A stretch of 64,000 nucleotides of DNA, taken from the NCBI RefSeq assembly GCF_964188315.1, contig NC_135673.1, positions 6,386,001 through 6,450,000 of the forward strand, given 5' to 3'. The notes below the pieces were generated by a model. It had not been told where the DNA came from and did not search any database. It saw only the letters and a program-made list of their open reading frames with translations. Of this stretch, positions 1-64,000 are shown one piece after another (the stretch's first letter is position 1; the number at the start of each line of letters is the position of its first letter). A program made the translations under genes and the position numbers. The stretch is from Podarcis muralis (Eukaryota).

Positions 1-921
1 CGCCCTGCACTGTTGTCTCAGATTTAGGAGCCTGGCATCTGCTCCCGATGGTCATCATATCCCCATCAAGACAAATAAATGTGTTGCCAGCACCACCCGC
101 CTTGAAGAACATCTTGTTGAGATGAAAGCCTTGGATAGATGTCGGGGGGGGGGGAGGTTTGCAGCGGACAGTGCTTGGGAGAAGTAGTCGGGGGGGCTTG
201 GCGAGAGCTCTCCAAAGCTCTCACGGGGAAAATATAAGAGTCCATTATAGCCTTAGCTTCTAAAACAGCCCTGGTGTCTGACTCTGCCCAGGCAAAACAC
301 AAATCAAAGAGGCTGATTCCACACATTTTCCACTTTGGGGGTCTTTTTATTTTATTTTTGTAGCCATGGCAACAAATGCAGTGGGAAATTGCAAGTTTCA
401 AGACACACGAAGTCAGCAAGCATCTTTATAGCTTAGGGAGATGAAGAAAATGAGGGAGCTAAAGGAGCCAATAGAGAAAGAGAGCGGCAGAGCCATGCTA
501 CAGGCAGATGTGCCAATAGAAACCAGTACCAGTACCAGGAATGAGGAACTAGAACTGCTTCCAAAATACTCCTCATAGGGAAGGGAGAATCAGTCTCTTT
601 CCAGTCCAGATCACTTTCACATATGTTCACCCATGCCTGTTCCAACCCGTTTCCACAGTAATCTGCCTTTTTAATTATTATTTTTAAAAACTCAGCACAG
701 AAAAATGCATTTAATTATGTAATTTCTCTCAAAACACCCAAATAGATTTAAACACATTTTTGAGCTGGGTTTTGGAATATTTGGAAAATGGCAAAGCCAG
801 TGGATAGGTTAAGTTTCAGTCCAATGCATTCCTACAAGAAAGGTCACAGGGCACCTTGAATGGGCTAGGATTTCCCCTGGTATTCAAGTACTGTATATCC
901 ATGAATCCATACAAGTGTAGA

Positions 922-1122
922 CATGGCTGGCCTGCCCATGAGGCAAAGTAAGGCAACCTCCTTGGATGGCAGGATCCACAGGGGCAGCAGATCTTGATGT
1001 AGATATTTATTCCCCACCTTGTTCCCGATGTAGATCTTTACTCACCCCTTCTTTCCTGGCAGGGAAGGAATGCACAATTTTGTGGTTTGCCTCAGGTACC
1101 AAAAAGTATTGGGGTGGCCCTG
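922..1122. mobile_element. Non-autonomous hAT MITE
   Basis: 8-bp TSD AGTGTAGA at 914-921 and 1123-1130; degenerate TIRs CATGGCTGGCC / GGTGGCCCTG. Confidence 0.8.
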
Positions 1123-1289
1123 AGTGTAGAGCTCTTTCCAATTAGGGATGGATGAATGAATCAGCCAGTGTGTTGCATCCTAGTTCTACACAGAGTACAC
1201 ACAATGAAATTCGTGTGCGTAAGTCTACTATAACTGTCAAAGTTTGAACAAAATCTATTGTCAGTTTCACATATGTTAATTCATAAGTT

Positions 1290-1932
1290 TATTCGATCTT
1301 GTTCATTTCATCCATAGGCCGGGTGGGGGGGATCCAGTCTTCCAGGCCTCTCTTTATGGACCTCTGGACTTTTCCTAGATCACACCACTGTGTCCCCCAT
1401 GATATTCTTGCATAGAAGCTCCTGGCAGTGATCTTGAGTAAGTTGATCCCACTTGGTGCCTCCGTAGAGAAACTGTACGGCTGGTTCAGCCCTACAACTG
1501 AGATCACCTGGAAGGTCTCAGCCAACACACCCCATGCCATCATCCACCTCCAGGCATGCTTCAGATGGCTGTGGAATTGACCCCACACAACTGCCGCCTG
1601 CTTCTGGTGGCTCCAGGTGGGGTCAATGCCTTCCCCTCCCTTCCATCACTTTGCAGTCAAGAAGTGTCAGGGACTGGGTATAGGAGGAATGGTGGAGACT
1701 TCCCACAGGTATTCATGCCTTACAGAATTGAAGGCCTTGGCCTGGTCAAGGGAGAGGATGTATCTGGACCATCAGCCCTGCTTCACAACCTCCAGCATCT
1801 CTCCGAAGGTGCACAAGAAGTCCATCATGTTTCTCCCTGGAATTTGTTTGTCTGACCCCAATGCAACACATCACTGACCTTGTTCATGCATTGCAGAAAC
1901 AAATGAGCCTTCAGTTCTTGATGTCACAGAAG
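1290..1932 (-). mobile_element. Decayed Tx1/L1-clade LINE RT fragment
   Basis: Minus-strand translation gives DIKN*RLI (cf. DIKNWRPISLL) and LSLDQAKAFNSVRHEYLW (cf. SLDQEKAFDRVDHEYL), with stops. Confidence 0.7.
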
Positions 1933-2317
1933 AGAATCATAGAATGATAGAATTGCAGAGTTGAAAAGGTCCCCAAGGCTCTTCTACCCAAACCTCCTGC
2001 AATGCAGGAATCTCAGCTAAAGCATCAATGACAGATGATCACCCAACCGCTGCTTAAAAACCTCCAAGGAATGAGAGCCCACAAATTCCCAAGGGAGACT
2101 GTTCCACTGCTGAACAGCTCCTACTGTCAGAAAGTTCTTCCTGATGTTTATTTGGAATCTCCTTTCTTGTAATGTGAAGCCACATTTGAGCCTTACTCTC
2201 CACAGCATGAGAAAACAAGCTTTTTCCCTCCTCCATTTGATAGCCCTTGATATATTCGAAGATGGCTATTATATCTCCTCTCAGTCTCCTCTTTCCCAGG
2301 CTAAACATACCCAGCTA
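1933..2317 (-). mobile_element. CR1 LINE 3' end
   Basis: ORF 2054-2308 MFSLGKRRLRGDIIAIFEYIKG matches the CR1 ORF2 C-terminus; ATTCT-type tail at about 1933-1950. Confidence 0.92.
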
Positions 2318-3041
2318 GGAAACAACTTTAATGTTGTATTTCAGCTGTGCCGAAACTGGAATAATTGGAGCTCCTTCTGCACTGGTACCCTATTCAAAAG
2401 CTAGAATTTGCTCGTACTGCTCCTTGGCCTGGCTTTCTTTTACCAAATCAATCTTTTTCTGTAGAATTAGAATGTATTTCAGTTTCATGATCTCCATAGC
2501 AGCTAAGTGTTCTTAGGTCTGTGGCTGAGGATATGACTCATCGCCAGTTATTAACAGCAGAGCTGTGTCCATGACAGCTGCTCCGTTTAACATAGCAGCC
2601 ATCAAAATATCGTGGCCAGGAAAATCCATGAAAGAGATATGCCTAACTAGTTTAAAATTCCCTTTGGTCCCAGAAGTATCTGTTGGGAATTTGTCAGGTA
2701 TACTGCTCCCACAGGATTGGTAACATTCTGGCTGAGAACAACCTGGATCATGACGTTTGTAAATCTTAGCTTTGGCATAGCCCAGCTTGATAGTGATATT
2801 TCTCTCCAGTTCATTTTTGACTCAACAGTATGAACTTCAGAAATAGATTTTACTACTGTGGACTTTCCATAAGCTACATGGTCAATTGTACCTATATTAA
2901 TTGTAGCTTGCCTGTTGATGACTTCTGGTGACAGAGGTGTCAACTTATTTACTTCTAAGGCACTCAGGGAGAGGTGTGGCTGCTCCAGAGTCACTCCTCC
3001 CTCATCGCCTGCCATCTTGAGGGAGTTGTCTTTGTCCTCAA
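2318..3041 (-). pseudogene. EIF2S3: Processed pseudogene of eIF2-gamma, 5' half only
   Basis: [16 protein letters not shown]...[32 protein letters not shown], then after a frameshift [31 protein letters not shown] and AEGAPIIPVSAQLKYNIKVV; intronless, with a frameshift and stops; ATG at 3015. Confidence 0.95.
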
Positions 3042-3271
3042 GTCACTGTAGGAGAAAGGTGTGCAAATGGGTCTCTTTGGGAGAAAACAGCCTCAGGCTG
3101 GAATGCAGGCTAATGGAGTCTGTATGAGGAGAGAAAGACCTTTTATTTCAGGTCTGTTTGGTGTAATTTTATATTACTAAGAGCTGAACCTTTGCTTGGA
3201 CATGCACATAATTTTATACTACTATAGTAATCTATGCTATTATAGGTTCATCTAACCACAATGGACTCAGT

Positions 3272-3620
3272 TCATTCCTTTGTTGTATATACCACAGCTA
3301 AAGATGGTAGCAAAGACTCCACCTCGTAACTGCAAGACACCTCATACCTTTGCCTGTCTCCTCTGCCAACATGGCCTCCAGTGAAGGTGCCACCATGGAC
3401 TCTGCCGAAGCCACCACCCCTGACACAATCTCCTCCTCTGTGGCCTCCTCCTCCACCACCACCACCACCAATGCAGCCTTTGCCAAAGCCACTACTGCAG
3501 GAACAATTTCTGCTGAACCTGCCAGCATGGCATCTGTTGAAGCTGCTGCTGTTGGTGCATACTTCCAGAAGCCAGCTCCCAGAAGTGCCACAATGGAAGG
3601 AGGAGAAAAGTGGTGACACA
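3272..3620 (-). other. Gly/Arg-rich (RGG-like) decayed coding-like fragment, parent unknown
   Basis: ORF 3272-3619 GFGKGCIGGGGGGGGGHRGGDCVRGGGFGRVHGG; its Cys/His codons fit CpG decay of Arg codons. Confidence 0.3.
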
Positions 3621-4128
3621 CAGAGGCAAATGTGGGTTTTCCTTCAATTTGTGGTCCCATGCTCTTGTGCGAGCGAACTGATTTGCACCACAGGGTGGGA
3701 CGAAAATATGCCCTTACTTTGGTCCCACACTCTGGTGCTGCCAGAGCCCAGGAGCCAAAATGGGACATTTGGGATTGGAATCAGAAACTGGAATGGCTCC
3801 TGTAAATCCAGAATATCCCACTTAAAATGGGACAGTTGTGTCCCATATCTTCCAGTGGTGGCTGATGTCCGTTGGGACTGGTATGGCAGAAGGCAGGGAG
3901 GTCAACCATAAGTGGATCCAGAGCCAATGACAGACAAATCCAACTAATCCTAGCTTTGTTCTCACCCTCCTTCCCGCAGAGTTTTACAAGGGCAACACTG
4001 AGACAAAATGCGAGGAACCTGACACACGGTGCCTGTCCTGGCCCTTGTTGCCAGGCAAAGAACTTGAACTCTCAGCTCAGTTTCTGCCAAAGGCTTTAAA
4101 ACTTAAATCAGAGTGGTACATAAAGAAG

Positions 4129-4453
4129 TGTCAGGGCTGGACTCAGATGCAGTTCAGCATGAAAGAAGCAGAGCTCTGTTGTCAGTGAAGTTAACTCTTT
4201 ATTCAAGGAAACTACATACAACTCAGCAACACTTCCCAGCAGGTCTTGCCCCTATGGAGCAGTTGCCCGGACTGAAGGTTTCTGCCTTCCATCCTTTCTA
4301 AGGCTCCTCCTCACCTGGATGTTTCCCAAGCGGTCTCAAACTGCATATGTGCACTCCTGGCCTGTTCTTATTATTCTGGGCATTTATGGAGAGCAAGGGG
4401 GAAGGGAGCTTGTCGCAGCAGGAGAGGGAGATTACCTGAATTCTTCAGCAGTT

Positions 4454-4493
<40 letters not shown>

Positions 4494-4679
4494 ATGTTTC
4501 AGCCTCGGAGTCTGAACTGCTCCCTGTCACAGGCTCTTCTTGCTCACTAAACCCTGTAGCCTCTTCAGCATCCAGCACCACCAATTCCCTAGCTCTGAGT
4601 CTTCCTCTTCGGGGTTTCCCTTGGGAGATCCCTGGCTGGTGCCTCCCACCACTCCTCTTTGTCCAGTCGGTCCCTGACA
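4129..4679 (-). mobile_element. Solo LTR (Gypsy-like) containing a (CA)n tract
   Basis: Termini TGTCAGGG...CCCTGACA; TTTATT (AATAAA on minus) near 4198; no clean TSD. Confidence 0.65.
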
Positions 4680-5984
4680 GCAAGACACAATTACAAGGTA
4701 CAGCAAGTGTGCAAGAGGATAAGATACATAGCTAGGTACAAGCTAAGACATTGATCCATAAGTGGCACACCCTCTGCATCTTCCTTTTGATGGATGGGGT
4801 AGGCATAGCTTTAGTGTGACAAATGTTACAAGACTGGATGAGCAAATGGCACCCCTCCAGGCGAATTCAGCTCATGAGGTCTGTTTACAACGGTGCTGTT
4901 AGCTCCATGTCCTAGGAGAGGAAAGTGTAACTAGGTTAGCATTTTATTTACTCTTCAGAAGGAGCCTCACTGCTGGAATACCAGGGGCAGTTCCATGGGT
5001 GGAGGGAATCTAACTAGGGGTGGTCAGTGACACTGGAACTAAACACTCTCCTGCTAATCAGCTTGGTCCCTTCCTGGGATCCAGGTCTCCATCTTTGAAA
5101 CTATTAATCCCTTCCTTGGCTCTGACACTTGTTAGGGTCCTACTGACACCTTCTCCCACCCTACCAGGATCCTCCTCACGGTCATCCAGCTCCAGTTTTC
5201 TAAGCTCTTCCCATTTCCTCCTAGGATTAGACCACCCACCCACCCTATGACACTTCCATGGGATTCATGACACTGCCATCCTCTGAACGGGTTGTAAGCA
5301 AGAAGGCAGGCAGTTGGGAGCTTGCTGAGGGCCAACTCAGGTTGGTGGCTATTGCCCCATTCACCCTGATGGATCAGCCTCCATAGATACCTTCCATAAA
5401 TTAGGTAATTTAAAAATAACTGGGAAAGGGGGACTTGCAGCCTCACATAAATATATTGCTCCACACAGCCATATGTATCAGCACAATGACCAAAACAATA
5501 TGGTTGTATTAACAGATACTACCTACCTTTTAATGGATCTCAGCTGCCAGGATTAGCTACCAGTAATGTACTTTGAGCTGTCAGGCAATATCGCAAACTG
5601 TGAGTGCATTACACGTTATAGGCATCAATTTTTTTCTAAGTGAAAAGGCATTTCAAATTCAAAACACTTCACATCTAATGATGGGAAATTATCTTGATGG
5701 ATCCCCTTCAGTTGGGAGGGAGAAGTGGGAGAGAACCACAACTGATCAGGAAGTGGTGAATTGTATACCCCACCCCCACCCTCAATCTACCCAGAGAAAG
5801 CTGAAAGGCATATGTCTGGATGAAGCAGATTGGGAATCTAAAAGCAAATGGAAGAAGACATTTTGAGGCTGCTCTGGTTGTCAGAAAATGAATGAGTACA
5901 TGGAGCTATCGCCCTATGGCCAGAGCTTTCATAGGAATGACAAATGATTACAAAAATCATCCTCATTTGAATTTCAGGGTTCAT

Positions 5985-6066
5985 TTGGTTGTGATTCCTT
6001 CATTGCAGGGGGTTGAACTTGATGGCCCTTGGGGTCCTTTCCAATTCTACAGTTCTATGATTCCAT
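5985..6066 (+). mobile_element. Short CR1 3' end
   Basis: GATTCCTTCATTGCAGGGGGTTGAAC...CCAATTCTACAGTTCTATGATTCC, typical CR1 3' UTR and tail. Confidence 0.75.
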
Positions 6067-6149
6067 ACTGAAGTTCCAAAGGACACATTCTTCTTCCCAA
6101 AGTGGAACCAATACATCTAACACTCCTCATGACATTTGAAGAAGGTTGC

Positions 6150-6330
6150 TGAATCAGGCAGGCCCAAGGCATGTCTAGTGCAGCATCCTGTTCTCACAGT
6201 GGCCAGTCATATGAATATGACTTGAACATAAAAGCACTCTCTTTAATTGTGATTTCCAGGAACAGGTAATTAGAGGAATTTGTCAGATAAGTGGAGGTAG
6301 AACCTAACCATTGTGACTGATAGCCATTAA
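6150..6330 (-). mobile_element. CR1-type 3' UTR fragment
   Basis: TCTAGTGCAGCATCCTGTTCTCACAGTGGCCA resembles the CR1 end at 51185-51400. Confidence 0.5.
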
Positions 6331-7514
6331 TACGTATTCAATGCTCTGTTCCCCCATTTTTATTTCCAATTTTGCTAATGTATATTTTCTCCCTCCCCCC
6401 AAACACTAGAACTCATTTCAAGCAGAGTTCAAATCTAGAGTAAAGTGAGGCCCAACTCATAATGGAACATAGACTTCAGAATGATGGGAGTTTATATTCC
6501 AAATCCCTCACAGCTGAATTCCCCCACTATATCTCAGAAAAGTTATTTGTCTGATCAATTCACGATCTCCCCACTCCCCTCCAAACCTCAGATCGTCCTC
6601 TAGTGGTGCTTCCAGAAACAAAGAGTGGCCACCTTGCCAATTTGCACGTCCCTTCCCATCAGAGATGTTATATCCAGTGACATTTGAGAGTCCCTATGCT
6701 GACAAATTGCATCCTGGCAGATGAGTTGGATCTTCCAGAAATTCATCCCTCAAAAGAGAAACTGCTTCTTAATACTGAATAGAGTTTGTTCCTTCCTAGC
6801 ATGCTGTCAAACTCAGGTATCTCACACCACCTAAGATGGTGTCTCAGGCCAGACCTAATGCATGCTTACAACCCCAGAAGATAACTACTAATTCCAGAGA
6901 TGTTGCCTTTCATACACTTCACACGGATGTGTGAACCTGAGAGTTTGAAGCCAAAGAGTACAGCATTTACAAAGAAAGTAAACCTCCACCCCCCCCCACT
7001 GTACCCTGTAGCAGTGGTGGAAGATCACCTTATAGCAGGGATCACCAACTTCCAGTAGGCACACATGGAGAAAGTGTCATGGACACATGTCTTGGGGGGA
7101 GGGGAGGCTGTCATAACCCAAAATGACCGCCACATCTAAGAGAACAGAAAAAGAGACAAGATCACTAAATGGTGTGGCTATGCTCTCCTCCAACAATGGG
7201 TCACTGTGGCTGCTCACCAAGGGAAGCTCTTTGGACATCTCTACTCTGCAGGAGAGAAGGTAGGGAGGGTGTTGGTGTTTTGTCATAACAGAAGGGAGGG
7301 AGGTTGTGGGTGTTGAGTCCTGTCATATAATGAAATGCGAGCATCTCTGAAGGGAAGTGTTGTTCAATATAGGAGAGGCAGACAGAAACAAGCAAACATT
7401 CTCTCATGCATTCTGCATTTTTCAGGTGATATTGTTCCGCGGGTTCCAAAGGAAATACTAGTGAGCACATGGTTGCCTGTGAGGACTGTGTTGGCTACCC
7501 CTGCCATTACACAA

Positions 7515-7645
7515 TCTTTAGCAACCTGGCATCCTGTAGATGTTTTGTAATACAACATCCATCAGCCCAAGGAATTACAGCTGTGGTGGCTGGACTTATG
7601 AGAGTTTTAGCCAAAACATCTAGAGGCTGCCAGGTTGGCAAGGAC
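7515..7645. mobile_element. Diverged palindromic hAT-type MITE
   Basis: Inverted arms GCAACCTGGCATCCTGTAGATGTTTTG / CAAAACATCTAGAGGCTGCCAGGTTG; resembles 57612-57747. Confidence 0.6.
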
Positions 7646-8517
7646 TGCTTTAAAGAAACAGAATGTCTAAGAACCAAAAGAATGAGTCGGACAAGCTGAT
7701 TGACAGTCTTTCTGCACTCTCTTGTTTTTTGCCTGAAAACCAAACTGGTTACTGCTGCATTTCTGGTCCAGGTCAGGAGCCCTGAGGGAAAATGGCACCA
7801 TCCCACCTGTCAGGAGGGATTTCAATATGAAATAGTATTTTCTAAGGTGGCGGGGGAGCGGGGGGGGACAGCCCTTTGAGATTGCCTCATTAGTCAGGGA
7901 GCATTTGCATGCCTATGGCTGAAGGCAAAGGATGACCTTAAGTTGCATTATCACAAGGAACATGATGTTTCACTTGGGGCAGGAGAAGGCAGCAGGAAAT
8001 TAAAGCTTCAGACATTAGGAACTGGGGCTTTGATGGCCCTCTCCTAGCCAACATGGCATGCATAATAAATGGTACTAAAATAACAGGGTTGCAGGTTGGA
8101 ACCAGGGTTGCCGGTTGGAACTCAGAAGCTAGGAAACTGTTTCTTTCCTGGAAGCCACAATCACGACTATATTAAGGACCCAAAATACTGATAGGCCAAG
8201 GTCACAAACTACTTGTGTGCTGTAGTTGCAATTTAAAATGGAGATGTTTTCATAAAAGGCCAGCTCTAGGGATGTGTTTGTGTTTACAAGCAAGTGGTGT
8301 ATAAATTTTATGAATAAAATAAGTCAATATCCCAGACCCTCAACCTGGTCTCCCTACCCAAGCTGCAAGGCTCTGTCCTCTCACTATGTCTCCTCAATTT
8401 GTAACTCAGAACCAGTTCTCCCTATCTTATTCCCTATCTCCCAATCTGAAACCTGTTTAAAATCTCAGCTCAAATCCAATTCCTCTTCTCAAATCCACCC
8501 CTATCTCTCATCTTAAA

Positions 8518-8522
<5 letters not shown>

Positions 8523-8587
<65 letters not shown>
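8523..8587. repeat. (TC)n microsatellite
   Basis: Direct reading. Confidence 0.98.
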
Positions 8588-8589
<2 letters not shown>

Positions 8590-8910
8590 AAACTGCTCCT
8601 TTTATTCTTCCCCCCAAAGTGCTGTTCCTCTCCCCACTGTGGCCAGCTGACTCTGTAGCCAATGAACGAGAGGCTCCAGCACTCTGATGAAGTTTCAGAG
8701 GAACTGCATCACCAGACGCTAGTCCGGCTCTGCTGTCCATCACAGATCCACTCTAAATCAACAGCCTTTTGTGTACACAGGTTGCTTTCAGCCAGATGAA
8801 TGACCAGCAGGTCAAGTGAGCAGAAGTACTGAGCGTATTTGGAAAGCTCTGGTCTAAAATTGCACCACAGCATCGCAGTCTGGAAATCCAGGAAAACATG
8901 TGCCCAGGAA

Positions 8911-9081
8911 CAGTGGCGGAGTTTCATGCTCCAGCACCGGGGTTCAGAAAGCAAGCTGGGGCATGGTGCGCGTCCCAGGAGCATGACACCCAGCATGGGC
9001 GGGGGGCAGCCGTGATGGCACCCCACCGGGATTGCGCTGCCTGGGGTGGTGTGCTCCCCCGCCCCCCTTCCTCCGCCAGTA
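8911..9081. mobile_element. hAT MITE
   Basis: TSD CCCAGGAA at 8903-8910 and 9082-9089; TIRs CAGTGGCGGAG / CTCCGCCAGTA. Confidence 0.85.
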
Positions 9082-9419
9082 CCCAGGAAAACATGCGCCC
9101 AAGGCTCAAGGCATAGCTGGTTAGACCACAACATGCTGTTCCACCCAGTGCACTGTATGGTGCCTGATGATCCCACCTGCTTGTAGCCTGAAAATTAAGC
9201 AGAATTACTGACAGTAGTGTGCTCCCAAAGAAAGATGGACATGACCCTGAAATGCACCCAGTCACCAACGCTTCACAGTCTTTATCAGCTCATCACTAAC
9301 CCCCGGGAAGCAGCAGAAGTAACAGCTCCAATATGAAAAAACTGAGTCCATACACTTTAGGGGATAGCCCCAAGCTCCCCATGGCTGTTCTTAGCACCCA
9401 GCCACCTGATCAGCCATGA

Positions 9420-10352
9420 TCCATCCAGGTGAATGAACAGCTGGCTGCCTACAGTAAACCAAAAGCTCAGAAAAATCATTCATGTCCCAGATTGGACATG
9501 GGAGAATTGGAATAAGATCCTAGGATGAGGGACCAACTCCCTTCTCTTGTGGGGGCCCAGTTAGTGCCATTGCCATTAAGAGTTTGGGTGTAATCCCTGA
9601 CGCCTCCCTTTCCATGGAGGCGCAAGTTACAGCAACAGCCAAGCCGACATTTTCCCACCTTCGCCGCATCAAGCAGTTGGTCCCTTACCTTTCCCGCAGT
9701 GATCCATGCGACGGTCATCTCCAGGCTTGACTACTGTAATTCGCTCTACGCGGGGCTGCCCTTAAAGCTGTCCCAGAAACTCCAGCAGGTGCAGAATGCT
9801 GCAGCGAGGTTCCACATGGGGTCCCTGCCATGGGAGCATATTCATCCAGTGCTTTTCAAGCTGCACTGGCTCCTGGTGGAGTACAGGGTCAGATTTAAGG
9901 TGCTGCTTTTAACCTTTAAAGCCCTTCATGGCCTAGGACCCTCGTACCTACGGGACCGCCTCTCCTGGCAACACCCTAGTGGTCCCAGGCCCTAAGGAAG
10001 TTAGATTAGCTTCAACCAGAGCCAGGGCCTTTTCAACTCTGGCTCCAGCCTGGTGGAACGCTCTGCCTCATGAGACCAGGGCCCTGCAGGATCTGATTTC
10101 TTTCCGCAGGGCCTGTAAGACAGAGTTGTTCCACCTGGCCTTTGGCTTGGAGCCAATTTGATTCCCTCCCTCCCTCTCTTTCTTTTTTCTTTTCCTTCTC
10201 CTCCTGCGGAGAGGCTACATTTTAATGTTTCAATATTTTAATGTTGTATTTTAATTTCGTTTTTAAGTTGTAATCATTCAACTTGTTTTTATTATTGCTT
10301 GTAAGCCGCTCTGAGCCTGGCCTTGGCTGGGGAGGGCGGGGTATAAATAAAA

Positions 10353-10389
<37 letters not shown>
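9420..10389 (+). mobile_element. L2 LINE 3' portion with (ATT)n tail
   Basis: ORF 9699-9995 VISRLDYCNSLYAGLP...LQQVQNAAAR...LHWL is the L2 ORF2 C-terminus; tail at about 10354-10389; 5' boundary approximate. Confidence 0.92.
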
Positions 10390-11559
10390 GTGCCCCTATC
10401 GCATTGGTCAGTCTCTGAACAGCACATGAACTCTGAATCTGTACAGCTGACATCAACAAAGCACAAAGCCATGATGAGGAGTTGGTTTTGAAGCTGTGAC
10501 ATATTTGCTCACCCTCAGAGAGCCAAAAGGGCCAATGTGAATGCCGCCCAGAAAAAGAGAGGCCTCATAAGGGGACCAACAAACAGAAGGAACTCAAGGC
10601 AGCACATGCATTTGGTTAACAGATGCTTCCTGCCAGGACCAGGCCTGCTTAGCTTCATCAAGGTGGTAGCTTCATGTGCCTTCAAACCATACCCTGGGAC
10701 CAGGATATCCCTAGCATTGGTTGGGAGTAAGCTATTCTTAGCATACACTGACCAGGCTACATAGGAATGGTCTATAGAGGGACCGGAATAAGGAGACAAA
10801 GTGGATGTGGAAGCCAAATAGTTCCATCAGTTCCATCCCAATGATGGCATAATAGCCATTAGGAAATAAACAGAGAACATTATTTTGGCAAGGAATATTG
10901 ACAGAAGGGTCTGTTGTGCCACAGGTGCCATATCATTTTCTCTTTGTCTCCCAATAACTGAAATTTGCTATATAGTAAAAGAACAACCCTCCGAGTCACG
11001 CAGATGTTTGAGAAGGCATTACGAAATGGCTGATCAGCCTCCAATGTAGGTCTCGATCTATTCTCTTTCAGTCTTCTCTGACTGGGCCCACCACTATACA
11101 TGCATTTCTTCAAATTAGGCGCCTTTGATATGTTGTCAGTGTTTTTAAATGAGGGAGTCTGGCAGCGTGCATCCCCCCTCTGGCCACTGGCAGATCATAT
11201 CTTTCAAGGAGATAGTGTGAATTAGATAATTGTACTTAACATGAACTAAACCAAAAGAAAGTCTACATTGGGATGACTGTCCATATATATATGGGTATAT
11301 TTTTATTTTATTTTTGCTCCACTGGTATTTTCTATCTGCTGAAATACCTCATTTTTTAAAAAAAAAAAAAGACTTTCCCCAACCTGGCACTAGTGTTTTT
11401 TTATTTTTAAAGAAAGAACTTTGTCTGCATTTTCATGTGAATTTCTCCCAATAAATTTTGATATGCATTTTTTTTCTAATAGAAATATTTTGCAAAATAT
11501 TGCATTTTTGTATGCTATTTTCACACATACTCACATTTTTTTAAAAAAATTATTCACTT

Positions 11560-11975
11560 TTTCCAATCAATACAAACACCAAACTAAAAAGACACATACA
11601 ACAAAAAACATAATAATAATAACACGAATTGACAACTCGAATTTAAATATAGTAATATCCCTATGCCTACCCCTTCTTTATCACCACTCCCCCCCCCTCT
11701 ATTTCCCACTGTTATCCGCCTTGTCACTTAGATATTCGTTCCAAATTTCTTTGTATTTATCCATTCTTATTTTGCTCCAACAAGCAATTCTTTCGTATGT
11801 AGCTAATCTGTCTATATTATCAATCCATATGCTCAGTGGAATCTTTTTGCAACTCACCTTTTTCCAATTCACCAAAACAAGTTTTTTTTTTCTTCTTCTA
11901 ATATAGCACGATACAACCACATTTTTTGGCCCCTTGAGATCTTCCAAGTCTCTGGAATATAATTTAGAATTAAAG
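11560..11975 (-). mobile_element. L1 ORF2 C-terminal and 3' UTR fragment
   Basis: IPLSIWIDNIDRLATYERIACWSKIRMDKYKEIWNEYL is typical of reptile L1 C-termini. Confidence 0.8.
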
Positions 11976-14329
11976 GATGGTGGAGAAGTAAGAAATAGGT
12001 TGGCTAAGGAAAGGAAGGAAAAAAGCAATGTTTCTGGGGCTGGCCAGCCAGTGGCAAGTCAAAGAGGATGAGAAGAGTTATCTGAGTGAAAAGCTCACTG
12101 GGTAAAAAAAATAAATATTAAAAAATCTGAAAGCAAGGCAACCCCTGGGACTCCAGGCAATCCCAGGGGTCTTTGTGTTTCACATACTCACAAACATTCA
12201 TTTTTGTGCACATTATTTGGCTAGAGAGCTGCATTTCAAAAATCCAGAGAAGTGCGAATTTCAAAGGATGGCTATGTTTCAGTTTGCATATTGTTTCAGA
12301 AAACACAAACTGGGTAGGTTTGCCTTTAAAAATTAATTGGCTTTCTACCTGGTACCCTCAGCATGTGTTAGGCCATTCATTGTTTGCCATCTGAATTTCC
12401 CCATTAATTCTCGGTTTCAGAGGTAACTTTCTGCAGTAGAAGCAATGCATCAGAAAACCTGAATTGTTTCTTGTTTCTTATTTCTAAATCTCAGCACAGA
12501 GTGTTGAACATTTGTAGACTTTCTTGATCTCCTGCATTCATCAAGGGAGCAAGTATTGTAGGTAGGTTTTTAGCCAACTGACCTTTCAAACACTTTAGGA
12601 TAAATTGCCCAAAATGCAAGGGTACAAGGCAAGCATCACCTAAAACAGTCATGCTAAAAACAAAGGTAAAATCACTTCTACAAGTTGGAGGAAGATTAGT
12701 TTTTGAAAGTCTTCTCAGCCCATAGGGAGCAGCATTTGGGACAAAATGCCAGCTACCTTGACAGAGGGCTAGGTCTAACAAGTGCAGATGCAAACCATAC
12801 AACCATCACCTTCAAGCTCTCTTCTTTACCCATCCATGATATCTGCTCCATTCAGCCATGTTAGGACTCTGCAGGCAGAAGAGCAATGTGTGTTGCTCGG
12901 CTGATCAGCAGCTATTCTTTTCCAACATGAAGGTTATTAATGGCTATAATCCATCAAGTAATGGTCCTAAGGAAATGAATCTCCTGACAAGTAACCTTGC
13001 CACATCTGAAAACTTAGGTGGCTGTTGACATTGCTTGTAGAGAATTTCAGCAAGACAGCAGTTGAACAATGGCACTGGAGAAGTCTTCCAGAGGAATATA
13101 TATATGGCTTTGTTTATGAATCACTTCTCATAATATACCCCAAAGCAATTTCGCAGTGATCTTTAAAACAAACGATTTGTCTATTTGTAAAAGACAAATA
13201 GAGATGGCACCTGCTTGGAACGTGATGGAAAAGTTCCAAAGGGCAGGTGCCACAACACTAAAGGCCTGATTCCTACACTGTATGGATCAGACCTCTTGGT
13301 GATGTGGTGATCTTGGAGGAGGCCCTGTCCTGCACAGTTGGTTATATAAAGGATGAGTAAAGTGCTGCATATCCTGTCATTGCCATAAGCATTTGTATGT
13401 AGGGATGAGGGACAAATTCAGTTCAGTTTGTATCTGGATATGAACCTACCTAATTTGCACTTCCTGAAAAAAATGTGTGAACTGAGCTACCCTTAAAAAT
13501 ATCACAAGTCTCTGAATTTTGTCATTCCCCAACCCCCCCCCCCCAAAAAAAAAGGGGGGGGAGAGAATGTATAGGAAGGGGAAACATGTATTCTATCTTT
13601 TTGAAGATAGCATTTTAGACATTAGGGAAGTTGTTTGCAAAAAAAAAAAAAGAACAAAGTTGGGGGAGGATATGCTGATTAAGCTTGGTGTGGACTTTTT
13701 TATTTTATTTTATATGCATACTATTGCAGAAATATATGGCAAGCTGAGTTTAAGATTGGAAAAATGAGAAATGGAGAGGAACTGAAACTGACATGTGTCA
13801 TCTATCCCGATGTGAATATGTGCTCTATTCTGATGTCTGAGATCCAAGTTAGGATGGCAGGTGGCATTATTTATTAATTTATGTGTACTCTCAGACACCT
13901 TCATAAATAATTTATCTGGGGCGTCATATAAATCAATTAAAAATCTGCAGTTAAGAATTCCCTCAATAAATCTGTTAAAATATCCAAATAAATGCCACTG
14001 ACCCATGTGGTTCCCAGGTGGTCAACCACCCAGTCATTGACTACAATCAATGGTCCGTGCTTCTCATCTGAGCTGAAAGTCAGCTCTCACCTAATTTTCT
14101 ACATTTAGAAAAAGAAAAAGAACCACAGTTCCCAATCTTTCCATGTTTTCCAAGCTCAACTGCATGTTTGTGAGTGATTTAACAAGAGCTCTCTGTGGTT
14201 TTCCAATGCCATGGTGTTTCCTGGAGTGTCCATGATAGCCATCCTATGTAGCAGTTTTGAGAAAAAAGATATGGTGAGCTGTTCCTATTTTTGGAGTTTA
14301 AAACTGCCAAATCCTCATCTCTAAGAGCC

Positions 14330-14455
14330 AGGCAATTTGCTACCCTCCAGATGTTGGTGAACTACAACTCCCACAGTCCCTGACCATTGGCCATATTGGC
14401 TTGCCCTGATGGGCTTTGTAGCTCTGAAGGGTGCAACATTGGCTGCTCCTGCCTA
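14330..14455. mobile_element. Diverged palindromic MITE
   Basis: CCCTCCAGATGTTGGTGAACTACAACTCCC core, same family as 48721-48873 and 57612-57747. Confidence 0.55.
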
Positions 14456-16449
14456 AGAGCACCACTGTGGACCTAAGATTGAACAACGTGATATGCTTGA
14501 ATTCTTCCTTATGCTTTCAATCTCCACCCACCATTCTGCATCTTTTTGCTACTGACACACTCTGATTTCTACACTGTAATTAAAGTAATGAGGTTGGGTG
14601 TCAGAGAGCTGCACTGATGCAAACCTTTGTGAGGAAGGAAAGCATTTGAATTGTTTCCTTAATGTCCACTTGCGCTCTGTTAACTCTGCATAAAGTTTAA
14701 AGACCTCTGCTTCATTTACGATTTCCTCAGCATCTCTTAAGTTGTAATTGCTTTTTTTTTTTTCTTTTTTTTTTGCTTTTGCTTTTTATCTCTATCTCTT
14801 TCTGACCTGGCAGGGACATGGCAGGACAAAGCATCTTTGCCCCAGTGTGTCACTTTCACAAACGTAAGGCAGTTGGTGGTGGGTGGTGGTGGGCTCAGTT
14901 GGCCAGGCCAGGTGGGTGGTGGTGTGCGTGTGACATCATACAATGTGACAGGCTCCCCAATGTTGGGGAAAACTTGGTGTGTCTGCCATTGGCCATTCTG
15001 GCTGGGGCTGATGAGAGTTGGCCTCCAAACACATCTGGTGGGCCACAGATTTCACACCTCTGTGCTATGTTTGGCTACAGAATTGCCACACAGTATGGCC
15101 AAAACTCTGAAAAGAAAATATCTGAGCAATCATTCTGTCTCCAGCCGTTCAGTTTGGAAAGGATTGCTTCTCAGGGTAAGAAGCCTGTATTCTACTTCTA
15201 GGCTGCCATAACCCTTGAATGTTAATTGCCAGCCATGCCCCACAGGAGACTGCAGGGGAGGGCCAAAGTTGTGCAAGATGCATGAAAAAAAAGGAGGGAG
15301 GGGAAAAGAAAGAAAGAGAGAAGACTCTGGGTTGAAGGTAAAAAAATGAGAGTTGGGGATGTTGATCTGAAAAGGGAGACCCAGTGCAGATTCGGCCTTT
15401 GTGAGATCCTGAGAGAGTTTCTCTAATGGTCTTTGCAAGTCATTATTTCCTTTACATATTCTCATCTCTCCGACAAAAGAGAACACATAAATCACTTCTC
15501 CTTGTCCCAGTTTGACCCCACAACCTCTGTAAGATAATGAGGAGCTGCACCTATCTCCCCCACTCTCACTGCCAAGATTTATATCAAAGGACATTAATTC
15601 TCCATGATAACATCTCTATTTTTTAAATGCAAATGCCCCCTGATCCTTCCCTGAAATCTGCTCAGTGGGCTGCTTTTAACTCAACGTGTCTGAAATTTCC
15701 TTAGAAATTGGTGAAATTGGCTTGGCTGTCTCACAAGTTGGTGGATGCTCCTGGGAGCAGATTCTAATGCAGAAGATTTCACTACACGGGGGCTGAACTA
15801 GATTGCAGGCAGACTCTAAGAGACTTTGCACACATATTTCACACTGCACGTTTTCTCCTGTGATATGCATTCAGGAAAACAGCCACGTCCTGCATCATGC
15901 ACTGCTGAACACAGAAAATGAGTGATTTGCTAAGGTTAGCACTGGTCTGACTTGGAATACAAACTTGCTCTGTGCATAATGCTCCCTGGTGCCTTGAATG
16001 ATGCAACGGCAATGTCCTAGGCACCAGAGCCCTGGGAAGTGTACTTTGGGGGTGCTCTGGGAATTGTATGTACCATGACTCCTTATATCTGAGACACTGT
16101 TGTGAACATGTACAGCACCAGCCTAAGCACATGGAGTTCTAGGACGTAACAGTTCCCAAAGTTCCTGCTGTAAAAATTGAAAATGCTACATTTCCCAGAG
16201 TTCCTGGCTCTCAGAATGCTTTTGGGTGAGGGGGGAACAGAGGCATTTTGGCATATCCCAGGAATAAAGAACCTCAGGCCTGGGGCCCACATGCAGCCCT
16301 ATAGGTTTCTCTATCTGGCGATTAAACATGCCTCACTTAACCTGCTTTACACCTTCCTTGAGTGTTTTTGCCCATCTGGAATGTGTTCTTTAACTCACAT
16401 AATGCCTCTAGCTCAGGGGGATGAGGATAGAAAGGGCTGTATGAGTATA

Positions 16450-16692
16450 CAGTGGTAACTTGGGTTACATATGCTTCAGGTTACATACGCTTCAGGTTAC
16501 AGACTCCGCCAACCCAGAAATATTACCTCGGGTTAAGAACTTTGCTTCAGGATGAAAACAGAAATCGTGCGGTGGCGTTGCAGTGGCAGCAGAAGGCCCC
16601 ATTAGCTAAAGTGGTGCTTCAGGCTGCAGAACAGTTTCAGGTTGAGAACAGACCTCCAGAACGAATTAAGTTTTTAACACGAGGTACCACTG
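16450..16692. mobile_element. Tigger/pogo-type MITE
   Basis: TA TSD; TIRs CAGTGGTAACTTGGGTTA / TAACACGAGGTACCACTG. Confidence 0.9.
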
Positions 16693-18469
16693 TACATAGA
16701 AACTAGTCTGCTATACACTTGCATCCACTCATTTTTGCCTTTGGCACCCACTCACCACTGGCATGCACATTTTGGATAGCTGCCCAGAAGAAAATGAAGC
16801 CCTCTGGCTAAATCAGGTTCCCCTCCCCTGTTTATCCCACTGATTTGCATTGTGAAATTAGGATCTTAGATTGACAAGTATGTTTATTCCCAGGCCATGT
16901 TACTTTTGCATACAGACCCTCATAAATACATCCTGTTCAATTCTGCCACCATAGTCATCTTCATTATTTTTTTAAAGATCCATCCCAAAATCCACCTTTA
17001 AATATGGATATTTCATGTGTTTTCTTTCAAAAGATGCATTATAAAATGTGCAGTTTTTTTTAGCCAAGTACTGCACCACAACACTGAGAGGGAAATATGA
17101 AATCATTGCAATACACACACTAGTCTAAGAGCTATGGATTGGTTTCAGTTTACATTTGGAATTTGAAAAGATCAAATTCCTCAAGCATCCCTAATTATGG
17201 CTAGGAAGATCTCTGGAGGGGAAAGCCTGGAGCCCGGGCTAGCTAATGAATTCCTTGTCCTCTCCTCTATGCATCTCCACCCAACAGCTCCTGTTCATTC
17301 TCAAGGTGTTCTGTCCTAATGAAAACAAGGTCACGCTTGCTCAGCAGCTGATGGACAAGAAAGGAACAGGTGGAGAAGCTGTGCAGTCGTGTAGGTTTTT
17401 ATTCTGACATCCTTAATGGAATACAGATTTCAGCATTGCTGAAAGAGCTTATGCTTGAATAGCGAGAGAAGAATTATCCCATTGTCAGACACGGCTCAGG
17501 AATCATCAGGCGCGTAGTGCAAATATTTTGTTCTCAATGGAATGCAGGGGGGAAAACAAGGAAATGTTGAAGATTGAAGATTGAAAACACGGCACCTTCT
17601 CTCCATACATGAGAGATAAAGCGACCGCATTTGATAAGTAACTGCATCTGAAAAGAACACTTGGATTCACAGACTAGTCTGGCCCATGATGGCTATACTT
17701 GACACACAAATACACCCACCCAAAATTACTGCAGTTTGAGTAGGATGCAAAATTAATATTTTAGTCATGAACCACTGGATTATTATTATTCCAGATATTT
17801 CTTATGCAGGGGAACCTTATTCAGTCAAGCGACCACATTCCCTTGCGAGGCTGCACACCAGTGTCAGGTGTGGCCACACACACATCTCCATCCATCCAAA
17901 CATGAGGCATTATCACAGTTCAAGGGCACATTCCAGCTAGGTGAACTTACTAGCAGAGGATATGGACCATTGAGGTGAGTAGCCTGATTAGAGTTCCAAG
18001 GGCCATATATAGAGGCCTGTAGGTCAACATTCAGTTCCTGGATCCTAGATTTAATATATGGTGAGTTCACTCTTGATGCATTACACTCACCTTGAAGGCC
18101 AGACTAACTAGAACCCTATTTGGCTGTTCAAATCCCTCACATGATGAGGGAAGTCGATCACAGGTATTCTAGTTCTATCTCTGAAGTGGGAAGCCCTTCT
18201 TTTTCCAAATAATTCCCCCCCCCCCATCGGTTTTCCAGATTATTACAGATCAGACCAAATTACTTTAATACAACTCCCCCCCTTTTTTAAAAAAAAATCT
18301 GCTGCTCCTGTTGCAAACATATGTCCATCACTTCCTCCTGTAGCTGCTTCATCTCTTCTTTAATATCCACTTGATCCTTCACCTGATGTTAGTCGATTCT
18401 CGCAGCTGACTATTATTCTGTCCTTACATACCTCTGTTAATTCTCATAAATATAAAATCCATTTATTCT

Positions 18470-18504
18470 GTGAACCACCCTGAGACCCCTGGGCATAAAT
18501 TTGA

Positions 18505-18548
<44 letters not shown>
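18470..18548 (+). mobile_element. L2-type 3' tail with (AAT)n
   Basis: GTGAACCACCCTGAGACC followed by (AAT)n. Confidence 0.55.
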
Positions 18549-18549
<1 letters not shown>

Positions 18550-19521
18550 TCATGTGTGTAGTCTTTCATAAACGTTGTTCTCAGATCTGGTGTATTGGGA
18601 GAGTTAATTGCTATCTTCCCTTGTTTAGTTCCCTGCAGTGTTTACAAGGTCAATTCACATTCCATTCCTTCTGTTGTTCACCAGCTTGTGTACAGGATGC
18701 AGCTATAAATAACTCCCAGATAACATGTCCAATCTCTGGCATTAAAATTCCACTCTGGAGTTCTTCCTCAGCACACAGCTAAAGACAATGTCTTTTTCTC
18801 AAATACAGCCTCTTGCCAGATTTAATTAGCAGCCGTTCATCTTACTCTGCATTGCTCCCTCACACTTCTGGTCCAGTCCAAAGATAGTTTTAAATAAAGT
18901 CTATTGAACCTCGGTCGAGGGGGGAGGGCATAATAAAACCTTGTTAAATTCCTTGTTGAGCATAAATCAAAAGCCTCCCCACTCTTTTTCTCAGTACCAG
19001 ACAGAATAACATAGCCATGGCTACACATGTCTCTTTCATTTTGCAGGAGAGGACAAGGGTGGGAAAAGACCCTTTGGAAACCATATGAAAGCACAAAGCA
19101 CCTTGTCCTCCCCCTTACTTCCTGGCTGTTGTAAGGATTTTCAAGCTTCAGAAAATCATTCAAATACCTTCAAAGAGCCAAACCCAGTCCTTTTGGCAAC
19201 TGATTGATTGCAGCCTGTTATCATACGTCGTTTCAGGAGCGCCTCATGATTAACACCAACATTCTAAATTAGTGAGGAACCGATCACAAATCATGCCACT
19301 GAGGGAGGTTCATCCATTGCAGGGACACATTCCCAGGTCACACCTGCTCTGCCTTTCAAATTGACAGACATGGGCTTAAGCAGCACAGTGGGATGCAGTG
19401 AACTCCCCCAGAACCTACTGGGGAGCATTGCGAGGAATTTTACCTCATAAATCCTAGCTTTCCCCTGCCTGAACTTAGCACCATGAATCATGATGTCAGC
19501 AGAGAACCACTTTTCCAAATA

Positions 19522-20369
19522 ATTCCCCCCCCCCGAATTTTTTTATTTCCAAATTTTCCAAATTTATAAACAAACAAACACACATAAATCCAAAATGTAA
19601 TTATTCCACTATTGTTAACACTGTTAGGTGACTTCCTCAAATCCCCCTGGCTGAGTTTCAATGTATATCATTGTAACAGTTTTCCAAAACTAATTTCTCA
19701 AAAAATTTACTTAGTCAATTAACTTCTTTCTTTCTTTTCATATAAACTTTAAACATATTATTATATAGAATCACATATTTAAGTCCTAAGTCAATCTGGT
19801 ATTTGCAAGTATTTCTATTTAAATTATCTTAGCATATTTAGCTAAATATTTTAAATTTCATTCATTCTTCCTGGTACTCCTCCTTTTGGTCACAGACTCT
19901 TCCAGTCAGGTCAGCTAGCTCCCAAAAGTCCATCATCTTCATCTGCCATTCCTCTGCTGTTGGCACTTCTTGTATTTTCCAGTTCTTGGCTAACAAAATC
20001 CTAGCAGCAGTTGTGGTATACAAAAACAATCTAACATCTTGGGCAATTCCAGACCTATTATTCCAAGAAGGAAGGCCTCTGGTTTCTTAATAAATGTATA
20101 TTTCAACATTTTTTTCTAATTCATTATAAATCTTATCCCAGAAGTTTTTCACCTTGGCGCAGCTCTACCACATATGATAAAAGGTACCTTCTTTTTCTTT
20201 ACATTTCCAACATAGATAATCACTATTGTGATAAATCTTTGCTAATTTTACAGGAGTTAAGAACCATCTATACATCATTTTCATAATATTTTCCTTTAAC
20301 ACCAAACATGCAGTGAGCTTAACCCCTTTCCTCCACAACCTTTCCCAGTCTTCAAACATTATGTTATCC
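19522..20369 (-). mobile_element. 5'-truncated L1
   Basis: ORF 20165-20359 YRWFLTPVKLAKIY...CWKCKEKEGTFYHMW (L1 Cys-rich region); possible TSD CTTTTCCAAATA at 19510-19521 and 20370-20381. Confidence 0.88.
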
Positions 20370-21192
20370 CTTTTCCAAATATTTTTTATTGGTTTTCATG
20401 TAAATACAAGAACAAGATATAACTACTGTAGCTTGTCCAGTGGTGCATTAAGTTTCATATGCAGTACACAGTACACAAGAAATATGTTTATTTATGCATT
20501 ATCAATTCAAGTATCCTCTCCACAGAGATTATTATGTTGTGGATGGAATAAAAGTATATTCTGTCACATTTATAAAGGAAAAGAATGAAAGCCAAGTCTT
20601 GCCAAAAGTGCCTATTCTTGAAGTGCCTTTAACTACCCTTCTGTGACAAGTAAGGCGTTCTGATAGAGCCACACTCCAAATATTATTTACCCAGATTTCA
20701 GTAGGGATTACTATAGGTTGTTTCCAGTATCTGGCTATTGTTAATCGGGCTGCTGTTAATAATAAAAAATACCAAATCTCTGCATTTAAGGTTACTGATT
20801 AAATTTGAGTCTAATGGTAACAAGGCAAGAGCCAAATTGGGTGAAAGAAATTGCTGCATAATTTTGGAAATAATGTGAAACACCTTTTTCCAAAAGTATA
20901 TCATTGTGCAACTCTACCATGCATGAAAATATGAGTCTAACTCCCTGTAGCCTTTCCAGCATAGGGGAGAGATGCTAGTGTTTATGTTGGCTAGACATGA
21001 TGCAGTGTAGTGCCAGTGAAATATAATTTTAAGAGAAGTCTCTTGCCAATGAGCAGAGATGGTTCATAGGGATGGGTTGTGCCAAATTGATTGCCATTTA
21101 TTATCTGCAGTTATGATCCCTTAGTCTTTCCCCCATACTGTATGGAGGCCTCCTGTATAACCTGCATATTGTTCTAAAAGAATGCTATAAAT

Positions 21193-21600
21193 AAGGCATG
21201 TCCAACATGTTGATAGCAATCGACTTGGGGATCACTGACTGATTTTCGTCGATCGCAGGCTGAGAAAGAAAAGCCTTTCTCTGCAGCCTGGGACGCAGCC
21301 AGTCCAGTCTCATGCAAGTCTCAGCTCCTCCTCCTCCTCTTCCTCCAGCCGAGGAAGCTGACTTGCCTTCCTTCACAACACCTGCTCTGCACTGCACTCT
21401 GTGTGTGTGTGTGGGGGGGGAGGTTAGAGCACCAGCGGTGGGGTGAGGGGGACGTGGTGCCCTAAGGCAGGGCTGGGTTGTGTGTGGGGGGGGTGTTCCC
21501 AAAGGGTACTGACTTGGGGGTGGGGGCAATAACATGATTGGACTTGAAACCAAAAGCTCCAGAAGCAGAAAGACTGAGGTGGAGGGAGAGAGTGAGGATG

Positions 21601-21680
<80 letters not shown>

Positions 21681-21832
21681 CTGGCTCCTCAGATCTGTGC
21701 AAACTAATATAAAAATATAGTTTGACTTTTCTCACTTGTTTAGTTACTTAATGACTTCGGAGAGTGGTAGATCACTGCCAGTTTTTGATACTTGTTGGTA
21801 GATCGCAGCTTATTTGAGGTTGGACATGCCTG
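21193..21832. mobile_element. Non-autonomous hAT element with heterogeneous interior
   Basis: TSD CTATAAAT at 21185-21192 and 21833-21840; TIRs AAGGCATGTCCAAC / GTTGGACATGCCTG; internal (GT)n(GA)n at about 21603-21678. Confidence 0.85.
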
Positions 21833-23296
21833 CTATAAATGAAAGATGCAGCTCATTTTATTTCATATCTTGATTTGTTACCGAGAGACTCAAATGACAT
21901 AAGAGAATGAAGCCCCTCCCCCTTGCGTTCCAAGTATCTTGCTAATGTGAACAATTGAATAGATTGAAACCAGGTTAACTAGGCATCATCCAGTTTCTCC
22001 ATGAGCTCATGCTTAGAAATTGCTTTGCCTAGGCAGAAGCTCTCTTACCTAATTGATGCCTTTCTCCTCAATTTTTAAAAATTGTCCATATTTATCCTCC
22101 TGTTGGAATAATAGAGGGTTCAACAGTGGAGTCAATGGTGAGGGTTTGGGAACCAGAACTCAGTCTCAATAGCTCCACGTCATAAGCACTGCCTTTAAAA
22201 AAGCGTTTTGAATCTTTTCCCACTCAGCCTGGGATAGTTTTAGGAAAGGAAATGACCTTACAGACGGTGAAGAGAGAGGGGCCTTGACCTGCACCCATGG
22301 AATGTCATATTGTCCCCTAATCAAGGGAATCAGAGATTTAATCTGAAATGCTGCAGAATAAGAGTCCTAAATTTGGCATTCTGAGACCTCCCTTAGATCT
22401 ATGCCTAAATAAACTAGATCTTTTCCCAGATGAAACAAATAGAATTAGCTTTCGTTGTGATTCTTTAAGCAGAGGTGAGGGAATACAGATGGGCAAAACC
22501 TCAAAAGAATATGAAATATTTGGAAGAATAGATATTTTAATCACAGCTATCTTGCCAAGCCAACTGAGATTTAAATGTTTCCATTTCACCAATTCTTGGG
22601 AAATATCTTTGAACAGGTTTTTTATAGTTTCTGCGACTAAGCTGCTTAAGATCTGGTGTTAAATTGATGCCAATATATCTAAACCCACCATGAGCAATGC
22701 TAAATTCTGGTTGTGGTATTAGTTACTCATGAATCATTGTGGGTAGGTTAATTGGAAGAACGGCAGATTTTGCATAATTTATCTCCAGTCCTGCAACTGC
22801 ATGAAATGCATTCAATTGTTTTTTGAGTGGTTGGAGTGCATTAAGAGGGTCTTGGAGAATAACCAGAGTGTCATCAGCAAACCTATTTATTTTCTGCTCA
22901 GTATTTATAATTCTCACACCTTCAAGTGTTGCATCTACCCACAATTGAATGGCAAGCACCTCTATCACACTGCAAAAAGCAGTGGCAACAGCAGGCAGCC
23001 TTGACGGGTGCCCCTATTGAGGTGTATGGGTTTGGTGATATACCCATTTAATGTAATGATGGCATTAGACTGTGAGTAAATTTGATTAATGATATGAAGG
23101 AATTGCTTACGAAATTGTAATTTAGCTATTAAAGGTTTTTAAAATGGCCACAGAATTCTGTCAAAGGCCTTGAAGGCATCCAGAGAAATTAAAGCACCAG
23201 GGGAGTTTTGTGTGTGGAGCTCATGATTTACATTAAGAATTTGTCTCACTGAATCCAAAATATTTTCATGAAACCTGTTTGGTCAGTTGAAATATA

Positions 23297-24213
23297 CAGT
23301 GGTGCCCCGCAAGACGAACGCCTCGCAAGACGGAAAACCCGCTAGACAAAAGGGTTTTCCGTTTTGGAGGCGCTTCGCAAAACGAATTTCCCTATGGGCT
23401 TGCTTTGCAAGACGACAGCCCATAGGGAAATCTGCGGGGAAGCGCAGCGCGTCTTCCCCACTGTCCTCGGACCTCCTCCGAAGCCGGGCGGCGGGGCGGG
23501 AACACCTCCCCCCGCCGCACGGCTTCGGAACGATGCTCCGAAGCCGGGCAGCGGGGAGGGAACACCTCCTCCTGCCGCCCGGCTTCGGAACGATGCTCCG
23601 AAGCCGGGCGGCGGGGCCGCGAAGCCTGGGCGCGCTGATCTCAGTGCGCGCAGGCTTCGGCATGCTGGCAACTCTCCGCAAGCAGCGGGAGCGCTCCCAC
23701 TGCTTGCGGAGAGGTCCGCGAAGCCTGTCCAGGACAGCTTTTGAAGGCAGGGGGGGGAGCAAAGACTTTCGCCCCCCGCCCGCCTTCAGAAGAGGTCCTG
23801 GACCTCTTCTGAAGGCAGGCGGGGGGCAAAAGTCTTTGTCCCCCCTGCCTGCCTTCCCAGGGGCTTTTAAATCGCCCCGGACAGCGGAGAAGTCCTCCGC
23901 TGTCCCGGGGCGATTTTAAAATGCCGCCCGCCAGCATTTTAAGATCGCCCTGGACAGCGGAGAAGTCCTCCGCTGTCCCGGGGATTTTTAAAATGCTGGG
24001 GGTGGGAAGAAAAGCCCTTGTCCCCCCCCCCCAGCCTTCAGAAGAGGTCGGGGGACAGACTGTCCCCGGACCTGGTCTGAAGGCAGTTTCCATAGGAACG
24101 CATTAATTGATTTTCAATGCATTCCTATGGGAAACCGTGCATCGCAAGACGAAAAACTCGCAAGACGAAGAGACTTGCGGAATGAATTAATTTCGTCTTG
24201 CGAGGCACCACTG
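23297..24213. mobile_element. Non-autonomous Tigger/pogo element with GC-rich internal repeats
   Basis: TA TSD; TIRs CAGTGGTGCCCCGCAAGACG / CGTCTTGCGAGGCACCACTG; interrupts the L1 RT. Confidence 0.92.
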
Positions 24214-24447
24214 TATTGTCCAACAAAAATATTGATCCTTTTGACCATTACTGCCATGAAAAGTTTTGCATCAACATTAATAAGAGCAATAGGTCGATAC
24301 GAGTCCACTTTTGTGGCATCTTTCCCTGGTTTCAGAAATAAGGTCAGTTTTAAAGTTCACCAAGTTTTGGGAATTTCCCCTTCTTCTAAAATTGAATTAA
24401 ATAGACTAGTTAACCAGGGTGAGAGTTCCATTCTGAATACCTTATAG

Positions 24448-24779
24448 CAGTGGTTCCCCATTAGGGGTCCAGGGACCCCTAGGGAATCCACAGAATCCAC
24501 CCAGGGGGGTCTGTGGCTCCATCCCTTGGTTTCCCCCAATTAAAATTTTGTCATTTTTGTATGGTAATATCACAAATGTTATTGTCTGGTTTGTTTGTTT
24601 TTTGGTATATCTAAAATCCTTTGCTTATTAGGCGCTGCCTCACATTCTGTTAAAAAAAACTGCTATGCAGAGGTAACTACCACAGAGTTATCAAAAATTT
24701 CAAAAGTAGGGGGTCCATGGCTTCGCTTTTGAGAAATGGGGAGGGGGGTCCTAAGTAATTAGCTAATTGGGAGCCATTG
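24448..24779. mobile_element. hAT MITE
   Basis: TSD CCTTATAG at 24440-24447 and 24780-24787; TIRs CAGTGGTTCCC / GGGAGCCATTG. Confidence 0.88.
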
Positions 24780-24920
24780 CCTTATAGTATTTTCCTGAGA
24801 AGCCATCTGGCCCTCGTGATTTACCCAATTTTAGTCTTTTTATTGCATCCTATATATTCTCTTGGGATATTCGTTGATTCAGATGATCCCTGTGCTCCTC
24901 AGACAATGGTTTAAGGCACA

Positions 24921-25168
24921 CTTGAGAGAGTGTTTAGTGGTTAAGAGCGGTGGACTCATAATCTGGTGAACCACATTCGCTTCCCCGCTCCTCCACATGC
25001 AGCTGCTGGGTGACCTTGGGCTAGTCACACTTCTCTGAAGTCTCTCAGCCTCGCTCACCTCACAGAGTGTTTGTTGTGGGGGAGGAAGAGAAAGGAGATT
25101 GTTAGCCGCTTTGAGACTCCTTAAGGGGAGTGAAAGGTGGGATATCAAGTCCAAACTCTTCTTCTTCT
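24921..25168 (+). mobile_element. tRNA-derived squamate SINE with (TCT)n tail
   Basis: TAGTGGTTAAGAGC head, TGACCTTGGGCTAGTCAC core, (TCT)n tail; a near-identical copy lies on minus at 41059-41309. Confidence 0.88.
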
Positions 25169-25558
25169 ATTGAGGATGGTGAAGGATTGTCAGAGAAGTA
25201 TAATATTTTATCAATTAACAAAGTATCATTGCATAATCGTCAATGGGCATCATGCATGCCAGTAATCTGATTTTTTAATTTACACTTTTTGACAGCATGA
25301 GCTAATAGATGACAAATTTTGTTACCAAATTCATAATAAACACTCCTGACTCTTGCCATTGCTTTATGTATGCGTTCAGACTCAATAGGTTGTAATTCAG
25401 AGCAAGTTTTTTTTTCAGGGCCTGACTTAATTTTTTGGATTTTGAGGTCTGCGACTCCTTTTCCAATATTTTAATCCTAGCAGTAAGAGCACTGATTTCA
25501 GATTCATATACCTTTTTCCTTCTTGAGGCTTCACTAATGCAGTGCCCCTTTAAGACTA

Positions 25559-26108
25559 CCGTATTTTTCGCCATATAGGATGCACCGGCCCATAGGACGC
25601 AACTAGTTTTTTTGGGAGGAAATCAAGGGGGGGGGGATTTATTTTTTCCCCAGATTTGCGCAGCCATCCCCAAGCTAGAAGAAGGATATGCCTTCAGGGA
25701 CAGCCTCCCTAGCCTCTGTGAGGCAGCGCACTCCACTGCCCTGCAGAGGCTTTGCGCAGCCATCCCCAAGCTAGAAGAGGGAGACGGAGCGCTCCGTCTC
25801 CCTCTTCTGCCTTCAGGGACAGCCTCCCTAGCCTCCGTGGGGCAGCGGCTTGCCCCGCTGTCCCCCGAGCTTGTGGGGCTGGCGATGGGAAGAAGCAAGC
25901 TTGCTTCTCCCCACCGCCCGCCTCCAAACCAGGTCAGGGAATAGCGGGGTGGCGGCGCTCCACCTCCCCGCTGTCCCCCGAGCTTGTGGGGCTGGCGATG
26001 GGGAGAAGCAAGCTTGCTCCCCCCCCCCCGCCAGCCTCCAGACCAGACCCGCGGGACCTCCCGCCGGGCTTGCAAGGCTTGCGGATAGCTTCCTGAAGCC
26101 TGGAGAGC
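25559..26108. mobile_element. One-ended Tc2/pogo-type non-autonomous element
   Basis: Starts TA|CCGTATTTTTCGCCATATAGGATGCAC; no matching right TIR; shares internal sequence with 36784-37080. Confidence 0.75.
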
Positions 26109-26795
26109 TAGGATTTAAGTGTCTGCTAGGCCCCAGTGGCCAATCATGCTCTGCAATCAGTTGTCCTGACTGCTTCTTGAAGAACAAAAAGAGCTTCAAT
26201 CTATGGAGTCATTAGGGCAGCAGTTAAAGTCCCCTCCAATTATAATTGAGCCTTCTTTGCAAAGTGTTCTTAAGAAAAGCCTATTGGTCAGAATTTGGTG
26301 CTTATGTGTAGGCCAGAGTAAGATTCATAGTACCAAGTGAGCCTCTAACAAAAATAAATCCGCCATTTGGGTCTGCTATTGAGTCTCTCATCCAAAATGG
26401 GCAATACTTGGAGAAGGGGATAGCCATGCTCCCACTTTTGGAAGAGGCCATTTTGCTCACCCAGCCATTGACCCTTTAGTAATGGTGATTTGGAGCATTT
26501 ACTTTGATGGGTTTCCTGCAACATAATTATGTCTGGGTGCTCTCTGTGTCAGTTCAAGCTCTTTTTACTGCTGAGCCCTGGCCTTTAACAGTGAATGGGG
26601 GGATTTTTAGGGGGGGCCAGGATAGTTGTAATGTCTGTGCTGGGAGATCAGCAAACTGTTTTGCAACTGTGACAAAGCCTGGAACAGCCTTCCCGGCTTG
26701 CAAACTTGGGCCTTCATTGAGGCTTTTGTTAAACACTGGACTATCTGCTGGACTTCTGTCTTGAAAATCAAACAACCTAAACTGAAAACTATGTA

Positions 26796-27004
26796 CAGTG
26801 GTACCTTGGTTTGCAACCGCTTTGGATTACAACCGTTTTGGATTACAACTGTGTCAAACCCGGAAATGCGTGTCCCATTTTTTGGATTACATTCAATTTT
26901 GGTGGGAAGGCCCCATTGGTAAAAGTGCGCTTTGGGTTACAGCCTGTTTTGGTTTACAATCAGACCTCCAGAACGGATTATGGTTGTAAACCAAGGTACC
27001 ACTG
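26796..27004. mobile_element. Tigger/pogo-type MITE
   Basis: TA TSD; TIRs CAGTGGTACCTTGGTTTGCAACC / GGTTGTAAACCAAGGTACCACTG. Confidence 0.92.
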
Positions 27005-27431
27005 TACAAAAATCCTACGGTGGGCCAGCAGGAACATGGGAGTGTTGGCGATCCCTCCCATAAAACCCAGGATTGACTAGGGTGGCAGGAAGGGGTTGTG
27101 GCTCATCTCCATGTTCTCTCCTCCCACCCTCGGACAAAGGTTTTTCCAACTTACTGTTGCGCTTGTTAGAGTTCAGATCCTTTTCACACATAAGGAAATA
27201 AAATGTAACCATTTCTTACTTTCTCTTTGGAGTTGCCTTATTTCTTTGTGCCTTTTTTGGTTGTCCAGCTCTTTCGTGCTTGAGCTGGGGAGACGCACTG
27301 GGGGGAGTCATCTGCCGCTTGGGGCATGTTGTCAGCCTGTTGGTTATCACTCACAACCCAGGTTCTGCCTTTGTGCTGGACTATCAACTTAAAAGGGAAG
27401 CCTGAGTGATATGCTATGCCTGCTTCTTTTA

Positions 27432-29079
27432 GAGCTGGTCTGCTATAATCCTGAAGTCTCTGTGCCAAAGCCTTTTGGGCCACAGATGGATACGGCTTGC
27501 ACTTGAATTCTTCTTGACCATATTCACTCTTTCTTGATCTGTATCCAGCACAAAGACTCCATTATTTTCAATACCTTGTGCATAAAAAACTCCATCTTTG
27601 GCAATTACACATCTGTTGTGATTAAAAATTACATTAAAAGCATGCTTGGTCAGAGTTGACACACTCAGCAAACTTTCTGTTAATTCTGGCAAGTAAACTA
27701 CATTTCTCACTTTGTTATGAATAGTTTTTCTGCCTGCAACACACTTGAGCAAACCTGCTTCTTTTCCTTGCAGATATTTTGTGGCCATTTGCAACTGTAA
27801 CCTGTCTCTGATGAGTTTTCATTTAAGTCTCTGAAAAAATCAGCATAACCAGACAAGTGCGCTGACGCTCCTGAATCAACTAACCAACTAGAAGAATTAC
27901 TGTTAATAGCATCAGTTTTTGCTAGATAGTTCTGATGAACTGCAAATGCATTTTTAGTTTGCTTTCAGCCACCTTGGAACTTTTCTTTATTTGTGCCAAT
28001 TTGTTTTGTACAATACCTTGCAAAATGTCCTATTTTCCCACACAAAAAGCATCTAGTTTTGTCTCTTTTGTTTGCACCTTGAAAAACAGTTTTATTTTTA
28101 AAATTATACTTACCAGTCTTTTGTACAGCAAATACTTGTGTTTCACCCTTTGCTACCTTTTCTGCTCTCCTACCAGCCTCCTCTTTAAGTCTTGGTACAA
28201 CATTTTCATATCAAGTTTATCTTTAGTCTCTAGTCTAGTGCATGTATCAAAGAATTGTAACTTTCAGGCAGAATTAAAATCACTTTTTCCTCTTCTTCAA
28301 ATTTTTTGCCTATAGTATTAAATGATCCATCAACTTTGTCACTTGACTTTGATGCTTTTCTAAATCTCCATATTTTTTCAGTTTAAAACTAAACAGCTTT
28401 CTTGATAAATACAGTCTCTCATTCAGAGTGTTCCTCTCATACAATTCTTTCAGACCTCGCCACAACACTCTGGCAGTCTTAAAATCGCTTATGTGGTGTA
28501 AGTCACTGTCACTCACATGAGTTGAAATTACTGTCTTTGCCTCTCTGTCCTGCTTTTCCCACTTTACTTTTTCTGCCTCTTTTGCTGATGCAGATTTTTC
28601 AATTGTTTCCCACAAGTTCTTCACTAGCTCATTCTCCATTTGAAATTTCTCCATTTGAAATTTCTATAAAGGATGGTTACAGGCACAGAAGGCTCCAGGG
28701 CTTTCACAGGTTTTATATACGTGGTCATTGTTTTTTCTCTCTTTTCAGACTGGGCCCATAACCCTATTGTTGTGGAGGGTGGGGTGATTAACAAAACCAA
28801 TCCTCCTGGCAAACTGGGAATATCCCCTCACTCACCCAGTTTAGGACATTCCATACCTTTCCTCAGTCGAGTTTCTTTTCTTTCAGCAAAGTAAGCATGT
28901 CAAACAAAGCTTTAATAATAAAGAAAATTGTAACACTAACATACCATCTGAGAGAAACTAAAACGACTTAATGAGGCAAGAATGACAGTTGGTCTCTCTA
29001 ACTGATCTTAACTGAACACCAGAAGGGAGGGGCTGATTCCAGAGAATAACACAAAGTCCCGCCCACCAGGTGCCAGACA
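27432..29079 (-). mobile_element. Ty1/Copia LTR retrotransposon: 5' LTR, gag and start of pol, 3' truncated
   Basis: gag ORF 28310-28654 (KTARVLWRGLKELYE...RLYLSRKLF); pol piece VVYLPELTESLLSVSTL...HLWPKRLWH (cf. LWHxRLGH); TG...CA LTR at 28768-29079. Confidence 0.9.
28750..28764 (-). promoter_or_regulatory. Copia primer-binding site complementary to the tRNA-iMet anticodon region
   Basis: Plus strand CTGGGCCCATAACCC matches the vertebrate initiator tRNA anticodon arm as I recall it; lies 3 nt inside the LTR end. Confidence 0.88.
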
Positions 29080-30087
29080 TTCTAATACTCAAATTAGGCC
29101 CCAGTGTTTTTCTTGCAGTCACCTCCCCTTCCTGATTTTCTGGTAGGCCTCTTAGATGAATTATTTTCCTCCTGTCCCTGTCTGATTGTTCCTCCAACTT
29201 CATAGCAAAATCTTCTGTCATTTGTAAGAGCTGGATCTCAGACTGGTTAGTTAGAGCAAGATTGTGTGCATCATTTTATGTTTTAGAAATATCAGGCACA
29301 TATCAAATTTCTGCTCAAGTGAAGTTGGGGCTGCTCTCCAGTCCAAGGCCAGTGCCTACCTTATTTTATTAATGTAATCATCTGACTCTCTGGCCTCTTC
29401 CATTACAGCAGCTGCTTTCTTGCCTTTTTGGGCCTTCATGAAGCCTCATACAGAGCTCCCTCTATTTCTTTCTAAAGCACTAACATTGCAGATTTCCTTT
29501 TTGGTCCCCATATTTCTTGAATCATCTCCATGCTGAGGCTGTATAAAACTTTTTGATTAGATGTCAGTAGGATCCACTCTGATTAGAATTTGTCCCAGGG
29601 CGATTGGAGATACAGAAATATGCCTCTATTTAGCTTTCCTGCTAGCCACCCCTTCCCCAGCTTTTTCTACACATGGAGGCTTCTCATACAGTTTAGATCC
29701 CCATCTTCTCAGGTTCTAAACCATGTAGGGAACCTGTACAATTGCAACAGGTTCCACCACCTTTATCAAGGGTGGGAAACTGGACTGAGCAGGTGGGCTA
29801 GCTCTAAAACTTTGCCACCCCCTGTGGACTGTGCAACAACATTATATGGCAATAAACAATTTACCCTGTGAAAAATTGGGAGCAAGTTCCTATTTTCTTC
29901 CACTCTGTCCTATTTTCTTCCACTCTTTCCTTGCAGGTGTGGCCTGCTTCAATTCAAGTTGCATTGAACAACCTTCCTTTGTAGGCTTAGCTCAGGTTCA
30001 TTTCTGCATTTCTGATTGTTCTTGTTCAGTTTGGCCCCTTATTGTATTGCCTTCTTAGCTTTCTCCTGTCCAGGTTCCTTTTACTCC

Positions 30088-30230
30088 TGGGGTGGAGCAA
30101 TAGCTCAGTTGTAGAGCATCTGCTTTGTGTGACGAAGGTTTCAGGTTAAATTTCCTATCTCCATATAGGGCTGGGAAAAGCTCCCATCTGGACCAAGGTT
30201 CAGGCAACCTCCTGTTTCTATGTTCATCCT
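30088..30230 (+). mobile_element. tRNA-derived SINE head (degraded)
   Basis: TAGCTCAGTTGTAGAGCATCTGCTTTG A-box-like head. Confidence 0.6.
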
Positions 30231-30689
30231 CCGCTGGATCATCAATGCAAATGGGCTGTGCAAGCAAAGAGGACAGATCTGAGCACCAACGAGCTCACAT
30301 TTCACCACTATGAATCTCTCCCACTGAAGTTGTCTCACCTTGAGTAGCAGCAACTTTCCATTTGCTTCACTGAATCATGTGCTACCTCATAATGTGGAAA
30401 GCAGCAAACATTAACAAGACACATGACAAGCTTGGTGAGTCAACCAAAGTGAGTGCATCTGTCAACAAGGGGCAGGTGGCCAGCTCTTTTCCTCAAGGGA
30501 AAGATGGCTGAATAAATAACACAGCAAAGGTAAAGCAGATCCCATCAAGCTCCCTTGCCAAATTCAATCAGGCCAGGTGAGCTCTGAACACACAGATCCA
30601 AAAATTAAAAGTTTACTGTGCCAAACATGCTACTTGAATACAAAATTCCCCCTTGTAAAGGGCAGGAGGGGAAGACATTATAACAAAGT

Positions 30690-30870
30690 ATTTATAAACT
30701 ACTTGAATAAAAGAATTGAGGGGATGCTCATCAAATTTGCAGATGGCACCAAACTGGAAAGGATAGCTAATGCCACAAAAGACAGAATCAAAATTCAAAA
30801 TGATTGGATAACTGGGCCCAAGCTAACAAAATGAATTTCAATAGGGACAAATGTCAATTATCTAATTTCT
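30690..30870 (+). mobile_element. CR1 RT fragment
   Basis: IEGMLIKFADGTKL...DRIKIQND (CR1 FADD region). Confidence 0.85.
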
Positions 30871-31992
30871 GTGGTTAACAAATGTAGTTCTTCATGTCCA
30901 TTTATTATATAAAGAATATTTCTAAGATGAGATGCACAATGATACCATTTAAGCTGGGATATCCCTCTGTCAATAGGGGTAAATAATACAATATCGTGTG
31001 GTTGTGATCAATTGATGAATAAATTATATAATAAGCTTTTGTCACCTAATAATGGTGTCTGGATAGGAATAGTTTGAAAAAGAAGCAAAATTTTCTGAAG
31101 TAACATTTTAACTGTTGAAATATTGCCCCATCAAGTCATATATAGCTTTTTCCAAATTCTCATGTTAGTTTTGAAGTCTGTGATTATTGGTTTATAATTT
31201 ATTCCAGCTTTGAGACTTTTGTATGTATATATGTGTGTGTGTGTGTGAAATGAATTTGCATATTGCATAGTTTAAGAACTGAGAATTTGTGGAGACCATG
31301 TATTAATTCTGGAGGCGTTTGAATGCAAAACTATCCTGATTTACCATAATTCACTTTAAATCCAGATACCGAGTTAAATTGGGATTATTCTTGCATGATG
31401 ACCTGAATTAAAATTTGAGGATATGGTGTTATCATTGTATTGTCACCTGCAAAGAAGTTCAACATATAGCATTTACCACGAACTGTTATTTCCAAATTGG
31501 ATGGATTCTGTTGGAGTGCTTAGGGCCATTGATTCCTTGACTACAACAAAAAGCAGAGGGGATGGAGGGTAATCTTGCTTTGTGCCCTGGCTGATAAGAA
31601 AAACCCCCAAAGTATCTTCAATTTACCTGTATGTTTGCATGGGTAGAATCATGCAGTCTTTTTATCAAATTGACAAAGGGGGAATCATACCCTGAATCTG
31701 GTCAATGCAGCAAACAAAAAAGGCTGGTTAAATCAATCAAAAGCTTTAGTGATGTCTACTTAGAATATTTCAGTAGAATTTGGTTGGGCATAGGCCATGA
31801 ATAATATTTAGTATGTGCCTGATGGGAATAATGATATACATATCTATGGTGAATATATAATATATGGTCTTTATTAATGTAATTTGGTTCAATTCATGCC
31901 TGTCTGTCTGTTTTATCAGGATTTTTTGCATCCACATTTATCAATAAGATGGGTCAGTAAGAGTTGGTTAGTTACAGGTTTTTTAATGGCTT

Positions 31993-32111
31993 GTTGTTGT
32001 TGTTGTTTAGTCGTTTAGTTGTGTCCGACTCTTCGTGACCCCATGGACCAGAGCACGCCAGGCACTCCTGTCTTCCACTGCCTCCCGCAGTTTGGTCAAA
32101 TTCATGCTGGC
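31993..32111 (-). mobile_element. Short BovB (RTE) 3' end
   Basis: (CAA)n tail; TSD TTTTTTAATGGCTT at 31979-31992 and 32112-32125; matches 62056-62455. Confidence 0.93.
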
Positions 32112-32499
32112 TTTTTTAATGGCTTAGGAAGTACTATAATATTTGTTGGTTTCCATGTGCTAGGGACTTCCCCTCTAGAAAAAGATACTTGTGAACAACT
32201 TAGAAAGAAGAGGTACCAATTGAGTTTGGAATGCTTTATAGAAAGCTCCCATAATTCTGTTCAAGCTCGGAGACTTAGATAGTTTCAGGTTTTTAATAGT
32301 TGTTTTATTGTTGTTGTTTTCGTCGTTACTATTTCTTCTAGCTTAGATGGTGGAGGATGCTTTGTGTGAATGGCAGCAGTATGAATTTTATCAAAGGAAG
32401 TGATTGAGCGATATACTTAATCCGTTCAGTGAACAGTCAGTGTGTTTCCAAATTCACTTGACTTGAGTCTCTATGCCCCAATAACATCAGGGTGAATTG

Positions 32500-33480
32500 C
32501 CTGTGCCCACAGCTGATGTGCTGCCTGGACCAGCTCTTCAGGCTCATAGAGTTCAACAGCAGCATTGAACTGGACTGCCTCTAGATTACCCAGTGACTTG
32601 AGGGGATGTGCCAGTGATGCTGCTGGCTAGACCATGACATGCAGGGAACAAGGGAGAAGCTGCACCAGTCAGTGTCTGAGCATTCAGTCCTGAAAGTGAA
32701 GTTGAAACATGCCCGCAACCAAGTGGAGGTGGAGATGAAGAAAAGGCCTCAGGTGGAAAAGTAGGAGTACAAGCTACAGTTACTATATGACTATCTGGTC
32801 GCTGATCTGCATATCAGTCTTTTCAATGAGGACCGGCAGTCAGTCCTGGCAGCTTCAACCACAGCACTCTGCTGCCTGACAAGTGGCTATCTGCAGTGGA
32901 AGAATATAGCACCTGAAATATACTCGGAGTCAAGTGTGGATTTCATGCTCTTTATTCAGCTCATAGTAGTGAGGAATGAAAGTTCCCCCAAAATATCTGC
33001 TTTATATACATTATTTACACAATGGGTCGCACGTGATTGGCTAATTCTGGGATTCTCCTGTAAGCCAATCAGGATGCAGATTCACTTCCAACTGGAGCTG
33101 GACCAATCATACTGCTGCATTGTTCTAGGACCAATCAGACTGCTGCTTTTTGGATCCTATTCAACTCAGTACATAACAGCACCTCAATCAAATCAGGCAT
33201 CAGCTTTGACTACTCAGATGAGGAAGTGAATTTGGAAGTGATAAAAATCCATCAAAGCAGATACAAAGGGTCTCCTCACTCATATTCCTGATTCAGCCAG
33301 TGGTAACAACCAAATCTGCATAGACATCTGTGGCACCTCCTCCTAGCTCCAATGAGATGTCTGTCGCAGTCCTGAAATCTGGAACCACTGCCCACATTTT
33401 GCCACCTATTGTATGGTTCATCACTGATCCCATCAGAGTCACTGCATCTCTACCCTCTGACACCTCACTAAAGGCTGGGG
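32500..33480 (+). pseudogene. RACGAP1: Pseudogene fragment of a RACGAP1-like (MgcRacGAP) gene, N-terminal part
   Basis: MCCLDQLFRLIEFNSSIE...SVLKVKLKHARNQVEVEMKKR (cf. LDVKLKHARNQVDVEIKRR), continuing after the LTR as SGISFDYSDEEV; several stops; apparently intronless; may be the non-mammalian paralog. Confidence 0.85.
32914..33178 (-). mobile_element. Solo LTR
   Basis: TG...CA termini; 5-bp TSD GCACC at 32909-32913 and 33179-33183; CTTTATT (AATAAA on minus); CCAAT repeats. Confidence 0.9.
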
Positions 33481-34290
33481 CACTAGTAATCTATCTCAAT
33501 ATTTTTGAATGGCATCTATGTAAATTGTTTCAGCAGTATAGTTTTATTGGGGGGGGGGGTTGGAATTGATGTCAAATCTGATTAGGATCAATTTTTTAAA
33601 ATCTTTGTTTAATTGTAAGGAAAGTACTTGTTTCCATTTTCCCCCCTCAGTAAGTTTGCAAATATCTTAAAATTTTTGTTGCCAAATTCATAAACTTTTG
33701 GGCCCAATACTGAAGTGAGCCAGCTACTTTAGGGATTGCTAGCATTTTAAATTCAGCTCATTTACATAGTAATTTTCTGCACAACCTAGGACTTTGGGAT
33801 TCCTGTAATCTTATATTTAGTCTAAATTCTTTTATGTCTGCAAGAAGTGAGGAATGAATTTTTATTTATTTCTCTAATCTAGATCTTTCACTTATAAGAT
33901 GTCTTCTCACCATTGCCCTCAGAGTATCCCATACTAATGCTGGGAAGTGCTCTCCCATATCTTTAATATCTAAGAAATCTGTACTTTCTCCATGACTAAT
34001 GTATTTGGTCAGTAAAACACTTAAGGCTCCAGCAGAGGGTAGGGGAAGGTGTTGAATGTAAGCTTATAATGGTGATGAGGGGAGCATGGGCCAACATCAG
34101 TCTTAAGCCTTCTTGGAGCGGAGGAGTTTATTAGTCTACTCCTCTGGGATTAGGATACGATCAATTTGGAAATATGATAGGCGTCTCCCTGAAGAAAAAG
34201 TGAAATATTTTTCTCCCCTATGCTGGGTCCTCCAAGAGTCAATAATTTTAAACTTCGGTAAAAGAGAGTCAAAGTTTAGAGTTTCATAAT

Positions 34291-34698
34291 AAATAAAATA
34301 AATAAAAATAAACCTTTATTGTCACTACACCACCTGTGTGCAGTGAAATTAAATGAGCCCCCCTCCTCCCCCAATACACTCAGTCTTGTTCGCGCTCTGT
34401 GTGCTTGTCGGAAGTCAAATCCACCACTGTTTTTTTCCATTCAGCAGCCCAACAGCCCACGGATAAAAACTGTTCTTTAACCTGTTGGTGCAGCTGACTA
34501 TACTACTTCTGCCCGAAGGTAGGAGATTAAAGAGGTGCTGGCCAGGGTGAGTCATCCCTAAGAATTTTCCTCACTCTCCTGAGGCAGCAGTCTCCTGTGA
34601 TGTCATCTAGCGAACTCTGGGGGCAGCCCATGATATCATGTGCAGTATTCACGACCCTCTGTAGCGACTTCCTGTCCGTGGCTGTCAAACCAGCCTAC
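34291..34698 (-). mobile_element. Rex1/Babar LINE 3' end
   Basis: Minus-strand AGLTATDRKSLQRVVNTAHDIMGCP (cf. Rex1 DRKALQRVVKTAQ); (TTTAT)n tail; possible TSD CATAAT. Confidence 0.8.
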
Positions 34699-35887
34699 CA
34701 TAATGTACCTTTTTCCTGCCCCTTTTTCTTGCCCCAGACCTACCTAGTTAATTTGAGAATGTAAGATTTACTACTAGCTTACCTATAAGAAATGATGTAA
34801 GAGATGAAAGTAAACATTTCAGAAAGCTGCCTTGTCCTTTACTAGGACTGTAGTGAGCCAAAGTGAGTTCCCTGTGCAGTATTGTCTCTTTAACAACGGA
34901 CTGTCTTAGGGGATCCTTACAAAGAAAACCTGCCTTATCTGAGAGCTAAATCTTGAAGCATCGCTCTTTGGATGTGCACTAATAATTATACCAGCACACA
35001 CACCCGTTATCTGAAGTGGTTTGACATTCAAATCTGGGTCCTTAGCTTTCCTTTGGTGTGTCTCCTGAATAAGGGGAATATCAGGATAATATTTACTATG
35101 AACCAAAATAACTCTTTCCCATTTAATAGAGTTGCCTAGTTCATTTACAATCCAAGTTTAGACACTTTTAGTTTAGACATAATATAAAAATGATATTAAC
35201 AGCATCAAATGGTTGAAGAAAACCAAGTACCAAATATTCCGAGATTAGAATAACAATAACTATAAACGGTCTTCTTGTCCCAACATAATCGAGAGTGGAT
35301 ATCTACCTCACATCTCATCTCCCACACTGGGAGTGTAAAAACTAGTGGAAAAAATTAGAAAATAAATTCAAGAAGCAAAAAGAAAGGCAGTGGAGTCTCA
35401 GCACCATTTTAGATTGAGAGGGAACCATCTGCATTGTTTCTTCCTGCCCTTGATTTAGAATCATAGAATCTTGGAAGGGACCCAAGGGTCATCTAGTCCA
35501 ACCCCCTGCAAAAAAGGAATCTCAGCTAAAGCATCCATGACAGACAGCCATCCAACCTCTGTTTAACAACCTCCAAGGAAAGAGAGTCCACAACCTTCCG
35601 AGGAAGATTGTTCTACTGTCAAACAGCTCTTTCTAAGTTTTTCCTCCTTTCTTGCAAATTGAAGCCATTGGTTCAAGTCCTACCTTCCAGTGCAGGTAAA
35701 AACAAGCTTGCTCCATCTTCCATGCGACAACCCTTTAGATATTTGAAGATGGCTATAATATCTCCTCTGTCACCTCATTTCCAGGCTAAACATTCCTAGC
35801 TCCTCCAACCTTTCCTCATAAGGTTCGGCTTCTAGATCCTTGATCACCCTACTTGCCCTCTTTCAGGTATGGTCTGACCAAGGCAGA

Positions 35888-36140
35888 TGTCAGGAGTCCA
35901 GGTTCCCAGCTTGATAATACAGTGTGTGGGTAATGAAAATGGAGGATTTATTACAAAATAAATCTGTGTTCCAGCTCACTCTCAGTTGTTCCCTTGACAA
36001 CCGGCCATCCAAGGTCAGGGAGAGTCAACGTTGGCAGCTGTGTGCTCTGCTCAGCTGACGTCGACTCCAAACTTTTCTGTTCCTGACTGTATTCAGCAGC
36101 TGGATGCAAAGTTGGACTAGGAGCTGGCTCATTCCTGACA
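35888..36140. mobile_element. Solo LTR inserted in CR1
   Basis: TGTCAGGA...TCCTGACA; 5-bp TSD GCAGA at 35883-35887 and 36141-36145. Confidence 0.88.
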
Positions 36141-36783
36141 GCAGAATAGAGTGGTGCTACCCTTGATCTGAACACTATACTTCTGTGATGCAGTCTAGAA
36201 TAGTATTAGCGCTTTTTTTTTTTTGCTAGTGCAACACACTGTTGATCCATGTTAAGCTTGTAGTCCACTAAGACTCCTAGATCCTTTTCACATGTCCTGC
36301 TAGCAAGCCAGGTGTCCTCCATTCTAAATTTGTGAATCTGGTTCTCCCTGCCTACATTTGTCACTATTGAAATCCATTTCATTAGCTTGCACCTATTTCT
36401 CCAATCTGTTAAGGACATTTTGAACTTTGATTCTGTCCCCTTTGGCATTAGCTACACCTCCCAGTTTCGTGTCATATGCAAATTTGATGAGTATCCCCTC
36501 AATTCATTAAAGTTACCCATAAAGATGTTGAACAACAGTGGGCCCAGGACAGAATCCTGCAGCACCCCACTTGTCACTTTTTCCCAGGAGGACAAGGAAC
36601 CATTAATGAGTATTCTTTGGGTTCAGTCAGTCAACCAGCTACAAATCCACCCTAATAGTTACCTTGTTCAACCCACATTTTACAAGCTTCCTCATGAGAA
36701 TATCTTGGGGGACTTTGTCAAAAGCCTTACTGAAATCATGATACACTACGTCCACAGCATTTCCCTGATCCACCAAGTTGGTA

Positions 36784-37080
36784 CCGTATTTTTCACCCTA
36801 TAGGACGCACTTTTTCCCCTCCAAAAATGAAGGGGAAATGTGTGTGCGTCCTATGGGGTGAATGCAGCCTTTGCTGAAGCCTGGAGAGCGAGAGGCATTG
36901 GTGCGCACTGACCCCTCTCGCTCTCCAGGCTTCAGGAAGCTATCCGCAAGCCTTGCAAGCCCGGGGGAGTTCCCGCGGGCTCGCAAGGCTTGCTGGCAGC
37001 AGCCTGCAGCCCGGAGCATGGGGCGCCCTCCGGAGGACGCCCCGTGCTTCGGGAAGGTGTCTGCAAGCCTCCCGCGCCCG
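36784..37080. mobile_element. One-ended Tc2/pogo-type non-autonomous element
   Basis: TA|CCGTATTTTTCACCCTATAGGACGCAC; no right TIR; sits at a deletion in CR1 ORF2. Confidence 0.75.
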
Positions 37081-38680
37081 GCTCCTTATGCAGTAACACT
37101 GGTTTCCCTAGATGCCTCCCACTTTTCTTTCTTGTTGGAATTGTCTTCATTTGGGCCTTCAATATTTCTCCTTTTATAAACCCCCATCCTTCTTGGACTC
37201 CTTTCTCTTTGAGTATTTCTAACCATGGGATCACACCCAGTAGCTCCTTAAGCTTTTTGAAATTGGTCTTCTTAAAGTCCAGAGTGCATGTCCAACTACA
37301 CATAGTTTCCCATTGCCTATCATGAAACTAAGGAGAACATGATCACTTCCTCTCAAGTTTCTGAGTACTTCCATTTTGTCGATCAGTTCCTCCCTATTGG
37401 TGAGGACCAGCTCCAAGATAGACGAACTCCTCGTTGCTTCTTCCATCTCCTGGAATTGAAATTGTCAGTGAGGAGAAAAGGAGAAATAGAGAAAATTGTC
37501 GGCCCTTATACTGTATTCTTGGCAGAGTTTGAGTGCCAACACATATCAGGGAAGTTGAAGTCCCCCATGACTACTATATCCCTCCTTTTTGAATGTTTGG
37601 TAATCTGCTCTAATAAGGAATCATCCAAATTTTCAGTCTGGCTTGCCAGTCTATAGCAGGCAGCCACAGTAAGGTCACTGTTATTTCTCTTGCCTACAAT
37701 TTTTACCCTATAAACTCTCAATCTGCTTTCCATGCTCCAGGGAATGGATTTCTTCACAAGTGTACATATCCTTTACAAATGATGCTCCCTGCCTCTTTGG
37801 TCTATTCCTTTTGAACAGGTTATACCCCTCAATTCCTACATTCCAGTCCTGAGTCTCATACCATCAGGATTCAGTAATGCATGCCAGGTCAAATTTGACA
37901 TCCTTTACTAAAAGCTCCAATTTGTCTTGCTTGTTTCCCATACTCTGTGCATTTGTGTTAACACAATTCAAACCATGAGTCATTCCGAGCAGCTGCTTCC
38001 TTCCTATAGTTTGCTGCCCTTTAGCAGGTTTCTGGAGCACCACCTGTTTCCTGTGTATCAATGAAGCTATTATCCCCAGTGTCAGGTATTCTTCTGTTAT
38101 TTGTAATGTTGTCTCCCTCCCCCTCAAGATCTAGTTTAAAGCTCTCCTGATCAGGTTCTTGAGGCTCTTAGAAAACACATTCTTGTCAAACACTGTGAGG
38201 TGCAGCCTATCTCTTGCCAGAACTCCTTCCTTAAAGGAAGTGGAGAACATGACCCAAGAAGCCAAATCCTTCCTGACGACACCACCTGCACAGCCAGTGG
38301 TTTACCTCCAGTATTTTCCTCTCTCTTCCTGGGCCATGATCTTCAAGAGGAAGGGGTGGTGAAAATACTACCTGTGCCGCAAGTCTCTTTAGCTCGCTGC
38401 CCAGGGTTTCATCGTCTTTTGCTATGCATTGCAGGCTGTGTGTGGCAGTATTGTTTGTTTCCACATGAATCAGAAGGAAGCTGTAGTGGTCAGTGGGCTT
38501 TATAAGACTTGGCAACTTCTCTATCACATCATCAATCTTTGCACCCAGAAGACAGCACATCTCCTGTGACATCCTGTTTCCTCATCACACTACAGCCTCT
38601 GTTTCCCTCAGTAGGGCAGTGTTTCCCAACCGGTGTTCCGCGGCACAGTAGTGTGCCGCGAGATGTTGCCTGGTGTGCCG

Positions 38681-39085
38681 CTCCGGCAGCTCCTCTGCGG
38701 CGGCGGCTACAGCGGCAACCTCGGGCGGCTCCTGAGGCGGCGAAGGCGGCCCAGCGGCCGGAGGCGAAGACGGTTGCGGCTGCTCCCGACGCTCACCAGC
38801 GGCCTCCTCTTCCTCGCCGCTGCTGCTTCGCGGCTTCTCCTCCTCTGCCTCCTCCTTCTCCTCGCCGCCGCCTTTTTCGGGCTCCGGCTCCTTCTTCCCC
38901 TCAGGCTCCTCCGCGGAAGGCCCGTCCGGCAGCTCGGCCTCCGAGTCGCCGCTGCTGCCGCCGCCGCCGCCTCTTTTTCCTCCGCTACCGCCGCCGGGCT
39001 CTCCTCCTCCTCCGGGCCCCTCGTCCTGGGCGGGCAGAGCGGCGGGGGTCTCGGCGGCCGCCGGGCTCTCCTGGGTCTCCTGCAT
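38681..39085 (-). pseudogene. Captured 5' coding fragment of an unidentified host gene (acidic, Pro/Gly/Ala-rich N-terminus)
   Basis: Uninterrupted MQETQESPAAAETPAALPAQDEGPGGGGEPGG...AAAAEELPE; CpG-rich; ends abruptly at the hAT left end. Confidence 0.7.
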
Positions 39086-39400
39086 GGGGGGCTACGCGGC
39101 CTTCCCGCTCGCCTTACACGCGCGGCACACGAACAGGCAAGGCGGCGCGCTGGGCCGAAAAGGGGGAGGGAGGGGGCACAGAGCGCGCAGGCGCACGCAC
39201 AGGGGAGGCGCCCTCTCACCGGGCTATGTGCACGAGAGCGGACCCGGCGGCGAGTCTCACGAGAGGGGCAGGGACCAACTCGGCAGACGAGAGGGGGAAG
39301 GAACGGATTCCAAAACCGGTGGCTTGCCACGTTGTATATGTTAATTTCCTATGTTAATGGGCTAGGACAGGGTTTGCGATCGGTTAACGCCCAGTTATGC
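39086..39400 (-). promoter_or_regulatory. Captured CpG-island promoter and 5' UTR-like sequence
   Basis: NRF1-like GCGCAGGCGC at 39185-39194; TCTCACGAGA at 39255-39264 (one change from TCTCGCGAGA); G-rich boxes; upstream of the cargo ATG. Confidence 0.55.
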
Positions 39401-40559
39401 TTTCCCCCTAGGAATTAGGCATTTCGGTCTTGAGGTACGCTCGCTTCACACCCCACTTGGAGGTTCCCCGGCAAGGGGGAGGGAAAAAAATTGAAAGTTA
39501 CACTTTCGTGCGTCCCTCCCGGCGTGACGCTGCGCGCTGACGTCACGGGGCTGTAATGGTGGTGTGCCTCGAGATTTTTTTCATCAAACAAGTGTGCCTT
39601 TGCCAAAAAAAGGTTGGGAAACACTGCAGTAGGGAGTCACCTATCACCTCCACATCTCTTTCTCCTCTGGGGAGTGGCAGAATCATTCTATGGGCTGTGC
39701 CTTCCAAAGCCTGCTTGGAGTGTTCTGGGATCTGCATCCATTGTTCTTGAGTCTTCCCCTCTTGTTAATTGGAGCTTATTTTGATATTGTTGGGATAAGC
39801 TACAAAGACAGGAACCTTATGGTTTGAGTACTCCTTCCTCTCAGTTTGACACCTCCAGGCTGCAATTCCCTTTCCCGAGTATCTTCTCCATGGAAGGTAG
39901 TACATTATTACCACACTCATCCACGATCAGGAGCCTTGGATCTGAAGTGGTTAGATCAAAAATGGAAAAAGACTCCTTCAAGTCCTTCTCCTCCTGTCTT
40001 CTTTCTCCTCTGGGGGGTGGCAGTAATCATTCCATGCACTGTATGTTCCACAGCCCCCTTGGTGTCTTCTGAGGTTGGCAACTGCTGTCCTAGCTCCTCT
40101 GGCTGAGAATTGGTGCCCAAGGTAAGAGCATGAAAGCAATTTTGCAACTCTAACGACAAAACGTGGCTTGCAACTATTCTACTTCTGTGTGTCACATTCC
40201 TCCAGAGGTTAGTCTCTTGCAATGGGTGATCTTCCTTGTTCCTGGGGACACCCCATCTATCTTGCTGTTCCACAGCCAACTCAGTTCTATCAAGAAATTC
40301 TGCATGTTGTCCTGTAGCTTGAGGTGTGGCTAGGCAGGCCTCAAGTTTGTTGCACCTTCTCTTCTAGCAGGACAGCCAGCTTGCACTTGCTACAAGTGTA
40401 CTGTTTCTTGTTCTCTGGCAGGAAGACAAACATGGCAAAGTGTTGCAGGTTAATGAAGCAGTTCCATCACCCTCCATGTCTCTTGGTCCTGTGCACACCA
40501 TGAGTCAGAACCCTGGGCCTCCCCCTTAAACTCCCCAACTAAACACCCCTGTTTATGAA

Positions 40560-41014
40560 AAAACAAAAAAAATTCCTTCCAGTAGCACCTTAAAGACCAA
40601 CTAAGTTAGTTCTTGGTATGAGCTTTCGTGTGCATGCACACTTCTTCAGATACACTGAAACAGAAGTTGCCAGATCCTTCTATATAGTGAGAAGGTGGGG
40701 AGGGGTATTACTCAGAAGGGTGGTGGGAATGGGTGATTGGCAGATAGCTGAGATGAGCCTGTTGACGACTCTTGACGACTGCAATAGGTCTTACAGGAAA
40801 AAGCAAGGGGTGAGAAGGTGAAAAATGGCTTTGTCATGTATAATGAGATAAGAATCCAATGTCTTTGTTCAGACCAGGTCTCTCCATGGTTTTAAGTTTG
40901 GTAATGAGTTGCAATTCAGCAGCTTCTCTTTCCAGTCTATTTCTGAAATTCCTTTGTAGTAAAACAGCTACTTTGAGATCTTGTATAGAATGTCCTGGGA
41001 GATTGAAGTGTTCT
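40560..41014 (-). mobile_element. Penelope-like element 3' end (GIY-YIG C-terminus and terminal repeat)
   Basis: Minus-strand EHFNLPGHSIQDLKVAVLLQRNFRNRLEREAAELQLITKL; 12-bp TSD CCTGTTTATGAA at 40548-40559 and 41015-41026. Confidence 0.92.
40616..40653 (-). ncRNA. Minimal type I hammerhead ribozyme motif
   Basis: GUAU CUGAAGA A GUGUGC AU GCACAC GAAA GC UC AUAC: conserved core, 6-bp stem II, 4-bp stem I. Confidence 0.8.
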
Positions 41015-41058
41015 CCTGTTTATGAAGCCTGTTTGTGAGCTCTGGTCATGAGCTCACC

Positions 41059-41309
41059 AGAAGAAGAAGAAGAGTTTCGATTTGATATCCCGCTTTATCA
41101 CTCCCCTTCAGGAGTCTCAAAGCGGCTAACATTCTCCTTTCCCTTCCTCCCCACAACAAACACTCTGTGAGGTGAGTGGGGCTGAGAGATTTCAAAGAAG
41201 TGTGACTAGCCCAAGGTCACCCAGCAGCTGCATGTGGAGGAGCGGAGACGCGAACCCGGTTCCCCAGATTACGAGTCTACCACTCTCAACCACTACACCA
41301 CACTGGCTC
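41059..41309 (-). mobile_element. tRNA-derived squamate SINE
   Basis: Full head GAGCCAGTGTGGTGTAGTGGTTGAGAG on minus; (TCT)n tail; same family as 24921-25168. Confidence 0.9.
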
Positions 41310-42122
41310 AGAATCTGTGGTGAGCGAAGTTTGACTGTTGCTGTCTGCTAACTCCTCCCTCAGCTCACTTCCTCATTCAGCCTGGCTTCCTCTCAGCTGT
41401 AACTCCTCCCCCTCAGATCCTGTGCTTCAGCAGCACAATCAGATACACCCTCTGGCCTGCAATGAAAGAGATGTAATCAAGAAAAGTAATAAATTCTCTA
41501 GCAAAGCACTCTGTCACTCCCTGAGGCCTGCTATCAATCTGTCAAACCTTTAAACAGCTAAAGCAAGCAAGCAAGTAAGCAGCCTTACTCCAAAAGAGCT
41601 CACTCTCTTCAGTCTTCAGCAATCCTCACCCCTGTTTGTGAGCTCTGTTTGCGAGCTCCCATAATCTGACAATAACTTGCCATCCTGCTTGTTCAGAATC
41701 TTCATCCTCCATGCTATCCTCCACCAACTGAGCAGCAGGTTGATCTCCATTTCAGTGGAGACCTCAGGTTGTTTCAATACCTTTTTAGCCTCTGTGTGGA
41801 AGGTAGCTATCATGGTTTTTTTCACCGTGGAAAGTTTGAAGTAGAACCCTCACTTATGTAATAATATTCCTGCATTTTGAAAGAGCATTGTGTATGGTTT
41901 AAAATCCAGTCTTCACTGCAGCATGTCCAGTCTCTCAAATCTTGAAAGAATAGGACTTTTCCCACATAGGTAGAGTGGTAGAGCTGCATAAGTTTATTTT
42001 TTTGACAGAAAAGCATATGAACCATACTATGATGCCTTGGGGGTTCTCTTTCTTGCTTTGGTTTCAGGCGTAAGGCTCAGCATGCCTGTTCAGTCTTGCA
42101 TTTGTAAGTTTGCTGTTGGGAA

Positions 42123-42473
42123 CAGTGGTGGAACATGCTTTAATGGTGCCTGGGGGGCATGCACATGCCGGGGGGGGACTCAAGAGGGCAAAAGGAACCC
42201 ACAATGCACCAGCCCAGCCCTCATTGCCAATGCCAATAGAGAGACACCAGCCCTGAGCCACTTTGTGAGGATTTTTAGAATGATCCCAGCCTCGCAAAGC
42301 AGCACAGGGCCCTGCGCTGGTTTGTGAGGCTGGAATCTGTTCAGTTCCCAATCTCACAAACCGGCCTGGGCAGGGCAGCATGAGAAGGGCACAAAGGGAG
42401 CAGCACTCCCCACCCCCCAGAAAATGCACCTGGGGTGACTGCCCCAGCAGCTGCCCCCCATACTACACCCCTA
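42123..42473. mobile_element. hAT MITE
   Basis: TSD GTTGGGAA at 42115-42122 and 42474-42481; degenerate TIRs. Confidence 0.78.
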
Positions 42474-42481
42474 GTTGGGAA

Positions 42482-42945
42482 GGTGCTATTCATCCATTCC
42501 GCAAATGCTGTTGTTAGGCTCCTTTCTCCAAATTCCTCTGAAATTTTGCAGGTCCTCAGATTTACATGTCTCTCTCTGTCTTGAATGCCCGCTACTTGCA
42601 GTTTGAATTCTGCTTGCATTCATTTCATTTGTTTACATGCAGTGCTATTTTTAATACTTTGAATGCCCTATTAGCTGTTTGGATTAAGTCTGCCAGTGTT
42701 GCTAAAGCTTCTGCTGCTTCATCTTTTAGAGGCTGTACTTGGAACATGTCAATTCTATGTTGAAGTACTAAGCTAGCAAAAGTCCCATATTCTTCTTGTG
42801 ATTTTTCTTGTCCTCCTTGCTGAGGTATGGGGGCTATATTGTCCATTTGTGTTAGCAGAACTATCTGAGTCCACAGATCAGAGAAAAGAGTATAACCCCA
42901 ATGTGTCTCCAATTGCTTTGTCAGTTTCAGGCTGGCATGGGAATC
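42482..42945 (-). mobile_element. L1 ORF1 fragment
   Basis: Coiled-coil-like stretch then IQDRERHVNLRTCKISEE (cf. ENRSRRNNLRIxGIPE). Confidence 0.6.
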
Positions 42946-42953
42946 TACCTGAC

Positions 42954-43292
42954 CAGGGGCATAGCAAGCGAGGTGCGGTAGGTCTGGTCTACCCCGGGTG
43001 TCCCCACTGAGGGGGGTGACAAAATGCCGGGCGGCACTCACCGTGCGGACCTGCAGTGCGCCCGAGCCACACATCTCTCCTGGGAGTGACGTGGTGGCTT
43101 GAGCGCCCGCAGGCTGTGCACTGCCCCAAACAGTTCACCTGTTGCCTCCCCCTCAGCTGTAGGGCGGCTGAGTGGGAGGAGGCAGGCAGACTCCTCGGAG
43201 GCCTTGCAGTGCCCCCATGGGCAGCTGGCTCCGCCCCTGGGCACAGGGCACATGCGCCGCCCCAGGTGCCCGATGGGCTTGCTCCGCTGCTG
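42954..43292. mobile_element. hAT MITE
   Basis: TSD TACCTGAC / TACCTGAT at 42946-42953 and 43293-43300; TIRs CAGGGGCATAGC / GCTCCGCTGCTG. Confidence 0.8.
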
Positions 43293-44219
43293 TACCTGAT
43301 CACTGTCTTTCATTCAAATTGGTGTGCATGGTAGGGCTGCAGGTTCAGTAGAGGCCCCGCCACTCAATTAAACCCTGCTGGATATTGGCCAGGGTTTGGA
43401 TTGTACCCTTAATCTGTGGAGATGCTTATACCTAATCAATTTTCTGCTTTATTTTTCATCGCTTCTGGACACTAGCAATAGTTTTAAATTGGGGTGGGTG
43501 GGGGTTGGTGCAGATCTGTGAATTTTAACGTTAGCCCTCCTGAACACCTTGGCATCTGGAGGAGGCAAACGTAATATATCTCTTCAGGAACCATCTGTTT
43601 CTGAGTCTTCTTTTGAAGATCCTGTCTACATTTCATGCCCTAGCATGGAGAACTAGTTATTTCTGTTCTGCTGTAGGCTGCTCTCCTTTAGATAGCTGAT
43701 AGATCCTTCATGTCCAAGAATTCCAGAGAAATCCAAGCATGAATTAAAAAGAAATTGCTCCTCTACCAATAGCTGGGCACTTTCTCCTTCAGAGGGCAGG
43801 AGGTTGGTGTTTGTATGCATCTATCATGAAATCAGTGCTGATGGATTTTCCAAGCTGCTACGAAAGCAGACAAAATGACTGAGCAAGCAGTGACTGGGAA
43901 GACCTCCTGCCACTTTCATATTAAAGCCTGCTTTGCAAGCACAAACCTCCAACTGGCATAGCACAGCTCAACATAAGCCATCACAGTAACCCTGCCCCCG
44001 ACACCTTGTATTCTCCTACCCTAGATAAGCAAAAGGCTGATCAACAATTCAGCCCCCTACCCAGTTTTTCCCACCACCAAATATAAACAAGCAAATGTCA
44101 TGCAATAGTAAAGGAAAACAATAAGCCAGAGCAGAAAGGAATTTTGTGAGAGAGAGGAGAGAAGGGATATGATCCTCCAGCAAATGATTATAGCCTGAAT
44201 TTGCTTGCAAGTATTTAAA

Positions 44220-44380
44220 CATTTTAATTTATTTATGCCATTTATATTCCACCTTTCCTCCAACGAGTTCAAGGGGTTGTAACTGATTCTCCCTTTGCTA
44301 TCTCCACAACAACCCTATGAGGTAGGTTTAGGCTTGGAGAAATAACTGGTCCAAGATCAGTTGGAATGTTTCTGCAAGGA
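44220..44380 (-). mobile_element. Old MIR/CORE-like SINE fragment
   Basis: ATCTCCACAACAACCCTATGAGGTAGG core and AT-rich tail. Confidence 0.5.
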
Positions 44381-44399
44381 TGACCAAAATATATATATT

Positions 44400-44694
44400 A
44401 AAAAAACGGGTCTGGAAACCAAACCTTATGAGGAATGGTTGAGGCAGCTGGGTATATTTGCCTGGAGAAGAGAAGACTGAGAAGTGATATGATAGCCATT
44501 TTCAAATACCTAAAGGGCTGTCCCAAGGAAGATGGAGGAAGCTTTTATGCTGCTCCAGAGGATGGGACCCAAACCAATTGGTTCAAATTACATAAAAGAA
44601 GATTCCAGCTAAACATTGGGAATAACTTTCTTTTGGTAAGAGCTGTTCAACAGTGGAATGGGCTCCCTCAGAAGGTGGTGGACTCTCCTTCATT
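44400..44694 (+). mobile_element. CR1 3' fragment
   Basis: CLEKRRLRSDMIAIFKYLKGC...FQLNIGNNFL. Confidence 0.9.
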
Positions 44695-44977
44695 AAAGGT
44701 AAAGGTAAAGGTACCCCTGCCCGTACGGGCCAGTCTTGACAGACTCTAGGGTTGTGCGCCCATCTCACTCTAGAGGCCGGGGGCCAGCGCTGTCCGAAGA
44801 CACTTCCGGGTCACGTGGCCAGCGTGACAAAGCTGCATCTGGCGAGCCAGCGCAGCACACGGAACGCCGTTTACCTTCCCGCTAGAAAGCGGTCCCTATT
44901 TATCTACTTGCACCCGGGGGTACTTTCGAACTGCTAGGTTGGCAGGCGCTGGGACCGAACAACGGGAGCGCACCCCG
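44695..44977 (-). mobile_element. Sauria SINE, 5' end missing
   Basis: (ACCTTT)n tail on minus; body GACACTTCCGGGTCACGTGGCCAGCGTGAC. Confidence 0.92.
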
Positions 44978-47900
44978 TTTGGAATTTTCCGCCTGGCTGG
45001 GTCTTTGTGTCATCGCCAGCCTTGTGCTCGTGGAGCAGCCCCACTTGCTGCTTGCTCTCCTGGAGGCTGCCGCTTGCTGGAATGCATCTGCTTCCTCCCG
45101 AGGGCTTTCCCTCTCCCAAGCTGTGGGCTTCCCCAACGCAGGGCTGCTGATATCAGAGCTGAAATCATTGGGGCTTCTCTTCACTCAGCGTCCTGCTTTG
45201 GGATCATTCCTGCTTCCGCAGCGGTTGTTTAACAGGGTCCAAAACAACCCTTTGAGCTGAAATCACTGGGTGGGTGGGGGGTCCCTTTTTCCTTTCCAGC
45301 GTCTTTTCTCTCGCCACCGGCTTCGGCTGCTGTCGAAGCTCATACCCGCCATTTAAATCAGCCACTCGCCAATGCCTAGAGTCCCTTTTCCTGCTGGGGA
45401 CCTTCCCGCCTTCCCGCTGCAGCCTAGGAGCGTCTTAGGGCATACGAGGAATTTCGCGTACTGAAGGCAGGGGTAACGTATTAAGGCTGAGTCACGGTTT
45501 GGGTTTTTTCCTGCTGGTTGGTGTGTGTGAGTGGGGGAGGCTTCCAAAAAGGGGCAAAAAACAGTGGTTTGGGTAGGGAGAGCTGTGTACGGTTGCCTGG
45601 GTTACTACGGCTCGGCACCACCATCTTAAAAGAGACCACGTGGCAGAGCGGCAGTGGCCATCTTAGGTGAGGCACTCTTCAGCCTCACAAACTGTGACTT
45701 TGTGTTGGAGTTTGGGTAGTTACATTGTTCGTTTTACTGGGGCAATTTTTTCTGTTCGCTGTCTTAACGGAGGGTGGTTTGATTCTTTTGCTGAGATTAA
45801 AGTGACCAGTGCATTGCCATAATCGAAGTGCCTTGTGCGGTGCCATAAAGTGCCTAGTGGCTTGTTTACAAAGTGCATACGTGCGGGGATAGAACATCCT
45901 TTTTACTGCTTGAACGGAACATCCTTATGGGTGTAATTTAAAGTGCTTAACTGGTAAATAAGGAATTTGACTTTTAAATGCATGGTAGCTGGATTTAAAG
46001 TGTCTTTGTGCCTTGAATCTAAAGGGTTTGTGGCGTAATTCGTGGTTATAAAAAGTAGAGCACAGATACAAACAAGGCGTGCTCTCCAGGGCAGCCTGTA
46101 ATTTGGTGTTATTACATCGGCTTGGGGTGGGGATAAATAAATAAATAAATCTTAAGCTGGGGGGGATAAATAAATGAATAAATAACTTAGATATATTTGG
46201 CAGTGGTGATTTGGATCTAGGGCGGCATTTTGATGAGGGGTCACTATTTGGTGGATAGATAAATAAACTGTAAAATAGATAGCACAACTCCAAGCGGGCA
46301 GCTATTTGGGGTACTACCAACTTGTGTGTAATCGGGATTCCGCCTGTGGACTAGATTGAGCTGTTTTGGGTTGCTGCAGAAGCAATACTGAACTGGCGTA
46401 GCTGTAACCATAAGGTCCCTTAGTCAGTGCAAACAATACTGAGCTAGACCGACGGGATCCCTTGTGCTTAGTTAGGTCTGTGTTAGCAATACTGAACTAG
46501 GGATCAATTCTAAGTATAGTGCGCCAATTAGGCCTGCGCCCGAATTGCATGCATTGCCGCGGGTTCTGCGTAAAGTAGCATGGCGTCCCGGGCAATCAAC
46601 AGCCCCCCTCTCCTAATGGATGTGGGTCTGGCACATGGGGGGGGGTCTCAAATGCCTGGTATGCCTTGCAACCCTCAGGTTTTCGCCCAGTTCTTTTCTG
46701 CCTTTGAGACATTTTATCTCCAGTGTATGCCAATGGGCGCTGGGGCCCCCACACCAGTAGTGAGTACCCAGGATTGCATCCCAGACACCCTCCCCAGCAA
46801 CCAGGAGCACCCCGGTACCTCAGGTTTTGGTGCTGCACAACCTGGCAGTAGTTCAGCCCACCACCCCCTCATGCATTCTCAGTCCTCGCGTTAAAAAAAG
46901 TTGGCACCCGCTTCCGTGAGTGGTAGGGTACACCATGGCAGACCTAACCGTTCTTCTTCACAGCAGGACGTAGATGTTCCTAGTATATTCCAGGAGCTGC
47001 CACTTCAGCCTACATCCACAGAAGGTGGATCTGGTGCTTCTTTGGAGGAGGAGGTACAAGGGCATCAAGAAACATCCACGGCCACTGACTCGGTTCCAGT
47101 CAACAGTGAGGAGCATGGGGGAAAGAGAAAGGCGAAGAAGAAGCACGTGGCGAAGAAGAGTAAAAGGAGTAAGCATTCCAACACCAAGGATGAATAAGGT
47201 ACTTCTTCGGCAGATTCAGATAGCGATGCCCCATTGGACGGGTACTGGGGCCTGGGCGAGGAAAGTTGTGAGCTCCCTTTATGGGTACATGAGAGGAGGA
47301 CTAATTCCCATCATAAAACATTTAACAGGTCTCTGGAATGGAAAGCAGGTGCCTTAGCGGAAGACGTGAAAACTTCCACTCATCTATCCACTAATGTTAT
47401 TCTGGGAAATCATCTCTCCCAGAGGAAAAGGGCTAAGATCCTTAATGGTGACTATGTGGGTATCTTTACTTTGTTGCCACCGACAAAGATCTCTGGAAAA
47501 GGGGGAAAGAAGCGTTCCTACAGTAAACGGAAGTATAAGACAACTCGGGCAGAACACACTTTTGAGAACTGGGTGGATGGGTTCCAGGTCTTCATGGGTG
47601 TGGTTTGTGCTGCTTACGCCAAGCGCGCCATGCATTTAATTGCTTATATGTCTCATGTGAGAAGGGCTTTTGCACTAGCTGGGGAAGCAGCCGCACTAAC
47701 GTATGATGATTTCTGTAGGAATTCTTCCTTGCTGCCTACCACCCACTGGGACCTGAGGGACCAGAATTATTGCATGGAACTTGTGGGCCCTTATATGGAA
47801 AAGAAACCTCAGGATCCATCCAAATTCAGAAAGGTCGATTCAAAACGTCGAAGGCAGTGCTGGGGGTATAATGGGGGGGGGTGTATGAGGCCAAACTGTA

Positions 47901-48262
47901 AGTACTTACATGAACGTGAAAAGTGCCTATGCAGCCACCCGCCTTCAGCATGTTTCAAAGGAAAACAGCCCTTTTGGGGTGGCAGGGGGCACTTCAACGA
48001 GGGTGCAAGGGGTGCCCCAGGACCCACCCAGGGTCCAGCCAGAAACCGCTATTAATTTGACCCTTGATTTGGCCTTCTCACCGATTAAGCTCCAGCCTCT
48101 AAAAACACTTCTTGACCTGTACCCAAACAAGCTGCAAATATCCGTGGGAAAGGTTTTCCCTCGGTTTCAGGATTCCCGTGTCATTCCCACGTAATTCAGG
48201 GGACTCCCCGAATAAAAAATCTGTAAAGGCAATGCCAGATATTGCAAAAAAGAAAAAAAAAA
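44978..48262 (+). mobile_element. DIRS/Ngaro-type tyrosine-recombinase retrotransposon, 5' part (gag-like ORF and start of pol)
   Basis: ORF 47234-48055 with FENWVDGF..F and CWGYNGGGCMRPNCKYLHE..C...HP...C; then FSPIKLQPL...FSLGFRIP; 5' boundary uncertain. Confidence 0.8.
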
Positions 48263-48640
48263 TGGCTTCATATATTATCATTTTTGTAGAGACTGCGAAG
48301 CCATTATTCCTTTGATTTGTGATCCATTCTTTCATGGCAATGTCCATCTGTGGCCACTTTGCAGCATTTCCACGAAAAGTGTGCTTACTTTTATCTGCTT
48401 TTTGAAGCTGATCCTTCTGTTTCCTCCACTGTCTTATCATTTTTTCAGTTGGTGGTGGTCCAAAATGTCTCTCTGCTGCTCTGTTTCCATGCTCCTTAGC
48501 ATATTTTACTACCTCTAGTTTAAAAGGAATCTTATATGCTAGTCTTTTCTGCTTTATCATCCTTATCAGAATGGGGGAGGTTTTCTGCAAGAAAATACAG
48601 TGATTAAGGAACTGTCAGTAATTTACAGTACAGTATCTCC
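48263..48640 (-). mobile_element. pogo/Tc2 transposase N-terminus (Brinker-type DBD and CENP-B HTH; POGK-like)
   Basis: KRLAYKIPFKLEVVKYAKEHGNRAAERHFG...IRQWRKQ...KWPQMD...WITNQRNNGFAVST. Confidence 0.9.
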
Positions 48641-48720
48641 AATGTTTACCAATGATCGCTTAACTGCCACCCCCCCAATATTTTATTCAAATTGGAAGAG
48701 GGAGGGAGGGAAGGAAGGGA

Positions 48721-48873
48721 GAGGGAGAGCTCAACCTGTGGGTCCCCAGATGTTGTTGGACTACAGCTCCTATCATTCCTCAACTCCCATCTTCCCTGAG
48801 CTCTGGCCTTGCTACCTAGGGGTGATGGGAATTGTAGTTCAACATCTGGGGACCCACAGGTTGAGAAAGGCTG
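48721..48873. mobile_element. Palindromic hAT-type MITE
   Basis: Arms CTCAACCTGTGGGTCCCCAGATGTTG / CAACATCTGGGGACCCACAGGTTGAG. Confidence 0.8.
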
Positions 48874-48876
48874 AAT

Positions 48877-49185
48877 TGTGGTATGTGAGGTGGGGCTTAA
48901 CTCCCCCCTATGGGAGGTGAGGGCCCAAGGCACACCCCTGAGCGGTGACCCCGGGGGAGCTCCCAGTTGATGTGCATCAGCAGGACTCCTCCTAATGGTG
49001 GTTAACCCTTCCTGGACTTCAAGCAAGCTGGCTGAAGCCGGATAGTCGCTTAGGACCAATGCCTAAGCCAATACCACTCATTACCTGTAACCAATAAAGT
49101 TGTGGCCATTTTTAGCCCATTAACCTAAATAATGGTGTCATGTGCCTTCATTTCCACTGGGAGTATTGGCTTCGAACTCGCCACA
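48877..49185 (+). mobile_element. LTR-like or DIRS terminal-repeat-like element
   Basis: TGTGG...CCACA termini; CCAAT boxes; AATAAAGTTGTGGCC at about 49094. Confidence 0.55.
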
Positions 49186-49432
49186 CAATTTGGCCTCTGT
49201 ATTAATAGAATGCTGGACTAGATGGGTTACTGACTTGATGGGGGGGGGGGGATCCCACAGTGTTCATTAAAATGAGTATATCTCTAAACCTGGCAAAACA
49301 ACATGCCCAGCATCATTAAGATGCAAATACCTGAGAATAATAGCAATAATAAATATTTTGATTTGCCATCTAAAACCTTGAAGGAAAAAGACTAGCAGCT
49401 GCTTTGAAGGAAGGGAGTCCAGGGCTCTACAC

Positions 49433-49717
49433 CAGGGGTCAGTTCACTCCAGCAGAGAGCCCTCCATGGGCCGGATCACACATGTGCCTGCAATTTCTGC
49501 TGTCTGCGTCTGCGCAGATGCGATTTCTGGAGTCTGCGTCTGCGCAGGCGCGATTTCCGGTGCCGCGGAAGTGAGTACCCGCACCACGCAGCACCAGTTT
49601 AGCGCAACGTGTGGGGACTCGCCAAGTGGGCAGCTCGGTTTGGGGGTGGCTCAGGAGCCAGGTAAACGACCCCTGTGGGCTGCTTGTGGCCCATGGGCCT
49701 TAGGTTGCTGACCCCTG
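49433..49717. mobile_element. hAT MITE
   Basis: TSD CTCTACAC at 49425-49432 and 49718-49725; TIRs CAGGGGTCAG / CTGACCCCTG. Confidence 0.9.
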
Positions 49718-50841
49718 CTCTACACCATGGTTCCTGAATTTGTTCAAATTTGCAGCTCTGTCATCAGCATGTCTCTTGGGTGTGCAGAGGCAGAGTTATA
49801 CCACCAGTGTGCAAGGTGGTATAACCATTTGCAAGGATGAGCCAGACCAGAAAGGGGTGGGGGTTTTTTGTCACCTGTTAAAATCAACAATGTGATTTTG
49901 AGTAATTTCCTTCATGACTGTAAACAAGTAGGAAGTGTTTACCTATTCAGAATAAGAGCAGGAAGCATTGCTATTGCTTTGGATTGGCATTATGACATCT
50001 TGATATAGCCAAATCTGATTGGTCCTGTGGCATTGTCACAAAGGCAATTCACAGCAAGGGCAGGAAGCATTGGAATTGTGGTTTCGTGGCATCATCACAC
50101 TGATTGTACAATCACATATTGGATGAAAGCACATAGTCAAAAATATGCTTTAGAAACATATAAGATTAAACCATCGAAACAGCAACCCAGAAATGCAGTG
50201 AACAGTTGAGAAAATATATAGAGAGAGGGTGAAATTCCCCTTTGTACTAAGAAAAGGCCCCTTCATATGTAAAGGTGGTATATTTTTAGATACTCCTCTG
50301 GCAGTACATAGCTTACATTACACGCTTATGTTCCTACTCCAATATATGATACATGATCATACCTCAAGATATCAGAAACATGTTCATCCTGCAACACATT
50401 ATACGAAACTGAATCTGCATGCAGCACTCCTCCACGCACTTCAATGCTAACAGCTTCTCCTTCTGTCACCTGCCCACCCTACAAGAACAGTCAGTTACCC
50501 CCACTTGCCTTGTCTCCCCATCTATCATCATTTAAAGCCATTGGCCCCTGCTCTTTTCTGCACAAGACTGACTAGGCCTGTCATCTCCACCTGCTGTTTG
50601 TGTAAAAACAATAATCATAAATAGGAGGTTAGGAACAGTTCATCAGTGCTGGTTGCTGATAATAGCTAGGGAGTTGGTGCTGTAGGATTGGTGAAGGCGC
50701 ATAGCTGGGTGGAATTGCTGGTTCCGGTGTCAGGTATTCATCTGCCGGCAGGGGTCCACATCTGGTATTTTCAAAGAAAGCAAAAATATATCAACAAACA
50801 GCTCAAGCCGGGTGGGACTGCTTCCTTTGCCTATGATAGTA

Positions 50842-51078
50842 CAGTGGTACCTTGGGTTACAAACACCTCGGGTTACAAACACCTCAGGTTACAAACTCCG
50901 CTAACCTGGAAGTAGTACCTCGAATTACAAACTTTGCCTTAGGATGAGAACGTGCGGCAGCAGTGGCGTGGCGGCAGCAGGAGGCCCCATTAGCGAAAGC
51001 ACGCCTCAGGTTAAGAACGGTTTTGGGTTAAGAACGGACCTCCAGAATGGATTAAGTTTGCAACCCAAGGTACCACTG
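50842..51078. mobile_element. Tigger/pogo-type MITE
   Basis: TA TSD; TIR CAGTGGTACCTTGGGTT; same family as 16450-16692. Confidence 0.92.
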
Positions 51079-51184
51079 TATTTCAAGATGAAGGCACAAG
51101 GCAAAGTACACAGGGCAGGTGGGGGCAGGTGTAGCTGGAAAGCTGCTGAGGCACACACCACTTCAGGAAGCCCACTGTCATGAG

Positions 51185-51990
51185 GACTTAAGAAAAGTCA
51201 TGTTAGATCAGGTCAAAGGCCCATCTAGTCCAGCACCCCTTTCTCACAGTAGGCAACCAGACAACGATTGGGAAGCCCACAAAGAGGACATGAGTGCAAC
51301 AACACTCTCTCTGCTCATGATTCCCAGAAACTGGTATAGAGAGGCACACTGCCAATGATAGTGTAGGTAGAACATCGGCATCAATGGCTAGTAGGCATTG
51401 ATGACCTATGTACTAGTCTTAGATTAATAACTTGCAGAATCCAGGATGTCCATGAATAAACTTTATTAACTATTTGTAAAATGAGGAATCTATGTTAAAG
51501 AAAGTCGTAGCTTCTCTACTGCTGAATAAGTCTCCTACCCAGAAAAGGCCCCTTCTGTCTCATCTGTTTCACTTAAGCACAACCCACTTAAAGAGTGATT
51601 GTGTCCTCACAGCTTTATCTTCCATAAAATGTGTCTTATTGTCTTTTAAAGTTTCCAGGTTGGTAGCCATTGTTACATCTTATGGGAACATACTCCATTG
51701 CTTAACTATGTGTTGTGTGAAGACAATCTTCCATTTGTCTCTCCTGAAATTCCCGCCATTCAGGCTCATTGTTCTAGTATTATGAGAAAGTGAGAAACAT
51801 TGGTTTCTATCCACTTTCTCCACACCATGTATAATGTTATACATCTCTGTCATGTCCACCCCCAGTTACCTTTTCCCCCCTATAAATTAAGAAGTCCCAA
51901 ATATTTCAACCTTTCATCATAGGGGAATTGTTCAACCTCCTTTATTATTTTGGTTGCCCTTTTCTGAACCTTGTCCAACTCTACAATATC
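51185..51990 (-). mobile_element. Old CR1 3' portion
   Basis: GGCCCATCTAGTCCAGCA 3' UTR and decayed ORF2 C-terminus at 51620-51990. Confidence 0.65.
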
Positions 51991-54079
51991 CCCAGAGTGT
52001 TGTTGCCTCCAGAGCTTTCTGATCCCAATTCTGCTCTTCTCCTCACTTACACTGCCTGTCTACCTGACCTCTCTGAATATGCAAGCTGGAGAGAGAGAGA
52101 GAGCACTTTCCTCCATTTGCCTTATGATCTCTCTGGACTATTGTGTGGACTGGGCTCAGAGGGAGAGGGAAAGCAAATAGATGAAGGCAGAAGCAGGGAT
52201 GAGAAGCTGGTGCTCCACTAAAAGCAGCTTGTCTAGGAGCTTCCCAAAATTGGGAGCCAGCAATGGAAAGGGTGGAACTCAACTTCATTCACTGCCTGTC
52301 TGATTAATGTCATGCCACAGCCAACCTACCCTGTGGAGGAGGCTCCTAAACAAACAAAATCTCTCTCTCACACACACCCTGCAAATTATCTCTAATACGT
52401 TTTTGTAATTTTCTTTCAAGGTCAAACCAATGTTATTTTGATCTGTTGATCGTGCACTGTGTGATCAAGTTTTCAGAGGAGGAAGAGGTTGCAGTTCCGT
52501 CCTTTGGTGTGGAATCATCAATACTTTCTATGGGATCCCCAACTTCCATTGAGTTGTAGGAGGATTCTCCCACAGTTCCACACTACCACTGTGTCCCTAA
52601 ACCCTGAACGATCCAAAGACTGCAAAATCTGGTTAGGGCGCTTGAATAACCAGCCAGCTCTTCTGGGGAGGTGGTGCTTACTGCACTACAACAGTCAACA
52701 AAAAGATATGGCTTCAGTTATTTCTATATGCTTTGGTGGGGGTAATAGATTGTTTTGAGACTTAGGTGCTTATTCCTGCCATTAGCTATAGTAGCTCAGG
52801 ATAATGGGAGTTGGAGGGCCATAGGTTGTCAACTCTGCGTTAGCTGGAATCAACTATCTACCTCCAGCAAACTCTTCTCTCAGTGCTGGGCAAGAATACC
52901 TTGCAAACTGTCTCCAGCCCACCTGATGTCAATTTGCACATTTAAGGAGGCTTACAGAATACCAAACAAATTTTAAAGGACTAGAATAAGTATTTCTTTC
53001 CATCCATGAACTGTCCTGATGGAAAAGGCTATTTGTTCAGCATTAAGGAAAGCTTTGCCATCAACTCCCCCTCATTCAGTTCTGGAGTCATTTCTACAAA
53101 TGCTTCTACCGCAGCCAGCATGAAGATCACCCACCCAATTATGGTTGGATTGAAACCTCACACTTGTATTCAAAAGCTAAGCTGTTCTTCTGCAAAAGTG
53201 GATCAGCGAAATGCTCCAGGGACTTGTTGGTTGGCATTCGTCTGTCTCAGGAGACAATGGAGGAGTGCACCTTTGGGGGTGAAGTCAGCTCACTTGTCAA
53301 GTGAAACTCTGACCCATTGAAGCAGGCAGACAGTGGCAGGTAAGCACTTTATTTACCAGGGGATGCTTGGCTTAAGGCAGGCCACAGCTGACCAGTGATA
53401 TATGATTATCTCTCCCATCAATGAAGGCAACCCATAACTGCTGCCTCCCATGTTGTTTTTGCTGTGTTTGCAACACCAAACTGACTGGGTAATTATTCAT
53501 TGAAGTGTAATGCAGGGGTGAGCAACACATTGCCATTTACTCCCAGCTCCTGCATGACAGTTGAGTAGACATCCAGTGAAAGGTGCTTCCTGGCCCACAC
53601 ATTGCCATTTACTCCAGCTCCTGTGTATTCACACTGCTAGCGTTTGAAGCTGAGTGGACATGATGTTAGCTACAATCTATACCTAGCCTGTAACTTCTTA
53701 AGAAATACTTCTGATTGGTGTGCTATTTCTGAAGCCAAGTTCTGTCCAATTAGAAAATGTAAACTGCAATTCAGTTAGGCGTGTACATTTCCACCAGCTG
53801 TTGCACATGTGCAGATGACAGCATCATTGAACAGGAGTTCAGCATGGTGAAACTAATCAGGTAATGAAGTCCAAGTTTGAAACATCCCCTCCCCTTGTCT
53901 GGTGTGAACAGTAACATAAGAAAGTGACCCAACAATGCTACACACCTACCTCACTGCAGTCAACTGAAAGCAACTAACCATGCCCGGCCCCCACCAACCT
54001 CTCTCAATGCCAATGAAAACTAATAAATGAATAGGAAGAGAACCTATCCATATGATGTTGACACAAAAATCTCACACAT

Positions 54080-54270
54080 ACGCTATGCAAAAGAATGAAA
54101 GTTTATTACCCCCCTTCTATCTCGCCTTGCTTTCTCTCTCCACCTCTTTTCTCCCTTAACCTCACATCAAAAATGACTCATCTGTAGAAAGGATTTTATG
54201 ATATGAAAATAGAGATGATGTATGTATTTTAGTAACCCATGAAAATCTTAATAAAAGGAAAAAAAACAGC
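54080..54270 (+). mobile_element. Possible L1 3' UTR and A-tail
   Basis: AATAAA followed by an A-rich tail at about 54250-54268. Confidence 0.35.
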
Positions 54271-54889
54271 TTCTGTCCCACGACAGGGAAGCAATCCCAG
54301 CAAAAGCTTTGGCTGCTATGCATAGGCTATGTACACATTAGCAACTTGAAACTCAGCGAGGTCACCCATCCCATCCCATCTCATTCCACAGCTGTGTTTC
54401 AAGTCAGTTTTTATGTTGCAGTTCACACCAGAGAAGGGAAGGGAGTATTTTCATCCTTGCCCTTGATTACCTGATTTGTTTTACCATGCTGAACTCATGT
54501 TCAATGAAATAGTCATGTGCACATATGCAACAGCTCCTGGAAATGTACACACCTCAGCTGAACTACAACATATATTTTCTAATTGGATGGAAGCTGGTTT
54601 GAGGAGAAACACACCAAACAGGAGCATTTCTTGAGAAATTACAGGCTACCTATAGAATGTGGCTAACATGTGTATTCAGCTTCAAACACTAGCAGTGGGA
54701 GCATGCCAGAGCTGGAGTAAATGGCAATGTGTGGACTGGGAAGTACCTGTCACTGGATGTCTACTCAACTGCCATTCATTTTTCTTTCCTAAGTTCACAC
54801 TGTGATTACCAATACTTATGGGAATTCTGAGCTCAGGAGGTAACTGTCACTATCTGTCTACTCAATTATCATTCCTTTTATTTCCTATG

Positions 54890-55640
54890 TCACATTGTGA
54901 GTTCTGTTCCTTAAGATATGGATTGCACCTCACAGCAGTTGGTGAGAATGTGTTTGCTAAGAGTTGCCTGAACCTGATCAGGAGAAGAGATCCATGGCTT
55001 GGAGCTCTGAAGGCAGATTCCTCAATTGCCTCACTAAGAATTTCATTTCCCATAAGGTAGAAGAAGCAACAGGGGGTATGTTCTAAGAACCTGGCTCTCA
55101 CTGACAGGGATGAACTGATTGATGAGGTGGAAGTACTGGGAACCTTGAGAGGAAGTGATCATGTCCTTCTGGGATTCATATACAGAAGCAAAGGAAAGCT
55201 GACCATAGTCAGACTTGCACTATGGACTTTATTTTAAAAAGGCTGATTTCAAAAAGCTTAATGAACTACTGAGTGAGATCCCATGGTCAGAAATACTCAA
55301 AGAGAAGGGAGTCCAAGATACATGGGAGTTTCTTAAAGGTGAAATATCAAATGCATAATTGCAAACAAATCAAGCAAGAAAAAAATTGTGGGAGGCATCT
55401 AAAGAAACCAGTGCAGCTGAATAAGAAGCTTACAGATGAGCTGAGATTTAAGATGGCATGTTTAAGAAATGGAAGAAAGGGCAAATCATGAAGGAAGAGT
55501 ATACACGAATAACCACCACTTGTAGGAAGAAGGTCAGGTGCATTAGAGCTCAGAATGAGCTCAAGCCTGCAAGAGAAAGTTTAAAAAGTTTTTCAGCCAT
55601 GTCTAAAGTAAGATGAGGAACATGCAGTTAGTAGGTCCTC
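54890..55640 (+). mobile_element. CR1 fragment (ORF1 end, endonuclease end and linker)
   Basis: GLHLT..GENVFAKS..NLIRR and TDRDELIDEVEVLGTLRGSDHVLL; similar to the CR1 at 37.2-38.2 kb. Confidence 0.8.
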
Positions 55641-56339
55641 TGGCTCGGCATGCTAGAGGGAACCATGCCTGACAAGGTATCTTGGTCTCTGCTGAGAAAG
55701 CATCAAGGCAAGTTTAGCAGATTTAGCACAGCTCACAAACACGGAGGTGGTCTGAAACTTGAAGAAACACCAAGCTTTTCAGAAGTTTTTTTTCTTTTCA
55801 TTTTTAAAAAACCTTTAGAAAAGACCCCAAGGATAGGAACCCCATAAACGGATCTGGGTTCTGACAGGCTGATTGCAGGGTAGGGGCTTGGTGAGAAGGA
55901 GAATAGAGTTGCTAGGATCCTGAACAGTAACAGCTCATCTGAAAGTTGGCAAAACTGACTATTGTGTCAAGCACTGAGTTAAAGCATTATGTCTGTCCGT
56001 ATGGAACTTCGTAATATCAGTGCCCACTGAACAAAAGTTATGTGTCCATGCATTGGTTGAGAAGAAATCCATGCATACGGATGTGTTGTCTTATATGAAG
56101 ACATAAACCATGTATGCATTAATGTCATGAAATGGGCTATAAACGGACACAATATTCAAAAACTGATCAAATCATTCAAGGGTGGGAAGTTGCCCAAGCA
56201 GGCACAAGCTGTAGCCTTGCAACAGCGGTTAAATAACTGAGACAATACACTGGGGTTTGGTGAATGTTCACCCAAATAACCCTGATTTGCTTCATAATTT
56301 GTACTAAACACCACATGGGAGGGAGCTTGACAGGTGCCT

Positions 56340-56661
56340 GACCGTGCTGATACTCAATATTGGTTGCAAATTAACAATGGGACAACGAAAATGGATTCTA
56401 ATAGTAGCCAAGAGACTGATACTGATGACTTGGAAGAATAAATATACAATTCCTTTTAATCAATGGACTGGCAATACGACAACACTTGCAGCTTATGAAT
56501 GGGCTGCTTACAAATGTAGACTTTGTTTGGATAAATATGACAGCATTTGGAATGAGTTTATACAGAACGTAGTAGGCTATTAACATCTATACATGTGTTA
56601 AGATAAGAACACTATATCAATTTATATAAGAATGTATGGAAATATATTACATTGCTTGTGT

Positions 56662-56709
<48 letters not shown>

Positions 56710-56795
56710 TTATACTCATCTCTTCCCCCCTCACTTTCCCCCTTTTCCCTTTGAATAACTTTATTTCTTTATAATTGAAATTTCAATAAAAATAT
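56340..56795 (+). mobile_element. L1 3' end with (GT)n
   Basis: LIVAKRLILMTWKNK...QW...LAAYE...KYDSIWNEF; AATAAA at about 56785. Confidence 0.8.
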
Positions 56796-57549
56796 TAAAG
56801 TTTAATATTGGTTGGTGCTACAAGGACTGTAGCTCACTGGTGGAGCATCTGCATTGCATGTAAAAGTTTTATTCCCCGGCTTCTCCTAGTATCATGAGTC
56901 CAATGGAGGTTGCATGGTCTGATCCCAAAAAGGGATGGGAGGAGTGCAGAGAATTGGAGCATCATGACACTGGGAAGGTCCTAGTGGGGTGGGGGAAAGT
57001 CAGGGAAATCCCAAGCATTGTCCATGGAAGGGGCTGAGAGCATGAAGAAGGATGGACTGGATCCTGGGGAAGGGAATCAGTAGGCTATCAGAAAGAGTGT
57101 TCTTCTGTGGTGATATCCGTAGACATATTCCTCTAGTCATAGAACCACCTCCAGAACCTCCCGCTATCTGGGACACACCTCCTTTGGAGAAGGAGGCTGT
57201 TGAAAAGAAATCAGACGCTGGCGTTGACTCTGCCTCCATTGGCTAGAGTGCACTGAAGCAAACAGACTTTGTAACCTCAAGCCACCCAGAGAAGGGGCTG
57301 ATTGCTTGCACAATCTGGCTTGCTCTGACTGTTTGTCATAGTAATTGCTGTGCTCACTCTGTTATTCAAAAGGAGGTTGCAGGGAACCTGTTCCTTGTTG
57401 GATCCAGGTCTTAGTTTGCACCCAGCCATGCATCTTATCATCTTGCTGTATCTTGTAACAATGCCCTGCTTATGAACCACTCTGATCTAAGCATTGAAGT
57501 CTTTGGCAGAAACAAGGCCAAAGACTTTGGCAGTGACGGCCAGGGCACC

Positions 57550-57810
57550 TAGTAGGGCTGGGGGGAACTCCTGCCTGAAACCCTGGAGAGCCACTGCCAG
57601 TCACTGTAGACCAGGCATGGCCAAACTTGGCCCTCCAGCTGTTTTGGGACTACAATTCCCATCATCCCTGACCACTGGTCCTGTTAGCTAGGGATGATGG
57701 GAGTTGTAGTCCCAAAACAGCTGGAGGGCCAAGTTTGGCCATGCCTGCTGTAGACAATGCTAAGTGGAGCAATGATCTCACTTGGTATAAGCAGTTTCCT
57801 GACATTTCAC
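57550..57810 (+). mobile_element. SINE 3' part interrupted by a MITE
   Basis: CTGCCTGAAACCCTGGAGAGCCACTGCCAGTCA|...|GACAATGCTAAG...GGTATAAGCAG. Confidence 0.7.
57612..57747. mobile_element. Young palindromic hAT MITE
   Basis: TSD CTGTAGAC at 57604-57611 and 57748-57755; near-perfect long inverted arms. Confidence 0.95.
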
Positions 57811-58464
57811 ATTTCCTAATGCCTTGGGATGGATTGGTTTGGAAAGGAAGGGGTGCAACTGGCCCCAATTTCAAACCACTGGAAATGTCCCTTGGGCACA
57901 TCTTGATGAGTAAACCTACAGGTGTTGTCAGGCCAACACAGAGGATATAAATATCATCTTGCTCCTTATCTAATGGAGTTTAGCGCTTCACTCAGGTTTT
58001 TGCTAAGTGCCACAGAAGCATTAATTAAATGTCACACTTCACCAGCCTAGCACCAGTTCTCTGTTGTGCCAGCATAGCAGCAGTGACCTGTTAATAAACC
58101 CTTCCCTGCAGTGAGGCCTCACTTGTGTTTTAATTCATTCATACCTGCAATGTCTCCTCACTTCTCACAAGTTTGAGAAAAGAAGCACTTAATTCAGGAA
58201 ATGATTTTCATGCCCTCTGCTGCTTGTCAGCTTTCTCAGCGGAAAATCTGTGCTATATCTCCAGTAAGGTGATCAGAGTGACCCTGAGGACTTTTGCTTG
58301 TCATGTGACTACAGCAGCCTCCATACTGTGGAATAGGGATGGGAGGAGCAATTTGGTTTGCATTTAATGTGAGCCTAACTTAATATGCACTTCCCAAAGC
58401 AATTCGTTGATAAGAAGGCAGCTTAACATTCAACATTGCAAGTTTATTAATCTGGTAATACAAT

Positions 58465-58630
58465 ACTCCTTCATGGATCACTGCCTTGCCGTGGCGAAGG
58501 GGCTTGAATAACTCAGAGAAGCTATGAGCTATGCCGTGCAGGGCCACCCAAGATGGACAGGTCATAGTGGAGAGTTTTGACTAAATGTGATCCGCCTGGA
58601 GCAGGAACTGGCAAGCCACCCCAGTAAGTA
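58465..58630 (+). mobile_element. BovB/RTE 5' UTR fragment
   Basis: GGATCACTGCCTTGCCGTGGCGAAGGGG...GCCGTGCAGGGCCACCCAAGATGGACAGGTCAT. Confidence 0.8.
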
Positions 58631-58699
58631 TCTTCTGGGGCAGAAGACAGCAATTCAGAGAGACCAAAGCATGGCAAGTCTAAACAAGCACCAAAGGCC

Positions 58700-59110
58700 C
58701 TTAAGAGAGAGTATACAAGTGTTCATATACCAATGTTAGAAGCCTCCAAGCCAAGACAGGTGAACTGGAGTGCTTGGTCTTGGAGGGAGGGCAGCATTGA
58801 TACACTGAGCATAATGTAAACCTGGTAGAATGAAGAGAAGCAATGGGACATGCTTATCTCCAGATATAAACTCGGTTGGAAGGACATAGAAAGATGTATC
58901 ACTCTTCATCAAAGGTAGCATTGATTCCACCAAACTAGAAATCTCAAAAGGGGCAGAATCAATGATTCCACAGAATCATTATGGGTGATGATTCCAGGCC
59001 ACAAGAGTAATTTTGTACTGGGATCATGCTATTACCCCCTGAATAAAATGCCCACAGAAACCTTGGGATGATGAACTAAATCAAGGAAGCTTCTATAAGG
59101 AGAAAGATTG
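58700..59110 (+). mobile_element. CR1 endonuclease fragment
   Basis: YTNVRSLQAKTGELECLV...QWDMLI. Confidence 0.75.
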
Positions 59111-59129
59111 TAGGAATGGGGGGGGCTTA

Positions 59130-59260
59130 TTAGGTTGTTGTTTTTATTTTGATTATATATTTTGTGGTTTTATATTTTGATTTTATTCTTTGAATATACC
59201 CTGAGACCTCTGGATATAAGGCAGTATATAAATTCGATTAACAACAACACCAACAACAGC
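59130..59260 (+). mobile_element. L2-type 3' tail
   Basis: CCCTGAGACCTCTGGATATAAGGCAGTATATAAAT followed by (AAC)n. Confidence 0.6.
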
Positions 59261-60103
59261 AAGTCTCCATGCTGCTGCAGTTCAGCTACAGTAAAACCTA
59301 CTTTGTCTGTCTTGCTATTTGTTATGGCCAAAACCAATGAAATTAACTGTGTAATGCAGAGAATTATGTACGGTAATTGTTTATGTAACATTTGGGCACA
59401 AAAGGAAGAAGATAGTAAATACTGCTTATATTTGTTTGCATGATTTCAGTTCCTGACTTTGAATAAACACATGAATTGTAGCAATTTCTGCTTCCATTTC
59501 CATTTTTGGCATAATTACCCAACATCCCTTGGGAGGAGTTGGATCTTTGTATCATCAAAATTAGCAATGTTATTAGGAGCTGATGTGAATGCCATGTAAT
59601 ATTCAATGAGCACTCTGGGAATTTAGCTGCTGCATGCTATGGCATACTCCATCTGAACACCACCACATTGTCCCTTCTGTCCTTGAGCTCTTTGTGTTGA
59701 CAGTTTTACTACTGAGGTTTGGTTATTTGTGAGCATTCCATGCCACCATTGCTGCTTAAGCAATAGTAAAAAAAGTGCTTTCAGACTTGTTAGATAAATA
59801 TATGCCTGGTTCTTTCCCTGGATGGAATCCCATGTCCTCCTAGAGGAAGGGAAACAGACACTCAAGACAAGGCTCAAATCAAAATTTATTTAGCTAAATA
59901 AAACCCAACCTTTTGGCTCACATCAGGAAGTTGGGTGGATTGCTTTCATCATTTTCCAAACTGCTTTTAAACAGCTCAGCAAAGCAAATCCCATGTACAA
60001 ATCCAAATGTAACATCTTTATCTAGTTTCGTGTGCTCAAACTGCAAAACTGGTCTTAGCTGGCTTTCTTCTGCAGGCTGCTTGGTTTTGTGCTGACTCAT
60101 TAA

Positions 60104-60283
60104 CAGTGGCGTAGCGTGGGGGGTGCAGGGGGGGCCGGCCGCACCGGGCGCAACATCTGGGGTTAGGGCAAATCCACAGGTTAGGGGGCGCAAATCCATG
60201 GGTTAGGGGGCGCAAATCCACGGGTTAGGGGGCGCAAATTACTTGCCTTGCCCCGGGTGCTGACAACCCACGCTACGCCACTG
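60104..60283. mobile_element. hAT MITE with internal 21-bp tandem repeats
   Basis: TSD CTCATTAA at 60096-60103 and 60284-60291; TIRs CAGTGGCGTAGCGTGGG / CCCACGCTACGCCACTG. Confidence 0.93.
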
Positions 60284-60573
60284 CTCATTAAAAAGGTGAG
60301 GGCCTACTGCTCCTCTTTCCTCAGTGGGAATGCAGCATATGAGATTAGAAGCCCCTAAATGGCCTTGAGCATTTCTAAGAAACTAGCTTAGAATTATAGA
60401 GTTGGGAAATACCCCCAAGGGTCATCCATCCCAACCCCCTGAAATAAAACTAGCTGCAGCTTTAATTTAACAGGCTGGTAGCAGCAGCAGGCAGTCTCTG
60501 CTGTGCCAGCATTACTGTCAAGCATCCTCAGGCAGTTATCTGAGCCCACCACTTACACCTGTCTTTAAGGATA

Positions 60574-60575
<2 letters not shown>

Positions 60576-60644
<69 letters not shown>
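60576..60644. repeat. (TC)n microsatellite
   Basis: Direct reading. Confidence 0.97.
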
Positions 60645-60645
<1 letters not shown>

Positions 60646-61183
60646 GCTTTTAGTGACCCATACCTTTATTTTTGACAATGCTTCAGAATGTGACTCAAAC
60701 TCTGAGATGTGTGTGTGCATGTGCACCTTCAGGGCATTGTTTTATGTGTTTGTGTATGGGGAGGATGTCTGCATCCTGAAACACTGGCACTACCAAGAGA
60801 AGAACCCACCAAATAGCACTTGCTCAACCCTGGAGCTACCTCAAAGTCAATGTATGTTCTTGCTTCTATGAGGGTTTTCTTTTTTAATGCAAAACACCTG
60901 CTTCTCAGAAAACTTGCTAATTTATCACCTTGTTCATGTCTCAGTAACCATGCCGAGAGCCTTAAACTGGCACATTCACAGTAGTTAGGGGGGTTGGAAG
61001 TAGATTTAGAATATAAATGGGGTTTCGTTCTAATGCTCTGAAGACATATCCTGTCAGGTCCAAAAGGGATCCTAGCTGAACATAGCTTGCAATGCAAATA
61101 CTCCCATTCACAAACTCCCTCACAAACACCTGAGTCCTATCAAACCTTTGCTGCTGGAGAGGTTTCTGCAAACACCCACTTAC

Positions 61184-61207
61184 TTCATATGGTGCCCAGA
61201 AGGTCAA
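61184..61207 (-). other. Candidate 24-nt microexon (LTFWAPYE in phase 0)
   Basis: TTTTCTCTCCCTGCCTTCAG | TTGACCTTCTGGGCACCATATGAA | GTAAGT; splice signals only, no gene identified. Confidence 0.4.
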
Positions 61208-61789
61208 CTGAAGGCAGGGAGAGAAAACCCATTGCATATTAAAATCAATATTAATTGCCTCACCTTAGATGGTGTTATGTAACATTTTATGAAATGAATA
61301 GCACTTGTCAAGTTAGCAAATGACTTGAGCACATTTGTTTTTGTTTGTGAACACTTTGTTTCAGTTTCATTCCATTTATTTTTGCATTTTGGCTCCAAAG
61401 GCTATTACATGCAGTAAATTCCACTGATGTCACTGGAATTTACTTCCAGGTAAATGTCTTTAGGATCTGTGCCAGCCAATGGGCTTATGGATATATTATG
61501 ATTGTGTAGTATTTATTATCTGAAGATCAGTTTACCTCACCCCAGGGCAAAAGCAAAATGATCCCAGGAGGTAGTTTGCACTATTTTGTTCTCCTCTTGG
61601 AATGCTTCCATGCAATTCAACTTCTGTGATAAATACTGTATTACTTGGGTTATGCTATAACTACTTGCAAAGCAATTGCCTTCCATTTACATTGCTTTCT
61701 CCTTCCATCACTCAGAACTAGAGATGAAAGAATCTCTTCCCTCCTACAGTCTGTGTCTCACTGTTCTTCTAGCTTTTTCTGGAAATACA

Positions 61790-62866
61790 GGAAGCTGCCC
61801 TGACCTAGCCACTGTGACCCAGATGATGGTCACCTCCAGGCTTGATTATTGTAACTCACCCTACATGGGGCTGCCCTTGAGACTGACCCAGAAACTCCAG
61901 GGGGTGCAGAATGCCGCAGCGAGACTCCTTATGGGGTCCTCACCATGGGATTACATTCACTCGGTGCTATACCAGCTGCACTGGCTCCCAGTGGAGTACA
62001 GGATCAGGTTTAAGGTGCTGGTTTTAACCTTTAAAGCCCTATATGGGCTAGGACCATAAAGAAGGCTGATCGCCAAAGAATTGATGCTTTTGAATTATGG
62101 TGCTGGAGGAGATTCTTGAGAGTCCCATGGACTGCAAGAAGATCAAACGTATCCATTCTTAAGGAAATCAGCCCTGAGTGCTCACTGGAAGGACAGATTG
62201 TGAAGCTGAGGCGCCAATACTTTGGCCACCTCATGAGAAGAGAAGACTCCTGGAAAAGACCCTGATGTTGGGAAAGATGGAGGGCACAAGGACAAGGGGA
62301 CGACAGAGGACGAGTTGGTTGGACAGTGTTCTCAAAGCTACAAACATGAGTCTGACCAAACTGTGGGAGGCAGTGGAAGACAGGAGTGCCTGGAGTGCTC
62401 TGGTCCATGGGGTCACGAAGAGTCAGACACGACTAAACGACTAAACAACAACAACATGGCCTAGGACCCTCGTACCTATGCCTCTCCTGGTATGTCCCAT
62501 GGAGGACCTTAAGGTCTTCAAATAAAAACATCTTGGAGATCCTGGGCCATCGGGAGGTTAGGCTGGCCTCAACCAGAGCCAGGGCTTTTTCAGCCGTGGC
62601 CCCGATCTGGTGGAACACTCTGTTACAAGAGACTAGGGCCCTATGGGACTTCACATCTTTCCACATTGCCAAGGCACAGTCTGACCCCCTCTCTCCTTCT
62701 GTAATCCTCACAGAACTCTAACCCAATGGTTGCCATTGATTTGATTATGAATTGATTTTAGAATGTATTTTAATTAATTGACTGTGTGATTTTATGTACA
62801 CTGTGCTATTTTTACTTGTTGTTAGCCGCTCTGAGCTAGGCTTTGGCCGGGGAGGGCGGGATACAA

Positions 62867-62907
<41 letters not shown>
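61790..62907 (+). mobile_element. L2 3' portion with (ATT)n tail, interrupted by BovB
   Basis: MVTSRLDYCNSPYMGLP...VQNAAARLL...LHWLP; same family as 9420-10389. Confidence 0.92.
62056..62455 (+). mobile_element. BovB (RTE) 3' end
   Basis: IDAFELWCWRRFLRVPWTARRSN and KTLMLGKMEG; (CAA)n tail; TSD ATGGGCTAGGACC / ATGGCCTAGGACC at 62043-62055 and 62456-62468. Confidence 0.95.
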
Positions 62908-64000
62908 GAGTCAGATCCATTGCTCCATCTCACTCGTTACTTTTTTGTGCTAATATAAAACCTGTAGCAGGAGAGAGAACTTTGATTTTGTCCAAGTCCT
63001 AACTGGATAAAATCAAATTTCTAGTTTAGACATTCCTATCTAGCAGTGGCTCAGAACAAAACAGCACTCATTTCAATATTCTTTATTGAGGTATGAGGAG
63101 AAAGATGGAGGGGTTGGTGACGGAGAAGAGATGTCCCTATAGCTGTCAGACTCTGGCATCATCTGTTTTGTGCAGAGTGCAAGCGGGGGTGGGGGTGGGG
63201 GTGGGAAGCAGAGCCAACAGTTTTTTGGAAAAGTACCAGCACAGCAAGAAAGGCAGGTAAGCAGGCGGATTGTTTGTACAGGCTCATTTTAGCAGCAATG
63301 TTTATAAAAGCTGAAGGTACCCCTCCCCCCACACACCAATGTTGAGTTTTCTTAAATGGGTGAGCTTTTATGTTGTGGGAATTAACACAATTAACAGGCT
63401 GGTAGAGCCAACAAGGCTGGGAGGAGGGACACATTCTCTATCCAAGTCCTTTCAGCATGGCAGATTGGAGGTCTGGATTGTTTCGTTAATCATTTAGCTC
63501 TGTTTAAGGAGCTATAAGACTCTGTTGCTTTTGTTGTGACAGACTAAGACAGCTACTCCTCTGCAGTCTGGACAGGAAAGAAGTTCCAGTGACAATTATT
63601 TGATGACTGGCTTCCCTGTTCTCAACATATTCTTTATTTTGGGTATTGTTAAGAGGGCTTGTCATTGACCAAGGAAGAGGAAGCTGTGGTCCCCCAGATG
63701 CTGGTGGACTCTCAGCTCCAGCCAGCATGGTCAATGTTCTGGAATGATGGGAGATATAGCCAAGCATAATCTTCAAGGCGGGATCTAGGTTCCTAATCCC
63801 TCTTTGACAATGATGAAGGGCAACAACTGCTGTTATAAATTCACCAAGTTTAACTTTGTTCTGCTTGGAATGTTCAGGTGTATTATGGATCACCCATCAC
63901 TTCTCATCAAAATAACTTCTCCATTTTAGGAATGAGATTCAGTGCATATACAGCCAGCACTAATCATCCCATGCACCCCTAGCCAGGTGATCTGTAGGTA

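Follow-up and report, generated by a model that had tools for sequence, protein, structure and literature searches.

A lizard hAT transposon that probably carries the copied CpG-island promoter and first-exon start of a host gene

In plants, DNA transposons that capture gene fragments are a major source of new gene structures. Animal captures have been found mostly as single immobile copies, and many-copy cases are seldom seen in vertebrates. A survey of such elements in animals (Pack-TIRs) reported that they are mostly hAT transposons (208/370) and that only 4/370 are multicopy, the latter being GC-rich with 3-5 copies each; the median captured size in the survey was 224 bp, microhomology was present in 67.6% (median 2 bp), and the model put forward for capture was gap filling or template switching (FoSTeST) (PMC8277862). 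The main text of that survey (Tan et al. 2021; PMC8277862) contains none of the words "lizard", "Anolis", and "reptile". In rice, Pack-MULEs are TIR elements that duplicate and scatter GC-rich gene fragments, thereby altering local GC content (PMC5861414).

The element described here lies in a 64-kb window (the whole stretch of Podarcis muralis DNA that was analyzed) and is read, with a probability of about 0.85, as a Pack-type non-autonomous hAT transposon whose interior was copied from the 5′ CpG island of a host gene. It would thus be a further Pack-TIR, of a kind already known and notable for the size, completeness, and copy number of its cargo. Like Pack-hAT-N8_XT from Xenopus tropicalis, the element is non-autonomous, keeps intact hAT TIRs and a TSD, and has an interior that was probably replaced by a 5′ piece of a host gene; like the surveyed animal Pack-TIRs, it combines breakpoint microhomology and a GC-rich cargo with apparent spread through later transposition (PMC8277862). 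Unlike the surveyed elements, the lizard cargo measures 774 bp and comprises a promoter, a start site, an ATG, and 135 codons, while sequencing depth suggests 10-20 copies. The resemblance to Pack-MULEs lies in the GC-rich island (0.69) set within flanks of much lower GC (0.44-0.47). In contrast, Pack-MULEs belong to the Mutator superfamily (long TIRs and a 9-11 bp TSD), occur in plants in thousands of copies, and frequently produce transcripts, whereas the lizard copy is silent. A third comparison is with Ds-type internal-deletion derivatives of hAT elements with filler DNA, which presumably share their chemistry with the lizard element: gap repair is interrupted once the element has excised or a fork has stalled, synthesis switches template at a microhomology, and it then returns to the element. 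Classical derivatives, however, keep only element sequence or short fillers, whereas the lizard filler is a functional-looking gene start.

The element is 1010 bp long (38617-39626). Its perfect 15-bp TIRs and perfect 8-bp TSD, which had been noticed in a preliminary description of this DNA, were both located exactly, placing the ends at 38617 and 39626 (Table 1). Hallmarks of hAT transposons are an 8-bp TSD and short TIRs (~10-25 bp) beginning YARNG, with a target preference of nTnnnnAn in the Ac group. In other copies of the family, the sequences that flank the ends corresponding to 38617 and 39626 (present as loose ends in the comparison) have the consensus nTCTAGAn, a palindromic 8-bp target of the hAT type. 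Based on this flank consensus, the 8-bp TSD, and a TIR that starts with CAGTG, the element is assigned to the hAT superfamily on sequence grounds. The TSD of this copy has TA at positions 4-5, and this central TA of CAGTAGGG would fit the Buster-group target nnnTAnnn (PMC3517528). Within the 64-kb window, a TIR search allowing 3 mismatches returned no further matches with ≤2 mismatches, BLAST returned no second copy of the arms or the cargo, and neither of these searches revealed an autonomous hAT partner.

The insertion site corroborates these boundaries. Joining the flanks with a single TSD restores a minus-strand LINE reading frame, ...RGERDVEVIGDSLLRETEAVV... (..VIGDS/LLRETE.., with the slash at the point of insertion), and a paralogous LINE contig from run X9 spans the site uninterrupted, passing from 38616 directly into the sequence that here follows the second TSD, with a single copy of CAGTAGGG. 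It had been proposed that the insertion struck the esterase motif of a CR1 element. The LINE part of this proposal holds, in that the frame is restored and an endonuclease domain follows downstream, but Pfam calls no esterase domain on the LINE ORF1 piece; the "CR1 esterase" label is presumed from the GDS motif and from published knowledge of CR1-like ORF1.

Table 1. Positions of the transposon, its arms and cargo, and the interrupted LINE (coordinates of the window)
Feature	Position	Strand	Details
Left TIR	38617-38631	+	15 bp, CAGTGTTTCCCAACC, starts CAGTG
Right TIR	39612-39626	-	15 bp, exact reverse complement of left TIR
Left TSD copy	38609-38616	.	8 bp, CAGTAGGG
Right TSD copy	39627-39634	.	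8 bp, CAGTAGGG
Left hAT arm	38617-38681	+	65 bp; summed word depth 2-4.4e5; two GTGTGCC motifs
Right hAT arm	39456-39626	-	171 bp; depth climbs 7.6e3 to 4.8e5 towards the end; two GTGTGCC motifs
Left capture junction	38678-38681	.	CCG(C) common to hAT arm and donor transcript
Cargo	38682-39455	-	774 bp; probable copy of host gene 5′ end; ~10-20x single-copy depth
Captured coding part	38681-39085	-	ATG at 39085 plus 135 codons, MQETQESPAAAE...AAAAEELPE
5′ UTR and transcription-start zone	39086-39185	-	from X23 stranded RNA depth
Untranscribed upstream (promoter) part	39186-39455	-	zero RNA reads at 39188-39427
Host LINE interrupted by the element	37509-39764	-	frame restored on removal; endonuclease domain
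LINE ORF1 pieces	39546-39764 and 38234-38581	-	frame restored on element removal
LINE endonuclease domain	37509-37772	-	Exo_endo_phos_2, E 8.3e-7 (Pfam)

To delimit the arms and the cargo, positions 38420-39830 were compared with two DNA contig sets (X1 and X9), one RNA contig set (X15), and stranded RNA reads (X23). In X1 and X9, summed word depths of 2-4.8e5 were obtained for 38612-38680 and ~39476-39626, as compared to ~199 (X1) and ~172 (X9) in the interior and to 8-17 for contigs that are identical to this copy (X9 records 16, 20, and 22) or that match single LINE paralogs. TE arms with a depth of >1e5 on both sides of a non-TE interior of ~200 represent the structure of a Pack-TIR. Summed word depth is not equal to copy number, as the tool itself warns, and the copy figures are rough, order-of-magnitude values: tens of thousands of copies for the hAT family that the arms represent, and roughly 10-20 for the interior. 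Going by this depth, the element is not the product of a unique event.

Canonical members of the family depart from the element at 38680/38681 on the left and start to match it again at 39456 on the right, with variants at 39470 and 39494. Because the canonical copies diverge at both borders, the cargo is delimited to 38682-39455, and the interior is not the usual interior of the family. The right border differs from that in the preliminary description, in which the cargo reached 39550 and the right arm was assumed to be ~75 bp long; the cargo actually ends near 39455, and positions 39456-39626 form a high-copy hAT arm of 171 bp. Since the arm starts at 39456, the palindromic TGACGTCA at 39538-39545 is family sequence located outside the captured promoter. 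Subterminal GTGTGCC motifs occur at 38651 and 38673 in the left arm and at 39562 and 39592 in the right arm.

The composition of the interior agrees with the earlier impression of GC- and CpG-rich sequence: it has a GC content of 0.69 and a CpG observed/expected ratio of 0.95 (87 CpGs), with ratios of 0.08-0.10 in the flanks. An ATG followed by about 135 uninterrupted codons, cut off at the left end, had also been reported, and 135 codons indeed extend from 39085 to the border. The predicted N-terminus is acidic and rich in Pro, Gly, and Ala, and in this particular copy the ORF stays open for 166 codons, continuing across the left arm into the LINE up to a stop at 38585-38587. No Pfam domain was found in any interior ORF, in line with the reported lack of a transposase remnant, and no Rfam family matches the element.

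Transcription data delineate the architecture of the cargo. The X23 reads over 38708-39139 mostly have their first mate on the plus strand, which under the usual convention for stranded libraries denotes minus-strand RNA, that is, the strand of the ORF. Depth is ~70-130 over 38708-39091, 44 at 39092-39139, 3.7 at 39140-39187, and 0 at 39188-39427. Because depth drops to 0 from 39188, the transcription start is placed ~55-100 nt ahead of the ATG; the ~300 bp of cargo beyond it are untranscribed. The anatomy of the cargo is that of a promoter, a 5′ UTR, and the first coding exon of an expressed gene.

The transcripts probably come from a locus other than the transposon copies. At position 38767, the RNA has G (89/90 X23 reads, as well as the X15 contig), while A is found in the multi-copy DNA contigs from X1 and X9 alike. 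At the left border, X15 RNA record 11 (251 nt, depth 315) matches 38678-38806; beyond this match come 122 nt of non-hAT sequence, of which the 30 visible nt are in frame (..EELPER/EKSPEAPASA, with the slash at the junction) and unchanged in composition. The start of X9 DNA record 18 coincides exactly with 38678, where a branching assembly graph would put it. At the right border, the first 197 letters of X9 DNA record 21 (706 nt) fit 39260-39456, and the other 509 are unlike the hAT arm; the mean depth of this record, 86, is above the single-copy expectation unless its other part holds a repeat. RNA variants near 50:50 (39094 in 46/94 reads and 38696 in 47/75), together with an in-frame 12-nt deletion in 18/77 reads, fit two alleles of one heterozygous locus. 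Since record 11 departs at 38678, record 21 departs at 39456, and the base at 38767 is diagnostic, these data (one RNA contig, one DNA contig, and one diagnostic base) point to a TIR-free relative, known from these contigs, that extends past both cargo borders and is transcribed. A donor locus without TIRs had been named as the expectation under capture, and the departure of the RNA contig at 38678 and of the DNA contig at 39456 favors that reading.

Among the rival readings, a Ds-like deletion derivative carries the most weight; its interior would be the promoter, 5′ UTR, and N-terminus of an autonomous hAT transposase or a hAT-derived gene; as a corollary, the RNA past 38678 would be the mRNA of that transposase or gene. 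Transposases of hAT elements combine a BED finger, an RNase-H-like core, and a hAT dimerization domain, and some of them, such as that of Ac, have long low-complexity N-termini, with which the N-terminus predicted here is compatible. The layout also fits an autonomous hAT, with a TIR, a 171-bp arm, ~300 silent bp, a transcription start, and an ATG ~540 bp from the end; the ORF has no homolog to identify it, and autonomous copies would likewise be expected to give a low copy number for the interior. However, an autonomous element would be contiguous at 39456, where the DNA contig covering the promoter part (record 21) instead exits into non-hAT sequence. In addition, the drop in depth at the arm border, from 7.6e3 to 250, is abrupt and shows no taper, and other long members of the family carry different sequence inward of the arms. 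A GC content of 74%, a CpG observed/expected ratio near 1, stranded expression at a housekeeping level, and 50:50 variants give the appearance of a single-copy CpG-island gene, and neither a BED nor a dimerization domain was detected in the interior by Pfam. A deletion derivative is thus considered improbable.

Even if the cargo is accepted as real host DNA, the ORF could be a chance-open frame in a GC-rich non-coding first exon, belonging to an lncRNA or a 5′ UTR. The Kozak context of the ATG is weak (C at both -3 and +4), and other frames of the GC-rich cargo are likewise open for 207-282 codons. A protein homolog was found in none of the searches: phmmer with the 135 codons, a low-complexity sequence of the type that HMMER penalizes, gave 0 matches among 1.84 billion representatives, and a word-indexed search of 5.8 billion proteins gave nothing at E≤0.01 among lengths of 86-273 and 74-236 aa, a filter that leaves out a full-length protein of ~800 aa. 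Among PDB sequences at E≤10, the low-complexity and fast-evolving N-terminus matched Gly/Ser linkers only, with human EIF3B absent from the matches, and the best score in the ESM Atlas (0.56) is meaningless. The preliminary description had noted a weak resemblance of the MQ start and AAEELP to EIF3B; with an N-terminus of this kind, the absence of EIF3B from the matches counts neither for nor against it as the donor. Against the non-coding reading, no stop interrupts the frame where it crosses into the continuation specific to the donor, the length differences observed in RNA and DNA (12 nt and 3 nt) are divisible by three, and disordered N-termini typically have this kind of acidic composition rich in Pro, Gly, and Ala, making a non-coding exon very improbable.

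A composite (macro-) transposon would have formed if the DNA between two separate hAT MITEs, here a host promoter with exon 1, had been mobilized through the outer ends of the pair. Elements of the hAT superfamily often insert near gene 5′ ends, and the arms are short and MITE-like. Such a composite, however, would keep whole MITEs with inward-facing TIRs, whereas each end of the element has one TIR, internal TIRs are lacking, and the cargo abuts each arm on its inner side, at 38681 and at 39456; the microhomology of 3-4 bp at the left junction also fits template switching better. The composite origin is accordingly judged extremely improbable. Read-out from a neighboring insertion is ruled out by the joining of the cargo to the inner sides of both arms.

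Capture of the 5′ end of a host gene at the DNA level, including its CpG-island promoter, 5′ UTR, and the start of its first exon, as put forward in the preliminary description, is thus the supported reading, based on the copy-number step between arms and interior, the limit of stranded RNA, the base at 38767, and the TIR-free continuations at both borders. The two junctions are both recombinant. On the left, the match of record 11 extends rightwards from 38678 and that of the hAT copies ends at 38680/38681, leaving an overlap of CCG or CCGC between the arm (...GTGTGCCG/C) and the donor (...TTCTCCCGC...); this 3-4 bp microhomology fits capture by template switching. In the proposed sequence of events, a hAT element of the abundant family with TIR CAGTGTTTCCCAACC and an 8-bp TSD would have lost its interior during repair or replication, and the 5′ CpG island of an expressed host gene would have served as the template for the 774 bp that closed the gap. 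Synthesis would have switched into the gene via the CCG/CCGC microhomology, and the copied stretch would run from inside exon 1 (after codon 135/136) through the ATG, the 5′ UTR, and the transcription start into ~300 bp of promoter. With its TIRs and GTGTGCC motifs retained, the chimera could then have been moved by a hAT transposase acting in trans to reach its roughly 10-20 copies, the multi-copy depth being taken as a sign of multiplication by transposition. The present copy would have landed in LINE ORF1, where the TSD CAGTAGGG was made.

Over the ~620 bp assessed against the family contigs, this copy differs by 11 private substitutions and the loss of 3 nt, and the description of the element as "young" can therefore be kept only in a relative sense. 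Eight of the 11 private substitutions are CpG to CpA changes located in the promoter part (39186-39455), and this CpG decay suggests methylation. The transposon copies, and this copy in particular, are silent in the X23 sample, because its private bases occur in 0/44 reads at 39115 and 0/29 at 39127 and the transposon-type A at 38767 occurs in at most 1/90. The copy is also present in a second individual, in which X9 records 20 and 22 match it exactly, right junction included. In addition, 11 further runs from three studies contain the left junction; X9, in which the right junction was found, is not among them. No exact empty allele was seen, and the run search with the left junction is of a type that shows presence but cannot show absence.

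Taken at the strength given above, these results describe a vertebrate element that has multiplied together with a complete module of promoter, start site, and start codon. It provides a natural system for studying how TIR elements acquire host DNA, with a junction microhomology that can still be read, and for following the fate of a CpG-island promoter in new chromatin, in this case silent and with decaying CpGs. A broader interpretation, to which somewhat less than even odds are assigned, is that a single, still-active lizard hAT family repeatedly copies and amplifies CpG-island promoters with first exons from many genes. Equally tentatively, such a family may be the vertebrate counterpart of rice Pack-MULEs, with template switching biasing capture towards open, GC-rich 5′ ends. 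If one family has indeed sampled many genes in this manner, no animal would be a better model of Pack-type capture than the lizard.

The changes private to the Pack-hAT copy, that is, specific to this element relative to the other contigs of its hAT family, were unevenly distributed along its cargo, which is probably the captured 5′ end of a host gene. All eight private CpG changes (39127-39421) are CG>CA on the plus strand, with none of the CG>TG type, and all fall in the 5′UTR/promoter half of the cargo. In the assessed stretch of the ORF part, no private substitutions were found, and a 3-nt deletion at 39000 was the sole private change. This bias in strand and position may be a chance outcome; alternatively, the ORF half may have undergone gene conversion, or deamination may have affected only one strand. 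In the hAT arms, three bases of the copy differ from those in nearly all contigs covering the respective positions (Table), these being either private changes or marks of a cargo-bearing subfamily.

The expressed relative of the cargo, the presumed donor gene, carries three allele-like variants in the RNA reads of one stranded run, X23 (Table). At 38996-39139, approximately one-quarter of the X23 reads are in the opposite orientation (33-35 versus 106-127), compared with <4% at 38708-38851. These opposite-orientation reads could stem from a short transcript, either antisense or divergent, at the 5′ end of the captured gene, or could reflect a library effect.

Table. Sequence features of the Pack-hAT copy, its host LINE, and the presumed donor gene (window coordinates)
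Feature	Position	Observation	Support or location
Donor-gene RNA variant	38696	T/G	47/75 reads, X23
Donor-gene RNA variant	38724	12-nt in-frame deletion, GGC-rich coding repeat	18/77 reads, X23
Donor-gene RNA variant	39094	A/G	46/94 reads, X23
Arm base	38648	G in Pack-hAT copy, C in nearly all contigs	
Arm base	39585	C in Pack-hAT copy, G in nearly all contigs	
Arm base	39605	A in Pack-hAT copy, C in nearly all contigs	
CRE/ATF-type site	39538-39545	TGACGTCA, perfect palindrome	Right hAT arm
Second GC-rich block	36784-37095	GC up to 0.69	ORF2 region of host LINE

The LINE that hosts the Pack-hAT copy has its ORF2 region broken by a second GC-rich block, which starts with the inverted pair CCCTATAGGACGCAC ... 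GTGCGTCCTATGGGG and is probably a further inserted repeat.

Miniature forms of the hAT family are abundant, with the left arm (to 38681) fused to the final 21 bp of the right arm (from 39606) through a filler of 10-32 nt, as exemplified by GAGCGAGTCC (depth 815 in the DNA contig set X1). Some transcripts contain a 22-bp subterminal unit in tandem, as read from a joint leading from 38672 back to 38651. The right arm also contains the CRE/ATF-type palindrome TGACGTCA, located in a segment common to the family, for which summed word depth, a rough guide rather than a copy number, suggests tens of thousands of copies. Since the site lies within such a high-copy segment, the hAT family may scatter CRE/ATF-type sites across the genome.
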